From Candidatus Komeilibacteria bacterium (GTDB lineage: Bacteria > Patescibacteriota > Patescibacteriia > UBA1558), in assembly GCA_048538275.1 (NCBI GenBank), contig JBLYPW010000001.1, forward strand, positions 212,919 to 276,918: a stretch of 64,000 bases of DNA, given 5' to 3'. Positions 1-64,000 of the stretch are shown one piece after another. Both the position numbers and the translations under genes were made by a program. Position 1 is the stretch's first letter, and each line of letters opens with the position of its first letter. The notes under the pieces are model-generated. The model did no database searches, was not told the origin of the DNA, and saw only the letters and a list, made by a program, of their open reading frames with translations.

Positions 1-339
1 AGGTAGTTGGAGAAAATTAAGCTACCGAGCAGAAAAATTACCAATGCGCTAATTAAAAAAAATAGGCGTACAAATTTTTTCTTGTGCCGTGGTCGGTCTA
101 GATTTGCGACCTGATTGTCATCCCCCAGAAAATTTACGGGCTGTGATACTTTTGCTTTAGTTTTTTTGGTATTTGTTTGAGGGGCTGATGTCTGCGGGTT
201 GGCGCTGTTATAATAGTTTATTTTAACGCTTTCAGACTCGTGATCTTGAGTCTTGCGATTGATACTGTCTAGATTTGGCATTGATGATTTTTAGTAGCAA
301 GATATTTAAATTTTAGAATATTTATGCCTTTAAGTCAAT

Positions 340-368
340 TTGATTTTTCCTTTTTTATCTGTTATAAT
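340..368 (+). promoter_or_regulatory. sigma70-like promoter (TTGATT-N17-TATAAT) upstream of the tRNA-Val region
   Basis: TTGATT at 340-345, 17-nt spacer, TATAAT at 363-368, read directly from the sequence. Confidence 0.5.
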
Positions 369-492
369 CAGCATACTTTGTGCTCTTTTTGGGTTTTATT
401 AGCATATTGGCTTATAGGATATATAACTTAATTTTAGCCAAAGGCTGACCAACCTTTGGTTGGGATTAGAGCGTTCACCCCGTTAAATCTTG

Positions 493-590
493 GGCGTATA
501 GCTCCCCGCACCACTCACTGCGTTCGTTAGCGGGGCAGGCAGTTGGTAGATCCGCCAGTTGGCGGACTCTTAAGCAAACGGTCGCAGTAT
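493..590 (+). repeat. pseudo-tRNA 5' fragment (13 nt identical to the tRNA-Val 5' end) fused to a conserved 38-nt GC hairpin element, ~100 nt upstream of tRNA-Val
   Basis: gggcgtatagctc at 493-505 equals tRNA-Val positions 1-13. It is followed by ccccgcaccactcactgcgttcgttagcggggcaggcag, whose near-identical copy lies in the same arrangement upstream of tRNA-Lys (62063-62113, minus strand). A degenerate D-loop-like AGTTGGTAGA follows. Confidence 0.6.
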
Positions 591-607
591 TAATAAAATA
601 AAATCTT

Positions 608-684
608 GGGCGTATAGCTCAGTTGGTTAGAGCGCTACATTCACATTGTAGAAGTCTCAGGTTCAAATCCTGATACGCCCACCA
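608..684 (+). tRNA. tRNA-Val (anticodon CAC)
   Basis: Manual cloverleaf: acceptor gggcgta/tacgccc, D arm gctc-agttggtta-gagc, anticodon loop ttCACat, T arm tcagg-ttcaaat-cctga, encoded CCA. Confidence 0.85.
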
Positions 685-701
685 TTAATAGCCCAATTTA
701 A

Positions 702-727
702 CGGGGCAAGTTCACATTGTAGAAATC
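702..727 (+). repeat. second tRNA-Val-derived fragment: the 3' end of the 38-nt element (cggggcaag) fused to the tRNA-Val anticodon-arm sequence ttcacattgtagaa
   Basis: Direct sequence comparison with tRNA-Val 639-652 and with the element at 529-537. Confidence 0.5.
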
Positions 728-872
728 AGAGTTTGTTGTTTTCTCATGTTTACCACGTTTGTAGATACATTGTCATCGCTCTTATGATATGCAAAAATTT
801 GTTGGTTTAAAATGAGTTAGTCATTATTGCACCAAAACATATTTATTATTTTATAAACATATATATAATTCA

Positions 873-1526
873 ATGTCGGAAAATCTAAAATCAGAATCAG
901 AACAACAAGATAATAACAGTGTTGAAGAGGCTGAGGTTAAAGTTGAATCTTTTCAGTCTTTTGTTTTTGAAATGGTAAAGGTATTATTTATTTCTTTATT
1001 AATAATTGTTCCGATCCGGGCTTATGTAGTACAACCTTTTTATGTTGACGGCGCTTCCATGGAGCCAAATTTTTATGACGGGGAATATTTGATCGTGGAC
1101 GAAATAAGTTATCGTTTTCAAAATCCGCAAAGAGGAGATATTGTTGTTTTTCACCCGCCCAGCAATCCTAAAGTTTATTACATAAAAAGAATCATTGGCT
1201 TACCCGGTGAAGTAGTAGATATACAGAATGGTCAGATAAAGGTGTATGAGAAAGATTCTATAGAGCCATTATTTATGGATGAGTCAGAATATTTAACAGC
1301 CGAGTATGCCTTACGAGCGAGTGAAAAATATCATGTCTCATTAGAATATGACGAGTATTATTTATTAGGTGATAATCGGCCCAATAGTTTAGATTCTAGA
1401 CGTTTTGGCCCTATACCAAGAGATCATATTAAGGGCAAGGTGGTTTTACGAGCATTTCCTTTTGATCGTTTTGGTGGTATGACTAGGCCTGATTATAGCA
1501 ATGAAAATAATTTTAGCAATAATTAA
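873..1526 (+). CDS. lepB: signal peptidase I
   Basis: N-terminal TM segment; SPase I boxes GASMEPNF, GDIVVF, YIKRIIGLPGE, YYLLGDNRPNSLDSR. Confidence 0.9.
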   Translation: MSENLKSESEQQDNNSVEEAEVKVESFQSFVFEMVKVLFISLLIIVPIRAYVVQPFYVDGASMEPNFYDGEYLIVDEISYRFQNPQRGDIVVFHPPSNPKVYYIKRIIGLPGEVVDIQNGQIKVYEKDSIEPLFMDESEYLTAEYALRASEKYHVSLEYDEYYLLGDNRPNSLDSRRFGPIPRDHIKGKVVLRAFPFDRFGGMTRPDYSNENNFSNN

Positions 1527-1538
1527 TATCTATATTTT

Positions 1539-2846
1539 ATGGTAGCTAAAAAAGAAAAAAAAGCTTTTCAATTAGTCAGAGGAATGAAAGATATTTTGCC
1601 CGAAGATCAAAGATATTGGCAATATATTCGCAATACTTTAATGCAATTAGCGGCGGATTATAATTATCAGCGGATTGACACGCCAATTTTGGAATTTACT
1701 AAGTTGTTTAATCGTTCGGTTGGTAATTTTACTGACATAGTGGAAAAGGAAATGTATTCTTTCCAAGATCAGGGAAAAGAGCAGCTGAGCTTGCGACCGG
1801 AGTTAACGGCTGGCGTAGTGCGAGCTTATATAGAACACGGTATGATTAATTTACCCCAGCCGGTAAAGTTATTTTATATCGGTCCTTGTTTTCGTTATGA
1901 TCGGCCGCAGAGTGGTCGCCAACGTCAGTTTTGGCAATTTGGCTTTGAATCCATCGGTGAGGGCGGACCTATTGTTGACGCTCAGATTATCAATATGGGT
2001 TATAAGTTTTTTCGGCGCCTAAACCTAGACGTGACAGTGCAGATCAATAGCTTGGGTTGCATAGAGTGTCGCCCGACATATCATGAGGTGTTATTGGATT
2101 TTTTAAAAGGTAAAAAAAATCAGTTATGTGATGACTGCAAGCGTCGCGTGAATAAAAATCCATTACGTGTTTTGGACTGTAAAGAGGATACTTGTCAGGC
2201 GATAGTGGCTGATGCTCCTCAACAAGTTGATTATCTTTGTGATGAATGCCGGCAACATTTTGTAGCCACCCTAGAATATCTTGATGAATTGGAAGTGCCC
2301 TACAATTTAAATCCCAAGATAGTACGCGGTTTGGACTATTATACGAGGACTGCTTTTGAATTTACTGCCACCGATGATGATGAGAATAGGCAAAATGCTT
2401 TAGGTGGCGGTGGGCGTTATGATGGCTTGGTGGAAGAATTGGGCGGTCGGCCAACACCAGCAGTTGGCTTGGGGATTGGTATTGAACGTGTGGTGCGGGC
2501 TTTGCGTCATTATGATATCAAAGTCCCAGAACAAGAAGTCTATGATGTTTTTGTAGCTCAACTGGGCAAGGAAGCACGCAAGCAATGTTTGTCTCTTTAT
2601 GAAAAACTTTTAGACGCTGGCATTCGGGTAGTAGAAAATTTTGCCAAGGAAGGTTTGAAACCACAATTAGAACTAGCTAATAAACTGGGAGTAAAATATG
2701 CTTTATTGTTAGGGCAAAAAGAAATAGTAGATGGCACCATCTTAATTCGCGATATGGAAGGTGGTATCCAGGAAGTAGTTGATTATAATAAGGTAGTGCT
2801 TGAGTTAAAAAAGAGGCTAAAAGCCAAAGAAGTTGAAGAAGTATAA
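1539..2846 (+). CDS. hisS: histidyl-tRNA synthetase
   Basis: Class II aaRS motifs: GPCFRYDRPQ..RQFWQFGFE, GGGGRYDGL, and a C-terminal anticodon-binding domain. Confidence 0.9.
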   Translation: MVAKKEKKAFQLVRGMKDILPEDQRYWQYIRNTLMQLAADYNYQRIDTPILEFTKLFNRSVGNFTDIVEKEMYSFQDQGKEQLSLRPELTAGVVRAYIEHGMINLPQPVKLFYIGPCFRYDRPQSGRQRQFWQFGFESIGEGGPIVDAQIINMGYKFFRRLNLDVTVQINSLGCIECRPTYHEVLLDFLKGKKNQLCDDCKRRVNKNPLRVLDCKEDTCQAIVADAPQQVDYLCDECRQHFVATLEYLDELEVPYNLNPKIVRGLDYYTRTAFEFTATDDDENRQNALGGGGRYDGLVEELGGRPTPAVGLGIGIERVVRALRHYDIKVPEQEVYDVFVAQLGKEARKQCLSLYEKLLDAGIRVVENFAKEGLKPQLELANKLGVKYALLLGQKEIVDGTILIRDMEGGIQEVVDYNKVVLELKKRLKAKEVEEV

Positions 2847-2952
2847 TTTCTTTGACAAATCGTTTTTTTTGTGTTATTAAATATATAGGTCAAACAGATA
2901 TTTATTTATGTCTGTTACAAATTTATAAACTAAGTAAAGGGGGTGACTCTTC

Positions 2953-3198
2953 GTGTTAGAGGTTAAACGTAAGCCGGGTGAGACTTTTGAGAGTTTATTG
3001 CGGCGTTTTACTAAAAAAACCATTCAAAGCGGAAAAATATTGCAAGTTAAGAAAATCAAATATTTTCAGAAACCCAAAACTGAGAGAGCAAAAAAAGAAG
3101 CCGCTCTCAAGCGTCAAGAATCACGTAAGCAAAGAGATTATTTACGACGCGTCGGTAAACTGGATGAGTGGTTGGATAAACGACGTAAGCGCAGATAA
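2953..3198 (+). CDS. rpsU: 30S ribosomal protein S21 (GTG start)
   Basis: MLEVKRKPGETFESLLRRFTKK... is a typical S21 sequence; rpsU-yqeY adjacency is conserved. Confidence 0.85.
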   Translation: MLEVKRKPGETFESLLRRFTKKTIQSGKILQVKKIKYFQKPKTERAKKEAALKRQESRKQRDYLRRVGKLDEWLDKRRKRR

Positions 3199-3216
3199 AC
3201 ATTAGCTTTTTTTACG

Positions 3217-3660
3217 ATGTCATTAGTAGAACAAATATTGGCCGATCAAAAAGAGGCCATGAAAAACAGAGAACAGATTCGCTTATCTGTATTACGTATG
3301 TTATCAACTAGCGTAAAGAATAAAGCGATAGCAAAGCGTGATGATTTAACAGATGAAGAAGTTCAGGCAGTTATTCGCACTGAAGTGAAAAGAAGGCAAG
3401 AGGCTGCCACTGCTTGGCGGCAAGCCAAGCAGGAGGATAAGGCCGTTGCGGAAGAAAAAGAGGCGGAAATTTTGCAAGCTTATTTACCCGCTCAGTTAAG
3501 CGACGATGAATTGAAGTCATTAATTGAGCAAATAATTCAAGAAAATAACCTTAAAGGCGCTGCTCAGTTTGGTCAGGCAATGGGCAAGGTAATGTCAGTA
3601 GTTGCTGGCCGAGCCGATGGTAAGCGGGTGCAAACTTTTCTACGCGCAGCCTTGCAGTAG
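3217..3660 (+). CDS. yqeY: GatB/YqeY domain protein
   Basis: Full-length similarity to the YqeY family (..QFGQAMGKVM..AGRADGKRV..). Confidence 0.8.
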   Translation: MSLVEQILADQKEAMKNREQIRLSVLRMLSTSVKNKAIAKRDDLTDEEVQAVIRTEVKRRQEAATAWRQAKQEDKAVAEEKEAEILQAYLPAQLSDDELKSLIEQIIQENNLKGAAQFGQAMGKVMSVVAGRADGKRVQTFLRAALQ

Positions 3661-3687
3661 ATTTACCATAAATTTCATCACTCTCCC

Positions 3688-5634
3688 ATGCTAAAATTTT
3701 TTGACATGATGAAAAAAAAGAGAACCGCTGTTTTGTTATCTTTATTGATTGCAGCGGTTCTTTTTTTGTGGGCAATGGGTGTGCAGGCGGTCAATGATTT
3801 GGGCTTGAGTACGGCTCAGCAAATTGGTTTGGGCACGACTCCTTTGCCGGATATTGTAGTCAATGTCGTGCATGTGTTTTTGGGATTGCTGGGCTTGTTA
3901 GCGGTCATTTTTGTATTATATGGCGGCTTTGTTTGGATGACGGCCGGTGGCAACCCTGATAAAATAAGTCAAGCAAAAAAGATATTGATTAATACGGTCA
4001 TCGGCATAGTGATTATATTGTCTTCGTATGCTTTGACAGAATTTTTATTTAGACAATTTGGCTGGGTTACTGGATTACAAAATAATGTGGTGAATCAGTC
4101 ACGCGATAACTCTTATTATTATAGTGGTGGCTTGGCCGGCGGTATTATTCGGGCACATTATCCTCAACGTGGCGATGTTGATGTACCGCGCAATGTTGCT
4201 ATTGCCATTACTTTTAAAGAAGCTATTGATCCGACCACCATTATTGGCGACGACGGTAAGATAATTGTTGACAATGTCAGTATTAGCACCTTAGACGGCG
4301 CGGCTCTAACTGATATTAGCGTTAGCACGGTGGATAATTTAACTTTTATATTGCGACCGGATCAGTGGCTGGGCAATGATCAGGCGGCGGTTTGGTATCA
4401 AGTAGGTTTGCTTTCCGGCATTCAAAAAAGCAATGGCGACCCGGCTTTTGGTCCTTTAGGAAATTATAGTTGGCAATTTGCCACTAGCACTGAAGCAGAT
4501 ACGACACCTCCTCAAGTAACGAGTATTACGCCCAGCGCCGATAGTACTGAGCCGCGTAATGTAGCCGTGCAGATTAACTTTAATGAGCCGGTTGATCCTA
4601 CTAGTGCCAGCGGTGATAGTAATAATTTTTCTAATATTATACTTAGTGATATGTCTGATCAAATAGTATCAGGCACTTATACTATAACCAATCAGTACCG
4701 TACCGTAGAATTTTTAACTAATGATTTGTGTGGTCAAAATTCTTGTGGTGATGATGTCTATTGTTTGCCGGCAGACGAATTATTAAACGCTTTGATCAAA
4801 GCCGCCAGCGTGGGTGTCTTACCTTATGACGGCGTGGTGGACATGGCGGGTAATAGTTTAGATGGCAATGCTAATGGTCAAGCGGAAGGATCTTCTACTG
4901 ATGATTATGGCTGGAATTTTAATACCACCAATGACATTGATATTACGGCACCACAAGTTAAAGAAGTTACTCCAGATACTTCAGCCAATGGTATTAGTAC
5001 TCGTGCTAGAGTACGGGCTGATTTTAATAAGCCTATGCTGTTGAGCTCTATTAATGGTGACTCTATGCAAATAGATCAAGGAGTGAATTATTGGATCAAT
5101 AGTACGATTCAGGATAATACTACCATGAGTTATATTAATCACGATGAATTTATTACGCAGACTACTTATCATCCTCGTATTACCAATGCCTGTCGCGATA
5201 TTTACCAAAATTGTTTTAATCCGCCGCAGGGTCCCAATGAATGGCTGATTTCTCCGACGGGCGATTGGGCCTGGATAGATGGTACTACTAGTGGTGATAT
5301 TGCTAGCGATTCATTGGGTACTAGCTTGACCCTAAGCGCTGGTAATAGTAGTGGCGCTTGGGTATCAGCCGCTATGAGTGCTGATGCGCCAGTAGCTGTG
5401 ATGGCTGTTTTTGCTCAGGATTTGTTGGATAATGGTAGTCAGACGCAGATTTTTGTGCGTAGCGCCAATACCATTGCCAATCTAAATAATGCAACCTGGA
5501 TGGCAGTAGGTTATGACGGACAGCTCAATTTGCCTGCGGCGAATTATTGGCAACTCAAAGCAGAATTAAGTAGCGTGGCAGATGATAGCGTGCCTACAAT
5601 TTTTCAAATTAGCCTTAATATTGATAAATCTTAA
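3688..5634 (+). CDS. surface protein: signal peptide, then a T4SS-pilin-like (VirB2/TrbC-type) two-helix module, then three SbsA-type Ig-like (Big_5-like) domains
   Basis: Signal peptide. Hydrophobic hairpin ..HVFLGLLGLLAVIFVLYGGFVWMTAGGNPDKISQAKKILINTVIGIVIILSSYALTEF. Repeated PRNVA(I/V)xIxFxExIDP Ig-like units. Stop/start overlap (TAATG) with the next gene. Confidence 0.8.
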   Translation: MLKFFDMMKKKRTAVLLSLLIAAVLFLWAMGVQAVNDLGLSTAQQIGLGTTPLPDIVVNVVHVFLGLLGLLAVIFVLYGGFVWMTAGGNPDKISQAKKILINTVIGIVIILSSYALTEFLFRQFGWVTGLQNNVVNQSRDNSYYYSGGLAGGIIRAHYPQRGDVDVPRNVAIAITFKEAIDPTTIIGDDGKIIVDNVSISTLDGAALTDISVSTVDNLTFILRPDQWLGNDQAAVWYQVGLLSGIQKSNGDPAFGPLGNYSWQFATSTEADTTPPQVTSITPSADSTEPRNVAVQINFNEPVDPTSASGDSNNFSNIILSDMSDQIVSGTYTITNQYRTVEFLTNDLCGQNSCGDDVYCLPADELLNALIKAASVGVLPYDGVVDMAGNSLDGNANGQAEGSSTDDYGWNFNTTNDIDITAPQVKEVTPDTSANGISTRARVRADFNKPMLLSSINGDSMQIDQGVNYWINSTIQDNTTMSYINHDEFITQTTYHPRITNACRDIYQNCFNPPQGPNEWLISPTGDWAWIDGTTSGDIASDSLGTSLTLSAGNSSGAWVSAAMSADAPVAVMAVFAQDLLDNGSQTQIFVRSANTIANLNNATWMAVGYDGQLNLPAANYWQLKAELSSVADDSVPTIFQISLNIDKS

Positions 5635-8600
5635 TGCGCAAAGCATCGCATAAAAAAATATTTTTTGTTTTCTTGGCTTTGTTATTAATACCAATTATTA
5701 GTTTTGCGCAAGCTAATTTAGGTTTAGATACGGCTGGCAGCATTGGTTTGGGTACAACTGATTTACCGGTAATTATCGTTAATATTATAAGAATATTTTT
5801 GAGTTTATTGGGCTTGATTGCTGTTGGTGTTATTATTTGGGCTGGTTTGCAGTGGATGACAGCCGGTGGCAACCCAGAGCAGGTCGGACGGGCAAAAAAG
5901 TGGATGATTAATGGTTTGATCGGTCTGGTCATAATCATGGCCTCTTTTGGGATTGCTAGTTTTGTTATTAATAATTTAAAACAAGCTACTGGCTTGAGCG
6001 AAGCTACAGGTGATAATAATAGTTCGGGTGGTGGCGGTTTGCCTGGTGGTGGTTTTGTTTTGAGTAGTTGGCAACCAAGTAACAATAGTAGTGATTGGCC
6101 ACGTAATATTATAGTACGAGCTTATTTTAGCGGTGTCATTGATGCCACCACGCTTGATGAGAATGATATCACTTTTATTGACACCACTAGTAATAATAAT
6201 ATTCCTTTTGTTTTAGAGGCCAATGGTAGTCGTTTAGATATAGCGCCACAAAATAGTTGTGCTGTTGATGGCGTTGATTATTGTTTGCCAGCAGATCATG
6301 CTTATCAGGTAAGTATTGTAAATGGATCAATACGTTCTTTAGCTAACCATACTTTACAATGCGGACAAAATTGTCAGACGGTTTTTTCCGTTGGCAATAG
6401 TATTGATAATACTGCTCCCAATTTTGCGCTAGTGCAACCGGTGGCTGATAGTTTAGTAGCGCTTGATTCATTGGTACCGATTTTAGGTCAGCCAAATGAT
6501 AATAGTAGTGTTATTGCAGCGGTGACTTTTTTGGCTAATGATGATGTTGTTCAACCAGTTGGTAGCGATACGGATGGTGAGCCGTGGACAGTTGACTGGG
6601 TAGTGTCTGGCTATAATGCTGGTGAGATATTAAGTTTAAGTGCTACAGCGGAAGATTTGAGTGGCAATGTGGGTTATGCCCCTGATGTGCGGGTTATTGT
6701 GAGGCCGGAGCATTGTTTCAACGGCTATCAAGACGCTGATGAAACCGGTATTGATGTGGGAGGTAGTTGTGGCGCTGCTTTGGGAGAGTCATGCAATGTT
6801 AATAATAGTTGTGGCAATGGTGATCAATTTTGCGCGGAAGGGAGTTGTAGTGAAGTAACCTGTACTTGTGAAGCCAAGCCCATTGTCATGAGCATTACAC
6901 CCGCTGATGGTGCGGTAGGAAATTTAATTACTATTTATGGTAGTGGTTTTGGTCAAGATTTGGGTGTAGTGACTTTTTTGGGTAGTGCAGCTAGTGGCGA
7001 TGAACAGCTTGGTGATTTAAATGTTTGTTTACAAAGCTGGACCAATAATCAGGTTATAGTAGCAGTGCCAAATAATGCGGTTAGTGGGGGGATTAAATTA
7101 ACTACGGCCAGCGGACGTTTTGATACCACTTTGGATGAATTAGGATGGCAAGGAGAATTTGATGTAAATACCGTGGTGCGACCGGGTTTGTGTTCAGTTG
7201 ATCCAACGATTGGACCGGCCTTGTCACTGGCTAGTGTACAAGGTATTAATTTAGGTTCAAGTGCTGACAATCAAAACTTATTTGTAGGTGGTCAGTCGGC
7301 CAATATTGGTACTTGGCAAAATTCAGCAATTGATTTTATAGTTCCAAATCTACTGCCCAGTAGTCAGCCAGTGAGTATTTCTATACAAAATGACCAGCAA
7401 GAAAATAGTAATCCGGTGTATTTTGTGGTGCAGCCAGACATAGTGACACCACATTTATATAGTATTAATCCGGCTGGAGGGCCAGCGGGTCAGTATATTA
7501 CCTTGACGGGTACAAATTTTGGTACAAATCCGAGCGAAGTAAATGTCAAATTTGTGGCCGCTGATAATACTGCCACGGAAGCAGATATAGATTTTCCGGC
7601 AATGTGTGGAGAGCGACAAATTAGTAATACGGAAATGGTGGTAAAGGTGCCAGCGATCGCAGTGGGCGACTATGCCGTGGACGTTCGCCGTTTGGGTAAG
7701 GTGAGTGAGTCCATTGATTTTTCAGTTGTCAGTGGTCAGCCAGGGGCAGGATTGTGTGCTTTATTGCCAGATAATGGACCCAATGGCATTAGCGTGCAGG
7801 TAGTAGGTGATAATTTTTCTAATGATGGAAGTGTCAATTTTTATAATAATCAAACAGCCCAGACTAGCAATTGGCAAGCTAATAGCGTTGACACCGTTGT
7901 ACCGGCTGATGCAGTGAGTGGGCCGGTGAGCATGATGCTGGCAGGACAGGTTAGTAATAGCATAAATTTCTCGGTGGGCACTTGTAGTCCCGGACCGGGC
8001 GAGGAATTGTGTGCTGATGGCAGCTGTCGTCCGGTAGGAGAATGTTTAAATATACCGGCAGATGATGACTATACTTGGTCTTTTACCACGGGCGAGGCGT
8101 GGCCACCCTTCGTTGTTAGTGATTATTGGCCGGCTTGTAATAGTGCTTGTACAAATGCTGATGTAGCAGCGGTTTTTTCCAATCCATTGGATACAAATAC
8201 AATTATGAACAATGTTGAGATTTGGGATTGTGGTGAGGATGACATGTGTCTATCATCTGAGCAAATTGATTTGACCAATGGCAATGTTTGGGGCGGTAAT
8301 TATGATGCGAGTAACAATGTATTGCATTTTTTACCTTTGGGCATTAGCGCTAATCACAATTATCGCGTAGTTATGACCATGGGTAATGATGGTATAAAAA
8401 ATGCCGTAGGTGAAAATTTAACTAATCCTAATTTTGATAAAAATGGTGACGGAATAGATGATAGCTTTGCTTGGATTTTTAGTACTGGCGAGCAAGCATG
8501 TGTTCCAGCGCGCGCTGAGGTTTTGCCATCTCCTATTAAGTTTACTCGTTTAGAACAAAGTGAAACTGTCTACCCTTATCCTTATTCGGCGGCTGACAGT

Positions 8601-11600
8601 TGTAGCGCAACAGGACAACCTTTGTTGGCCAGTGATTATAGTTGGGCATGGAGTCTAAGCTCAGCGCTGCCAATAACTTTAGCAGTGGGAAGTAATTATG
8701 CCATTGTTCGCCCTCGGGCTGATGGCCAATCAAGGGTATTGGCAAGGATAAATGATTATGGTGTTATTGGTAGAAGCTTTGTTACCGTGGATATGGACAT
8801 TCCTGTTATTACCGCTATTAGTCCGGATAATGGTACGACAAATACTAATGTAAAAACTTTGGTTACCATTAGCGGTTATAATTTTGGCGAACATCAGGGT
8901 AGTAGTTATGTGGAAGTGGGCGGTACACGGGCGCAGTTGGCTGATTGTGGTATACCTTGGAGTGATACGCAAATTATTATAGAATTACCAGCCACTACGC
9001 AGAGTGGTGATCATATTAAAGTCATAAAAACTACTGGTGAGGATATTTCAGACCAGGCCTTTACGGTGAATAATATTATTAGACCGGCATTGTGTGGTAT
9101 TTCTCCCAATTATGGCACGGACGGTGATAGCGTGACTTTATCAGGCTATAATTTTGGCGATACCCAAGTTGATAGTATGGTAATGTTTGATCAGCTGGGA
9201 GTGGATACAATCAATAGTTGGTCTAATCAGTCCATTCGTACTATCGTACCGCCAGGTGCTAGTACGGGTCCGGTTTATGTTAATGTTCTTGGTAATAATT
9301 CTAATGCCATTAATTTTTCTTTGGAGCCATTTATAACCAAGCTTGATCCGAACAATGGCCCGGTCAATAGTTATGTTACTATTTATGGTGGAAATTTTGG
9401 TGATACTAGAGGTAATGGTCGGGTGATGATTGGTGGTCAATTAGCGAACTTAGCCCCTTGTGTTGATAATTGGAACAATACCACTATTATCGTTCAGGTA
9501 CCGGAAGGTCTTGATCTGGGCAAGTGGCCGGTACAAATATTTACAGCTAATAATATTCCCACCAATACGGTAGATTTTACAGTCAATGAAAATCCTTTGA
9601 ATCCACTATTGTGCCAGCTGGATCCAAATTGGGCGAGTAATAATGAAAGTATAAAATTGAAAGGTGATAATTTTGGTGACGCTCCCTATTTTGCCGGAGC
9701 AGAAAATGTAGACATGGCAGTGGGCGCTGATTATAGTAATATTATGGACCGTTCATGTATTTATAATAATGGTACTTATATTGGTTCTTGCAGTAATCTA
9801 TGGGTGGACTATCAGTTTAATTTTAATGCGGATGGTTATTATAATGCTTGGGCGGAGACCAGTAATAATGGTATAGATCTTACCGATCAAGGAATCTATC
9901 ATAATGTAGTTGTTTATCTTGACGGTCAATATATAGGTCAGTTCAGCAATGTAGCATCAAACCCAGATCACAATTTAGGTAGTGTGGGTTTGGGTTGGGT
10001 GAGCGCCGGTAATCATACGGTGAGATATTATTGGAATAATGATTGGTGTGGTGGTTGTGGTGATGGCATAGGCGATTCTAATATTCTATTTCATAAGGTT
10101 GGTATAGATGAGGGCGCTCCGATGAGCTATGCTTTATTTACTGATAATTATGCTGCTGAGACAAATAGCTGGCAAAACACAGAAATGAGCGCCAATATCA
10201 ATGAGTCGGTATTATCAGGTCCAGTTAGTTTGGTTAAAGAGGTGGTGACTGGTCGACAGTGCGCTGGTTTTCATATTGGCGGTTGGTGTCCGGGTGGAGT
10301 TTATGATGATATTACTACTACGACACAAAGTAATAGCTTGTCCTTTATCAAGGGCTGTGTGATTGGTACTACTTCTTCGCGAGTAGAAGGTTATATTCCC
10401 ACGGTGGCGGAAAATAGTGAGGCGGTGGGAACTTTAGCTACAGATGGTAGATTTTTATATGGTAAGAGTTGGGGTGGCTATGATAGGCACGATCGGTTGA
10501 TAACAAGAATTGGCAGTGGTTATCAGTATACTGTTCTTGGCAAAGTTTATAGTCATTTAGCTTATGTTGCGGACAGCTTAACTATGACTTATTATCCGGA
10601 TGGATATATATATAATGGTTATTCTACCAATGGGCATAATTTGCAACGGATCAATGCGGGAACTGGTTCCACTGATATGAGTTTAAATATTCCTGATGGT
10701 TTGCTGAATCGTAATACGGGGGAGGTTTATTCAGGAGTAAGAAGTGATTATTTAATTACTTCTGATGGTACATATATTTATAATTTAGCTTTTAGTACTC
10801 ATGCCTGCCCCCAAAATTATGGCAACCGTTGTTATGATGGATTCAAAGTTAGGGTTTTTGATCCAATGGATGATATGAGCTTGGTAAGAGAATGGACATC
10901 TGGTACAGATTCATTTTATACCGACGGTATTATCGCGGATGGTAAATATGTTTATGCCTTTGAATGGAGTGGCCAGCACAGAGTACGAAAAATGGATGCC
11001 ATCACCGGAGAGTTTGTGGCAGAATGGATATCCGAACAAGGCGGTCCAACTGGTGAGGGTAATGATATTATTTCCGGTCAATATGATTGGGTCAATGATA
11101 CAGTATGGATGGGTGATTTAGTTGATCATAGTCGCAATCCTGGCCCGGCTTATATTTATCAATATAATAGTTGTCATTTTGAAGACGGTGTGCTATTTCC
11201 AAGGTGCGGTGATGGTATATTGCAACAGAATGGCGAACCGGGTGATAGTTATGATTATACTTCTGCTCACAGTGGCAATATCAATTCTTATTATGAGCAA
11301 TGTGACGATGGTAATCTTATTAACGGGGATGGTTGTAGCTCGTGGTGTGCTCTTGAATCAGTGCCAGTCAGTAGTAATTTTATTATTACTGATCATGAGC
11401 CTGCAGTGGACGCTCCTGCCAATACCACCATCCGTTTGTTTTTCAGTGATAATGTTGCGACCGGTTCATTGGCCGATCGTGATATTACGATTACAGCCGG
11501 CGAAAATAATTTAAGTTGGAATGCATCAGTGAATAATAATGTCATTACTCTATTACCAACCCAAGTTTGTGGCGCCCCACATACAGACTTACGATGCTGG

Positions 11601-14600
11601 CCTACTAATCAGCGATTACAAGTCGTGGTAGCTGAGGGTAGTATTAAAAATATTCATAATCAGGGACTTAGTTGTAATAATGGTAAATGCGAATTTCATA
11701 TACAGACAACTGATCAAGTGGATGTGATAGCGCCACAAATCAGCTTGTTGACACCTACACAGGGTCAACAAGTACCGGTGGGCAGTTCAATAGCAGTGCA
11801 GGCTCAGGCTACCGATGATACTGACGTGGCTTATGTTGATTTTGCTATTGATGGTCAGTCGGTTGGTATTGTTAACCAAACGGGTATTTTTTCTGGTGAT
11901 CAATCTTATACTGTTTTGAATTATTTCCAGACTTTGCGGAGTGTTGATATTAACAATGACGGTTATGAAGATTTGCTAGCTTTTTCCAATAATGAGAGAG
12001 GATTTTCCGTGTTATTGAATAATGGTTGGGGAGGTTATATAGCTAAAGATTATAATGTGGGGGCTTATTATTATTCTTATGATTCAGGTTTTGGCATATG
12101 GGATGTAAATAATGATGGTTATTTAGACGTATTGCTTGGTAATAATAATTATGCCGGAAAGTTTTATATATTTTTGAATAATGGTGACGGTACTTTTGCC
12201 TCTCGTCAGACCTATGATTCGGCCGGACATTATCCGCGCGCCATAGCGACTGGCGATCTCAACGGCGATGGTTATAATGACATTGCAGTAGCGAATGATA
12301 GGGGGGATGGTAATAATATAGAATTAGTGATATTTGCCGGCGACGCTCAAGGTCATTGGTACTTGGTCAAGCAATTGAATATTGCTGATGATTATTCTGT
12401 TACCGGTTTAGCTATCAGCGATTATGATAATGACGGTAAAGATGATATCGCTGTATTGCAACGTTATCATAGTAGTAATAATTTACATATTTATTGGGGG
12501 CAAGAAAATTTAGCGAGCGATTGGCAAAAACTAGCTATGAATTCAGGTGGTTATTCTTATCAATTAGTTAGTAGTGATATAGATAATAACGGCAATGAAG
12601 ATTTGTTAATCTTGATGTACCATAGTGGGGATGATTATAGCTATTATATACAAGTGTTATATAATCAAGACAATAGAATATTTAGTCAGAGTAGTTTGCC
12701 TCAGAGTGACGGACATCACTACTATGTTACCAACTCTTTATTGATAAAAGACACAGATAATGATGATTATTCTGAGATATTTGCTAGAGAGGGTAATGTA
12801 ATAGTGCGTTGGGATAATAATGGCGGCGCAATTAGCGCACCAGCGGTATTGTCTAATGTACCTAGCTCAATATATACATTAACTGATACAAATAATGATA
12901 ATAGATTTGATATTATAAGCCGCAATAGTAACACGGATGCCATAGTGCTACTAAATAATGGTGACGGTACTTATGGTAGTAATAATATAGTTAGTTTTCC
13001 TTATGCTATGAAAAGTGTAGTGGCTAATGATTTGGATGGTGATGGCCTACCGGAGTTGATTATGCCGTATGTCAATAGTATTAGTAGGGGAGTAACAATT
13101 TATAGAACAGGCGCGGCTGGTTATCAAGAACAATCTAATTTTGATATCTTTTATGATCTGACGGCAAGAGCTACTGGTCGTTTATATGGCGCCTTACCTG
13201 ATAATAGTGGAAGTTATTATGGCTGGTGGGGCGGAGATTGGCATGCTGGCACGGGCGTTGGTAGCGGTCCGGTTTATGCCCAAGTGAGTGGTCAAAGTAC
13301 AGATTCAACCATAGTCAGTGGTAATTTAACACCCTCTCCTTATGATGGCGTCTATGCTGATTTTGATGTTGACTTGGGAGGTGGATTTAGCGTGCGTAGC
13401 ACTGGTTGGGTTTATGGTTATCCTAGTTTGTATCCTTATAGCGCAGCAGTTGGTAATTTTAATGGAGATGCTTATCAAGATATTATATTGCGTGATCGGA
13501 GTGGCTCTGGTAGCCATTATGATGCTCGTGTTTTAGCTGGTGGCTCAAATGGATGGCAAGAACAAGCGAATTATAATAACACTACTGGCGCATCTGGCTA
13601 TGATTGGCGTACGGCTACCAGAGGCATTTATCAACAGACCCAGGTAGTTGATATGAACAGTGATAATTCTGATGATTTTCTATTATTCAATGCAACAGGA
13701 GCGTTTAGTAGTTTTATTAATGATGGCACGGGTAAATTTACCGCAATCAATTATGAAGATTCTGATACTAATGATGCTTATCGTTTTGTGATGGGTGATT
13801 TAACTGGGGATAATATGCCTGATTTAGCTTATATTCAATACGAGTGGCAATCCAATAGTACAAACTTGTATATTGTAGAAAATAAAAATGGAAATTTAGA
13901 CTTTGCCCAACGCAGAGTTTTGACGTCACCTGATTATATAAATGGTTTGAGCATTGCCGATTTTAATAATGACGGCACAAATGATGTTATGGTGGTTTCG
14001 CAGTCAGCCGGTACGCTGTTTTATGACCGTAGTAGCGGCCAATGGCGGTCATATACTGCCGATATCAATGCTCCTAAATTGGCCAAAGCAGGCTTAGTGG
14101 ATAATGATGGTCTATTGGATATAGTAGTAGTAACAGATGGCGGCGGCGTACAAGTTTATTATAATCAAGGTGATTTTACCTTCACTAGCGGTGAATCTTT
14201 TACTTTGTTTAGTTATTACTATGGACCGGCTATCAATGATGACGCTTTGGCCATTGACGATTTTAATAATGATGGCCAGCAGGATATAGTTTTGAGCAGG
14301 TCATATGGCAGCGACTTGGCTTTTGTTTATCAAAAAGCCAACCCTGATTTATATAGTTATGCTTGGGATACTACCGGACTGATAGTAGGATCGCAACACA
14401 CAGTGCAGGCTACGGCTTATGATCTTGATAGCCATAGTACTAGTAGTCAATTAGTAACCGTAACTATTGGCTTGCAGGGAGATCATTGTACTGACGGTCT
14501 TATCAATTTTGACGAAAATGGTTTAGATTGCGGTGGCGCCGATTGTAGCGCCTGCCAGAATAATATTAGTGAGATTATTGTTAGTCCGCAAGAAGCTAAT

Positions 14601-17096
14601 GTAAATGTTGGTGAACAGATATTATTTAATGCCCAAGTCATAGATAATGATGGCAATCTTTTGTCAGATGCGATGGTTGATTGGACCAGCAATAGTTCTG
14701 ACAGTATTGGTATTAGTAGCGCGCTAGATGGTGGAATTTTAGTTAGTGGACAAATAGAAGGAGAGGCTATTATTACGGCCAGTTTAGGTGATATTAGCGA
14801 CGATGCCTTGGTTCACGTTGTTGTCCCTGTTAGTCCATGTGGTGATGGCATTGTTGATAGTAATATTGGTGAGCAATGCGATTTTGCGGCTGATGGTACG
14901 GTAATTATACCGGATAATTTAGCTTGTACCAGTTTTCCTGATTATGCTGCCGGTAGTTTGGGTTGTACGAGTCAATGCGAGTTGGACTTCAATCAGTGCG
15001 TGCCTGGCATACCCACATCAGGAGCTTGTGTAAATACAGAAATATCCGCTACGTTTGACAGTCCTATGCTTGCCTCTTCATTTACGCTTGATAAAGTACA
15101 TCTTTATAAACTATTAAGTAATGATGATTGGCAAGAAATACCTATCACTTTTAGTTTGGAAGACCGGCCAATTAGTGGCGAGCCAGAACAAACAATATTA
15201 TATATTCATCCCCTTGATGATCTAGATCCTTTTACCGTTTATAGAGCGGTAGTGTCTGGGGGTAGCGGTGGAGTTATGGATATGGGAGGAAGTATTTTAC
15301 CAAATGATTATGCGTGGCAATTTGATACTGGTGAAACTTTTTGCTTTATTGATCGCGTTGCTATTGAGCCAGATAGTTATGAATTTAATTCAGTGGATGA
15401 ACAAATTAACTTTATAGTGCATGCTTATGACAACGAAAATAATGTCATCAACGGTAATTATAATTGGCAGCTAGAAGGCAATAGCGAGTTAGTGAATATT
15501 GGCAATAATAATGGGCAAATTATTACTGTACAGCCAACTGGTATCGGCAATGGCGCTTTGAGTTTACGTGCCTTGGTTGATAGTGGAGCTCAGGGAAATG
15601 GTGAGGCAGTGGCGCCAATTGATATTTTTATGTGCGGTGCTCCTTGGCAATATAGTAATGACAGCTATAATTTTGCTGTTAAATATTGTCGTGGTGATGG
15701 GCCTAATATGATCTATAATAGTGGTTTTGAGCAAGATAATAACAATGATATTTATCCGGATGGTTGGGAAATGCCTATTGGCAATGCCCTGGTTAGTGAT
15801 TATACTGCTAGATTGGATGAGGACGGTAGCGGCAAGGTCTTTACTATCATTCAAAACAATACTGCTACGATTAGTCATGATCGCGTTTTGGTGCGTCAGT
15901 ATGTGCCGGTCAAGCCACAAACTACTTATAGCATCAATTTTAAAATTAAAGCCGAAAATATAAATAATAGACCGGTGGAAATATATGAGCTGGCGGATAG
16001 AAACGGTGCCAGGCTGGGTGATCAGCCACTTTCTTCTGGTAGCATTGGTAGCTATGATTGGGAGACTAATAGCTTAATAATTCTTACTAATGCCGATACC
16101 AATTATTTGGAAGTGGGCTTGGTATTGTATATGAGTCGTGATAATAATTTATCACAGATTTGGTTTGATGATATGCAATTGGAGCTTGGTAATCAAGCCA
16201 GTAGCTATCAGGCTAGTAATTTATTGCCGGATTTGGTAGTCAGTGAAGTAGGAAGTGGTTTTGATGATCCAAATTTACTAACGACTATATTATTGAGTCA
16301 ACAAGTTTATGGCAGTGATGACGCTATTGGCATGCGGGTCTATAGTAATTTTGATCATCTTGACCCTCTGAGCTGGTATCAAAACAATATAGTGACCCAA
16401 GGACAGCCCCAGTCCATTATAGTCGGAGGTTATAGCGCTTTGCAGGAAGGGCGCAGCACTTATGTTAATGCCGCAAATATAGCTGGCGCTGATGTATATA
16501 CCAATATTTATCTTTTATCTTATACTCAGGGAGCTGGTAATGATACGCAAAATATGTTCACGCAAATTTATAATAATTGGTCTTTTAATACTAATTTAAG
16601 TTCCGTGGCTTTGCGGCAAAGATTAGTGAACGATACTTTACGCTGGGAAGGTTTAAATATATTGGATAACTCACTGCGGGAGTATTATGATAAATATGGC
16701 TTTTATCCTAAATTATTGTCTGGCACTTATCAAGTAGGTAATAGTGTATCGGTTTGGGATTCTTGGCAATCAACATTAGCCACTGCTTTGGGTATAGTCG
16801 CACCGATTGACCCCATCAATAGTCATAGTATTTGTCCTGCCGGGTACGACTCTGTGACTTGTTGGAATCCTGAGCAGCAAGATTATGTTTGCCCGTTAGG
16901 TTCTCATATTTATCAGTATCATGCTTTATCTTCTGGACAACATTTTGAATTGAATAGCAATTTTGAGTATGGCGGGGTTATCTGGCGGGGGAGTTTTCAG
17001 TTGCCAGTTGACATGAGCGAGGAGTGCGACAATATCATTTGGAGTGATCAGGATATTGACAGTAATGAGGCACAAGATGGCATACGAGGCATATAA
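5634..17096 (+). CDS. giant (3820 aa) surface adhesin-like protein whose N-terminal module is a paralog of the 3688-5634 product
   Basis: The architecture, in order: signal peptide; pilin-like module (..WMTAGGNPEQVGRAKKWMINGLIGLVIIM..); Gly linker; Ig-like domains; EGF-like Cys clusters; about 8 IPT/TIG-like units (P..x.I.P..G..G..(I/V)T(I/L)xGxNFG); a propeller-like region; Cys-rich CGDGI..EQCDDGNLINGDGCSSWC repeats; about 15 FG-GAP/VCBS-like DxNxDGxxD repeats; two Big_2-like domains; a CBM-like C-terminal domain. It is a single uninterrupted ORF. Confidence 0.85.
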   Translation: MRKASHKKIFFVFLALLLIPIISFAQANLGLDTAGSIGLGTTDLPVIIVNIIRIFLSLLGLIAVGVIIWAGLQWMTAGGNPEQVGRAKKWMINGLIGLVIIMASFGIASFVINNLKQATGLSEATGDNNSSGGGGLPGGGFVLSSWQPSNNSSDWPRNIIVRAYFSGVIDATTLDENDITFIDTTSNNNIPFVLEANGSRLDIAPQNSCAVDGVDYCLPADHAYQVSIVNGSIRSLANHTLQCGQNCQTVFSVGNSIDNTAPNFALVQPVADSLVALDSLVPILGQPNDNSSVIAAVTFLANDDVVQPVGSDTDGEPWTVDWVVSGYNAGEILSLSATAEDLSGNVGYAPDVRVIVRPEHCFNGYQDADETGIDVGGSCGAALGESCNVNNSCGNGDQFCAEGSCSEVTCTCEAKPIVMSITPADGAVGNLITIYGSGFGQDLGVVTFLGSAASGDEQLGDLNVCLQSWTNNQVIVAVPNNAVSGGIKLTTASGRFDTTLDELGWQGEFDVNTVVRPGLCSVDPTIGPALSLASVQGINLGSSADNQNLFVGGQSANIGTWQNSAIDFIVPNLLPSSQPVSISIQNDQQENSNPVYFVVQPDIVTPHLYSINPAGGPAGQYITLTGTNFGTNPSEVNVKFVAADNTATEADIDFPAMCGERQISNTEMVVKVPAIAVGDYAVDVRRLGKVSESIDFSVVSGQPGAGLCALLPDNGPNGISVQVVGDNFSNDGSVNFYNNQTAQTSNWQANSVDTVVPADAVSGPVSMMLAGQVSNSINFSVGTCSPGPGEELCADGSCRPVGECLNIPADDDYTWSFTTGEAWPPFVVSDYWPACNSACTNADVAAVFSNPLDTNTIMNNVEIWDCGEDDMCLSSEQIDLTNGNVWGGNYDASNNVLHFLPLGISANHNYRVVMTMGNDGIKNAVGENLTNPNFDKNGDGIDDSFAWIFSTGEQACVPARAEVLPSPIKFTRLEQSETVYPYPYSAADSCSATGQPLLASDYSWAWSLSSALPITLAVGSNYAIVRPRADGQSRVLARINDYGVIGRSFVTVDMDIPVITAISPDNGTTNTNVKTLVTISGYNFGEHQGSSYVEVGGTRAQLADCGIPWSDTQIIIELPATTQSGDHIKVIKTTGEDISDQAFTVNNIIRPALCGISPNYGTDGDSVTLSGYNFGDTQVDSMVMFDQLGVDTINSWSNQSIRTIVPPGASTGPVYVNVLGNNSNAINFSLEPFITKLDPNNGPVNSYVTIYGGNFGDTRGNGRVMIGGQLANLAPCVDNWNNTTIIVQVPEGLDLGKWPVQIFTANNIPTNTVDFTVNENPLNPLLCQLDPNWASNNESIKLKGDNFGDAPYFAGAENVDMAVGADYSNIMDRSCIYNNGTYIGSCSNLWVDYQFNFNADGYYNAWAETSNNGIDLTDQGIYHNVVVYLDGQYIGQFSNVASNPDHNLGSVGLGWVSAGNHTVRYYWNNDWCGGCGDGIGDSNILFHKVGIDEGAPMSYALFTDNYAAETNSWQNTEMSANINESVLSGPVSLVKEVVTGRQCAGFHIGGWCPGGVYDDITTTTQSNSLSFIKGCVIGTTSSRVEGYIPTVAENSEAVGTLATDGRFLYGKSWGGYDRHDRLITRIGSGYQYTVLGKVYSHLAYVADSLTMTYYPDGYIYNGYSTNGHNLQRINAGTGSTDMSLNIPDGLLNRNTGEVYSGVRSDYLITSDGTYIYNLAFSTHACPQNYGNRCYDGFKVRVFDPMDDMSLVREWTSGTDSFYTDGIIADGKYVYAFEWSGQHRVRKMDAITGEFVAEWISEQGGPTGEGNDIISGQYDWVNDTVWMGDLVDHSRNPGPAYIYQYNSCHFEDGVLFPRCGDGILQQNGEPGDSYDYTSAHSGNINSYYEQCDDGNLINGDGCSSWCALESVPVSSNFIITDHEPAVDAPANTTIRLFFSDNVATGSLADRDITITAGENNLSWNASVNNNVITLLPTQVCGAPHTDLRCWPTNQRLQVVVAEGSIKNIHNQGLSCNNGKCEFHIQTTDQVDVIAPQISLLTPTQGQQVPVGSSIAVQAQATDDTDVAYVDFAIDGQSVGIVNQTGIFSGDQSYTVLNYFQTLRSVDINNDGYEDLLAFSNNERGFSVLLNNGWGGYIAKDYNVGAYYYSYDSGFGIWDVNNDGYLDVLLGNNNYAGKFYIFLNNGDGTFASRQTYDSAGHYPRAIATGDLNGDGYNDIAVANDRGDGNNIELVIFAGDAQGHWYLVKQLNIADDYSVTGLAISDYDNDGKDDIAVLQRYHSSNNLHIYWGQENLASDWQKLAMNSGGYSYQLVSSDIDNNGNEDLLILMYHSGDDYSYYIQVLYNQDNRIFSQSSLPQSDGHHYYVTNSLLIKDTDNDDYSEIFAREGNVIVRWDNNGGAISAPAVLSNVPSSIYTLTDTNNDNRFDIISRNSNTDAIVLLNNGDGTYGSNNIVSFPYAMKSVVANDLDGDGLPELIMPYVNSISRGVTIYRTGAAGYQEQSNFDIFYDLTARATGRLYGALPDNSGSYYGWWGGDWHAGTGVGSGPVYAQVSGQSTDSTIVSGNLTPSPYDGVYADFDVDLGGGFSVRSTGWVYGYPSLYPYSAAVGNFNGDAYQDIILRDRSGSGSHYDARVLAGGSNGWQEQANYNNTTGASGYDWRTATRGIYQQTQVVDMNSDNSDDFLLFNATGAFSSFINDGTGKFTAINYEDSDTNDAYRFVMGDLTGDNMPDLAYIQYEWQSNSTNLYIVENKNGNLDFAQRRVLTSPDYINGLSIADFNNDGTNDVMVVSQSAGTLFYDRSSGQWRSYTADINAPKLAKAGLVDNDGLLDIVVVTDGGGVQVYYNQGDFTFTSGESFTLFSYYYGPAINDDALAIDDFNNDGQQDIVLSRSYGSDLAFVYQKANPDLYSYAWDTTGLIVGSQHTVQATAYDLDSHSTSSQLVTVTIGLQGDHCTDGLINFDENGLDCGGADCSACQNNISEIIVSPQEANVNVGEQILFNAQVIDNDGNLLSDAMVDWTSNSSDSIGISSALDGGILVSGQIEGEAIITASLGDISDDALVHVVVPVSPCGDGIVDSNIGEQCDFAADGTVIIPDNLACTSFPDYAAGSLGCTSQCELDFNQCVPGIPTSGACVNTEISATFDSPMLASSFTLDKVHLYKLLSNDDWQEIPITFSLEDRPISGEPEQTILYIHPLDDLDPFTVYRAVVSGGSGGVMDMGGSILPNDYAWQFDTGETFCFIDRVAIEPDSYEFNSVDEQINFIVHAYDNENNVINGNYNWQLEGNSELVNIGNNNGQIITVQPTGIGNGALSLRALVDSGAQGNGEAVAPIDIFMCGAPWQYSNDSYNFAVKYCRGDGPNMIYNSGFEQDNNNDIYPDGWEMPIGNALVSDYTARLDEDGSGKVFTIIQNNTATISHDRVLVRQYVPVKPQTTYSINFKIKAENINNRPVEIYELADRNGARLGDQPLSSGSIGSYDWETNSLIILTNADTNYLEVGLVLYMSRDNNLSQIWFDDMQLELGNQASSYQASNLLPDLVVSEVGSGFDDPNLLTTILLSQQVYGSDDAIGMRVYSNFDHLDPLSWYQNNIVTQGQPQSIIVGGYSALQEGRSTYVNAANIAGADVYTNIYLLSYTQGAGNDTQNMFTQIYNNWSFNTNLSSVALRQRLVNDTLRWEGLNILDNSLREYYDKYGFYPKLLSGTYQVGNSVSVWDSWQSTLATALGIVAPIDPINSHSICPAGYDSVTCWNPEQQDYVCPLGSHIYQYHALSSGQHFELNSNFEYGGVIWRGSFQLPVDMSEECDNIIWSDQDIDSNEAQDGIRGI

Positions 17097-17168
17097 TTTA
17101 TAGGTAATAGTGATTTTATTAATACTCAAATTTAGGTTATAATATAATTATCTTTTTAATAAACCTCT

Positions 17169-19700
17169 ATGAATATTTTTTCTAATAAATTGTTTTTAAC
17201 ATCATTGGGCTTGCTTGTATTTATGCCTTTGATTGCTAATGCCGCTATTAGTAATAGTTGTCAGGAAGAATTATTACTTACCAATAATACTGACATCTCT
17301 TTATCTAATATTGAATATTCCGGGATGACACCGGCAAGTGGTTTTTATTTTTTGGACAAAGTCGGTGATTGGACAAAGCTTCATTTATTTTCTGTGACCA
17401 CCGATGCTAAGTTAAATACATTATTAGATCAGGCGGAGGAGAAAATAGGTGAGCTGGAGTTATTACAAAAGCAAAATAATTTAAAATCTCGCTATTTGGA
17501 TATATTAACCACCGCATATACTGACATCATGAGCCAAGTAGATAGTAAATTGGCAGAATTGCAAAATAAAAATGTTGATATGACGGCGGTGATGACACGC
17601 ATCACCCAGCTAAATATGCGTAATAAGGCAATTTTGAGCCGGGTTTTATCCGCTAGTACCAGTGAACAACAAAGTAAATTAAATTTGGCTTATCAGCAGA
17701 CAGCTGACAGTTTTTGTACATCAATAAATACTTGGCAAGAGAGAACCAGCCAATGCCATGATGACATTGTTGTCCAGCAAACTTTAAATTCTTCTTTTAA
17801 TAATATTTCTAACACTATCAGCCAAGCCGAGCAGGCGGTGAAAAATTTACAACCCACTATTGATATTATAAAAGATAGGACGCAAATATTAGATAAATTT
17901 ATTCAGTCAGTTGACGCCGGTTTTCTTGATTTGCAGCTTTTGTTGCAAGAAAAAAGTGATGATCGGGAGGCGCGCTTGCAAAAATTTATGCAATATGTTT
18001 CTGATTGGCTAAATAGTGAGCAGTATCAGCTATTGCATAAAGACATAGAACGCATGAATAATTTTGCTTTTTTAGTGGGTGGGTCGCAACAACAACAGAC
18101 CTTAATGCAAAATTGGCGAGAGCATGACATTAGTTTAACGAGGTTATTGTCAAGGCTAGATAGTTTGCGCAATATATCTATCAATGATGAGGCGGCTGTT
18201 ATCGGTAATAGCTTGTACGCTTTACAATTAAAAGCTTATGATGACGAATTATTAGCCTTAGCTGCTTATATTGCTGAGGATAAAATAGCAGTAGAAGAGC
18301 TAAATGCGGAGGTGCAATTTTGTGCTAAACAATTTTCTAGCATGAACGACGCTCGGGCGTATTTAGAAAAAGATAATCCCAGCAGAGCTTTATCTATTTT
18401 TGTAGAAATTAATAAATCTTTATTAAATAATAATAATAAAATATTAGTTGGTTGTGGCATGAGTGATATAGTGGGTAATGCGCAAAATATTTTACAAAAT
18501 AGTCAGATCTTAGCTGGCGCTGATAAATGTGGCAAGGATATGTATAATATGTATAAAGATGAATTAATTTCTTTGTTTAAGTATGATTTAGAACAAGCGA
18601 ATTTAGTCAATAGTTATGCCAGTAAGGTACAAATTTTACAGCAGCAATCTTTAGAGCAATTAGTCAAGCAAAAATCTATGATTGAAGAGGCTAAGAAAGC
18701 TTTAGCTCAGCCTAAGTTAGAGAACGACGAGGCTTTGTGGGCTTTTTTGGCAGAGCATCTCAAAGATATTAATAATAATTTATTAGATATCAGTAAGAGG
18801 TATCATAATTTATTTGATCAGTTGACTCAATTGTCAAATGATTGGCAATTGTGGCTGAAAAATTTCTATTCTATCAGAGACGTTTTGCCTGCCTTGCGAG
18901 AACAAATAGATCATAAACAAGTAGCTGTTGTACAACAAACATTGGATTTGAATATTTATCCTATTGTAGAAAAGCAGCTTAGTGGGGCAAGAATAACGCC
19001 TCTTACTGGGCAATTATCCTTGAATACAGCTCATCTGGCTTGGGCCAATAAGCACTGGCAGACAGAAGAAAGCAAGGCTTATGAGGATATTGTTTCAGCG
19101 ATTAAGCAGGCTGCTATAGCAATAGGTAAAAATACTTGCGCGCAAGGCATGGCCATCTACAATAGTTCTGTGCCGGGCATTTGTAGTAGTTTAGCCCAAT
19201 TAGATTGGATTAATAGTTGTCAGGTAATAAATAATATAGAGAAGCAAGTTACTCTGGCTTGTACTCCTGATGCTCAACTTTTATGTGGTAATGGTGTGGT
19301 GGATGATGGTGAGCAGTGTGATGATGGCAATGCTATTTCCGGAGATGGCTGTAATAAAGTATGCCAAAAGGAGCAGATTTTATATTGTGGTGATGGGATA
19401 ATCAGTCACCCCAATAGTTCTGGCATTGATGAACAATGTGAAAATCAGCCGGCTAATAAATTATCCGGAGATGGCTGTAGCACTAATTGTCAGAATGAAG
19501 CAGCACCAGTTTGTGGTGATGGTATTTTACAACGAATGATAGATCAAGCAACGACTAGTACTTTTGCCAGCGCTACCTCTGCATATTATGAGCAGTGTGA
19601 TGATGGTAATTTATTACCCGGTGATGGGTGTAACAATTTGTGCCAAATAGAAGCGGGTAGTGCGCAACGTAGTATTAATATATTACAAACTAAACCATAA
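17169..19700 (+). CDS. secreted coiled-coil protein with three C-terminal Cys-rich 'CGDG...EQCDDGN..GDGC..C' repeats
   Basis: Signal peptide, a long Q/L-rich helical region, and C-terminal repeats paralogous to those in the giant protein. Confidence 0.7.
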   Translation: MNIFSNKLFLTSLGLLVFMPLIANAAISNSCQEELLLTNNTDISLSNIEYSGMTPASGFYFLDKVGDWTKLHLFSVTTDAKLNTLLDQAEEKIGELELLQKQNNLKSRYLDILTTAYTDIMSQVDSKLAELQNKNVDMTAVMTRITQLNMRNKAILSRVLSASTSEQQSKLNLAYQQTADSFCTSINTWQERTSQCHDDIVVQQTLNSSFNNISNTISQAEQAVKNLQPTIDIIKDRTQILDKFIQSVDAGFLDLQLLLQEKSDDREARLQKFMQYVSDWLNSEQYQLLHKDIERMNNFAFLVGGSQQQQTLMQNWREHDISLTRLLSRLDSLRNISINDEAAVIGNSLYALQLKAYDDELLALAAYIAEDKIAVEELNAEVQFCAKQFSSMNDARAYLEKDNPSRALSIFVEINKSLLNNNNKILVGCGMSDIVGNAQNILQNSQILAGADKCGKDMYNMYKDELISLFKYDLEQANLVNSYASKVQILQQQSLEQLVKQKSMIEEAKKALAQPKLENDEALWAFLAEHLKDINNNLLDISKRYHNLFDQLTQLSNDWQLWLKNFYSIRDVLPALREQIDHKQVAVVQQTLDLNIYPIVEKQLSGARITPLTGQLSLNTAHLAWANKHWQTEESKAYEDIVSAIKQAAIAIGKNTCAQGMAIYNSSVPGICSSLAQLDWINSCQVINNIEKQVTLACTPDAQLLCGNGVVDDGEQCDDGNAISGDGCNKVCQKEQILYCGDGIISHPNSSGIDEQCENQPANKLSGDGCSTNCQNEAAPVCGDGILQRMIDQATTSTFASATSAYYEQCDDGNLLPGDGCNNLCQIEAGSAQRSINILQTKP

Positions 19701-19722
19701 TAAATATATAAATCATAAATTT

Positions 19723-20517
19723 ATGTTTGAAGATTTTGATGATAAAATAAAAGATAATAAACCGCCTACTTCACCGGAGATTCCTAGGCAACCAGATAGT
19801 ATCCCCGTGGCAAATAATCAATCAGCGGAAAAAGAGCCGGAAGATATTTTTGCCAATGTTGAAAAGGATCAAATGTCTAAACCAACGCAGCCACCCAGGC
19901 CAGCGCAAGCGCCAGGCCAGCCAAAAGATATTGGGCCAGCTAAGCCTTTACAAGCCATGCCAGCGGCGGATGGCGCCAGCCAGACTGGTCATAAACGTTG
20001 GTTATGGGCAGTCATAGGATTGGTGGTGATTGTGGCGATCGGTATTTGGTGGTGGAGCGCTTATAGCACGCCTGATAATTATAGTGATTTGGTCAATAAC
20101 CCCCTTGATAACCAGATGAATAACCAGATGAATAACCAGATTAATAATGCCCCTACAGATTTGGTGAATAATCAGCCGGTTGATATACCGACTGATAACC
20201 AGTTGGATAATAATTCTGGAGAGATTATAAATCAGCCAATAGATAATGTTGATCAGCCCAGCGCTAATCCAGATATCAATATTGATACAGATGGTGATGG
20301 TTTGACAGATAAGCAAGAGGCCACCATTGGTACCGATCCTAGTCAAGCAGATAGTGATGCGGATGGTTTGTTTGATAAGGAAGAGGTGGTAACTTATAAT
20401 ACCGATCCTTTGAACCCGGATACAGATGGTGATGGTTATGCGGATGGCTTGGAAGTGCAAAGTGGCTATAATCCAGCCGGTGAGGGTAAGTTATTAAATA
20501 TTCCTACCGATCAATAA
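19723..20517 (+). CDS. single-pass membrane protein with a Pro-rich N-terminus, N/Q tandem repeats and thrombospondin-type-3-like Ca-binding repeats
   Basis: TM segment WLWAVIGLVVIVAIGIWWW; NNQMNNQMNNQINN; DTDGDGLTDKQE..TDPSQADSDADGLFDKEE..TDPLNPDTDGDGYADGLE. Start chosen at the internal ATG at 19723; the ORF-track start at 19660 overlaps the previous gene. Confidence 0.65.
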   Translation: MFEDFDDKIKDNKPPTSPEIPRQPDSIPVANNQSAEKEPEDIFANVEKDQMSKPTQPPRPAQAPGQPKDIGPAKPLQAMPAADGASQTGHKRWLWAVIGLVVIVAIGIWWWSAYSTPDNYSDLVNNPLDNQMNNQMNNQINNAPTDLVNNQPVDIPTDNQLDNNSGEIINQPIDNVDQPSANPDINIDTDGDGLTDKQEATIGTDPSQADSDADGLFDKEEVVTYNTDPLNPDTDGDGYADGLEVQSGYNPAGEGKLLNIPTDQ

Positions 20518-20521
20518 TTTT

Positions 20522-22117
20522 ATGGCTCAATTAATAGATAATAAAGCAATTAATCAGGACGATTCTTCAGCCAGCGGCAATATTTATACTATGCCCGCTA
20601 AATTTACTAAGCCGACCAATTCTAAGAGTAGTCGCAAGATTTTTATTATAGCCGCTATTATAGTCGGTTTGGTGGTGATAGCCGGAGGGGCTTATTGGTT
20701 TATCAATGCTATGCAAGTGCCAACTGATAATATAGTAATAAACGATCAAAGGTTAAACAATAACATGCTATTAAATAATAGCGTTGCAGTTGATAATAAT
20801 ATTAATGAACAACAATCCCCGGTCAGTGATGACATTGAACAGGAAAGAGATGAGCAGCGCTTGCAAGATATTTTTTCTTTGCGCTCTGCCTTGGCGATAT
20901 ATTATGTCAGCGAGAAGGTATATCCAGATAAACTAGAAGATTTGATCCCAACTTATTTACAAGAATTACCCCAAGACCCGCTAGCTGATTCACAAAATTA
21001 CGTTTATATCGGTGCTGGGGATCAAACAAGTTATCAAATAAATTTTTCTTTAGAATCTGGTGGAAAGGTTGGTAATTTAAATTTACCTGCCGGTGATTAT
21101 GTCGCTCGAGCGGATATGATAGAGCCGTTGGTACCTGATGTATCAGAGGATGATAATGACAATGCTTCTGTGGATGATATGGAATTATTGGCCGGATTGG
21201 ATAGTGATAGAGATGCTTTGAGTGATATTGAGGAGAATATATATAAAACCGATGCGGCTTTGGTAGATACAGATGGCGATGGTTATTCTGATGCTAATGA
21301 ATTGGTCAAGCTTTTTGATCCTGCTTTGCCGGACGGTGCCTTATTGGTTGATTCTGCTAATGTATCAGAATATTTCAATAGCAATTACAATTATAGTATT
21401 TATTATCCTACCGTTTGGAACGAACGTGAGCTGACAGAGGATAAAGCAGAAGTTTTGTTTAGTTCAGCTACCACGGAAATGATTCAAGTAATAGTGCAGG
21501 ACAATCCCTTGGGTTTGTCGGCTCGTGATTGGTATATAAAGAATAATCCTGAGATTGACCCTAGTGGCTTACAGGATGTCGTTTTTGATAATATGGTTGG
21601 AGTACAAACAGAAGATGGTTTGCACACTTATTTAGCTTTGGGTAGCGATATTTATGTTTTAGTTTATAATTTAGGCACTACCAATCAGCTCAATTATTTA
21701 GCTACTTATCAAATGATGTTGGCCAGCTTCAAATTAGTAGAGCCAGCCTCTAATGATCCAGCGGTATTGCGTGATCAACAACGTCAGCAAGATGTTTCTA
21801 ATTGGCGCTTGGCTTTGCTTAGTTATCAAGTAGATAACTTATCCTTGCCTGATAGTATAGATGCTGATGTTGATACTTTTCAAATATTAGGTAATGGGTC
21901 AGATTGTGCGATGACTTGTTCTGCTGTGACCACTGCTACGGCTTGTGTAGATATGAGTGGTATTTTAGTGCCTAGTTATTTAGAGTCATTGCCTCAGGAC
22001 CCCAGCACCGGATCAATGGCTAATACTGGATATTATGTAAATTTATTGACAGACGGCACGGTGATTGTTGGTGCTTGCCAGCCTGAGACAATGGATATTA
22101 TTGAGGTGAGTAATTAG
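20522..22117 (+). CDS. membrane-anchored secreted protein with two GspG-like (type II secretion pseudopilin-fold) domains and a TSP3-like Ca-binding repeat
   Basis: N-terminal TM segment with no prepilin leader. Domain 1: ERDEQRLQDIFSLRSALAIYY..YPDKLEDLIPTYLQELPQDPLADSQNYVYIG..YQINFSLESG. Domain 2: RDQQRQQDVSNWRLALLSY..LVPSYLESLPQDPSTGSMANTGYYVNLLTDGTVIVGA. Between them: DTDGDGYSDANE. Confidence 0.7.
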   Translation: MAQLIDNKAINQDDSSASGNIYTMPAKFTKPTNSKSSRKIFIIAAIIVGLVVIAGGAYWFINAMQVPTDNIVINDQRLNNNMLLNNSVAVDNNINEQQSPVSDDIEQERDEQRLQDIFSLRSALAIYYVSEKVYPDKLEDLIPTYLQELPQDPLADSQNYVYIGAGDQTSYQINFSLESGGKVGNLNLPAGDYVARADMIEPLVPDVSEDDNDNASVDDMELLAGLDSDRDALSDIEENIYKTDAALVDTDGDGYSDANELVKLFDPALPDGALLVDSANVSEYFNSNYNYSIYYPTVWNERELTEDKAEVLFSSATTEMIQVIVQDNPLGLSARDWYIKNNPEIDPSGLQDVVFDNMVGVQTEDGLHTYLALGSDIYVLVYNLGTTNQLNYLATYQMMLASFKLVEPASNDPAVLRDQQRQQDVSNWRLALLSYQVDNLSLPDSIDADVDTFQILGNGSDCAMTCSAVTTATACVDMSGILVPSYLESLPQDPSTGSMANTGYYVNLLTDGTVIVGACQPETMDIIEVSN

Positions 22118-22118
22118 T

Positions 22119-22544
22119 ATGTCGTCACTGACTGTGTCATCTGTCGGTGGAGTTCAACTGTCTAGTAGCTATCGTCAGGTCCTAAGGAAGGCAATACAAG
22201 TTGCTGCTCGCCAATTGAAATTAACTTTTCCCCTAAATGTAGTGGTGGTGGATCCGTCTACTAGCCGTAAATTGAATAGTCGTTATCGGGGAGTAAAGAA
22301 AGCGACCGACGTGTTGTCTTTTTTTTATGAACCAAAGCCTCTGAGCGGTGAAATTATTATTTGTTATGATATAGCCAGGCGTCAGGCTAAAGAATTGGGA
22401 CATAGTATTACTACCGAGTTGGCGCAATTGGCTATTCACGCTTGTGCTCATATTGCCGGCTATGATCATGAACTGGACAAAGACAAAAAAATTATGAGCA
22501 AAATTGAAGATAAAATTTGGCATAAATATGAGCAAACGAATTAA
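22119..22544 (+). CDS. ybeY: rRNA maturation endoribonuclease YbeY
   Basis: HACAHIAGYDHE metal-binding motif. Confidence 0.85.
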   Translation: MSSLTVSSVGGVQLSSSYRQVLRKAIQVAARQLKLTFPLNVVVVDPSTSRKLNSRYRGVKKATDVLSFFYEPKPLSGEIIICYDIARRQAKELGHSITTELAQLAIHACAHIAGYDHELDKDKKIMSKIEDKIWHKYEQTN

Positions 22545-22887
22545 ACATTTTGGCAGAAGTTTACGCAGAGCGGGTAAGGGTTTGGCCTTGGTCTGGCGTA
22601 CAGAAAGTAATTTTCGTTGGGAGATTGTGATTGCTATGATTGTGATAGCGGCAATGTTATACTGGCAGGTAACTTTGAAGGAAGCCATTATTTTAATATT
22701 AATCATTACTTTAGTATTAATTTTAGAAATCATTAATTCTGTACTAGAGCGGGTAATGGACATCCTCAAGCCCAAAATATCAGCCTATGTGGCGGTATTG
22801 AAGGATATGATGGCGGCTACCGTTTTATTAGCCAGTATTTGTGCTATCATCATTGGCCTGTTTATTTTCTTACCTTATATATTCTAG
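22528..22887 (+). CDS. dgkA: diacylglycerol/undecaprenol kinase
   Basis: DgkA-family three-TM protein; conserved ybeY-dgkA adjacency. Start taken at MSKRIKHF, overlapping the ybeY end. Confidence 0.75.
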   Translation: MSKRIKHFGRSLRRAGKGLALVWRTESNFRWEIVIAMIVIAAMLYWQVTLKEAIILILIITLVLILEIINSVLERVMDILKPKISAYVAVLKDMMAATVLLASICAIIIGLFIFLPYIF

Positions 22888-22965
22888 AAAAAAGTTAAAA
22901 TATTTTTAGAATCAAAGTTGATAATAAAGAACAAATTAATTGTTCAAGAAAATTCGGGTGTTTAG

Positions 22966-22994
22966 TTGGCAGCAATGCTATATTTTGTTATAAT
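22966..22994 (+). promoter_or_regulatory. sigma70-like promoter (TTGGCA-N17-TATAAT) upstream of ftsA
   Basis: Read directly from the sequence. Confidence 0.5.
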
Positions 22995-23027
22995 TTTAAT
23001 AGTCAATTATAACTTTTTTCTTAATTT

Positions 23028-24272
23028 ATGGCGCATTCGGAAATTGTTACCGGTATAGACATAGGTACCAGTAAAGTGAGAATAGTAACCTTACAACATT
23101 TACCTGAAGGGGGAATGCAAGTTATTGGTGCTGCGGAGCATGACATGGAAGGCATGGCAAAGGGCTCTATCAAATCTATTGAAGAGGCTGTCTCCAGCAT
23201 ATCAGAGTGTTTGGAAAAAGCAGAAAGGATGATAGGCGCACCGATTGAGAATGCCATTATTGGTATTTCAGGTAGTCATATTATTACTCAGGAAAGTAAA
23301 GGGGTGGTTGCGGTAGCCAAAGCCAATGGTGAAATTCAAGAAGATGATGTTGATAGAGTGATAGAAGCCGCTCAAACAGTTGCGACGCCGCCCAACTATG
23401 AGATTTTACATATCATCCCGAAAGATTTTACTGTAGATAGCCAAACAAACATTAAAGATCCGGTTGGTTTGACCGGTATTCGTTTGGAGGTTAACGCTCA
23501 GATGATTTTGGGCCTGACCGCCCAAATTCGTAATTTAACTAAGTGTATTTATCGTACGGGAGTGGATATTGTAGATTTAGTTTTTTCTATTTTAGCAAAT
23601 AGTGAGAGTACATTAACCAAGAAGCAGAAAGAGCTGGGCGTGTGTTTATTGAATATTGGCGCGGCTACTACTTCATTGGTTGTGTTTGAGGAAGGTAATA
23701 TTTTGCACAGTAAAATTTTACCAATTGGTTCCAATCATATTACCAATGATTTGGCCATTGGCTTACGTACAGCAATTCCTACGGCTGAGATAGTAAAGTT
23801 GGAATATGGTCAGGCGATAGCCAAGGACGTGCCCAAAAGAGATGAAATAGATTTGTCAGATATTGCAGATACAGAAAAAGTCGGTTCTAATATTTCTTTG
23901 CGTCATGTCGCAGAAATTATCCAAGCCAGAGTGGAAGAAATTTTTGACATGGTAAATGGGGAATTGCGGGTAATTAAGAGGGACGGCATGTTGCCATCGG
24001 GTATAGTCATTACTGGCGGAGGATCAAAATTACCAGGCTTGATAGAGTTGGCTAAACAGCAGCTCAATTTACCAGCTTTTTTGGGCTATCCTTTGTCGGT
24101 GGACACTACTATTGATAAGATAAATGATCCAGAATATACCCAAGCTTTGGGCCTAGCTTTGTGGGGAACCAAACAAAGTAATAGTAAGACTGGTTTACGT
24201 TTGGGCAGTTTTTCTTCTGTAGAAAAAACAGTAGGTAGTATCAAGGATTGGTTCCAATCATTATTACCATAA
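23028..24272 (+). CDS. ftsA: cell division protein FtsA
   Basis: Actin-fold FtsA motifs (GIDIGTSKVRIV.., ..VITGGGSKLPGL). Confidence 0.9.
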   Translation: MAHSEIVTGIDIGTSKVRIVTLQHLPEGGMQVIGAAEHDMEGMAKGSIKSIEEAVSSISECLEKAERMIGAPIENAIIGISGSHIITQESKGVVAVAKANGEIQEDDVDRVIEAAQTVATPPNYEILHIIPKDFTVDSQTNIKDPVGLTGIRLEVNAQMILGLTAQIRNLTKCIYRTGVDIVDLVFSILANSESTLTKKQKELGVCLLNIGAATTSLVVFEEGNILHSKILPIGSNHITNDLAIGLRTAIPTAEIVKLEYGQAIAKDVPKRDEIDLSDIADTEKVGSNISLRHVAEIIQARVEEIFDMVNGELRVIKRDGMLPSGIVITGGGSKLPGLIELAKQQLNLPAFLGYPLSVDTTIDKINDPEYTQALGLALWGTKQSNSKTGLRLGSFSSVEKTVGSIKDWFQSLLP

Positions 24273-24398
24273 AAGTTGTAGTCTATAAGTTTTGATTGCA
24301 ATTTGGTGTATAAATTTTATTAGATAAAAACTTGAACAATAATATTAATAAAATTATTTATAGTATATTGTAACACCATTAGTATTAAATTTTAGTAT

Positions 24399-25586
24399 AT
24401 GGCTAAATCAACCAAGAGTAAATCAATGGAAATCAAGCCCGATATAGAGACTTTTGCCAAGATCAAAGTGGCGGGAGTGGGTGGTTCTGGCGGCGCTGCG
24501 GTCAATCGTATGGTTCGCGCCGGTATTCGGGGAGTAGAATTTGTTTCTGTTAATACAGATGCGCAGGCTTTAAATAGTACAGAGGCTCATAAAAAGATAC
24601 ATATTGGCAAAGAAACTACGCGTGGTTTGGGTGCGGGCATGGATCCAGAAGTCGGCATGCGCGCTGCCGAGGAAGATAAAGAGGATATTAAAAAAGTATT
24701 ACAGGACGCGGATATGGTTTTTATCACTTGTGGTTTGGGTGGTGGCACCGGTAGTGGCGCTGCGCCTATTGTGGCAGAGGTAGCTAAAGATTTGGGAGCT
24801 TTAACGGTAGCGGTAGTAACTAAGCCTTTTGCTTTTGAAGGCGCGCAACGACGCAATATAGCTGATCGCGCATTGGATAATTTGGTTGATAAGGTTGATA
24901 CTATTATCACCATCCCCAATGATCGCCTGCTTCAAGTTATAGATAAAAAAACTTCATTATTGGATGCCTTTGCCATTGTGGATGAGGTTTTGAAACAAGG
25001 TGTGCAGGGCATCTCAGAGCTTATTACCATCCCTGGCTTGGTTAATGTAGATTTCGCTGATGTTAAATCTATTATGAAAGACGCCGGTAGCGCTTTGATG
25101 GGTATTGGTCGGGCATCTGGTGAGAATCGGGCGACAGAAGCAGCTAAGCTAGCGATTGACAGTCCGCTGTTGGAAATGTCTATCAAGGGTGCTAAGGGCG
25201 TGCTCTTTACTATTGCGGGTGATACGACTATGACCATGCACGAAGTCAATGAAGCGGCTGAGGTAGTAACTTCGGCTTTGGATCCAAATGCGCGTGTTAT
25301 TTTTGGCGCGGTGTTAGATGAGAATATGGATGATGAGCTTAAAATTACAGTTATTGCTACCGGTTTCAATACCAACAAATCTATGGATGAAGTCGCGGGT
25401 ATGAAATCTTATACCCCTAATCCGGTTGTAGATAAAGTAGAACGCAAGACTCGCCAGTCAGATAGTGAGGATGAAGTATCTAGCAGACCGGAAATATTTA
25501 AAAAGAAAAAAGAAAATAAAGAAGTTGTGGAAGAAGAAGACAGCGAATTGGACATCCCCACTTTTATAAGAAAAAAAATGAACTAA
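24399..25586 (+). CDS. ftsZ: cell division GTPase FtsZ
   Basis: Tubulin signature GGGTGSG and GVGGSGGAAVNRM. Confidence 0.95.
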   Translation: MAKSTKSKSMEIKPDIETFAKIKVAGVGGSGGAAVNRMVRAGIRGVEFVSVNTDAQALNSTEAHKKIHIGKETTRGLGAGMDPEVGMRAAEEDKEDIKKVLQDADMVFITCGLGGGTGSGAAPIVAEVAKDLGALTVAVVTKPFAFEGAQRRNIADRALDNLVDKVDTIITIPNDRLLQVIDKKTSLLDAFAIVDEVLKQGVQGISELITIPGLVNVDFADVKSIMKDAGSALMGIGRASGENRATEAAKLAIDSPLLEMSIKGAKGVLFTIAGDTTMTMHEVNEAAEVVTSALDPNARVIFGAVLDENMDDELKITVIATGFNTNKSMDEVAGMKSYTPNPVVDKVERKTRQSDSEDEVSSRPEIFKKKKENKEVVEEEDSELDIPTFIRKKMN

Positions 25587-26045
25587 ATGCATTGCCCCGT
25601 CTGTTTATATAAAGATACCAAAGTTTTGGATTCGCGCATGGTGGCTGATGGTTTTGCTATTCGTAGACGTCGGGAGTGTATCCGTTGTAATTATCGTTTT
25701 TCTACGCAGGAGGAAATTGAATTGCTGAATTTGACTGTGATAAAAAGAGACGGTCGGCGAGAAGCTTATAGTCGAGAAAAAATGCAGAGTGGAGTAAAAA
25801 AATCATTGGAAAAGCGATCATTTACACAGGAGGCTTTTAGGAAATTACTCAATGGTATAGAACGCGATATTCAGAAAAAACGAAAGGATGAAATTACTAG
25901 TGGTGACATTGGTGAAATCGTAGCACGTCATTTGAAGAAATTTGATAAAGTTGCTTATATTCGTTTTGCTTCGGTATATTATTCTTTTGAGAATGTTGAT
26001 TCTTTTCAAGAAGTACTAAAAACATTAAAACGGAGAAGGAAATAA
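25587..26045 (+). CDS. nrdR: transcriptional repressor NrdR
   Basis: Zn-ribbon CPVC..CIRC plus an ATP-cone. Confidence 0.9.
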   Translation: MHCPVCLYKDTKVLDSRMVADGFAIRRRRECIRCNYRFSTQEEIELLNLTVIKRDGRREAYSREKMQSGVKKSLEKRSFTQEAFRKLLNGIERDIQKKRKDEITSGDIGEIVARHLKKFDKVAYIRFASVYYSFENVDSFQEVLKTLKRRRK

Positions 26046-26049
26046 TACT

Positions 26050-26523
26050 ATGAAACAATCATTAAGTATGCCCATTCGTATTGTTTTAGTCTTGGCAGTC
26101 GCCTTGATTGTTTGGATTGTGGGCGTGATGGTGGGACAAGAAAATACCGTTACCATTCTCAATCCGGATACTTCTTATACGGGTATGCATACTAATACTC
26201 AAGGTACTGTCAATATTATGATTGATTATAATAATGGTGATATTGCTACATACAATAATTTACCCTTAGCTACCAATCATAGTTTGTGGGCCGTAGTGAA
26301 GCGCTTGGCTGATCAAGAGCATATACCATTGAGTTATAATGATGATTTTGATACCGTTGGTCTGCAGTGGTGGCGTTTGGCCGGCCGTGGTAATGTTCAA
26401 GGGGGGATTCAGTGGCATGTTTGGGTAAATAATGTTTATCAGAATAAGTCTTGGGATAAAATTGAGCTTAAACCGGGTGACATAGTAAGTTTTAAGCATT
26501 TATATTATCAAGTCAATGACTAA
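26050..26523 (+). CDS. secreted DUF4430-like (transcobalamin-like fold) protein
   Basis: Signal/TM segment; C-terminal W.VWVNN......W..I.LKPGDIV.F pattern typical of DUF4430. Confidence 0.5.
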   Translation: MKQSLSMPIRIVLVLAVALIVWIVGVMVGQENTVTILNPDTSYTGMHTNTQGTVNIMIDYNNGDIATYNNLPLATNHSLWAVVKRLADQEHIPLSYNDDFDTVGLQWWRLAGRGNVQGGIQWHVWVNNVYQNKSWDKIELKPGDIVSFKHLYYQVND

Positions 26524-26845
26524 TTTTGCCGGAGCTTCTCCCGACGAACAAAATAAACGTCTCTTGGAGGAGAACTTAGCTATCAGTCAAGAGATACGTG
26601 CTGAAATTCAGCGCATTCGTCGTTATATTCTTTGGGGTAGAATTATGACAGCAGTACAATTTTTATTGATAATAGTGCCTATTATTTTGGGTATTATTTA
26701 TTTACCACCCCTTGTGCAACAGTTTATTGGTAGTTTTAGTAGTTTGGGTGGTGCTAATGGTAGCATACCTGGGCAAGTAACAGATCCTAGTACCTGGCAA
26801 GGATTATTAGAGCAATATAAAGGAGTGCTTGATCTCTATAAGTAA
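26516..26845 (+). CDS. small membrane protein, unknown function
   Basis: ORF with one strong TM helix; tightly packed with its neighbours. Confidence 0.4.
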   Translation: MTNFAGASPDEQNKRLLEENLAISQEIRAEIQRIRRYILWGRIMTAVQFLLIIVPIILGIIYLPPLVQQFIGSFSSLGGANGSIPGQVTDPSTWQGLLEQYKGVLDLYK

Positions 26846-26948
26846 TTATATATATAATAATATAACCATTGTTCAAAGCGGGGGTTAATTTGGACGTTTT
26901 TTAGTTTCATTGATGCTAAAATATTACTAATAATTAACCTGATATTAT

Positions 26949-28268
26949 ATGTTGAACTTAGCCAATAATACAAACAAGAAAAAATGGACACTAAATTCAA
27001 TGGTGATAACCTTGATTTTGAGTATTATTTTGGGGGGTGTGGCCGGTGGTATAGCTGGATTGATGACCGCGACCTTTTGGTCTAGTAATATGCAGTCATT
27101 GTTGGCTGATTGGGGCTGGTCGCAGCCTTCTATTGTTGCTTCGCGCACTAAGTCAGACACGCAAGCTGATGACCAATCAAAGCCCATAAATAATAATGCA
27201 GCTACCCCTACCAAATTAACTGTAGAGCAAATTGTAGCCCAGTCTTCCCCGGCAGTAGTTTCCATAGTGGGTAGCAAAGACATAGTGATCAATCAGAATA
27301 ATATGTTTCCCTTTGACAGTTGGTTTGATTTTGGATGGCCTTTTGTTGTGCCGCAGCAGCCTGATAATAATGAACAGCCGCCACAAACGCAAAGACAGCA
27401 GATTGGCGCTGGCAGTGGTTTTATTATCTCGGCGGATGGCTTGATTTTAACCAATCGCCATGTAGTGGAAGATGTGACGGCGGATTATACGGTGACTACT
27501 GCAGATGGCATTACTTATGAGGCGACTGTTTTGGGGCGTGATACTTTTAATGATTTGGCCATTATAAAAATAGACGGTAAAAATTTACCTGTTTTAAAGC
27601 TGGGTGATTCTGATAAAGTACAGATAGGTGAAACTGTCGTGGCTATTGGCAATGCCTTGGGTGAGTATAGTAATACGGTTACTACCGGCATAGTGTCTGG
27701 TCTAGGACGAGATGTGGTGGCTGGAAATGGTCAGTCATCGGAAAAATTGGCTGGCGTCATTCAAACTGATGCCGCCATTAATCCGGGAAATTCTGGCGGA
27801 CCATTGATAAATATGCACGGCGACGTGATTGGTATAAATACAGCTATGAATAGCCAGGGTCAGTTGATCGGCTTTGCCTTACCTATCAATACTGCTAAAC
27901 AAGTAGTGGATAGCGTGAAACAATATGGTCGTATTGTGAGGCCTTTCTTGGGCGTGCGTTATGTGATGATAAACGATCATATTGCTCAGCAAAATAGTTT
28001 AGAGATAAAATACGGCGCCTTGATTGCGCGGGGACAAAGTCAAGCGGAATTAGCAGTCATGCCTGGTAGTCCAGCTGATAAGGCTGGTTTGGTAGAGAAT
28101 GACATTATTTTAGAAATCAATGACGTGAAGTTGGATGAGAATAATACTTTAGCAGAACAGATTGCCAAATTTCAGCCACATGATATCATTACTTTAAAGG
28201 TATATCATCGGGGTGATTATAAGACAGTGAAGGTAGAGCTGGCTGAATATCAGAATAATAGTCAATAA
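26949..28268 (+). CDS. htrA: HtrA/DegP-family serine protease with a PDZ domain
   Basis: Catalytic triad context: ..ILTNRHVV.., ..DLAIIKI.., GNSGGPLIN; C-terminal PDZ. Confidence 0.9.
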   Translation: MLNLANNTNKKKWTLNSMVITLILSIILGGVAGGIAGLMTATFWSSNMQSLLADWGWSQPSIVASRTKSDTQADDQSKPINNNAATPTKLTVEQIVAQSSPAVVSIVGSKDIVINQNNMFPFDSWFDFGWPFVVPQQPDNNEQPPQTQRQQIGAGSGFIISADGLILTNRHVVEDVTADYTVTTADGITYEATVLGRDTFNDLAIIKIDGKNLPVLKLGDSDKVQIGETVVAIGNALGEYSNTVTTGIVSGLGRDVVAGNGQSSEKLAGVIQTDAAINPGNSGGPLINMHGDVIGINTAMNSQGQLIGFALPINTAKQVVDSVKQYGRIVRPFLGVRYVMINDHIAQQNSLEIKYGALIARGQSQAELAVMPGSPADKAGLVENDIILEINDVKLDENNTLAEQIAKFQPHDIITLKVYHRGDYKTVKVELAEYQNNSQ

Positions 28269-28280
28269 TAAAAAAGTGTA

Positions 28281-29387
28281 ATGTCAGAATTAAAGGACAA
28301 ATTTGCAAAGTTGGCTCAAGGCGTAAACAACCTGGGCCAACTTTTAGATATTGAAGCCAAAATTATTCAAGCCAAAAAATTACAAAAACAAAGCGAGTCG
28401 TCTAATTTTTGGCAAGACGCCAAGCGCGCTGCTCATATTAGTAAACAGTTGGCGGATTTGAACGCAGAAGTAAAGCAATGGCAAGATTTAAAAACTGGTG
28501 TGTACGAAGCGTTTGATTTGTCCGCTTTGGCTGATAATGATCAATCATTGAGTGATGAATTGGATGATAGATATGGTCGTTTGGAGAAAATATATCGCTC
28601 TCTACAGTGGTTGACATTGTTTTCCGGCAAGTATGATAGACATAGTGCGGTGATGAGTATTTATGCCGGTGCTGGCGGCGATGAAGCGCAAGATTGGGTA
28701 GCAATGTTATTGCGTATGTATTTGCGTTTTGCTGAACAACATGGTTGGCAGGCTAATATCGTGGCCGCTAGTCAAGGTAGTGAAGCTGGCTATAAAAATA
28801 TAGTAGTAGAAATTATCGGTAAATATGCTTATGGCAAATTACAAAGTGAATCAGGCGTGCATCGTTTAGTAAGATTGTCACCTTTTGACGCCGATCATGC
28901 GCGTCATACTTCATTTGCCATGGTGGATATTTTACCGGAGTTGGAAGCTGATGATAGTACGGTTGAGATTGACCCTAAAGATATTCGGATTGATACTTTT
29001 CGTGCTTCTGGCAAGGGTGGTCAAAAAGTCAATAAAACTGATTCGGCTGTGCGCGTAGTGCATGAGCCCACCGGGATTATAGTGGTTTGTCAAAATGAAC
29101 GCTCGCAGGCACAGAATAAAGAAACTGCTTTACGTATTTTGCGTAGTAAATTGCAAATATTAGAAGATGAAAAACAGGAAGAAGCCAAACGAGTTTTGCA
29201 GGGCGAATTAACAGAGGCGGCCTGGGGTAATCAAATTCGTTCTTATGTTCTTCATCCTTATAAAATGGTCAAAGATCATCGTACGGATTTAGTTAGTAAA
29301 GATCCGCAAGCTGTATTGGATGGTAATTTGGATGAATTTATTGACGCCTATTTAAAATATAAAGCCAAACCCAATGCCCAAACTTAA
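28281..29387 (+). CDS. prfB: peptide chain release factor 2 (single ORF, no programmed frameshift)
   Basis: SPF tripeptide motif and GGQ motif (ASGKGGQKVNKTDSAVR). Confidence 0.9.
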   Translation: MSELKDKFAKLAQGVNNLGQLLDIEAKIIQAKKLQKQSESSNFWQDAKRAAHISKQLADLNAEVKQWQDLKTGVYEAFDLSALADNDQSLSDELDDRYGRLEKIYRSLQWLTLFSGKYDRHSAVMSIYAGAGGDEAQDWVAMLLRMYLRFAEQHGWQANIVAASQGSEAGYKNIVVEIIGKYAYGKLQSESGVHRLVRLSPFDADHARHTSFAMVDILPELEADDSTVEIDPKDIRIDTFRASGKGGQKVNKTDSAVRVVHEPTGIIVVCQNERSQAQNKETALRILRSKLQILEDEKQEEAKRVLQGELTEAAWGNQIRSYVLHPYKMVKDHRTDLVSKDPQAVLDGNLDEFIDAYLKYKAKPNAQT

Positions 29388-29805
29388 ACATATAGCAAAA
29401 TATGGATTATTTACATTATTATGGATGAGTTTAATTTGGTATTTATCCGCCCAACCTAATTTAGTGATTGGACTGCCTGGTATCTGGGAGTTGTTTGCTC
29501 GTAAGCTAGCTCATATTGCCATCTATACTATATTGGCTTTATTACTGATGAAATTATTTAGTCATGCTTGGGTCGGACGTCGTCCCAGTAGAGTAGAGTT
29601 AGTGTTGCAAGTAAGCTTGGTTATTATTTTGGCGGTATTATTTGCAATCAGTGATGAATGGCATCAAAGTTTTATTGCTGGACGGCAGGGTAGTGGCATA
29701 GATATTATTATTGACAGCATCGGTGTGTTATTTGGCATTGTTTGGGGTTGGCGCTTGCAAGATACGCGTTTACGTCATAGCTGGAAAATTTTATTGACAA
29801 GGTAG
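29374..29805 (+). CDS. VanZ-like membrane protein
   Basis: ISDEWHQSFIAGRQGSGIDIIIDSIG matches the VanZ family signature. Confidence 0.6.
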   Translation: MPKLKHIAKYGLFTLLWMSLIWYLSAQPNLVIGLPGIWELFARKLAHIAIYTILALLLMKLFSHAWVGRRPSRVELVLQVSLVIILAVLFAISDEWHQSFIAGRQGSGIDIIIDSIGVLFGIVWGWRLQDTRLRHSWKILLTR

Positions 29806-29865
29806 AAGTTTTGCGATAAGTTTGAGAATAATGAAACAGGGTCCAAAAGAAGGGACTCTGTTTTT

Positions 29866-31371
29866 ATGTTTACTAGGCAAATATATATTATTATCTCGGT
29901 TAGCGCCTTTATGCTGGGTATTTATCTGGCGGGGCGTCAGAATATTATTCAGGTAGTGAATTTTAAGATTTTACTGGCCAGTTTTTTTATTATCTCCTTG
30001 GTTTTGTTACCTTGGCGTCGGATGCGTTGGTTTATTGTTATTTTTTTTATGTTGTTGCTGGGTATTTGGCGTTGGCAGATGGTACAGCCGGCCGGCGGTC
30101 TTGGGGATATCAGCAGTTATGGCCAAAAGTTTAGTAGTGACCGCCGGCCGGCTAGTGTTCACTGGCAGGGTCAGATAATAAAAGCTCCGGTTATTAAATC
30201 CGATGCCCAAAGTTTGGTAGTAGCGGCGCAGGTGATAGAAAGAGATGGCCAATATATAGCAGCACAGGGGCAGGTAGCGGTAAAAGCTTTTGTATTTCCC
30301 GAATATCATTATGGTGATTTATTGGATTTGGAGTGCGTTTTGTATCGTCCGGACAAAATTGAAGACTTTGCTTATGACGAATATTTAGCTAAACAAAATA
30401 TTTATACCGCTTGTTATTGGCCAAGAATAAAATTAATAGCGTCGGGGAGGGGATATAAAGTGCAGTCATGGCTGATTGGCGGACAGACAACATTACGAAA
30501 TTTAGTAAAGCAACATTTGGTTGAGCCAGAAGGCGGTTTAATTATGGCTTTGTTATTGGGGGATAAAAGTGATTTAGCTGATGACGTACGCAATGATTTT
30601 CAACGACTAGGTGCGGCTCATATTTTGGCGATTTCTGGCATGCACATCGGTATTATTAGTGGTTTATTGTGGCAATTATTGATTTGGTTGTCTTTACCGC
30701 GTCGCTGGCGAACGGTATTGGCAATTATTTTGATTAGCGCCTTTGTGATTTTAGTGGGCGCGCCACCCTCCGCTATTCGGGCAGCCATTTTATGGTCATT
30801 GATTTTACTGGCTCAATATTATGGTGCCGCGGCGCAAAGTTTGACTGCTTTGGCCATGGCTGCCCTGGCTATGCTGTGGTTTAATCCGCGTTGGCTCTTA
30901 TATGATTTGGGTTGGCAATTGTCATTTATGGCAGTATTGAGTCTATTATTATTCGCTCCCGCCGTAGGCAAGTATTTACGTCAGGAGCCTGGTGGCGAGG
31001 GGTGGCGCGCTTTATTGCAAGCTGGTATTGCCGCTCAAATTATTACCTTGCCCTGGGTAGCCTATAAATTAGGACAAGTATCTCTGTTAAGTTTATTAGC
31101 AAATATTGTGCTAGTACCTCTACTCCCACCCCTTTTGATTTTATCTTTATTATCTATTTTATTTAGTTGGTTGCCGATTGTGGGTCAATTATTGTGGTGG
31201 TTAACTTGGTTATTGAGTCATCAATTATTAGACGCGGCTAGTAATTTGAATAAGATACCATGGGGCGCGTGGCAGAATTTGCATATATCATTGCCCATAG
31301 TTTTGTTTTATTATTTATCGCTACTGACTGCGTATTGTTTTTTGAAAATAAAAAAAAGCCGAGTTGTTTAG
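29866..31371 (+). CDS. comEC: ComEC/Rec2 membrane channel protein (DUF4131 plus competence domain; no MBL domain in this ORF)
   Basis: ..LGDKSDLADDVRNDFQRLGAAHILAISGMHIGII.. competence-domain hallmark; polytopic membrane protein. Confidence 0.8.
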   Translation: MFTRQIYIIISVSAFMLGIYLAGRQNIIQVVNFKILLASFFIISLVLLPWRRMRWFIVIFFMLLLGIWRWQMVQPAGGLGDISSYGQKFSSDRRPASVHWQGQIIKAPVIKSDAQSLVVAAQVIERDGQYIAAQGQVAVKAFVFPEYHYGDLLDLECVLYRPDKIEDFAYDEYLAKQNIYTACYWPRIKLIASGRGYKVQSWLIGGQTTLRNLVKQHLVEPEGGLIMALLLGDKSDLADDVRNDFQRLGAAHILAISGMHIGIISGLLWQLLIWLSLPRRWRTVLAIILISAFVILVGAPPSAIRAAILWSLILLAQYYGAAAQSLTALAMAALAMLWFNPRWLLYDLGWQLSFMAVLSLLLFAPAVGKYLRQEPGGEGWRALLQAGIAAQIITLPWVAYKLGQVSLLSLLANIVLVPLLPPLLILSLLSILFSWLPIVGQLLWWLTWLLSHQLLDAASNLNKIPWGAWQNLHISLPIVLFYYLSLLTAYCFLKIKKSRVV

Positions 31372-31415
31372 TATTCATTATGAAGATAAACGACCCGGCT
31401 TAAATTGATGGGGAA

Positions 31416-31787
31416 TTATATTTTTATATACAGTTTGTTGTTGCCCAGTGGCAGCATATTGTGGAAGGGCGAAGTTTGTTTAGTTTTTTTTCTTCGCTGT
31501 ATACGTATTGTATACGAATTATTTTTCCATATCATGCTCACAGCTACATAGCCGTGTGGGTTGATAAGCGGATTAAGCTGTCGACAAATCGCTTGCGCTT
31601 GAACGCGCTGAAATTCATTGGGCTGGCTGATCGGCGTGAGGTAATAGACATCATCATTCACCTCTCGGTCAAAGCTGAATTGGCCAACCTTTTTGTCGCC
31701 CACTGAAATGATGGCAATTTTTGGGACAAAGCTATTCATTGGCATGGTTTGCTTATTCACTATGACCTCCTTGTACTTTTGTGGCAA
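31416..31787 (-). CDS. hypothetical protein (antisense cassette between the two ComEC-related genes)
   Basis: ORF only; it overlaps the upstream ORF by 35 nt in a different frame, so the two may be one frameshifted gene. Confidence 0.35.
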   Translation of the reverse strand: MPQKYKEVIVNKQTMPMNSFVPKIAIISVGDKKVGQFSFDREVNDDVYYLTPISQPNEFQRVQAQAICRQLNPLINPHGYVAVSMIWKNNSYTIRIQRRKKTKQTSPFHNMLPLGNNKLYIKI

Positions 31788-32130
31788 TGTCCAGTAAGTG
31801 TCGGTTTATATGGATGCCGACGCAATTCTTGACTTCAATGGTCACCCGCCATGCCAAATTTTCCGGTATTAGCAAATGCATATTGCAACCATCTTTCCCT
31901 TTGTGGAACTTGTTATTAAAGCGCCGACAAAAATCTTTCATGAGATTGAGGGAAGGTGGGTTGGTACCGGGCTCAATGTGAACATCACCAGGAAAATCCT
32001 TAGGAAAATAAACGGTAACGTGCTGCTCGGGGTTGAAAAGAACTAAATCCAATTGGCGCTTGTCATGACATTCCAGCACCATAATTGATGTTTTGTCTGC
32101 GCCTACTGTTGATCTGATGGTTTCTGTCAT
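31753..32130 (-). CDS. hypothetical protein (antisense cassette between the two ComEC-related genes)
   Basis: ORF only; no recognisable family. Confidence 0.35.
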   Translation of the reverse strand: MTETIRSTVGADKTSIMVLECHDKRQLDLVLFNPEQHVTVYFPKDFPGDVHIEPGTNPPSLNLMKDFCRRFNNKFHKGKDGCNMHLLIPENLAWRVTIEVKNCVGIHINRHLLDIATKVQGGHSE

Positions 32131-32190
32131 TCGTCCTCCTGTTTTGGTTGTTTAGCTTATCAAAAAACGTATTTTCTAATTTACAATTTT

Positions 32191-33075
32191 ATGAAATATT
32201 TGTCAATAGCGAGTAAAAAATGGCTTTATTATAGTCTGGTTTTGTTTGGTGCTATGTTATTTTTATGGCAGTATAGTATGCAAGCTCAGGCCAATGATGG
32301 CTTGGCTCGTTTTGTGTTTTTGGATGTGGGACAAGGGGATAGTATTTTAATTATCACTTCCGATAATAGAAGAATTTTGGTTGATGGCGGTCCTACTACG
32401 GATCTGGCTAATGATTTGGGTCCGTGGCTCAATCCTCTGGCGCCAAGCATAGATATGATGTTGCTTAGTCACGGACATGATGATCATGTCACAGGTTTTA
32501 TTGATATATTGAGACGCTATCCGGTGGGTCAGGTATTTTATTCTGGAGCAGTTGAGTTTTACGCGCCAGCTTATCGGGCTTGGTTGGGCATTTTAAAAGA
32601 TATTGGCATGAGACCAAAGATGCTTATGGCGGGTCAGGTACTTAATTTTACTAGCGAGGAGAATATAACTATTTTAGCACCACAGGTATCCTGGGACGGG
32701 CAAGAGGCGGATGATTTGAATGATACTTCGGTAGTGGTTAAATATTGTTATAAATTGGTTTGCTTGTTATTAACTGGAGATGCCACCGATGAAGTAGAGC
32801 AAGCTATCTTACATAGTGATCAAGATGTGAGGGCACAAATACTGAAGGTAGCGCATCATGGTAGTCGTTATTCTAGTAGTGTGGAGTGGTTAAGCGCGGT
32901 TAAACCGGCAGTAGCTATTATTCAAGCGGGACAAGACAATTCTTTTGGTCACCCACATACCGAGTTATTACAGCGTTTAGAGTCTCAAAAAATACCCCTA
33001 TTACGGACAGATCAGCAAGGCGAGATCGTCATCATTACTGATGGTGAGAAATGGTGGCAACAGTCGTCCCAGTAG
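32191..33075 (+). CDS. ComEC-related metallo-beta-lactamase-fold protein, encoded separately with its own N-terminal TM
   Basis: FLDVGQGDSILI..; HGHDDHVTG (HxHxDH); ..AHHGSRYS. Confidence 0.8.
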   Translation: MKYLSIASKKWLYYSLVLFGAMLFLWQYSMQAQANDGLARFVFLDVGQGDSILIITSDNRRILVDGGPTTDLANDLGPWLNPLAPSIDMMLLSHGHDDHVTGFIDILRRYPVGQVFYSGAVEFYAPAYRAWLGILKDIGMRPKMLMAGQVLNFTSEENITILAPQVSWDGQEADDLNDTSVVVKYCYKLVCLLLTGDATDEVEQAILHSDQDVRAQILKVAHHGSRYSSSVEWLSAVKPAVAIIQAGQDNSFGHPHTELLQRLESQKIPLLRTDQQGEIVIITDGEKWWQQSSQ

Positions 33076-33127
33076 CTTGCCAGCAGTGATATTTTTCGCT
33101 ATACTGAAAGCAATTGATTAGTTTTTT

Positions 33128-33511
33128 ATGACACCCAAAAACAAGCGGACAATTGTATTGGTGGAGGATGAAGAGATTCTCTCCAATATGTATAAAATGA
33201 AATTAATTAAATCAGGATATGAAGTGCAGACAGCTAATGATGGCAAGGCTGGCTTGGATTTGATAAAGAAAGTTCAGCCGGATGTTGTTTTGCTGGATAT
33301 TATCATGCCCAAATTGGATGGTTTTGCCGTGCTGGAGGCATTGCACCAAGAAGATATTACCAAGGACATCCCTATTATTCTCTTGACTAATTTGGGGCAA
33401 GAAGAAGATATTAAGCGGGGCAAAGAATTGGGAGCGGTCGGTTATTATGTTAAAGCTAATTTGACCCCGGGTGAGTTAGTGGATAAATTAAACAAGTTTA
33501 TTAAGAAATAA
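33128..33511 (+). CDS. stand-alone response-regulator receiver (CheY-like) protein
   Basis: VLVEDEE.., phospho-acceptor context VVLLDIIMPKLDG, K near the C-terminus. Confidence 0.85.
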   Translation: MTPKNKRTIVLVEDEEILSNMYKMKLIKSGYEVQTANDGKAGLDLIKKVQPDVVLLDIIMPKLDGFAVLEALHQEDITKDIPIILLTNLGQEEDIKRGKELGAVGYYVKANLTPGELVDKLNKFIKK

Positions 33512-33523
33512 TTTTTATAAATT

Positions 33524-33985
33524 ATGGAAAAATCATTGATTATATTAAAACCCGATTGCCTACAACGTAATTTATTGGGAGAAATTATTAAACGTTTTGA
33601 AAACAAGGGTTTGAAAATAGCAGCACTAAAAATGGGAAAAATTTCAGATGAACAGATTGATGAACATTATAGCCATCACAAAGATAAGCCATTCTTTGCC
33701 GGGCTTAAAGGTTTTATGCAATCCGGGCCAGTAGTATTTATGGTGGTAGAGGGGTATGAAGCGGTTAGTTCTGTTCGTACCATTGTAGGGCCAACAGTAG
33801 GTAGAAAAGCTGATGCCGGATCTGTTCGGGGTGATTTTTCTATGAGCCATTCTAATAATATTGTACACGCCTCTGATTCATTAGAAACTGCAGAGGTAGA
33901 GATTAAACGATTTTTCCAGGCAGATGAAGTTTTTGATTATTATAAAGATGATTGGAAATGGGTTTATGCTGATGATGAACAATAG
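33524..33985 (+). CDS. ndk: nucleoside diphosphate kinase
   Basis: NDK fold: ..LIILKPD.., GSVRGDF, NIVHASDS. Confidence 0.9.
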   Translation: MEKSLIILKPDCLQRNLLGEIIKRFENKGLKIAALKMGKISDEQIDEHYSHHKDKPFFAGLKGFMQSGPVVFMVVEGYEAVSSVRTIVGPTVGRKADAGSVRGDFSMSHSNNIVHASDSLETAEVEIKRFFQADEVFDYYKDDWKWVYADDEQ

Positions 33986-34007
33986 ATTATAATTTTTTCC
34001 ACATCAT

Positions 34008-34036
34008 GGTCGCTGGACATGTCAGCGACCTTTTGT
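34008..34036 (+). terminator. rho-independent terminator after ndk
   Basis: ggtcgctggacatgtcagcgacc hairpin followed by ttttgtt. Confidence 0.6.
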
Positions 34037-34258
34037 TATCCTAAAATAAAGATAAAAGTTATGTCCTATTTTTATTCCCAAATTATTAGCAAGATTGTTC
34101 GCAACTTTATGTTGTGGGTCTTGGTTTTGGGAAAAAATAGCGGCAGCTAACTTTTATTAGGAAAATATAGTAGAGAATATTAGTTAGCCCGCTGGCTAAT
34201 TTTTTTATTCTGCTACTTTGGTTAGTTCTTTTCAAATCAAACAGCATTGGGAGGTACC

Positions 34259-34534
34259 ATGCAGGACACACATAATGGTCCAGGTTATTTTTTAAGCGAT
34301 GCAGAATATCATCGTTTGGCTCTGCAGGCCATACAAGCTCAGCGGGATGAGCTGGTATGGAAGTATGGCGAGGATAAAATCCAAGCTGATCCGGTTTTAC
34401 GATTGCAGTATCAGGAATTTGAATCCTTGATTGAGCAACATGCGGACAGCGTAGCAACGCCAAGGGGTCAGAGCGGGTCGTCGGCGACTTTGTCATCAGA
34501 AATTGATAATCGTTTAGTTTTTGGGAGGTTTTAA
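34259..34534 (+). CDS. small hypothetical protein (first gene of a coupled two-gene operon)
   Basis: GGAGG RBS 5 nt upstream of the ATG; its stop abuts the ATG of the next ORF; local GC is higher than the flanks. Confidence 0.45.
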   Translation: MQDTHNGPGYFLSDAEYHRLALQAIQAQRDELVWKYGEDKIQADPVLRLQYQEFESLIEQHADSVATPRGQSGSSATLSSEIDNRLVFGRF

Positions 34535-34801
34535 ATGTCAGCGGAAACTGGTTTTGCCATTGTGACAGATAGTTCTGTTGCTAAACAGGAACAATCAACT
34601 AGTGTATTGCGGTTCATTATTTTATCTGAATTAAATAAAATAGAGCATGAATTACGCCAGTTGAAAGACTCAGGAGCAAGTAAGTGTTGTCCAGCCCGTA
34701 AAGAACTGATTCGTAACAAACGTCGTTTGGAAAGCCAGCTACGGCAACAAAAAATCCACGATGCTAATAAGAAATTCAGGCAGGAACCATATTTTGCCTA
34801 A
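34535..34801 (+). CDS. small coiled-coil protein (possibly DUF465/YdcH-like)
   Basis: ..IEHELRQLKDSGAS....KELIRNKRRLESQLRQQK.. pattern; translationally coupled to the upstream ORF. Confidence 0.4.
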   Translation: MSAETGFAIVTDSSVAKQEQSTSVLRFIILSELNKIEHELRQLKDSGASKCCPARKELIRNKRRLESQLRQQKIHDANKKFRQEPYFA

Positions 34802-34818
34802 TTTCAGCTTCAATATTA

Positions 34819-34848
34819 GCCATCTTGTAAAACAAGGTGGCTTTTTTG
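34819..34848 (+). terminator. rho-independent terminator
   Basis: gccatcttg-taaaa-caaggtggc hairpin followed by tttttt. Confidence 0.55.
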
Positions 34849-34877
34849 TTGACCCCAATTTTGTCATTTGTTATAAT
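34849..34877 (+). promoter_or_regulatory. consensus sigma70 promoter (TTGACC-N17-TATAAT)
   Basis: Read directly from the sequence. It drives a region with no conserved CDS. Confidence 0.55.
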
Positions 34878-34885
34878 ATAAATGT

Positions 34886-35140
34886 TCTAATCATGCCGAT
34901 AGATTGAATTTCTACAACCTTTATTTTTAGGGAGTTTGCGTGGATTCAGGTCGTGGTCTGAATTCTAGGACACCCAGCGGCAAAAGTTATGCGTCTTTTG
35001 AGCAAATCGGTTTATACCAATTTTCGTCAAGAGTGCTTAACTGCCCGGATGTTGCAGAAGGACTTCCAATGCGTATCGGTATGATTAGGACGATAAAGAA
35101 TCTCTGTTTATGGGCAGGGATTTTTTATTTGTCAGTAATT
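34886..35140 (+). ncRNA. candidate small RNA, or mRNA for a 74-aa GTG-initiated peptide with a C-terminal TM (34940-35164)
   Basis: A strong promoter directly upstream. An AGGGAG RBS sits 5 nt upstream of the GTG. Internal hairpin ggattcag..ctgaattc. There is no match to tmRNA, RNase P or SRP consensus motifs by eye. Confidence 0.25.
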
Positions 35141-35336
35141 GATTTTTTTGTTATACCGTGGTAATTTATATCTGTTAGAATTATTTTTTTGATGCGGTTT
35201 TATCAGTAAAATTCTACTTGAATAAACTTGATCCTAGAGGTATAAGTGTGTGAGGGAGAGGAACAAGCGCGGTGAGTAGAGTAGAGTAGCTATGACTGGT
35301 TTATAGCTATAAAATGACGAGCCGCGATGACGACGA

Positions 35337-35413
35337 CGGGGTGTAGCGCAGTTGGCTAGCGCGTACGCATGGGGTGCGTGAGGTCGCGGGTTCGAGTCCC
35401 GCCACCCCGACCA
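35337..35413 (+). tRNA. tRNA-Pro (anticodon GGG)
   Basis: Manual cloverleaf: acceptor cggggtg/caccccg, anticodon loop atGGGgt, T arm gcggg-ttcgagt-cccgc, encoded CCA. Confidence 0.8.
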
Positions 35414-35732
35414 GATTAAACTTTTTTCAAAATCAGAGGCGTTTTGTTGCTCGTTCGCCGCGTTTCCGTCCCGCCTGCGCGGGGCTTCGTTCGCATTTTT
35501 CTCTATATTAAGGTTAAAGCTTTGAAATTTTTGCAGATCAAATGAAGCTGTATTTAAATAAGAGGATAAGGCAGTTAATACCATTATTACTTATCTGCAG
35601 GCCAAGCAAATCAAGAGTCAAAACGAGTGATATGTTATAATACTTATATGAATGTTACAATGCTGTATTGGTAAATTTTTATCAAATTTATATTTGTATC
35701 ATTTGCATTGTTAAATTATTAATTACTAATAT

Positions 35733-36128
35733 ATGTCCAAAAAGAAAAATAAAGCTTGGATATGGTGGACCATTGCCATCATTATCGCGATTGGCATCAT
35801 TGTTTATGTGGTCAAGGCAAATCAACAACCGGGTGAGCTGGATGAGTTTGCTCAGTGTATTGATAGCAGTGGCGCTACTTTTTATGGCGCTTTCTGGTGC
35901 CCACATTGTCAGAATCAAAAAAAAGACTTTGGTAGCTCAGCTAAGTATCTGCCTTATATAGAATGTTCTACTCCGGACGGTAAGGGTCAAAAGCAAATTT
36001 GTGATGACGCTGGCATTACTGGGTATCCTACTTGGGAATTTGCCGATGGCAGTCGTCTTAATGGCGAGGTGGCTTTACAAACTCTAGCCGATAAAACCGG
36101 CTGCTCTTTACCAATTAATCAATTATAA
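35733..36128 (+). CDS. membrane-anchored thioredoxin-fold protein (WCPHC active site)
   Basis: N-terminal TM and a CxxC motif, WCPHCQ; adjacent to a DsbB-family gene. Confidence 0.75.
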   Translation: MSKKKNKAWIWWTIAIIIAIGIIVYVVKANQQPGELDEFAQCIDSSGATFYGAFWCPHCQNQKKDFGSSAKYLPYIECSTPDGKGQKQICDDAGITGYPTWEFADGSRLNGEVALQTLADKTGCSLPINQL

Positions 36129-36132
36129 TAAT

Positions 36133-36696
36133 ATGGGAAATTTTAGTCATTATTTTACTTTAGTTTTAGCTTGGGGTACGCTTTTGTTGGATATTGGTAT
36201 AGTAGTTTTATTATTGTGGTGGTTGCTTCAGTTTTTACGTAAGCGACAGCATAAGAATTTGTTGTGTGTTCATAGCTGGCAATGGCTCTCGGCGCATGCT
36301 GGAAAATTAGCTTGGGCATTGGCGGTGTTGGCGACAGCCGGTAGCTTGACCTATTCTGGCATTATTGGTTTTGAACCGTGTCGGCTGTGTTGGTGGCAAA
36401 GAATATTTATGTATCCGCAGGTTATTTTATTATGGTCTGCCTGGCGTGGAAAATTAGCCAATTTGCGATGGTATAGTTTATTGATGGTGGTGATCGGCGC
36501 TGCTATTGCTAAGTACCATTATATTATGCAGCTGGGGTGGGTGAATGCTGGCTCTTGCGATGCGCTTGGTTATTCATCCGCTTGTTCTCAGCGCTTTGTT
36601 TTAAATTTTGGTTATATCACCATACCCATGATGGCAGCTACGGTTTTTGCTGGTATTGCGATTTTGTTGTTAATTAATTGGTGGGAGAATAGATAA
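36133..36696 (+). CDS. disulfide bond formation protein B (DsbB/BdbC family)
   Basis: Four-TM topology, CRLCWWQRIFMYP motif and a second Cys pair (CDALGYSSAC). Confidence 0.75.
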   Translation: MGNFSHYFTLVLAWGTLLLDIGIVVLLLWWLLQFLRKRQHKNLLCVHSWQWLSAHAGKLAWALAVLATAGSLTYSGIIGFEPCRLCWWQRIFMYPQVILLWSAWRGKLANLRWYSLLMVVIGAAIAKYHYIMQLGWVNAGSCDALGYSSACSQRFVLNFGYITIPMMAATVFAGIAILLLINWWENR

Positions 36697-36699
36697 TGT

Positions 36700-37281
36700 A
36701 TGGCTTATCCGAGAAAAGACGCGCCTAGTGATTGGCCGATTGATCCGTTACTAGCCAAGCGTTGGAGCCAGGTTTTGTTCTCTGACAGGCTAATTACAGA
36801 GGAACATATTCATAGCTTATGGGAAGCTGTGCGTTGGACGCCGTCTTCTAGCAATGAACAGCCCTGGCGCATTATTTACGCTACTTGGGATCAGCCGGAA
36901 GCTTTTCAGCAATTAGCTAGTTTGCTAAATAGCGGCAATGCCTTTGCCAAAAAAGCTTATTTATTAGCAGTATTAGCAGGTGTTACTAAGTCGGCCTATA
37001 CAGATAAAAATAAATATGCTGAGCATGACACGGGTGCAGCAATGCAAAGTTTATTATTACAAGCAGCTGCCTTAGGTTTGGCAGCGCATCCCATGGCTGG
37101 TTTTGATCGCCAGCGGGCATTGGTTGCATTACCATGGGATGAAGAAGTGAAGGTTTTGACCATGGTGGCGATTGGTTATCCGGGCGATGAGAAAGAGGCG
37201 ACAGATGATTTATTGGTCAGGCACGGAAATTCACGTCAACGAAAGCAGCAATCTGAGTTTGTTAAATTATTAAAAAAATAA
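36700..37281 (+). CDS. nitroreductase-family protein
   Basis: ..WTPSSSNEQPWRII.. is a nitroreductase-fold signature. Confidence 0.7.
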   Translation: MAYPRKDAPSDWPIDPLLAKRWSQVLFSDRLITEEHIHSLWEAVRWTPSSSNEQPWRIIYATWDQPEAFQQLASLLNSGNAFAKKAYLLAVLAGVTKSAYTDKNKYAEHDTGAAMQSLLLQAAALGLAAHPMAGFDRQRALVALPWDEEVKVLTMVAIGYPGDEKEATDDLLVRHGNSRQRKQQSEFVKLLKK

Positions 37282-37910
37282 TGTCATTACAAAAGAGGAA
37301 TAATGTTTATAAGGTGGTCCGTCGTTCGGTGAACAGCTTGGCGACGGTTATTTTATTGTTTGCGATTTATTATGGTTGGCGGCGGCATTGGCCGGCGGCA
37401 ATTGGTTTTGGTATCTATGGCGTGGGCTTGTTTACGCCTCGTTATTTGTATCAGCGTAGTCATTGGTGGCAGAAAGTTTTTAATCAAGGGATGTTGACCA
37501 CTATGGAGCTTTTGCTTGGCACAGCATTGATTGTATCCAGCTTGGGTTATGTTTGGCTATTTAATGAAGCCAAGTGGTTTAATTTTGATAGTTATGCTCA
37601 TTTCATTATTGTGTTTATGCTAACATTATTATTAGCCATTATTTTAACTATTTGGCAGCATAAAAAAAACAAAGTTCGGGATAAAAAAACTTTGATTATG
37701 CAAACTATAATTTTAGTAATGGTCGGGATGTTTGCTTGGGAATTGTTTGAATTTATCGTATCAACTATTTTGCAAATTGATTTTTATGGACAAATAGGTC
37801 AGCCACTTGATACTTGGTATGATATTTTAGCTGGTATGGCTAGTTTGCCGATATCAGGCCTATTGATTTATAAATATCATGATATTTGGTTAAAACATTG
37901 GCTCGCCTAG
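37281..37910 (+). CDS. polytopic membrane protein, unknown function
   Basis: Multiple hydrophobic helices; ORF only. Confidence 0.4.
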   Translation: MSLQKRNNVYKVVRRSVNSLATVILLFAIYYGWRRHWPAAIGFGIYGVGLFTPRYLYQRSHWWQKVFNQGMLTTMELLLGTALIVSSLGYVWLFNEAKWFNFDSYAHFIIVFMLTLLLAIILTIWQHKKNKVRDKKTLIMQTIILVMVGMFAWELFEFIVSTILQIDFYGQIGQPLDTWYDILAGMASLPISGLLIYKYHDIWLKHWLA

Positions 37911-37951
37911 TAGGACGTGATTTTTTTTGATAAATATTATATAATAAAAGT

Positions 37952-38560
37952 ATGATAAACAAAGGAGCTAAATCAATCATATTTATTTTCGCGGCTTTGC
38001 TTTTGTTGACACCTTTGGCTAGCCAAGCTTTTAGTTGGCATTGGTGGTGGCAGGATGATAGCGAGCCTGTTGTATCGACTCCAGCTCAGCTGACCATGAT
38101 GCAAAAAAATCAAGTCCAGGTTAAGTATGATGCTTGGAATAATGCTTGGCAGAAAAAAGACATTTCTTTGCTATTGCAACAGCCAGAGAATTTACAATGG
38201 AGCGGAGAGGAATTGAATTATATTATTACACAGGCGATCGCGGATGATGAGAATATTCCGGTGCATGATGTACAGATTGCTTTGGCTGATAGGGAAGTGA
38301 CTATTACCGGCACTATACTCAAACCTTTAAGCGGAGATTTTGAATTGGTAGTGCGTCCAGTTTCTTTGGGCAGTGAGTTATATTTTTATGTAGCCAAAGT
38401 TCGTTTCAAAGGTTTTTATTTTCCTAAATTTATCGCCAGTCGTTTGCTGGATAGTTATCTTGAGCCGGTATTGCAATGGCTTTATACAGCGCCTAATTAT
38501 GACACGATAGATTTGCTTAGCAGCGATGATGGCTTGAGCTTATCTTACACTTATCAATAA
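37952..38560 (+). CDS. secreted hypothetical protein
   Basis: Signal peptide; ORF only. Confidence 0.4.
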   Translation: MINKGAKSIIFIFAALLLLTPLASQAFSWHWWWQDDSEPVVSTPAQLTMMQKNQVQVKYDAWNNAWQKKDISLLLQQPENLQWSGEELNYIITQAIADDENIPVHDVQIALADREVTITGTILKPLSGDFELVVRPVSLGSELYFYVAKVRFKGFYFPKFIASRLLDSYLEPVLQWLYTAPNYDTIDLLSSDDGLSLSYTYQ

Positions 38561-38572
38561 TTTTCAGTTTAT

Positions 38573-38606
38573 AAAACCCCGCCGTTAGCAAACGGCGGGG
38601 TTTTTG
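38573..38606. terminator. bidirectional rho-independent terminator between convergent genes
   Basis: aaaaccccgccgtt-agca-aacggcggggtttt. Confidence 0.75.
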
Positions 38607-38656
38607 TAAAGCATTGACTAACTCTAAAATCAGTAGTCTGCCTCAGGCTACTGATT

Positions 38657-38824
38657 TTATTTATTCATAGTCTTTATGCAACGAGTACAGACTTTTTTCC
38701 GTTGGCCATCAATTACTTTAGTTTGCAGGTTTATCTTTACCTGCCGTTTAGTCTTGATTTGAGAGTGGCTCTTGGTTTGTCCGGCAGTTGTACCGCGTCC
38801 GCAGACTGCGCAGTTTTTCGCCAT
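38657..38824 (-). CDS. rpmB: 50S ribosomal protein L28
   Basis: MAKNCAVCGRGTTAGQTKSHSQIKTKRQVKINLQ is an L28 signature. Confidence 0.85.
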   Translation of the reverse strand: MAKNCAVCGRGTTAGQTKSHSQIKTKRQVKINLQTKVIDGQRKKVCTRCIKTMNK

Positions 38825-38878
38825 ATTGCTAAGATTAATGTATAATAAAATCAAAGTGTCTCCAGTTTACTAGATTTA

Positions 38879-39532
38879 TTGTTTAGTGTCAAGGTTTATA
38901 TGATGATTATAATAAAAATTTTATCTATTTTGTACGCCATTATTGTACATGAAGTGGCACATGGCTATATTGCCTTGCGGCAGGGTGATCCCACCGCCAA
39001 GCTAGATGGTAGGTTAACTTTTAATCCCATACCGCATTTGGATATGTTTGGTTCTATTATTTTGCCAGGTTTATTGTTGCTTAGCGGCAGTCCATTGGTA
39101 ATTGGTTGGGCCAAGCCGGTTATGGTAAATCCTTTAAATTTTAAAAATCAACGTTGGGGCAATACTTTAGTGTCTTTAGCCGGCCCGGCCGCCAATTTAT
39201 TGAGTGCTATTATTTTTGGATTATTATTAAAAATTTTATTGGGTGGTGGTTATTTAGCAGCTAATAATTATTTAATCATCTTCTTATGGTATTTGATGAT
39301 GATTAATATTGTTTTAATGGTGTTTAATTTAATTCCTATACCGCCACTAGATGGTTCCAAGTTTTTATTTGATGTATTACCGCCGCGTTGGGATGCTTTT
39401 AAGCTATTTTTAATGCGCCAAGGCCCTATTATTTTATTAGGTATTTTGATTATAGACAGCTGGTTGGGATTGGGTTTATTCGCCGGTTTGATCAATTGGT
39501 TTATCAATATTTTCAATAGTTTCTTGTTTTAA
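38879..39532 (+). CDS. membrane metalloprotease, site-2 protease (M50) family
   Basis: HEVAHGY (HExxH) in the first TM segment, polytopic, ..PLDGSK.. motif. Confidence 0.65.
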   Translation: MFSVKVYMMIIIKILSILYAIIVHEVAHGYIALRQGDPTAKLDGRLTFNPIPHLDMFGSIILPGLLLLSGSPLVIGWAKPVMVNPLNFKNQRWGNTLVSLAGPAANLLSAIIFGLLLKILLGGGYLAANNYLIIFLWYLMMINIVLMVFNLIPIPPLDGSKFLFDVLPPRWDAFKLFLMRQGPIILLGILIIDSWLGLGLFAGLINWFINIFNSFLF

Positions 39533-39553
39533 AGTAGTTTTTTCTAAATAGGC

Positions 39554-39582
39554 TTGACGGTTATTGGGGCTTGTGCTATTAT
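39554..39582 (+). promoter_or_regulatory. sigma70-like promoter (TTGACG-N17-TATTAT) for the str operon, with a ~140-nt leader
   Basis: Read directly from the sequence. Confidence 0.5.
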
Positions 39583-39721
39583 TCCGTCATCCCTACTAAT
39601 TTGAATTATTAGACAATTTGGTGAATCGTGGCTGATAACTAACCCTGCTTGGGTATGGTTATCTTTTTTTGCCAGATTTTATCAGTACAATTTAAGCAAT
39701 TTAAATAATTGTTAGCATAAT

Positions 39722-40153
39722 ATGCCAACTATAAATCAACTGTTAAAAAATCCAAGAAAAAAGCAGAAAGAAAAGGCTAAGACACCGGCTTTGCGGTATA
39801 CTTTAAATACCTTAAAGCGTAAGCGAGATGAACACGCCCAAGGTGCTCCTTTTAAGCGGGGAGTATGTGTCAAAGTAACAACTACCACACCTAAAAAACC
39901 AAACTCTGCTTTGCGTAAGATTGCCAGGGTGAGATTATCCAATGGTATGGAAGTGACTGCTTATATTCCGGGTGAAGGTCATAATTTGCAAGAGCACTCT
40001 ATTGTTTTGTTGCGCGGCGGTCGTGTACGCGATTTGCCCGGCGTTCGTTATCATGTAGTGCGTGGCGTTTATGATACACAAGGCGTGGCCAATCGTAAGC
40101 AAAGTCGCTCTATGTATGGCGCTCGTAAAGAAAAAGAAGGCAAATCAGAATAG
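39722..40153 (+). CDS. rpsL: 30S ribosomal protein S12 (with an internal insertion)
   Basis: MPTINQL..., ..[12 protein letters not shown].., ..[15 protein letters not shown].. Confidence 0.95.
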
Positions 40154-40199
40154 ATAGCCATAATTACAGATTTATTCTTTTAACTAAATTAAGAAATAT

Positions 40200-40667
40200 A
40201 TGAGAGGTAAACCAGCCCCAAAACGAAAAATTCATCCTGATGCCAAATTTAACAATGTTTTACTTGGTAAATTGATTAATTATATTATGCGTGATGGCAA
40301 GAAAACCACTGCTCAGCACGTTGTCTATGATTGTTTTACTATAATTTCCAAGAAATCAAAGCAGGATGCTATGGCAGTGTTTGATGAAGCTATAAAAAAT
40401 ATCAGTCCCAGTGTGGAGGTCAAAGGTCGCCGTATTGGCGGTGCTAATTATCAGGTTCCAGTAGTGGTAACAGGTGATCGTAAATTACAACTGGCTTATC
40501 GCTGGTTGATTGAAGCGGCTCGTAATAAAAAAGGCAAAACCATGGCAGAGCGCTTAGCTGATGAATTAATGGCAGCGGCTATTAATGAAGGTGATGCTAT
40601 TAAGAAAAAACAAGACGTGCATCGTATGGCCGAGGCCAATAAGGCTTTTGCTCATTTTGCTCGCTAA
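40200..40667 (+). CDS. rpsG: 30S ribosomal protein S7
   Basis: S7-family sequence. Confidence 0.95.
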   Translation: MRGKPAPKRKIHPDAKFNNVLLGKLINYIMRDGKKTTAQHVVYDCFTIISKKSKQDAMAVFDEAIKNISPSVEVKGRRIGGANYQVPVVVTGDRKLQLAYRWLIEAARNKKGKTMAERLADELMAAAINEGDAIKKKQDVHRMAEANKAFAHFAR

Positions 40668-40701
40668 TTTATTATTCTCAATTCTTAATTTTTAAATTTT
40701 T

Positions 40702-42798
40702 ATGTCTAGAGATTATCCTTTAGAAAAAGTACGCAATATTGGTATTATTGCCCATATTGATGCCGGTAAGACCACTGTTACAGAGCGAATTTTGTTTTAT
40801 ACTGGTAAAAAACATAAAATCGGCGAGGTGCATGAAGGCGCCGCAGAAATGGATTGGATGGAGCAGGAACAGGAGCGTGGTATTACTATTACTTCAGCTG
40901 CAACCACTTGTTTTTGGGCTTCCCGTAATAAAGCTGACGACATCCACCGTATAAATATTATTGATACTCCGGGTCACGTTGACTTTACTGCTGAGGTAGA
41001 GCGCTCTTTGCGCGTATTGGATGGTGGTGTAGTTATTTTTGATGGCGTGGCTGGTGTAGAGCCGCAGTCTGAAACCGTTTGGCATCAGGCGGACAAATAT
41101 GAAGTGCCCCGTATCTGTTTTATCAATAAAATGGATCGTATGGGCGCTGATTTTTATTATGATATTAAAACTATTGCGGATCGTCTCACAAAAAAGGCTT
41201 ATCCAGCACAGTTGCCCATTGGTGCGGCTGAGACTTTTCAAGGTTTGATAGATTTATTGACTCGTAAAGCTTACATTTATAAAGATGATTTGGGTAAAGA
41301 AATTGAAGAAACTGAAGTGCCGGCTGATATGAAGGATAAAGTAGAAGAATACCGTAGTAAATTGGTAGAGGCTATTGTGGAAAATGATGAAAATCTTATG
41401 GAGCAATATTTGGGTGGTACAGAGCCTGATTTGGCAGACTTGCGCAAAGGTTTGCGTAAGGGCGTTATTGCCAATGAAATAGTACCCATTTTTGTCGGTA
41501 CAGCTCTAAAAAATAAGGGCGTCCAATTTTTATTGGATGCAGTGGTAGAGTATTTACCTTCGCCATTGGATGTACCTGCTATTAAAGGACATGCTTTGGA
41601 TAATGAAGAAGAAGCTATTGCTCGACACGCTTCTGATGAAGAGCCATTGTCGGTATTAGCTTTTAAAATCGCTACTGATCCATATGTCGGTAAATTATGT
41701 TTTGTTCGGGTTTATTCTGGAGTATTAAAGACTGGCACTTATGTTTATAACAGCACTAAGCGTGGCAAGGAAAGAGTTGGTCGTATTGTACGTATGCACG
41801 CTAATCATCGGGAAGAAGTAGATGAGATTTACGCTGGTGAGATCGCTGCGGTAGTCGGTTTGAAAAATACTACTACTGGCGATACCTTGTGTGACGAAAA
41901 TAATCCAGTTGTATTGGAGTCAATCACTTTCCCAGAACCGGTTATTTCTGTCGCCATTGAGCCGAAAACTAAGGCCGACCAGGAAAAGATGGGCACGGCT
42001 TTGGTTAAATTAGCAGAGGAAGACCCTACTTTCCAAGTTCATACTGATGAAGAAACTTTACAAACTATTATTGCTGGTATGGGTGAGCTGCACCTGGATA
42101 TTATTGTTGATCGTATGAAACGTGAATTTCAGGTGGAGGCTAATGTCGGCGCGCCACAGGTAGCTTATAAAGAAACGATAAGGGCAGAAGCTGAAGCAGA
42201 AGGGAAGTATATTCGTCAGTCTGGTGGTCGCGGTCAATATGGACATTGTTTGTTACGAGTTGAGCCTCAAGAAAGAGGAGCTGGCTTTATTTTTATGGAC
42301 GAACTGAAAGGCGGTGTTATACCAAAAGAATATGTCCCGGCTGTAGAAAAAGGTGTAAAAGAAGCATTAACCAATGGTATTTTAGCTGGTTATCCCTTGA
42401 TTGATATTAAAGTTACAGTTTTTGATGGTTCTTATCATGAGGTGGATTCTTCTGAAGCTGCTTTTAAAGTAGCTGGTTCTATGGCTTTGCAAGCCGCTTG
42501 TAAAAAAGGTGGTTTAGTATTGTTGGAGCCGGTTATGAAAGTTGAAGTTGTGACCCCTGAAGAATCTATGGGTGATGTGATTGGTGATTTAAATTCTAAG
42601 CGTGCTCAGATTAAGGAAATGAGTGATCGTGGCCAGATGAAGGTAGTAGATGCCGAAGTGCCGCTGGGCGAGATGTTTGGCTATGCCACTTCTTTACGCT
42701 CTCTGAGTAAGGGTCGGGCATCTTATAGTATGGAATTTTCTCATTATGGCGAAGTACCTAAAAACGTGGAAGAAAAGATTGTCGCTGATAATAAATAG
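40702..42798 (+). CDS. fusA: elongation factor G
   Basis: [17 protein letters not shown] and full-length EF-G domains. Confidence 0.95.
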
Positions 42799-42906
42799 TT
42801 TGCAATAGTTGTAATTAGCTTTTAATTGACTCAGCCTACGGGCTGAGTCAATTTATTTGACAAAAATATACCATGCTAATAAAATTCTATAACTAAATAA
42901 AAAAAT

Positions 42907-43317
42907 ATGTCTATTGATTGGGAGCGATTAGTAAAAATTATAAAAAAGACTAAGGAAAAACTAATTATTGCCACAAAGGATGATCTGTTGGTATTGTTAG
43001 ATTTAGATAGTTATGAAAAATTACTTACTCAAAAAACACCAGATTTTATAGCCTCGGCTCATCAAGATAATCAGAATGCATCGGTTGCACCGGTAAAATG
43101 GGAAAACGATGAAAGTGCGGCTGAACATAGTGAGAAAAACGAGTTGGTTGAGGAAAATAAGCAGAGCGATCATCAGGTTAAGTCTTTTACAAATAGCCAG
43201 TTTTCCGCGGTAGGAGATGTTATTGCTACACGGCGCTTGTCTCAGGATTCAGATATTAACAAGCTACCTGATGAGGAGGATGAATATTTTTTTGAAGAAT
43301 TAGATGAAGAATCATGA
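42907..43317 (+). CDS. hypothetical protein: Phd/YefM-like N-terminal region plus a long acidic tail, inserted between fusA and tuf
   Basis: ..KLIIATKDDLLVLLDLDSYEKLL.. resembles the Phd/YefM fold; C-terminal ..DEEDEYFFEELDEES. Confidence 0.4.
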   Translation: MSIDWERLVKIIKKTKEKLIIATKDDLLVLLDLDSYEKLLTQKTPDFIASAHQDNQNASVAPVKWENDESAAEHSEKNELVEENKQSDHQVKSFTNSQFSAVGDVIATRRLSQDSDINKLPDEEDEYFFEELDEES

Positions 43318-43325
43318 TTTTATCC

Positions 43326-43351
43326 ACATGATATCCTAGTAAGGATATTTT
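43326..43351 (+). terminator. rho-independent terminator
   Basis: atatcct-agta-aggatat followed by tttttt. Confidence 0.6.
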
Positions 43352-43449
43352 TTAGTTTTTTTATTATTATAAATATAAATAAAATTGCCTAATATTAGGT
43401 AAATATAGATTCAAGTTCATTTATACGATGCAAAAGAGCCCCATAACCC

Positions 43450-43478
43450 TTGCCAAAATAAAAAACTGGTGTTATAAT
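43450..43478 (+). promoter_or_regulatory. sigma70-like promoter (TTGCCA-N17-TATAAT) upstream of tuf
   Basis: Read directly from the sequence; a second TGn-extended -10 (tgtataat) lies near 43540. Confidence 0.5.
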
Positions 43479-43617
43479 CCTTACGCAATCAAGCTATTTT
43501 TTTTTACGAAAAAGCCAAGCATGGCGATTTCGTTTCGCTTGCTTGTATAATAAAATATTAATTAATCAATAATTAAGCGCAAATTGGGTAATATTTGCGC
43601 AGAGGAAACATTCACAT

Positions 43618-44808
43618 ATGGCTGAAAATTTTGATAGATCCAAGCCACACGTCAATGTTGGTACTATTGGTCACGTTGACCATGGTAAAACCACTTTAAC
43701 CGCTGCTATTTTAAAGGTATTAGCTGCGGCTGGTAAAATTGCTCAGAATAAGAGTGTTGACCAGATTGACTCAGCTCCCGAAGAAAAAGAGCGCGGCATT
43801 ACTATTGCTACTGCTCACGTTGAGTATCAGAGTGATAAACGTCACTATGCTCACATTGATTGTCCGGGTCACGCTGACTATATTAAGAATATGATTACGG
43901 GTGCAGCCCAGATGGACGGTGCTATTTTGGTAGTATCTGCCGCTGATGGTCCCATGCCTCAGACTCGCGAGCACATATTATTGGCTCGTAATGTTGGTGT
44001 GCCTTATATAGTTGTATTTTTGAACAAGGTAGACCAAGTAGACGATCCCGAGTTGATTGACTTAGTAGAAGAGGAAATTCGTGATCTTTTGAAGAAATAT
44101 GAATTCCCTGGTGATGAAGTGCCTATTATCCGTGGGTCAGCTTTGAAAGCTTTGGAGAGTCCAGATGGTGACGATGCCAAGCCGATTTTAGAGTTGATTG
44201 ACAGATTGGATGAATATATTCCTGAGCCAAAACGCGATGTTGATAAGCCTTTCTTGATGCCTATTGAGGATATCTTCTCTATTGAAGGTCGTGGTACTGT
44301 TGTAACTGGTAGAATTGAACGTGGCGTTGTTAAGGTCAACGAAGAAGTAGAAATTGTCGGTATCCGTGATACCCAAAAAACCGTGGTTACCGGTATTGAG
44401 ATGTTTAATAAATCCTTGGATGAAGGCAGGGCCGGTGATAATGCCGGTGTTCTAATTCGTGGATTGAAGAAAAATGACGTGGAAAGAGGTCAGGTTTTAG
44501 CTAAGCCCGGTTCTGTGACTCCCCATACTGAATTTGAGGCTGAGATTTATATCTTATCCAAAGAAGAGGGTGGTCGTCACACGCCATTTTTCAAAGGTTA
44601 TAAGCCTCAGTTCTACATTCGTACCACTGATGTGACTGGTGATGTTTATGAGTTGCCTGCTGGTACTGAAATGGTTATGCCTGGTGATACCGTTAAGGTA
44701 AAGGTAAAATTGATCACTCCGGTTGCTTTGGAAGAAAAACAACGTTTTGCTGTACGTGAAGGTGGTCATACTGTTGGCGCTGGAGTCGTTACTAGCATTA
44801 TCAACTAA
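43618..44808 (+). CDS. tuf: elongation factor Tu
   Basis: [21 protein letters not shown]. Confidence 0.97.
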
Positions 44809-44823
44809 GTTTTGTTTTATCAT

Positions 44824-44858
44824 CCGCAGTTAGCCCGCCTTTGGCGGGCTAACTGCGG
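44824..44858 (+). promoter_or_regulatory. strong GC hairpin without a U-tract between tuf and rpsJ (attenuator or processing site)
   Basis: ccgcagttagcccgcc-tttg-gcgggctaactgcgg. Confidence 0.4.
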
Positions 44859-44873
44859 ACTTTAGATAAATTT

Positions 44874-45215
44874 ATGCCCACAAAAAAAGTTACAAATGAA
44901 GAAGAGGTACAGTCAAGAATTCGCATTAAGTTGCGGGCTTATGACCACAAAGTAATTGACCAGTCAGCCAAGACTATCATAGATACGGCATTGCGCAGCG
45001 GCGCCAAAGTTATCGGGCCTATTCCTTTGCCGATAAATAAGCGTAAATATACGGTTTTAAAATCTACCTTTGTGCATAAGGATTCTCGTGATCAGTTTGA
45101 AACACGTACTCACAAGCGTTTAATTGATATCATAACGCCTAGCGCGCAGACGGTTGATTCTTTAATGAATTTAAGTTTGCCGGCCGGAGTTGACATTGAG
45201 ATAAAAATGACCTAA
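44874..45215 (+). CDS. rpsJ: 30S ribosomal protein S10
   Basis: ..[14 protein letters not shown].. is an S10 signature. Confidence 0.95.
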
Positions 45216-45443
45216 ACTTTGTTACTGATAATCCGCCAATCATTATAATGGGCGGCAGTGTCAGTTTATGAGTATAAAATTAGGTAAAAAAGGAAATTTA
45301 AGAATCAAATAAATAGCTCACAAATCCATAAAACGCTGATTAAACAATTTTGTTTAAGAGCGTATTGAGCACCGCGACTTACTGTTTGGGCATTTACTTG
45401 TTAAATACCTAAAAGCGAGTCACGGTTTTTGTTAAGAAAAAAT

Positions 45444-46226
45444 ATGAAAGCAATTATTGCTAAAAAAATAGGCATGACACAGCTTTTTGCTGATGACGGA
45501 GCGGTAATTCCAGTTACCATGGTTCAGGCTGATCCGGTTGTGGTGACACAGGTCAAAACCAAGGAACGAGACGGTTATGAAGCAGTGCAAATTGGTAGTG
45601 GCAGTCGTCGTAAGATGGCTAAATCATTATTAGGCCATTTACACGGTAAAAAAATGCGTTATGTTCGTGAATTTGCATTATCTCAGGATTTGAAAGTGGG
45701 TGATACTTGGGATGTTTCTATTTTTACAATTGGTGATAAAGTGAAAGTCACTGGCCAATCTAAGGGTAAGGGATTCCAAGGTGTAGTGAAACGTTGGGGT
45801 TTCCACGGTTCGCCGGCTAGCCATGGTCATAAAGATCAGTTGCGCATGCCTGGTTCTATTGGTGCGACAGGTCCAGCCAGAGTTTTTCCCGGTACTCGTA
45901 TGGGTGGTCATATGGGCGATGATAAGACTACTATTGCCGGTGTAGAAATAATGAAAGTTGATATTGATAACAATATTTTGTATATCAAAGGCGCCGTACC
46001 AGGAGCACGTAACGGATTAGTATTGGTATACGGTGATGGTGATTTTTCTCCACAGCAAGATGCTAAAGAAAGTGATGATATGAACCAAACTGAAGCTGTA
46101 GCCAGCCAAGCCAATAATGATGCATCAGCTGAGCAGGAAAAAGCTTCAGCAGCAAAAGATGCTGGAGAAATAAAAGCAGAAACAACCGTTGAAGAAGAGC
46201 CAGTAAAAGCAGCGGCTGCTAAATAA
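45444..46226 (+). CDS. rplC: 50S ribosomal protein L3 with a ~55-aa Ala/Glu/Lys-rich C-terminal extension
   Basis: MKAIIAKKIGMTQLF..; ..FQGVVKRWGF.G.. Confidence 0.9.
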   Translation: MKAIIAKKIGMTQLFADDGAVIPVTMVQADPVVVTQVKTKERDGYEAVQIGSGSRRKMAKSLLGHLHGKKMRYVREFALSQDLKVGDTWDVSIFTIGDKVKVTGQSKGKGFQGVVKRWGFHGSPASHGHKDQLRMPGSIGATGPARVFPGTRMGGHMGDDKTTIAGVEIMKVDIDNNILYIKGAVPGARNGLVLVYGDGDFSPQQDAKESDDMNQTEAVASQANNDASAEQEKASAAKDAGEIKAETTVEEEPVKAAAAK

Positions 46227-46235
46227 TTATTATAT

Positions 46236-46865
46236 ATGGAAACAAAGATTTACAATCAGGCAGGTGAAGTGGTCAAATCAGTCAAGCTGATAGGGGAGAT
46301 ATTTTCTGTACCTGCGAAACCGACGGTGTTGCAGGAAGTGGTACGTATTTTGAATGCTCAGAGACGTCCGATTTTGGCCCATACTAAAGGACGTAGCGAT
46401 GTTCAAGGTGGCGGTCGCAAACCCTGGCGACAGAAAGGTACTGGTCGCGCCCGTCATGGATCCATTCGTTCACCTTTATGGCGTGGAGGTGGTATCACTT
46501 TTGGTCCTACTAAAGAACGTAATTTTACCTTACGACTCAATGATAAGGTAAAAAAAATGGCTTTGCGCATGGTATTGAGCAATAAGGCGATTACAGGACA
46601 TTTATTATTATTAGATAAAATTGAGTTATCGGCTGCTAAGAGCAAAGAACTGTCTGCAATATTAGATAAAGTAATGCCAGAAAAAGATAAGAAGGTAGTG
46701 ATTGCTTTAGCTAGTAAGGATGATAAATTAGTTAGAGCAGCTAAAAATGTGGTTGGCGTCAGCACTTTGCCGGCCAGTAGTTTAAATGTTTTGGATTTAT
46801 TGCGTAGCCAATATTTATTGATGACAGAGGATGCTTTAGCTATAGTGACAAAATTGTATAAATAA
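46236..46865 (+). CDS. rplD: 50S ribosomal protein L4
   Basis: L4-family sequence (..GGGRKPWRQKGTGRAR.GS). Confidence 0.95.
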   Translation: METKIYNQAGEVVKSVKLIGEIFSVPAKPTVLQEVVRILNAQRRPILAHTKGRSDVQGGGRKPWRQKGTGRARHGSIRSPLWRGGGITFGPTKERNFTLRLNDKVKKMALRMVLSNKAITGHLLLLDKIELSAAKSKELSAILDKVMPEKDKKVVIALASKDDKLVRAAKNVVGVSTLPASSLNVLDLLRSQYLLMTEDALAIVTKLYK

Positions 46866-46869
46866 ACAT

Positions 46870-47346
46870 ATGAGTTTTTTAGATAAATTAAAAACTAAAA
46901 AAAATATAGAGGACAAGAAGCCAGTTAGTAAGCCGGCTCCTGCTCAGGATCAGAACGGCGAAGAGGCTACTGTAGCTGAGTTAAAGGCTGCGAAGGCTAA
47001 AGCAGCTGTAGAGGCGGGTAAGAGTGTTACTAAGAGTGCTCAGACAGCTAGTGGTGATACGGGTATGGCTTATAAATGGTTATTGCAGCCATTGATTACG
47101 GAAAAAGCTACTTTATTGGGGACGGAAAATAAATATGTGTTTATAGTCGCCGATGGTGCTAATAAAATTGAAATAAAAAAGGCCTTGAAAAAACTTTATG
47201 GCGTTGACGCTATCAAGATCAATATAGTAAATCGTCCAGGTAAGAAAGTACGTTATGGCAAGGTCACTGGTCGTACTAAGAAAGTTAAGAAGGCGATTGT
47301 TACTTTGGCCAAAGGTCAAAGTATAGAATTATACGAAGGTGTTTAA
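46870..47346 (+). CDS. rplW: 50S ribosomal protein L23 with a ~65-aa N-terminal low-complexity extension
   Basis: L23 core: ..LLQPLITEKA..NKYVF.V....K.EIK.A...L....V. Confidence 0.9.
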   Translation: MSFLDKLKTKKNIEDKKPVSKPAPAQDQNGEEATVAELKAAKAKAAVEAGKSVTKSAQTASGDTGMAYKWLLQPLITEKATLLGTENKYVFIVADGANKIEIKKALKKLYGVDAIKINIVNRPGKKVRYGKVTGRTKKVKKAIVTLAKGQSIELYEGV

Positions 47347-47370
47347 ATATAGCTTATTTTATAGATAAAA

Positions 47371-48216
47371 ATGGCAATTAAGATTTACAAACCAACTACT
47401 CCTGGTCGCCGACAGACATCGGTCTTGGTTAATAGTGATTTGAGTAAAATTAAGCCTTTGAAAAAATTACGTCAGGTGAAAAAGAAAAAAGGTGGTCGTA
47501 ACAATCAGGGTAAAATCACCGTGCGTCATCAAGGTGGTGGCCACAAACGGTTTGTTCGTATTATTGATTTTAAGCAAGATAAGTATGACATTCCGGCTAA
47601 AGTAGAACGTTTGGAATATGATCCTAATAGAAATACCAGCATAGCTTTGTTATTATATGCCGATGGCGAACGTCGTTATATATTAGCAGCTGATGGCATG
47701 TCGGTTGGTGATAAGATTTTGAGTTCTAAAGAAAAGTTTTACACTGGTCATGGCAATCGTTTTCCTTTAGAGTTGATTCCTAGCGGTCAATCAGTTTATA
47801 ATATTGAATTACAGGTGAGTAGGGGCGGAAAAATTGTACGTAGTGCCGGCGCCACAGCTACTTTATTGGTAATTGAAGGTAAATTTGCCCAGTTACGTTT
47901 GCCCTCGGGTGAAGTGCGTAAAGTACCGAAAGAATGTATGGCCAGTATTGGACAGGTAGCTAATCAGGAATTTCGTAATATTCGTTGGGGCAAGGCGGGT
48001 AGGATGCGACACAAAGGCATTCGCCCCACTGTTCGTGGTAAAGTTATGAATCCAGTAGATCATCCTCATGGTGGTGGTGAGGCGCGTAATCCGATTGGTT
48101 TGAAGCATCCCAAGACTCCATGGGGTAAGCCAGCCTTGGGTGTCAAGACACGCCGAGCAAATAAAGCATCCAGCAAGTTGATTGTGCAGAGACGAAAAAA
48201 GAAACGTAGAAAATAG
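47371..48216 (+). CDS. rplB: 50S ribosomal protein L2
   Basis: ..HPHGGGEARNPIG.. is an L2 signature. Confidence 0.97.
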   Translation: MAIKIYKPTTPGRRQTSVLVNSDLSKIKPLKKLRQVKKKKGGRNNQGKITVRHQGGGHKRFVRIIDFKQDKYDIPAKVERLEYDPNRNTSIALLLYADGERRYILAADGMSVGDKILSSKEKFYTGHGNRFPLELIPSGQSVYNIELQVSRGGKIVRSAGATATLLVIEGKFAQLRLPSGEVRKVPKECMASIGQVANQEFRNIRWGKAGRMRHKGIRPTVRGKVMNPVDHPHGGGEARNPIGLKHPKTPWGKPALGVKTRRANKASSKLIVQRRKKKRRK

Positions 48217-48243
48217 TTTAGTTATCTTATTAAATATTATTTT

Positions 48244-48525
48244 ATGTCAAGAAGTTTAAAAAAAGGACCATATGTAGACGCTAAATTACTCAAGAAATTG
48301 AGCAAAGTTAAGCCTGGTGATAAAACAATGATCAAAACCTGGGCACGTCATAGCACCATTACGCCAGAAATGGTTGGACACACTATTCATGTTCATAATG
48401 GTCGCCAACATCTGCCAGTATTTATAGTAGAAAATATGGTTGGTCATAAATTAGGAGAATTTGCCCCTACTCGCAAATTTATTTCTCACGGGGGTAAAAT
48501 GGCTAAAGAACAAGCCAAAGGTTAA
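48244..48525 (+). CDS. rpsS: 30S ribosomal protein S19
   Basis: [12 protein letters not shown].., ..[12 protein letters not shown].. Confidence 0.97.
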
Positions 48526-48534
48526 TAAAAATAT

Positions 48535-49086
48535 ATGGAGACAGTGAAAACAACAGTCAAATATTTACGATTATCACCCAGCAAGACGCGTTTGGTGATT
48601 GGACCTTTGCGGGGTTTGAAATTGAGTGTTGCTTTGGATAATTTAAAATTTCAAATAAAAAAGCCCAGTTTAGCAGTAGCTAAATTATTAGAAACCGCGA
48701 AAGCTAATGCGGTCCATAATCATAATTTAGGAGAAGATAGTTTGATTGTTAAAGAAATTGTAGCTGACGCTGGTCCAGTATTAAAGCGATGGATGCCAAA
48801 AGCGCATGGCCGTGCTGACATGATTCGTAAACCAATGACTCATATTACTGTGACTTTAGCCGGCAAGATAGTTAAGGGCGCTAAAAAAGATATTACCAAG
48901 AAAACAGAAGCTACAATTGAGCCAGGTCAAGAGGATAAGCAGGCTGTTCAATCGTTAGATAAGAATAGCCAAAAAGTAAATAAAGGACGCATTGGCAAAA
49001 CTAAGCATAATAATAAATCAAGGATTAGCAAGCAACAGCCGGCGCGAGCCAAACAAATTTTAAGTAAAACTAAAGGAGATAAGTAA
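48535..49086 (+). CDS. rplV: 50S ribosomal protein L22 with a ~70-aa C-terminal extension
   Basis: L22 core followed by a Lys/Gln-rich tail. Confidence 0.9.
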   Translation: METVKTTVKYLRLSPSKTRLVIGPLRGLKLSVALDNLKFQIKKPSLAVAKLLETAKANAVHNHNLGEDSLIVKEIVADAGPVLKRWMPKAHGRADMIRKPMTHITVTLAGKIVKGAKKDITKKTEATIEPGQEDKQAVQSLDKNSQKVNKGRIGKTKHNNKSRISKQQPARAKQILSKTKGDK

Positions 49087-49087
49087 T

Positions 49088-49747
49088 ATGGGTCAAAAAG
49101 TAAATCCAAAAGCATTACGACTCGGCATTACGCAAACCTGGACATCAAAGTGGTTTGCCCGCAAAGATTTTGCCGCGTTTCTGCAGCAGGATATTAAAAT
49201 TCGTAAATACTTGTTGAATAAATTACGCGAAAGCGGTATTGATAAAATTGAAATTTCCCGCAATGGTAAGGAATTGACCTTAGATATTACAGCTGCTAAA
49301 CCGGGTTTGATTATTGGTCGTGGCGGCATGGGTATAGAAGAAATCAAAAAGGATTTACAAGATAATGTGTTACCCAATAAAGCTATTGTCAAGATCAATA
49401 TCAAGGAAGTGAAAGATCCTAATTTGTCAGCCGCGGTTGTTTTACAAAATATGGCTTTTGATTTAGAAAAGCGTATCCCTTTTCGCCGTATTGGCAAACA
49501 GGCAATTGATAAAGTGATGCAAGCCGGCGCCGAGGGCGTCAAAATAGCTATGGCTGGGCGTTTGAATGGTGCGGAAATTGCTCGGACAGAAATGTTTACT
49601 GAGGGTAAAATCCCCTTACATACTTTACGGGCAGATATAGATTATAGCCGCGGCCATGCTCAGACAACTTATGGTAAGATAGGTCTTAAAGTCTGGATTT
49701 ATAAAGGAGAAATTTTTAATAAAGATAAAGAGAGCGAGGAGAAATAA
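49088..49747 (+). CDS. rpsC: 30S ribosomal protein S3
   Basis: MGQKVNP..LRLG.., KH and S3-C domains. Confidence 0.97.
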   Translation: MGQKVNPKALRLGITQTWTSKWFARKDFAAFLQQDIKIRKYLLNKLRESGIDKIEISRNGKELTLDITAAKPGLIIGRGGMGIEEIKKDLQDNVLPNKAIVKINIKEVKDPNLSAAVVLQNMAFDLEKRIPFRRIGKQAIDKVMQAGAEGVKIAMAGRLNGAEIARTEMFTEGKIPLHTLRADIDYSRGHAQTTYGKIGLKVWIYKGEIFNKDKESEEK

Positions 49748-49750
49748 TGT

Positions 49751-50167
49751 ATGTTAGCTCCTAAGAAAGTAAAACATAGAAAGTGGCATCGAGGCGATCA
49801 GATCAAGGGTCGTGCTACTCGTATGTATACAGTCGCTTTTGGCGAATACGGTTTGAAGTCTATTAGTAAGGGCTGGGTTACTTCCCGCCAAATTGAAGCA
49901 GCTCGTAGAGTCATGACCAGATATTTGCAACGTGGTGGTAAAGTATGGATTAGGATTTTTCCCGATAAATCTATTACCCAAAAAGGTAGTGAAGTACCGA
50001 TGGGCAGCGGTAAGGGAGCGGTGGATCATTATGTCGCCGTGGTTAAGCCCGGTACGGTAATGTTTGAAATTGGTGGTGTAAAAGCAGAAGACGCCTACCA
50101 GGCAATGAAATTAGCTAGTTACAAACTACCAGTTAAGACTAAGATTGTTACTCGTATCAATAAATAA
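49751..50167 (+). CDS. rplP: 50S ribosomal protein L16
   Basis: [13 protein letters not shown] is an L16 signature. Confidence 0.97.
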
Positions 50168-50168
50168 T

Positions 50169-50372
50169 ATGGAAAGTAAAGATTTAAGAAAAAAAAGTTT
50201 AAAAGAATTACAGCAATTATTAGCCACGACCAGAGAAAAAGTTCGTGAATTACGTTTTTCGGTTAGTAATAAGCAATTGAAGAATATTCGTGAAATTAGA
50301 ACCAAAAAGGTTGAGATTGCTCGTATTTTGACCATTATTAAGGAAAAGAATAATATAGTAAAGGAAAAATAA
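50169..50372 (+). CDS. rpmC: 50S ribosomal protein L29
   Basis: ..LRKKSLKELQQLL...REKVRELRF.. Confidence 0.9.
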   Translation: MESKDLRKKSLKELQQLLATTREKVRELRFSVSNKQLKNIREIRTKKVEIARILTIIKEKNNIVKEK

Positions 50373-50373
50373 T

Positions 50374-50634
50374 ATGGCAGCAGATAATCAAAATATAAAA
50401 ATTATACGGCGTGGACAAGGACAGATAATGTCCACCAAGATGCAGGAAACAGCTATTGTGACTGTGGTCACTCACAAGGTACACGCAAAGTATAAAAAAA
50501 ATTATAAGGTAACAAAAAAAATGGCTTGCCATAATCCGAAAAATAAGTATAAAGTGGGTGATGTCATTATTTTTGAGGAGTGCCGCCCATTGTCCAAGAC
50601 TAAGCGGTGGCGTATTATCAAGAAGGTAAAGTAA
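50374..50634 (+). CDS. rpsQ: 30S ribosomal protein S17
   Basis: ..[17 protein letters not shown].., ..[19 protein letters not shown].. Confidence 0.9.
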
Positions 50635-50635
50635 T

Positions 50636-51007
50636 ATGATTCAAGCAGAGTCAAAATTAAAAGTAGCGGATAATTCAGGCGCCAAGCTGTTGAAGGTTAT
50701 TCAAGTCCAGAAAGGTTTTAAGCGTCGTTATGCTCGAGTCGCTGATTTGGTGACCGCTACGGTAAAAATCGCACAACCACATTCTTTGGTGAAGAAAGGA
50801 GATGTAGTGGTAGCTGTTATTGTTCGTCAGCGAAAAGAGATTCGTCGTGCAGATGGTACATATGTTCGTTGGGATGAAAACGCAGCTGTTATTATAGACA
50901 AAAAAACCAAGGATCCTAAAGGTAGTCGTGTGTTTGGTCCGGTAGCCAGAGAATTAAAAGCGGCCGGTTTTAATAAAATTGTATCTTTGGCCCCAGAGGT
51001 CTTATAA
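50636..51007 (+). CDS. rplN: 50S ribosomal protein L14
   Basis: [17 protein letters not shown] is an L14 signature. Confidence 0.97.
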
Positions 51008-51018
51008 GGAAAATATTT

Positions 51019-51327
51019 ATGTATATCAAAAAAGGAGATAATGTGCAGATAATTGCCGGCAAGGACAAAGGTAAGCATGGTAAGGTTTTGAAGGTGATGC
51101 CTGAGCAAGACAAAGTTGTGGTGGAAGGACTAAATATTCGTATTCGTCATAGCAGACCGCGTCGGGAAGGTGAAAAGGGGCAAAAATTAGAATTCCCTGC
51201 ACCAATTCACGTTTCCAATGTGATGTTATTGGAATCACGTACTGGCAAACCCACCCGCATTGGGTATAAAAAATTGGAAGATGGTAAAAAAATAAGAACT
51301 TCTAAACGTACGGGAGAGGAAATATAA
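51019..51327 (+). CDS. rplX: 50S ribosomal protein L24
   Basis: ..KKGDNVQIIAGKDKGKHGKVLKV.. (KOW domain). Confidence 0.95.
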   Translation: MYIKKGDNVQIIAGKDKGKHGKVLKVMPEQDKVVVEGLNIRIRHSRPRREGEKGQKLEFPAPIHVSNVMLLESRTGKPTRIGYKKLEDGKKIRTSKRTGEEI

Positions 51328-51331
51328 ATAT

Positions 51332-51886
51332 ATGGAGTTATTGCAAGAAAAATATAAAAAGACAGTGAGTGAGCAGATGGCTGCTAAGTTTAAGCTTACT
51401 AATAAGATGGCTATCCCCAGGTTGCTAAAAGTAACTGTTAATGTTGGTGTAGGTAAAGGCTTGAAAGATCCTAAATTCAATGAATTGGTAGAAAACACTC
51501 TGCAACGGATTACCGGTCAAAAACCGCAAACCACTAGAGCGCGCAAGTCAATTGCTGCTTTTAAGATTCGTGATGGTGCGGTAGTGGGATATAAAGTGAC
51601 CTTACGAGGAAAACGCATGTACGATTTTTTGAACAAAATAGTACATATTGCTTTACCTAGAGTACGAGATTTTCATGGTTTAGATCCCAATAAAAATTTG
51701 GATGAACAGGGTAATTTAACTATAGGTTTTAGAGAACACAATGTATTTCCGGAGATCAAGTCTGATGAAGTGGAGCGTTTACATGGTATGGAAGTATCGG
51801 TGACTGTTAATGCTGGCAGTCGGGAATCAGGTTTGGCATTATTCCGTTTGTTAGGCTTTCCATTTAAATCAAATGATAAAAAATAA
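51332..51886 (+). CDS. rplE: 50S ribosomal protein L5
   Basis: L5-family sequence. Confidence 0.95.
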
Positions 51887-51900
51887 TTTTTAGAATTACC

Positions 51901-52086
51901 ATGGCTATTAAATCAGAAATTGCCAAAGCAAATAAAAAACCAAAATACTCCACACGAAAAACTCATCGTTGTTGGCGCTGTGGTCGACGTCGCGCCTATA
52001 TTAGAGATTTTAAATTGTGCCGCATCTGTTTTCGTGAGTTAGCCACCAAAGGAGAAATTCCCGGTGTCCGTAAATCAAGTTGGTAA
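51901..52086 (+). CDS. rpsZ: 30S ribosomal protein S14 type Z (zinc-binding)
   Basis: 61 aa with CWRCGRR...CRIC. Confidence 0.95.
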
Positions 52087-52123
52087 TATATTTTTAAAGG
52101 TTAAAATTTAAGAAATTATAAAT

Positions 52124-52519
52124 ATGACAGTAACTGATCCCATTGCAGACATGCTAACTCGTTTACGTAACGGGTTGGCGGTGAAAAAGGAAGAGGTAGT
52201 TGTACCTTGGTCCAAGCTTAAATATGGCATTTTGCAAATTTTAGTAAAAGAAGGATACTTGGACGATGTGCAAGTGAGTGAGCGCAATGGTTTTAAGGTG
52301 TTATTGGTAAATTTAAAATACGATAAACGCCAACCCGTTATCAAGCACATAAAACGTTTATCTAGGCCTAGTCGTCGTTGGTATGTGAAGGGTAATAATA
52401 TACCTTATATTTTGAATGGGTTGGGTATGGCAATTTTGTCTACCTCCAAGGGTTTGAAGACAGATTTGCAAGCTCGCCGAGCCAAGATTGGCGGAGAATT
52501 AATTTGTGAAATTTGGTAA
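52124..52519 (+). CDS. rpsH: 30S ribosomal protein S8
   Basis: MTVTDPIADMLTRLRN is an S8 signature. Confidence 0.97.
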   Translation: MTVTDPIADMLTRLRNGLAVKKEEVVVPWSKLKYGILQILVKEGYLDDVQVSERNGFKVLLVNLKYDKRQPVIKHIKRLSRPSRRWYVKGNNIPYILNGLGMAILSTSKGLKTDLQARRAKIGGELICEIW

Positions 52520-52520
52520 T

Positions 52521-53069
52521 ATGTCTAGAGTAGGAAAACAACCAATTATTATACCAGAGAAAGTTAGTATCAAGATTGATGGTAATCAAGTTATGGTTAA
52601 GGGTCCCAAAGGGGAGCTAAGTATGTTAGTGGCGCCTCATGTTACGATTACTTTATCTGATAAAGAGGCAGTTGTGCATATAGAAAATGAGGATAATAAG
52701 AAGCAGCGCGCTTTATGGGGCACGACTCGTAGCAATCTACAAAATTTAGTTAGTGGTGTGAGTGAGGGATTTAGTAAACAGCTGGAGATTAATGGCGTTG
52801 GTTATAAAGCGGCAGTACAAGGTAAAAAATTAGTGCTCAATGTAGGTTATTCTCATCCGGTGGAATATGATGCTCCCGCGGGCATAGAATTTGCTGTAGA
52901 AAAGAACATTATTAGTATTTCCGGTATTGATAAGCAATTATTAGGCAAAGTAGCCGCTGAAATTAGGGCGGTGCGCAAACCTGAACCATATAAAGGTAAA
53001 GGTATTAAATATATTGATGAGGTCATCAGGCGTAAAGCCGGTAAGATGGCTAAAGGAGCGGAAAAATAA
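52521..53069 (+). CDS. rplF: 50S ribosomal protein L6
   Basis: MSRVGKQPI.IP..V is an L6 signature; start taken at 52521 rather than the ORF-track 52506. Confidence 0.93.
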   Translation: MSRVGKQPIIIPEKVSIKIDGNQVMVKGPKGELSMLVAPHVTITLSDKEAVVHIENEDNKKQRALWGTTRSNLQNLVSGVSEGFSKQLEINGVGYKAAVQGKKLVLNVGYSHPVEYDAPAGIEFAVEKNIISISGIDKQLLGKVAAEIRAVRKPEPYKGKGIKYIDEVIRRKAGKMAKGAEK

Positions 53070-53425
53070 TGGCTAAAACTAAATTTAAAAAATTAGTAAA
53101 TAAGACTAGACGACAGCAACGAGTGCGTAGTAAATTACAAGGCACGGCCCAGCGACCGCGTTTGAGCATTCATCGCAGTTTGCGCTATATGAGCGCGCAA
53201 GCCATTGATGATACGCAAAACAAGACTTTGGTTGGCTTATATGAGAGTAATCTAAAATTGTCTGGTGATAAAATAAAGCGCGCGCAAGCCTTTGCTGAAA
53301 AATTGGCTGAGGTCTTGGCGAGTAAAGGTATAAAAAAGATCATTTTTGATAAAGGTCCCTATCAATATCATGGCCGAGTAAAGGCGGTAGCTGACGGTTT
53401 GCGCTCAGCGGGTATTGAGTTTTAA
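53069..53425 (+). CDS. rplR: 50S ribosomal protein L18
   Basis: L18-family sequence (..RPRLSIHRSLRYM.AQ.IDD..). Confidence 0.95.
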   Translation: MAKTKFKKLVNKTRRQQRVRSKLQGTAQRPRLSIHRSLRYMSAQAIDDTQNKTLVGLYESNLKLSGDKIKRAQAFAEKLAEVLASKGIKKIIFDKGPYQYHGRVKAVADGLRSAGIEF

Positions 53426-53444
53426 TAGAAGCTAATTTGTAATT

Positions 53445-53999
53445 ATGGCAAATAAGAACGTAAAAAGAGGAAATAAAAGAAATCGTCGTGAACGTGATGA
53501 GTTTGATCAGCGTATTATTGATTTAGCTCGCGTTACACGTGTGATGGCTGGTGGTAAGCGTTTGCGCTTCAGGGCCTGTGTAGTGGTGGGCGATCATAAA
53601 GGTAAGCTAGGTTATGGCGTGGCCAAAGGAGCGGATGTGACTTTAGCCGTTACTAAGGCTGTTAATCACGCTAAGAAGCATTTATTAAATATAGATATTT
53701 CTACTGGCAGTATTCCTCATCAGGTCATGCAAAAATATAAAGCGGCTCAAGTAATGTTACGCCCAGCACCAGTGGGTACTGGTATCGTAGCTGGCGGTGC
53801 AGTGCGCTCAGTATTAGAATTATCTGGCATAAAAAATATTTCGGCTAAGATTTTTGGCTCCAATAATAAAGTAAACAATGTGAAGGCGACTTTTATTGCT
53901 TTAGAAAATTTGATTTATAGGGAAAAACAGGAACAGCCAGCTTCACAAGCTGATATCCCTGAAAAAGATAATAAAGTGTCGGATAAGCAAACTAAATAA
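53445..53999 (+). CDS. rpsE: 30S ribosomal protein S5 with a C-terminal extension
   Basis: ..VTRVMAGGKRLRFRA.VVVGD.KG.LGYG.AK. Confidence 0.95.
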   Translation: MANKNVKRGNKRNRRERDEFDQRIIDLARVTRVMAGGKRLRFRACVVVGDHKGKLGYGVAKGADVTLAVTKAVNHAKKHLLNIDISTGSIPHQVMQKYKAAQVMLRPAPVGTGIVAGGAVRSVLELSGIKNISAKIFGSNNKVNNVKATFIALENLIYREKQEQPASQADIPEKDNKVSDKQTK

Positions 54000-54007
54000 G
54001 AAAATTT

Positions 54008-54544
54008 ATGGCTACAGATTTATTAGGTTTAAATAATTTGCCCAAGAATCCCGGGACCAAGAAGAATAAAATTCGTCGTGGACGTGGTAATGCCTCTGGA
54101 GGTAATTATTCTGGTAGGGGTATGAAAGGGCAACGGGCTCGTTCTGGTGGTAGAGTTGGTTTGAAAGCGAGGAGTTTTCGTAATTATTTATTACGCATTC
54201 CTAAACATCGTGGTTTTAAAAGTGGTCGCCCAGCTAATATTCCAGTTAATTTAGCTGATTTAGAGAAATATTATCAGGAGAATGAAGTGGTATCATTACG
54301 GAGTCTTGTGAAAAAAGGTTTAGTGCCTGCCAGTAGTCAAAATATCAAAATATTAGGCAATGGTAAAATTAATAAGCCTTTGCAAATCAAGTTAAATAAC
54401 TTATCAGCTAGCGCAAAAGATGCTATTATAAAGGCAGGAGGCAAGATTTTAGAACAAGTTCAGTCAGCGGATGCTAAAACCAAGTCTATTGGTAAGAAAA
54501 AAGTAGAGGATAAGTCAAATAAAAACGCCAAAGACAAATCCTAA
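54008..54544 (+). CDS. rplO: 50S ribosomal protein L15 with a C-terminal extension (no L30 gene between rpsE and rplO)
   Basis: ..RRGRGNASGGNYSGRGMKGQ.ARSG.. is an L15 signature. Confidence 0.93.
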   Translation: MATDLLGLNNLPKNPGTKKNKIRRGRGNASGGNYSGRGMKGQRARSGGRVGLKARSFRNYLLRIPKHRGFKSGRPANIPVNLADLEKYYQENEVVSLRSLVKKGLVPASSQNIKILGNGKINKPLQIKLNNLSASAKDAIIKAGGKILEQVQSADAKTKSIGKKKVEDKSNKNAKDKS

Positions 54545-54548
54545 AATT

Positions 54549-55826
54549 ATGTGGAATAAGATAGTACAAATTTGGAAAACCAAGGATATCCGTAAAGATA
54601 TCCTGTTTGTCTTTGCTATGTTAGTAGTTTTTCGTATCGCTGCTCATATTCCTATACCGGGTATTGACAGCACCGGTTTAAAAGATTTGTTGAGTTCTAA
54701 TCAGATTCTTGGTTTATTAAATATTTTTTCTGGCGGTGGGCTGGAGAATTTTTCTGTGGTAATGATTGGCATCGCTCCATATATCACCGCTTCCATTATT
54801 TTGCAGTTGTTGACCATGATCGTGCCCGCTTTAGAACGTTTATCAAAGGAAGGCGAACAGGGTAGAAATAAAATCAATAAATATACTCGGTGGTTGACAG
54901 TGCCACTGGCTGCCTTACAAGCTTATGGTTTTATTACTATTTTACAGCGCCAAGCGCAAATTGATATTTTGGGAAATTTAACTACTCCCCAATTATTACA
55001 AGCCATTTTAACAATCGTAGCCGGCACGGTATTTTTAATGTGGATCGGAGAGCTGATTTCCGAACGCCGGGTCGGTAATGGCATATCTTTATTGATTTTT
55101 GCTGGCATTGTAGCTAATTTGCCATCTTCTTTGCAAAAAACTTTAGCAGTATTTGATCCTTCACAGCTATTTAATATGCTTCTTTTTATAGTTATTGCTG
55201 TCATTACTATTGTGGTGATTGTTATTATTACTGAGGGACAACGCAATGTTCCGGTAAATTATGCTCGGCAGATACGTGGACATAGAGTTTATGGTGGATC
55301 TTCCACTCATTTGCCATTGCGTGTGAATATGGCAGGTGTTATTCCCATTATTTTTGCTATTTCTATAGTATTATTTCCACCCATGATTGCTCAGTTTTTT
55401 GTGAATGCTCATACGACTTGGATTGCAAGTGGGGCTAGCTTTATTATTAATTTATTCCAAAACCAACTATTTTATGGTATTTTCTATTTTGTATTAGTGG
55501 TAGCTTTTACTTATTTTTACACTTTTATTGTTTTCCACCCCCAGCAATTAGCTGAAAATTTGCAAAAACAAGGAGCTTTTGTACCTGGCATTCGTCCTGG
55601 TCGTCATACAGAAATTTATATTCGTAATATTGTAAGTAGAATAATTTTAGCCGGAGCATTATTTTTAGGTGTTGTGGCCATTTTACCAATTATTGTTCAG
55701 CCTATAACTGGTATCAATACCATGGTGATCGGCGGCACTAGTTTGCTTATCGTGGTTGCGGTAGTCATAGAATCAATGAAACAAATAGATTCTCAGTTGG
55801 TCATGCGTGATTACGAAGGTTTTTAA
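54549..55826 (+). CDS. secY: preprotein translocase subunit SecY
   Basis: Ten-TM SecY-family protein at the conserved position after rplO. Confidence 0.95.
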   Translation: MWNKIVQIWKTKDIRKDILFVFAMLVVFRIAAHIPIPGIDSTGLKDLLSSNQILGLLNIFSGGGLENFSVVMIGIAPYITASIILQLLTMIVPALERLSKEGEQGRNKINKYTRWLTVPLAALQAYGFITILQRQAQIDILGNLTTPQLLQAILTIVAGTVFLMWIGELISERRVGNGISLLIFAGIVANLPSSLQKTLAVFDPSQLFNMLLFIVIAVITIVVIVIITEGQRNVPVNYARQIRGHRVYGGSSTHLPLRVNMAGVIPIIFAISIVLFPPMIAQFFVNAHTTWIASGASFIINLFQNQLFYGIFYFVLVVAFTYFYTFIVFHPQQLAENLQKQGAFVPGIRPGRHTEIYIRNIVSRIILAGALFLGVVAILPIIVQPITGINTMVIGGTSLLIVVAVVIESMKQIDSQLVMRDYEGF

Positions 55827-55855
55827 TAATTATTGATTTATTTTGTTTTATTGGT

Positions 55856-55880
55856 AATCCGTGCTAGGCACGGATTTTTG
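55856..55880 (+). terminator. rho-independent terminator after secY
   Basis: atccgtgc-tag-gcacggat followed by ttttg. Confidence 0.6.
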
Positions 55881-55990
55881 ATGAAAAATTTCGCTAATAT
55901 TAGGTTTTTTTATATTTATATCCTTAATAACAAATTAGTGTCAATTAGTAATTTCTGTTAAAATAGTAATATTCATTGATATTATAAATT

Positions 55991-56623
55991 ATGAAAAAAA
56001 TTATTATCATGGGGCCGCCTGGCTCAGGCAAGGGTACTCAAGCTGAAAAATTAGCACAATATTTTAATATCCTACATATTTCAACGGGAGAAATTTTTCG
56101 TGATGCTTTGCAAGCTGGCACTGCATTAGGTAAACGTATTGATAAGGTCATGCGGTCGGGGCAGTTGGTAGATGACAACACGACCAATCAAATAGTAGCT
56201 GAAAGGTTAGAGCAAGGTGATGTCCAGCAAGGCTATGTTTTAGATGGTTATCCTCGCAATATTAATCAGGCTGTGGCTTTGGCCAGATATGGTCAAATAG
56301 ATTTAGCTATTGATTTGCGGGTGCGTGATACCGTGGTAATGAAGCGCTTGGCATCCCGCAGACATTGTGAAAAATGTGGTCGCAAGTATAATTTATTGAT
56401 AGATAAACCTCAGCAGGAAAATATTTGTGATGATTGCGGGGGCAATCTTATTTTACGGGTGGATTCACAGCCAGAAGTCATTGCTGAGCGTTTGGTTGTA
56501 TATCATGTCAACAATGATCCCTTAGTTAAATATTACGAACAGCAGGGTTTGCTTTTAATTATTGATGGCGAGCCGGATATTGATACGGTGTGGCAGAATA
56601 TTAAAAAATCTATAAATTTATGA
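55991..56623 (+). CDS. adk: adenylate kinase (Zn-finger lid)
   Basis: GPPGSGKGTQ P-loop; CEKCGR..CDDCGG lid; TGA stop overlapping the ATG of map (ATGA). Confidence 0.95.
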   Translation: MKKIIIMGPPGSGKGTQAEKLAQYFNILHISTGEIFRDALQAGTALGKRIDKVMRSGQLVDDNTTNQIVAERLEQGDVQQGYVLDGYPRNINQAVALARYGQIDLAIDLRVRDTVVMKRLASRRHCEKCGRKYNLLIDKPQQENICDDCGGNLILRVDSQPEVIAERLVVYHVNNDPLVKYYEQQGLLLIIDGEPDIDTVWQNIKKSINL

Positions 56624-57378
56624 GTTTATTAAAAACTAGTCAAGAAATAAAGGAGTTGAGAATTATTGGTCGTGAATTAGGTATGATTCTCAAACAAGTG
56701 GCAAATTCTGTTAAACCTGGCATTACGACCGCTGCTCTCAATGAAATGGCGGAAGAGCTTATTGAACAAGCTGGTGGCAGGCCTTGTTTTAAGGGCTATG
56801 GCGAACCTTATTCATTTCCGGCCGGCTTATGCGTTTCTTTAAATGAGGAAATCGTGCATGGCATTCCGGGCGATCGTCAAGTTCAAGAAGGGGATTTGGT
56901 TAGCTTGGATATAGGCATGGAAAGAAATGGTTTATATACTGATATGGCTACCACGGTAGCTGTCGGGCAGGTCGGTCAGGTAGAGCGTGAGTTAATGGCA
57001 GTAACAGCCCATGCTTTACAGCTTGGCATTGCTCAGTGTCGGGCGGGTAATACTTTGGGTGATATAGGTCATGCTATTCAGTCTTATGTAGAAAAACATG
57101 GTTTTGGCGTGGTGCGTGATCTAGTAGGGCACGGTGTTGGTCATGCTGTCCACGAAGCACCAGCTGTGCCTAATTATGGTCAAGCTGGCAAGGGGCAAGT
57201 ATTGCAGGTTGGCATGGTTTTAGCTTTGGAGCCCATGGTAACCGTTGGTAGTTATGAGATTGCGTATGGTGATGATGACTGGACTATAAAAACTGCCGAT
57301 GATAGTTTGTCGGCACACTATGAGCACACTATAGCGATTACTGAAAAAGGACCTATTATCATCACTGCTTATGATTAG
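56620..57378 (+). CDS. map: methionine aminopeptidase type I
   Basis: MetAP pita-bread fold motifs (..HGIPGDR.., ..DIGHAIQ.., ..GHGVGH..). Confidence 0.95.
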   Translation: MSLLKTSQEIKELRIIGRELGMILKQVANSVKPGITTAALNEMAEELIEQAGGRPCFKGYGEPYSFPAGLCVSLNEEIVHGIPGDRQVQEGDLVSLDIGMERNGLYTDMATTVAVGQVGQVERELMAVTAHALQLGIAQCRAGNTLGDIGHAIQSYVEKHGFGVVRDLVGHGVGHAVHEAPAVPNYGQAGKGQVLQVGMVLALEPMVTVGSYEIAYGDDDWTIKTADDSLSAHYEHTIAITEKGPIIITAYD

Positions 57379-57763
57379 AATTTTGGGTATAGATTATGGT
57401 AGCGCTAAGATCGGTTTGGCTATAGCCGATAGTGAGACAACTTTGGCAATGCCGTTTGATATTATCTATAAAAATAGTATAGGAGAGCAGCTGGCGGTTT
57501 TACGTGATATCATCAAACGTGAAAAGATTGATGAGTTGGTAGTAGGATGGCCGCTCAGTTTGGATAATAAAGTTACAGCGCAGACCAAGAAAGTAGAAGA
57601 TTTTTTGAAAGAATTAGCCGTTCTAAATTTGCCTATTCATCGTCAGGATGAAAGATTGTCCACCCAAGCAGCCAGTCGCACTACGAGTAAACAAGATGAT
57701 GATGCGATAGCTGCTATGTATATTTTACAAGCCTATTTGGATGGAAAAAACAATGATTCCTAG
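57371..57763 (+). CDS. ruvX: Holliday-junction resolvase-like protein YqgF/RuvX
   Basis: ILGIDYGSAKIGLAIAD.. is a YqgF signature. Confidence 0.85.
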   Translation: MIRILGIDYGSAKIGLAIADSETTLAMPFDIIYKNSIGEQLAVLRDIIKREKIDELVVGWPLSLDNKVTAQTKKVEDFLKELAVLNLPIHRQDERLSTQAASRTTSKQDDDAIAAMYILQAYLDGKNNDS

Positions 57764-58838
57764 TTGGCTATTTTATATCACACCATTATTACTAAGCTGT
57801 TTATTAGCTTGGTTTTTTACTAAACTGGTACGTTTAATAGCTTTGCATAGAGAAATTGTAGATAAGCCCGCTCCTCGTAAAGTGCATGATAAGCCCGTGC
57901 CATTATTGGGCGGACTGGCGGTTGGCGGAGCTATCTTAATAGCTATGATCGTATTGTGGCCTTGGCTACATGATGGTGTGATAGTGAGCAAATATTTATA
58001 TGGCATTATTATTGGTTTGTGCTTGTTGTTGTTGGGTGGCTATTTGGATGATGTTTATAATTTGCGCCCCTGGCAACAAATAATATTTCCGTTGCTAGCT
58101 TCTATCATTGTGGTGTTATCTGGTATTGGTATAGATTATGTTACCAACCCGTTGGGGCCTGGCTATTGGCATTTTGATCAGTACAAAATTCTTTTATTAT
58201 GGTATCATGGCTTGCCTTATTATTTTACACCATTGGCAGATATTTTTACTTTATTATGGTTGATGGGGATGGTCTATGTGACCAAATTATTGGATGGCTT
58301 GGATGGCCTAGCGAGCGGTATTGGTGTGATTGGCAGTTTGGTAATATTTATAGTTTCATTGACTTGGGATGTTGCTTACTCAGCTACATCGGTATTGGCT
58401 TTATTAACCGCTGGGGCCTTATTAGGATTTTTATGGTGGAATTGGCATCCGGCTAAGATTTTTCTGGGTGAAGGAGGAAGTACTTTGGTTGGCTTTATGC
58501 TGGGCATTTTAGCGATTATTAGTGGTGGAAAAATTGCTACTGCACTATTGATTATGGGTATTCCTATTTTAGATGTTGCTTGGGTAATCATGCGTAGATT
58601 GCTAGTAGAACGTCATTCTATTGCGCAGGCTGATCGTCAACACTTGCATCATCGTTTATTATCAGTTGGCTTATCTCACCGTGGCGCTGTTATATTTCTT
58701 TTTATAATTACTGCTGGGTTTGGACTGATGTCTATTTGGCAAAATACTAAGGGTAAAATTATAACCTTGTTATTTTTAGTGGTTTTTATGGTGTTTTTGG
58801 CTTATAGCTTGGTGCGTAGGCAAGAACGATTGAAATAG
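57741..58838 (+). CDS. polyprenyl-phosphate sugar-1-phosphate transferase of the MraY/WecA (GT4) family
   Basis: About 10 TM helices, ..LLDGLDGLASG.. motif, DD..D motif. The exact start is uncertain; it overlaps the ruvX end. Confidence 0.7.
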   Translation: MEKTMIPSWLFYITPLLLSCLLAWFFTKLVRLIALHREIVDKPAPRKVHDKPVPLLGGLAVGGAILIAMIVLWPWLHDGVIVSKYLYGIIIGLCLLLLGGYLDDVYNLRPWQQIIFPLLASIIVVLSGIGIDYVTNPLGPGYWHFDQYKILLLWYHGLPYYFTPLADIFTLLWLMGMVYVTKLLDGLDGLASGIGVIGSLVIFIVSLTWDVAYSATSVLALLTAGALLGFLWWNWHPAKIFLGEGGSTLVGFMLGILAIISGGKIATALLIMGIPILDVAWVIMRRLLVERHSIAQADRQHLHHRLLSVGLSHRGAVIFLFIITAGFGLMSIWQNTKGKIITLLFLVVFMVFLAYSLVRRQERLK

Positions 58839-58848
58839 AGCAGGAGGC

Positions 58849-58877
58849 TTGACAGATCGGGAGATTTACTTTATACT
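58849..58877 (+). promoter_or_regulatory. consensus sigma70 promoter (TTGACA-N17-TATACT) upstream of rplU
   Basis: Read directly from the sequence. Confidence 0.55.
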
Positions 58878-58922
58878 GCTGATACTTATCATGTATTTAA
58901 TAAGATAAATTTATTTATCAAT

Positions 58923-59231
58923 ATGAAATTTGCAGTAGTGAAAACCGGTGGTAAACAGTATTTTGTTCAGGCCGGAGATAAAATAAGAGTAGAAAAATTA
59001 GTTGGAGAGCCGACTAGTAAAGTGACTTTAGAAGCTATGTTGGTTAGTGACGATAAAGGTAATGGTTTAGATATTGGCACTCCTATATTAACCAATCAGG
59101 TGGAGGCAAAAGTTTTGCGTCAAGGCAAGTCTAAAAAGGTTAAGGTTGTTAAATATAAGAATAAAACTCGTTATAAAAGAACCATTGGTCATCGTCAGCA
59201 CTTTACTGAGTTGGAAATAGTCAAGTTATAA
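58923..59231 (+). CDS. rplU: 50S ribosomal protein L21
   Basis: MKFAVVKTGGKQYFV..GD is an L21 signature. Confidence 0.95.
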   Translation: MKFAVVKTGGKQYFVQAGDKIRVEKLVGEPTSKVTLEAMLVSDDKGNGLDIGTPILTNQVEAKVLRQGKSKKVKVVKYKNKTRYKRTIGHRQHFTELEIVKL

Positions 59232-59245
59232 ATTTATTCAGCTAA

Positions 59246-59278
59246 AAAGCCCCCTGCTTGTGGCAAGGGGCTTTTTTT
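59246..59278. terminator. bidirectional rho-independent terminator (rplU on the + strand, recR on the - strand)
   Basis: gcccct-gcttgtggca-aggggc followed by ttttttt. Confidence 0.75.
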
Positions 59279-59298
59279 AATTATCTAAAAAAATAAAT

Positions 59299-59898
59299 TT
59301 ATAACTTTCTTCTATCTTTGAGAGCGTAAGATAGTGTAATATCATCGGCGTATTCTATTTCGCTGCCACTAGGTAGTCCTTTGGCTAATCTAGTAACATT
59401 GACTGGTAGGTCTTTTAGCAATTTTGCTAAATATAGGGTAGTGGCTTCGCCGGCCATGTCATAGTTGAAAGCTAGGATTATTTCTTGCGGTTTATTTTTT
59501 TTGATCCTTTCTAGCAGTTCGGGGATGCGAAGTTTGTCTGGTGTAATTCCGTCAGGTGGATTTATTTCTCCTTGTAGGACATGATAAAGCCCTTGATAGA
59601 CATTGCTCTTTTCTAAAGCTTGGAGATCTAGAATATCGGCCACTACGCAAATAGTTTTTTTATCTCTATGTTCATCACGACATATACTACAGGGTGTGGT
59701 GTCGGCAAAGTTGAAGCAAAGAGGGCAGATGGAGATTTCTGCTTTGGCTGCCAATAGACTATCAGCAAATTCCTTAAGATCTTCTTTTGGTCTAGAGAGT
59801 AGGAAAAAAGCCAGTTTTTCACTGGTTTTAGGGCCAATGCCCGGTAATTTATCAAATTGTCTGATTAGTCGCGCAACGGCGGCAGGAAGATGTTTCAT
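59299..59898 (-). CDS. recR: recombination protein RecR
   Basis: HhH, C4 zinc finger (CPLC..CSIC), Toprim. Confidence 0.93.
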   Translation of the reverse strand: MKHLPAAVARLIRQFDKLPGIGPKTSEKLAFFLLSRPKEDLKEFADSLLAAKAEISICPLCFNFADTTPCSICRDEHRDKKTICVVADILDLQALEKSNVYQGLYHVLQGEINPPDGITPDKLRIPELLERIKKNKPQEIILAFNYDMAGEATTLYLAKLLKDLPVNVTRLAKGLPSGSEIEYADDITLSYALKDRRKL

Positions 59899-59902
59899 AG
59901 GA

Positions 59903-60172
59903 TTATAACAATCCGCTCATTTTGTTAGCCATCATTTTTTGTACTTGTTGGCTAGTATTAGACCAAGCTTCTTTAATGGCTTGCGTGGTGGCTTCTTTAT
60001 CGCTGTCCCAGCCTTCTTTGAGTTGTAGATCAATAATTTCTTGTTGCCCGTTGATAGTTAAGACCACTAGCTTGTTTTCACTACTGATGCGTTCTTGAGC
60101 GAGGGCGCCTTGCAGGCTTTGAGCTTTTTGTTTTAAATCTTTTAAATCACCTAGTTTGTTTAATAATGACAT
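59903..60172 (-). CDS. ybaB: nucleoid-associated protein YbaB/EbfC
   Basis: YbaB-family sequence; conserved ybaB-recR adjacency. Confidence 0.85.
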   Translation of the reverse strand: MSLLNKLGDLKDLKQKAQSLQGALAQERISSENKLVVLTINGQQEIIDLQLKEGWDSDKEATTQAIKEAWSNTSQQVQKMMANKMSGLL

Positions 60173-60272
60173 GGAATAAATTGAGAATTAAAAATTAAAA
60201 TCTATAATTGTTGAAGTTGTATGAATGGATGAGCGTTTATAATTTGTTCTAAATCGTATGAGCTAAAGAAAA

Positions 60273-61658
60273 TTAGAATTCTGGCGGGGCTTGAATATCT
60301 TGTTTGGCCATATTGCGGAAAGTTACAGGATCGGCGTCAAAGAATAAATTAACCTGGCCAATGGGTCCATTACGATGTTTGGCAATATGAATTTCTGCTT
60401 TATGTCTTTCTTCCGGCATGATGTCTTCTTCACGATAGTTACGATCTGCAGCCTTACGATAAAGGAACATAACAATGTCAGCATCCTGTTCAATAGAGCC
60501 GGATTCGCGCAGGTGTGCTAGTTTAGGGATAGCCGGTTTAGATTGTTCAACGGCACGAGATAACTGAGATAGGCCGATAACAGGAATATCCAGCTCGCGA
60601 GCAATAGCCTTGAGAGAACGGGTGATTTCTGCCACTTCCTGTACACGATTGTCGCCGTGTGTACTGCGACCTTCCATTAGCTGCAGATAGTCCACGACAA
60701 TTAAATCTAATCCTTGCTCCAACTTTAATCGGCGGGCTTTGGTACGAATTTCCATGATATTAGCTGTGGCACTATCATCTATAAAAATTTTAGCTTCTGA
60801 TAAAACGCCCATAGCTTGACCGATGCGAGGAAAATCATCAGCATTTTCATTATCAGACAAGCGACCATTTCGCATTTTCCACAAAGAAACATTAGCTTGA
60901 GCACAAAGGAGGCGATCAACCAGCTGGTCTTTACTCATTTCTAAGGAAAAAATGCCTACGGATTTTTTTCCTTCTATTGCTACATTGCGAGCAATGTCTA
61001 GAGCGAGAGTCGTTTTACCAACACTGGGTCGTGCCGCTACAATAATCAGGTCAGATTTTTGTAAGCCGGCTAATAATTTATCCAAATCTTCAAAACCAGT
61101 GGGAATACCACGAATTTTGCCTGACTCACGATGTAATTCGTCAATACGATCAAAAGCTTCGTGCAGAATGTCTTTAATAGGTACAAATTCTTCTTTTAAG
61201 TAGCGTTGGGATATGCCAAACAATTTTTGTTCAGATTGATCAAGTAAGCTGTCCAATTCTTCTGTTTCATTATAGGCTAAAGAAGCAATGTCGCTGGAGG
61301 CTTTAATTAATCGACGCAAGGTAGCTTTCTTTTGTACTATTTGAGCATAGGCTACTACATTACTGGCAGTCGGCACATTATTTGCTAATTCCGCTAAATA
61401 GCTTTTACCGCCAATATTGTCCAATGCTTTTTTTTCTGATAAACGGTTAGCCAGGGACAATAAGTCTATTGGCTCATGCTTTTCGTATAATTCTAACATA
61501 GCGTCAAAGATAATCCGATGAGCATCTTTATAAAAGTCATCTGGTACAGTAATGTTTACGACTTTGGTAATAGCCTCTTTGTCAATCAATAAAGAACCTA
61601 GTACGGATTGTTCCGCTTCTAAGTTCTGGGGTTGTAATTTTGTTATATTGTCCGTCAT
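60273..61658 (-). CDS. dnaB: replicative DNA helicase DnaB
   Basis: N-terminal DnaB domain; Walker A GARPSVGKTT; RecA-like C-terminal domain. Confidence 0.95.
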   Translation of the reverse strand: MTDNITKLQPQNLEAEQSVLGSLLIDKEAITKVVNITVPDDFYKDAHRIIFDAMLELYEKHEPIDLLSLANRLSEKKALDNIGGKSYLAELANNVPTASNVVAYAQIVQKKATLRRLIKASSDIASLAYNETEELDSLLDQSEQKLFGISQRYLKEEFVPIKDILHEAFDRIDELHRESGKIRGIPTGFEDLDKLLAGLQKSDLIIVAARPSVGKTTLALDIARNVAIEGKKSVGIFSLEMSKDQLVDRLLCAQANVSLWKMRNGRLSDNENADDFPRIGQAMGVLSEAKIFIDDSATANIMEIRTKARRLKLEQGLDLIVVDYLQLMEGRSTHGDNRVQEVAEITRSLKAIARELDIPVIGLSQLSRAVEQSKPAIPKLAHLRESGSIEQDADIVMFLYRKAADRNYREEDIMPEERHKAEIHIAKHRNGPIGQVNLFFDADPVTFRNMAKQDIQAPPEF

Positions 61659-61796
61659 ATGGTAAAAATAGTTGATTGAACGATGTTATGGGGCCTTAAA
61701 TTGCTTCTCTATTTTAAGTAAAAAGTCAGGATAAAGCAAGGGTTTATTATGCAGACATTTTCCACCTATTAATAACAATTTTTTGTTAATAAAAAA

Positions 61797-61836
61797 ACAG
61801 TCTTTTACTTAGACCCAAAGGGTTAAGCGAAAGACT
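61797..61836 (-). terminator. rho-independent terminator downstream of tRNA-Lys (minus strand)
   Basis: cagtcttt...aaagactg stem; on the minus strand it is followed by a T7 run. Confidence 0.55.
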
Positions 61837-61907
61837 GAAAACAAGAATTCGCTTGAACGGCGAAGTGGTTGCGCCTTATGCGCAAGTACATAATTGTGAG
61901 TAAGAAG

Positions 61908-61984
61908 TGGTACGCGCAGAGGGATTCGAACCCCCGACCATCTGCTTAAAAGGCAGCTGCTCTACCAGGCTGAGCTATGCGCGC
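61908..61984 (-). tRNA. tRNA-Lys (anticodon UUU)
   Basis: Reverse complement folds as acceptor GCGCGCA/TGCGCGT (G1-U72), D arm GCTC-AGCCTGGTA-GAGC, anticodon loop cuUUUaa, T arm GGGGG-TTCGAAT-CCCTC, encoded CCA. Confidence 0.8.
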
Positions 61985-62113
61985 CCGTGGAAATAAAATA
62001 TACCTTAGATTATATTAAGAACTTTTAAATAGCCACATAGCCAATGAGCGAAGCCTGGAAGGCTGCTTGCCCCGCAAACGAACACAAGTGAGTGATGCGG
62101 GGAGCTATGCGCG
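61985..62113 (-). repeat. second copy of the pseudo-tRNA-5' plus 38-nt GC hairpin element, upstream (minus strand) of tRNA-Lys
   Basis: The reverse complement of 62063-62113 is cgcgcatagctc + ccccgcatcactcacttgtgttcgtttgcggggcaagcag. The first 12 nt equal the tRNA-Lys 5' end. The 38-nt core has about 5 mismatches to the copy at 506-543. Confidence 0.6.
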
Positions 62114-62260
62114 TTCACGATAAAACGATGGTATTATAGGGGAATGGTAATTTATTGTCAATATCGTTGTTGATAGTATCGTAAAATTGTTTAGATTTTG
62201 TTATAATTATATAGCTTGATCGTATATTTTAAAGGAGAGTTAATTATTAAAGTAAATATT

Positions 62261-63016
62261 ATGGAAAATAAAGCATGGAGTTGGAATCAGCCTAAAGTAT
62301 GGCTAGTTTTTGTTATCGTGCTCGGTTTTATAGCCTTGGGAGTATTATCTTTATTGCGTGAGCGGTTAGTATATCATGATATGAATCAAATGTCGGTCTC
62401 GGCTGATGGCGAGGTGTTCGCTAAGCCGGATATTGCTCAAATAGTAGTGGGCGTGCGTACCGATACGCAACGCACGGCAGCGGCAGCAGTACAGCAAAAT
62501 ACAGAGCAGATGAATAAAGTGCATGAGGTTTTAGGCGATCTTGGCATAGATGATAAAGATATTCAAACGACTCAGTACCAGTTAAATCCTGTTTATCATT
62601 ATCCTACTAATGGCCAGCGCACTTTGGCTGGTTATGATTTATATCAACAGGCGACTGTGAAAATTCGTGATTTGGATAATATTGGTGAGGTGATAGAGCA
62701 GACTACCTCGGCCGGTGCCAATCAAGTGGGTAGTATTAATTTTACCATTGACGATCAAGAAAGTTTACAAGCAAAGGCCCGTGCCAATGCAATTAGCAAG
62801 GCGCAGACTAAAGCAGAAGAGTTGGAAAAAATGACCGGTATCAAATTGGGTAAGTTGGTAAACATTTATGAGAGTAATAACAATCAACCGGTACCAACTT
62901 ATGCTTATGGCATGGGTGGCGCCTCGGCCGATGCCATGGCCAAGTCCGCTCCAGAAATAGCTAGCGGTGAATTAAAGGTGACTACTAATATTACCTTGGT
63001 TTATAAAGTAGAATGA
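62261..63016 (+). CDS. SIMPL/DUF541-family secreted protein
   Basis: N-terminal TM segment, then a SIMPL-domain pattern (..KPDIAQIVVGV.T.., ..G.ELKVTTNITLVYKVE); TGA stop. Confidence 0.75.
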   Translation: MENKAWSWNQPKVWLVFVIVLGFIALGVLSLLRERLVYHDMNQMSVSADGEVFAKPDIAQIVVGVRTDTQRTAAAAVQQNTEQMNKVHEVLGDLGIDDKDIQTTQYQLNPVYHYPTNGQRTLAGYDLYQQATVKIRDLDNIGEVIEQTTSAGANQVGSINFTIDDQESLQAKARANAISKAQTKAEELEKMTGIKLGKLVNIYESNNNQPVPTYAYGMGGASADAMAKSAPEIASGELKVTTNITLVYKVE

Positions 63017-63136
63017 TTTTGACAATAGTTGGCTATTGTGTTAAGATATTAACAGTATGAGATATTCACAGCTACAGTTGAATAATAATAACAATAATAC
63101 CGGCAGCTAATGCAGGTCAGGTTTGATTTTAGTGAC

Positions 63137-63161
63137 AAACCGGCCTGCGAGGGCCGGTTTT
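63137..63161 (+). terminator. rho-independent terminator
   Basis: aaaccggcc-tgcgag-ggccggtttt. Confidence 0.6.
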
Positions 63162-63284
63162 AATGTAATATGTTTTTTTACAACTGTGTATTATTTAATC
63201 AACAAATGTTAGAGTTTAGATAGGCCCGAGCAGCTTGCGCCGCGTCCGTCTCGGGAGGAAGAGTCGGTTTTCATTTGTGCATAT

Positions 63285-63360
63285 TCTGGAGTAGTTCAAT
63301 TGGTAGAACGCTGCGCTGTTAACGCAGAGGTTGGGGGTTCAAGTCCCTCCTCCAGAGCCA
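63285..63360 (+). tRNA. tRNA-Asn (anticodon GUU)
   Basis: Manual cloverleaf: acceptor tctggag/ctccaga, anticodon loop ctGTTaa, T arm ggggg-ttcaagt-ccctc, encoded CCA. Confidence 0.85.
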
Positions 63361-63398
63361 CATCTGTAGAGACAATTCATGAATTGTCTCTACAGATG
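63361..63398 (+). repeat. perfect 18-bp inverted repeat (hairpin) immediately 3' of tRNA-Asn
   Basis: catctgtagagacaattc-at-gaattgtctctacagatg. Confidence 0.8.
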
Positions 63399-63534
63399 TG
63401 GCTTATTATTTATCCCAAGTACAAGTTTATTTTTTTATTATAATTTTAAAGTTAAGCTATAATAAATAGAGATGCTTAGTTAATGGGTAAAAGTCTATTG
63501 TGTGGTTTTTTAGCTACTATGATATAATTCCTCC

Positions 63535-63708
63535 ATGGATAAATTAAAATATATATTAAAAATATTTTTATTTATATGTCTATTATCATTTGGCATTTTT
63601 ATGATTATATATGGAGAACATGACGATAGTCCAGGAGGACAAATGCTTGGTTTAATAATATTTGTAATAGGCGTGCTATTAATAATAAGAAATAGAAAAA
63701 AGGTATAA
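63535..63708 (+). CDS. small (57 aa) two-TM membrane protein in a very AT-rich region
   Basis: MDKLKYILKIFLFICLLSFGIFMIIYGEHDDSPGGQMLGLIIFVIGVLLIIRNRKKV; below the ORF-track size cutoff. Confidence 0.3.
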   Translation: MDKLKYILKIFLFICLLSFGIFMIIYGEHDDSPGGQMLGLIIFVIGVLLIIRNRKKV

Positions 63709-63797
63709 TTTAAAGATATATTGCCTGTATATTGAAATATATGACAATAATTTATTAAAATGTTAAAATAGTACAGCTAAGCAGTAATTAAAAAAAT

Positions 63798-64000
63798 AAT
63801 GGACAATATAGAAAAAAACGAGTCTATGCCAGAGGAATCATCTGACACTAAAGATATTGACATTGCAGTGGACGAAGTTTTAGGAAAAACAAAAAAATCA
63901 AAACTAAAATGGGCCCTGCTGGGCATTATTGCCGTGATAGTTGTCGCGGCTTTGGGTATCATTGTGATTGTCAGTAATGTGATGAAAAATCAAGAGGTAT
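63798..64000 (+). CDS. hypothetical membrane protein, truncated by the window end
   Basis: ATG at 63798; open to the end of the window; TM segment KWALLGIIAVIVVAALGIIVIV. Confidence 0.35.

Follow-up and report, generated by a model that had tools for sequence, protein, structure and literature searches.

The intact tRNA-Lys(UUU) gene of a Candidatus Komeilibacteria (Patescibacteria/CPR) metagenome-assembled genome is preceded by a short repeat of its own 5' end and a GC-rich hairpin, and we consider it moderately likely that this arrangement is a dead tandem copy of the tRNA-Lys gene with a tRNA-targeting hairpin mini-element inserted in its D arm. The hairpin, whose family also occurs in spare tRNA genes of several other Patescibacteria, looks like a small mobile element that targets tRNA genes. 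Genes for tRNAs are among the most conserved and essential sequences of any genome, and CPR bacteria, whose genomes are known for extreme streamlining, are thought to hold minimal, single-copy tRNA sets. The stretch of DNA analysed here (the window; 64,000 nucleotides, 39% GC) contains four tRNA genes according to ARAGORN and Rfam. Nearly all ORFs scanned in the window are housekeeping genes, and a search among them (3.2-36 kb) yielded no transposase, integrase or reverse transcriptase. The features of the window are collected in Table 1; loci used for comparison are designated by L and a number.

Table 1. Features of the tRNA loci in the window. The promoter and the assignment of fragments to dead copies are predictions.
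Feature	Position	Strand	Basis or remark
Sigma-70-type promoter, perfect TTGACA-17-TATAAT	62133-62161	-	12/12 consensus
5' stub of putative dead tRNA-Lys copy, nt 2-12, CGCGCATAGCT	62103-62113	-	exact repeat of intact tRNA
37-nt palindromic element CCCCGCA-TCACTCACTTGTGTTCGTT-TGCGGGG-CAAG	62066-62102	-	between T12 and C13 of putative dead copy
Remainder of putative dead tRNA-Lys copy	61985-62065	-	CAGCCT, small hairpin, then decayed sequence
tRNA-Lys(UUU), intact, without insertion	61908-61984	-	ARAGORN, Rfam
3' trailer of tRNA-Lys	61848-61885	-	mini-hairpin and terminator-like hairpin
Sister stub: 7 nt of leader and nt 1-13 of putative dead tRNA-Val copy	485-504	+	exact repeat
Sister hairpin element, 36 nt, between T12 and C13	504-539	+	R2, 45.7 bits
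Remainder of putative dead tRNA-Val copy	540-607	+	CAGTTGG-TAGA (nt 13-24), second palindrome, decayed sequence
tRNA-Val(CAC), intact	608-684	+	ARAGORN, Rfam
Putative third dead tRNA-Val copy, nt 7-56, downstream of intact gene	688-734	+	local alignment
tRNA-Pro(GGG)	35337-35413	+	ARAGORN, Rfam
tRNA-Asn(GUU)	63285-63360	+	ARAGORN, Rfam

As an earlier, sequence-only reading of this DNA had stated, the 12-nt stub CGCGCATAGCTC (62113-62102, minus strand) agrees base for base, as a direct repeat, with tRNA-Lys nt 2-13 at 61983-61972. The C at 62102 is ambiguous and may be either C13 of the tRNA or the first base of the element. The local alignment score of the stub is reached by 1.3% of shuffled 300-nt flanks. 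Read directly, the stub agrees with tRNA-Lys at 12/12 positions, compared to 10/12 for tRNA-Val and 7/12 for both tRNA-Asn and tRNA-Pro, and is thus closest to its own neighbour and not equally similar to other tRNAs. The sequence directly 3' of the stub is CCCCGCATCACTCACTTGTGTTCGTTTGCGGGGCAAGCAG (62102-62063). Written out, the unit runs from TAGCT through the hairpin, CCCCGCATC...GCGGGGCAAG, into CAGCCT, while the intact tRNA-Lys reads TAGCTCAGCCTGG; the CAGCCT that immediately follows the hairpin corresponds to tRNA-Lys nt 13-18 in the expected register. A small hairpin, AGCCTtccAGGCT (62064-62052, minus strand), follows CAGCCT. Scored with a covariance model built from the element alone, without tRNA flank (R2; a second model, R1, includes the TAGCTC flank), the Lys element reaches 45.1 bits with an E value of 3.7e-08. 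From the hairpin to the intact gene we measured 81 nt (62065-61985), close to the roughly 85 nt given before.

The TATAAT hexamer of the predicted promoter is followed after 18 nt by tRNA position 1 of the Lys stub, and the same spacing is found before the intact tRNA-Lys in L005, which argues that the copy at the ancestral promoter has the stub as its 5' end. A promoter within the spacers, a possibility raised by the earlier reading, was found neither in the Lys spacer, searched on the minus strand for promoter-like sites, nor in the Val spacer. Stub, hairpin and spacer would therefore be transcribed as a leader of the working tRNA, and in the case of tRNA-Lys one transcript would run from the predicted promoter through stub, hairpin element and spacer into the tRNA. 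At the other end of the gene, the trailer contains a mini-hairpin, TTGCGCataagGCGCAA-CCAC (61885-61865, minus strand), that resembles an acceptor-stem minihelix with a CCA-like tail, its similarity to tRNA not being significant by shuffles, and a terminator-like hairpin at 61864-61848 (minus strand) detected by a terminator scan.

A second element occupies the same T12/C13 site in a putative dead tRNA-Val copy 61 kb away. Here the stub forms a 20-nt exact repeat (485-504 = 601-620), and the unit runs from TAGCT through CCCCGCACC...GCGGGGCAGG into CAGTTGG-TAGA, with TAGCTCAGTTGGTTAGA in the intact tRNA-Val; CAGTTGGT, immediately 3' of the hairpin, equals tRNA-Val nt 13-20. The core pattern has exactly two matches in the window, at 504-542 (plus strand) and 62063-62102 (minus strand), with 0 expected in shuffles. 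The 87% identity that we measured between the Lys and Val cores agrees with the earlier figure, and the 38-nt core described earlier is indeed present twice; its last three bases, CAG, are tRNA nt 13-15 and do not belong to the element. The spacers of the two units are unrelated, as had been noted, showing neither similarity nor a right-end repeat. Within the dead tRNA-Val copy a second palindrome, TCCGCCagttGGCGGA, is found at 551-566 (plus strand). The alignment of the third dead tRNA-Val copy scores 36.5, a value reached in 0/300 shuffles, and this copy holds the exact element tail CGGGGCAAG at 702-710; CGGGGCARG occurs exactly in the window only at 531, 702 and 62066. The third copy has CCAATTTAACGGGGCAAG, which ends in this tail, in place of nt 13-31.

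Around the tRNA-Val locus we also observed an inverted repeat, 478-495/691-706, in which CCCCGTTAAAT(CT)TGGGC faces GCCCAATTTAACGGGG with 16/18 matches. It encloses both the dead copy and the intact tRNA-Val, and its arms pair over a long range when the RNA fold is predicted; the repeat could serve as a processing stem or be an inverted duplication at the level of DNA. A nested 'Russian doll' reading of the locus, in which an oldest copy at about 400-477 would have its anticodon loop split by a cassette bounded by CCCCGTTAAAT and ATTTAACGGGG, was dropped since the supposed oldest fragments are not significant against shuffles, the inverted repeat itself being real. Likewise, GTTAAAT/ATTTAAC was considered as an integron attC-like site and rejected, as the window shows no second core site and no adjacent integrase. 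In other genomes the orthologous Val locus varies: in L006 (HisRS neighbourhood) tRNA-Val stands directly behind the orthologous promoter, i.e. the site is empty; L010 has a degenerate tRNA-Val pseudogene at 4262-4340 that is not called by ARAGORN, and L007 (3755-3944) has no tRNA. From the latter two loci, tRNA-Val(CAC) seems dispensable in the clade.

In total, 11 copies of the element were recovered from six genomes, following the pattern 5'-YCCCG...CGGGR-CARG-3' at a length of 36-56 nt. All 11 lie inside tRNA-derived fragments that adjoin an intact tRNA, hereby noting that copies were mostly found by looking near tRNAs and that one of the two discovery scans was stub-anchored; no intact tRNA in any locus examined holds an element. 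The host tRNAs are Lys, Val and Arg, with forward elements at 12/13, 21/22 and 24/25 and reversed ones in the T loop. The D-arm sites read (R)TAG-N-N^C-A, i.e. U8-A9-G10..^C13 and the analogous TAGAA^C25, and the T-loop site is GGTTCG^A (GGAAT^CGAACC on the bottom strand). The alignment of the 11 copies has in common 5'-YCCCG, the internal motifs TC(R)C and T.CGTTC, and CGGGR-CARG-3'. In the terminal stem 93% of the cells are paired (slid controls: 32-61%), and eight stem cells carry compensatory changes, which 0/500 shuffles reach. Predicted folds consist of a 3-bp helix, a 2-nt bulge and a 7-bp helix; the fold z-scores of isolated hairpins are unremarkable. Applied to both strands of the window and ten loci (about 147 kb), R2 recovers only the 11 copies, at 27-52 bits, with nothing else above 12 bits and no copy outside tRNA-derived sequence.

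Broader searches gave little. A metagenome scan for the element yielded one real match, L011, whose sequence is identical to L012 and L014. The sole match of a stub-independent pattern scan of GTDB species genomes was a chance match inside an Acidobacteria coding sequence, viral contigs scanned with three hairpin subfamilies and a stub-anchored pattern gave no matches, and no Rfam family matches the hairpin element or the stub-hairpin units. The copy number observed is small. The Arg element of L011 is 84% identical to the Lys element of the window (84-86% for both window copies). Beyond its own clade, no protein exceeding 69% identity to the XerD of L011 is present in a database that includes the proteins of the window's genome; that the elements agree at 84-86% in spite of this points to a mobile element.

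The tRNA-Arg loci provide the remaining evidence. In L011, GTCCCTGTAGCT is followed by the hairpin, CCCCGCACAACTCACTACGTTCGTATGCGGGGCAAG, and by CAACTGGATAG, just upstream of an intact tRNA-Arg(UCU). The sequences after the hairpins of L011 (CAACTGGATAG) and L017 (GAGCAACAGCCT) are both tRNA sequence resuming. L015, L016 and L017 were obtained via the adjacent XerD-like gene, which is 88-94% identical; this recombinase gene stands directly upstream of all Arg arrays, and a large serine recombinase lies near that of L016. In L015 a hairpin follows nt 24 of a dead type A tRNA-Arg copy, then comes the intact type B gene, and the 3' fragment behind it has a reversed element in its T loop (GGTTCG^A). 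L011 is reciprocal to L015, with type B dead and type A intact. L016 has, at 24/25, a variant with a perfect 17-bp stem whose ends are unchanged (CCCCGTAC...GTACGGGGCAAG); its 12/13 site holds a different palindrome, and two 3' fragments have reversed elements in their T loops. In L017 two dead copies precede the intact gene: one has the element at 21/22, with perfect tRNA sequence to either side (21 and 12 nt), and in the other the element begins with T, which places the junction at A24^C25 without any duplication. L011 and L017 have in common a truncated type B fragment joined to the same downstream leader, yet their elements belong to different subfamilies and occupy different sites. Thus, the fragment must be older than the insertions, and the different subfamilies and sites in such close relatives argue for independent insertions.

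Several side observations concern these arrays. They comprise two to four copies of tRNA-Arg(UCU) downstream of the XerD-like gene, of types A and B, with a leader and a trailer specific to each. The intact member of the array differs between L011/L012, L015, L016 and L017, and the acceptor stems of the intact tRNA-Arg genes differ by compensatory changes (GCCCCTG, GCCCCCA, GTCCCTG, GTCCTCA). The second palindrome type, TCCGCC...GGCGGA, was seen only in dead copies, at window 551-566 (plus strand; one window occurrence versus 0.02 expected) and at L016 1202-1236, in the latter case as part of 69 nt inserted into a dead tRNA-Arg copy at T12^C13; this type may represent a second family with the same target.

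In relatives of the window, compared via the DnaB neighbourhood, the promoter of L005 and L002 is found directly before tRNA-Lys, with neither stub nor hairpin, so that both are empty sites. L004, at about 63% protein identity to the window in the Lys region, possesses a homologous Lys unit: its stub is GCGCGCATAGCT, its hairpin TCCCGCC...GGCGGGA has diverged with compensatory changes at two stem pairs, and the decayed tRNA 3' end is still recognisable as CGCGCTTACCAC. The unit aligns with that of the window over its whole length, including 14/14 identical positions in CTTCCAGGCTTCGC, and its second hairpin is kept with a G-U change. Such conservation exceeds what dead sequence should show and suggests function or recent lateral transfer. 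Downstream of its tRNA-Lys, L004 has a 3' fragment with an insertion in the T arm. Apart from this, the tRNA-Lys unit with its promoter (window 61848-62161) is opposite in orientation to L004 3400-3830 and L005 3740-3900; the inverted unit lies between a SIMPL-domain gene and dnaB and represents a local inversion. Two transposase genes (rve/IS481-like and Transposase_mut/IS256-like) stand immediately upstream of the empty-site tRNA-Lys in L002 (1085-3140).

We propose that the Lys locus consists of two layers. The first would be a decayed extra tRNA-Lys gene, lying in tandem immediately upstream of the working copy at the ancestral promoter and retaining identity with the working gene only in its first 12-13 nt. 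The second would be the 37-nt GC-rich palindrome, put into the D arm of this dead copy at T12/C13. Hereby, a whole tRNA gene with its leader would have been duplicated and later decayed, rather than 12 nt having been duplicated by an insertion. The stub would match the neighbouring tRNA because the insertion took place in a paralogue of that gene, and as the hairpin is flanked left and right by tRNA sequence, the insert comprises no more than the hairpin (36-37 nt). The extra tRNA copies might have arisen by tandem duplication; another candidate is incoming DNA recombining at tRNA anchors, the host carrying a ComEC-type DNA-uptake protein. The element probably is, or recently was, mobile, with an apparent preference for D-arm and T-loop sequence of tRNA genes. 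As an insertion into the only working copy would presumably be lethal, elements would persist in redundant tRNA copies alone. Together with the spacer, stub and element would constitute a long 5' leader that RNase P may cut off. In line with mobility, the occurrence of both orientations points to an element acting at the DNA level, and patchy presence with empty orthologous sites, together with both orientations and several subfamilies, points to a miniature insertion element. Weighing against a mobile element are the lack of a clear target-site duplication (at most 1 nt), which sets it apart from a textbook MITE, the small number of copies, most of them found by looking near tRNAs, the absence of a transposase, integrase or reverse transcriptase from the window ORFs scanned (3.2-36 kb), and the conservation of the Lys unit between the window and L004, with CTTCCAGGCTTCGC unchanged at about 63% protein identity.

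The stub co-varies with the local tRNA, as first noticed for the window, not only for Lys and Val but also for Arg in other genomes, and this excludes a static dispersed repeat. The sequence-only reading had favoured a mechanism that copies the 5' end of the target tRNA, such as duplication on insertion. Put into concrete terms, a mobile element of about 115-130 nt, with the hairpin as its left end, would have inserted after nt 13, and a target-site duplication of 12-20 bp would have rebuilt the intact tRNA. The exact direct repeats that flank hairpin and spacer (12 nt in Lys, 20 nt in Val), the position of the stub at the ancestral promoter and the empty sites in relatives are all compatible with this. 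However, the sequence after the hairpin is tRNA sequence resuming in Lys, Val and Arg and co-varying with the local tRNA, so that the spacer is not element DNA. The repeats do not abut both ends of one conserved unit; the right repeat abuts decayed tRNA-derived sequence, and the unrelated Val and Lys spacers lack a conserved right end. Moreover, hairpins at 21/22, 24/25 and, reversed, in T loops come without any duplication of a 5' end, the fragment common to L011 and L017 is older than its hairpins, and the leaders upstream of both copies are also similar, as gene duplication predicts. We therefore regard duplication upon insertion as highly improbable.

Two further explanations deserve consideration. 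The fragments could be att-site scars of tRNA-targeting integrative elements or of small tRNA cassettes, each integration splitting the resident tRNA and supplying a new copy, and the hairpins could be remnants of recombination sites. With 5' fragments upstream and 3' fragments downstream of the intact gene, Arg loci that look nested and reciprocal (A split around B in L015, B around A in L011), the XerD-like gene upstream of all Arg arrays, the large serine recombinase near the L016 array, the inversion of the whole tRNA-Lys unit relative to L004 and L005, and an archaeal precedent in which a mobile element left behind the 5' part of a tRNA (PMC3293823), it may well be that the tRNA fragments originated as such scars. 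As an account that includes the hairpins we find it rather unlikely, because the hairpin has tRNA sequence on both sides and interrupts the fragment instead of marking a junction of tRNA and foreign DNA. No integrase was found between the stub and tRNA-Lys or among the window ORFs scanned, the elements would measure only about 100 nt, the XerD gene is syntenic and housekeeping-like, and the nested Val reading is not significant by shuffles. Alternatively, the unit might be a functional tRNA-derived leader in which the stub competes for the 3' acceptor strand and the hairpin binds a protein, thereby regulating tRNA processing or stability. Co-transcription from a consensus promoter, the compensatory stem changes, loop motifs conserved across distant genomes, and the retention of CTTCCAGGCTTCGC (14/14) and of the second hairpin, G-U change included, between the window and L004 speak for a function, and modelled minimum-energy folds of the window and L004 Lys units pair the stub with the 3' acceptor strand. 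Yet the unit is missing from the orthologous loci of tRNA-Lys in L002 and L005 and of tRNA-Val in L006, position and subfamily vary among close relatives, indicating rapid turnover, reversed copies occur in 3' fragments downstream of tRNAs, and elements are present in clearly dead fragments. There is also no Rfam match, and the z-scores of isolated hairpins are unremarkable, so that we judge a functional leader to be distinctly unlikely.

If the preferred reading of a mini-element in dead tRNA copies is correct, the element resembles MITEs and REP sequences in its short length and lack of coding sequence, in terminal inverted repeats that fold into a hairpin, in encoding no enzyme, and in comprising several diverged subfamilies that occur in both orientations and patchily among relatives. 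Its inverted repeats, YCCCG(N)A...T(N)CGGGR, span 7-16 bp with 93% of stem cells paired. In contrast to most MITEs it is much smaller (36-56 nt) and of low copy number in the DNA examined, and in place of a target-site duplication of fixed length there is at most a 1-nt ambiguity (C), with none in the second dead copy of L017. Unlike MITEs and REPs, it has so far been found only in sequence derived from tRNA genes, at defined D-arm and T-loop positions. REP/RAYT systems are characterised by a 20-40-nt palindrome, a 5' GTAG head and a high extragenic copy number; the palindrome size fits, whereas the head is YCCCG and there are 2-3 copies in 64 kb, all in tRNA-derived sequence. Elements of the IS200/IS605 type have a subterminal hairpin at either end, insert without duplication on the 3' side of a fixed tetra- or pentanucleotide and go with a Y1 transposase in the genome; here we found a single hairpin, no duplication, no TnpA among the window ORFs scanned, a loosely conserved left flank (TAGNN^C) and varying targets (GCT^C, GAA^C, ATA^G, AAT^C).

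Fungal mitochondrial GC clusters (e.g. PMC4478555) are GC-rich palindromic mini-elements of AT-rich compact genomes, located in or next to RNA genes with fast turnover between strains; they are numerous and not specific for tRNA arms. The likeness lies in GC-rich palindromes within an AT-rich compact genome, the window having 39% GC, and the difference in the domain of life and the presumed lack of any sequence relation to the hairpin element. Partial tRNA copies are also left by integrative elements, as described for an archaeal tRNA-Thr 5' fragment (PMC3293823) and for prokaryotic tRNA gene fragments (PMC9897764). As here, such copies are identical to one end of a nearby intact tRNA, 5' copies lying upstream and 3' copies downstream. 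In our case, however, they lie tens of nucleotides and not kilobases from the intact gene, without an integrase-bearing element in between, and the conserved hairpin is set within the fragment, not at its edge. Among archaea, the Thermoproteales have transposed non-canonical tRNA introns (reviewed in PMC4090602) that are similar in being short related inserts at several non-anticodon positions, including the D and T arms, with signs of spread between tRNA genes. Those introns form bulge-helix-bulge motifs in functional genes and are removed by the archaeal splicing endonuclease, whereas the hairpin element has dead hosts, no bulge-helix-bulge, both orientations and a bacterial host. A tRNA intron, either group I or bulge-helix-bulge, was considered and rejected, since the host copies lack anticodon and T arms, no Rfam intron model matches, and the predicted folds do not form a bulge-helix-bulge motif; the group I introns at position 35/36 of Patescibacteria tRNAs (PMC13011429) are unrelated to the hairpin element.

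More tentatively, Patescibacteria might harbour a class of 36-56-nt palindromes that are specific for tRNA sequence (TAGNN^C in the D arm, and the T loop), insert without target duplication, are moved by an activity acting in trans and help to drive a fast turnover of tRNA loci, a generalisation that we hold to be possible rather than probable. The turnover would be driven by the insertions together with a rapid gain of replacement tRNA copies, giving arrays of one live and several dead copies; in a stronger version, the dead copies would be decoys, sacrificed to insertions that would otherwise strike the essential gene. If insertion is indeed directed at D arms and T loops, these reduced genomes would put up with arrays of dead tRNA copies and reshape them rapidly, the phylum would possess an uncharacterised activity that inserts DNA (or RNA) with specificity for structure or sequence, and the annotation of tRNA fragments and odd tRNA leaders in CPR genomes would need a model of the element. 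Long leaders with a perfect mimic of the tRNA 5' end would furthermore offer a testable case for effects on RNase P processing. In the literature searched, whose coverage is incomplete, we found no description of such elements, and their novelty is provisional.

Finally, some GC-rich features near other tRNA genes of the window were noted. R1 and R2 found no further copies near tRNA-Asn or tRNA-Pro, and the GC-rich hairpins present there are not counted as members. At 63225-63255 (plus strand), 30 nt upstream of tRNA-Asn, lies the hairpin CCCGAG...CTCGGG-AGGAAG; L004 has the related GGCCCGAGC...CCCGCTCACTTGTTGAGCGGGAGGGGCC at the same place (about 2290-2345, minus strand), inside a duplicated terminator-plus-spacer repeat of about 35 nt, and neither element model matches either of these two hairpins. 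Just downstream of tRNA-Pro, a GC-rich stretch (35447-35495, plus strand) contains CCCGCCTGCGCGGGG and CTTCGTTCG, the latter being the loop motif of the hairpin element; the stretch is missed by the element models, and its similarity to tRNA-Pro is not significant. A perfect 20-bp hairpin at 63355-63402 (plus strand), unusually long for a terminator, begins within the 3' end of tRNA-Asn (GCCACATCTGTAGAGACAATTcatgAATTGTCTCTACAGATGTGGC). Upstream of dnaB, at about 61745-61775 in the window (minus strand) and about 3868-3900 in L004, we observed the conserved motif AGGTGGAAAA-N-G-Y-CTGCATAAT, weaker in L005 and L002, which is likely a promoter or regulatory site.
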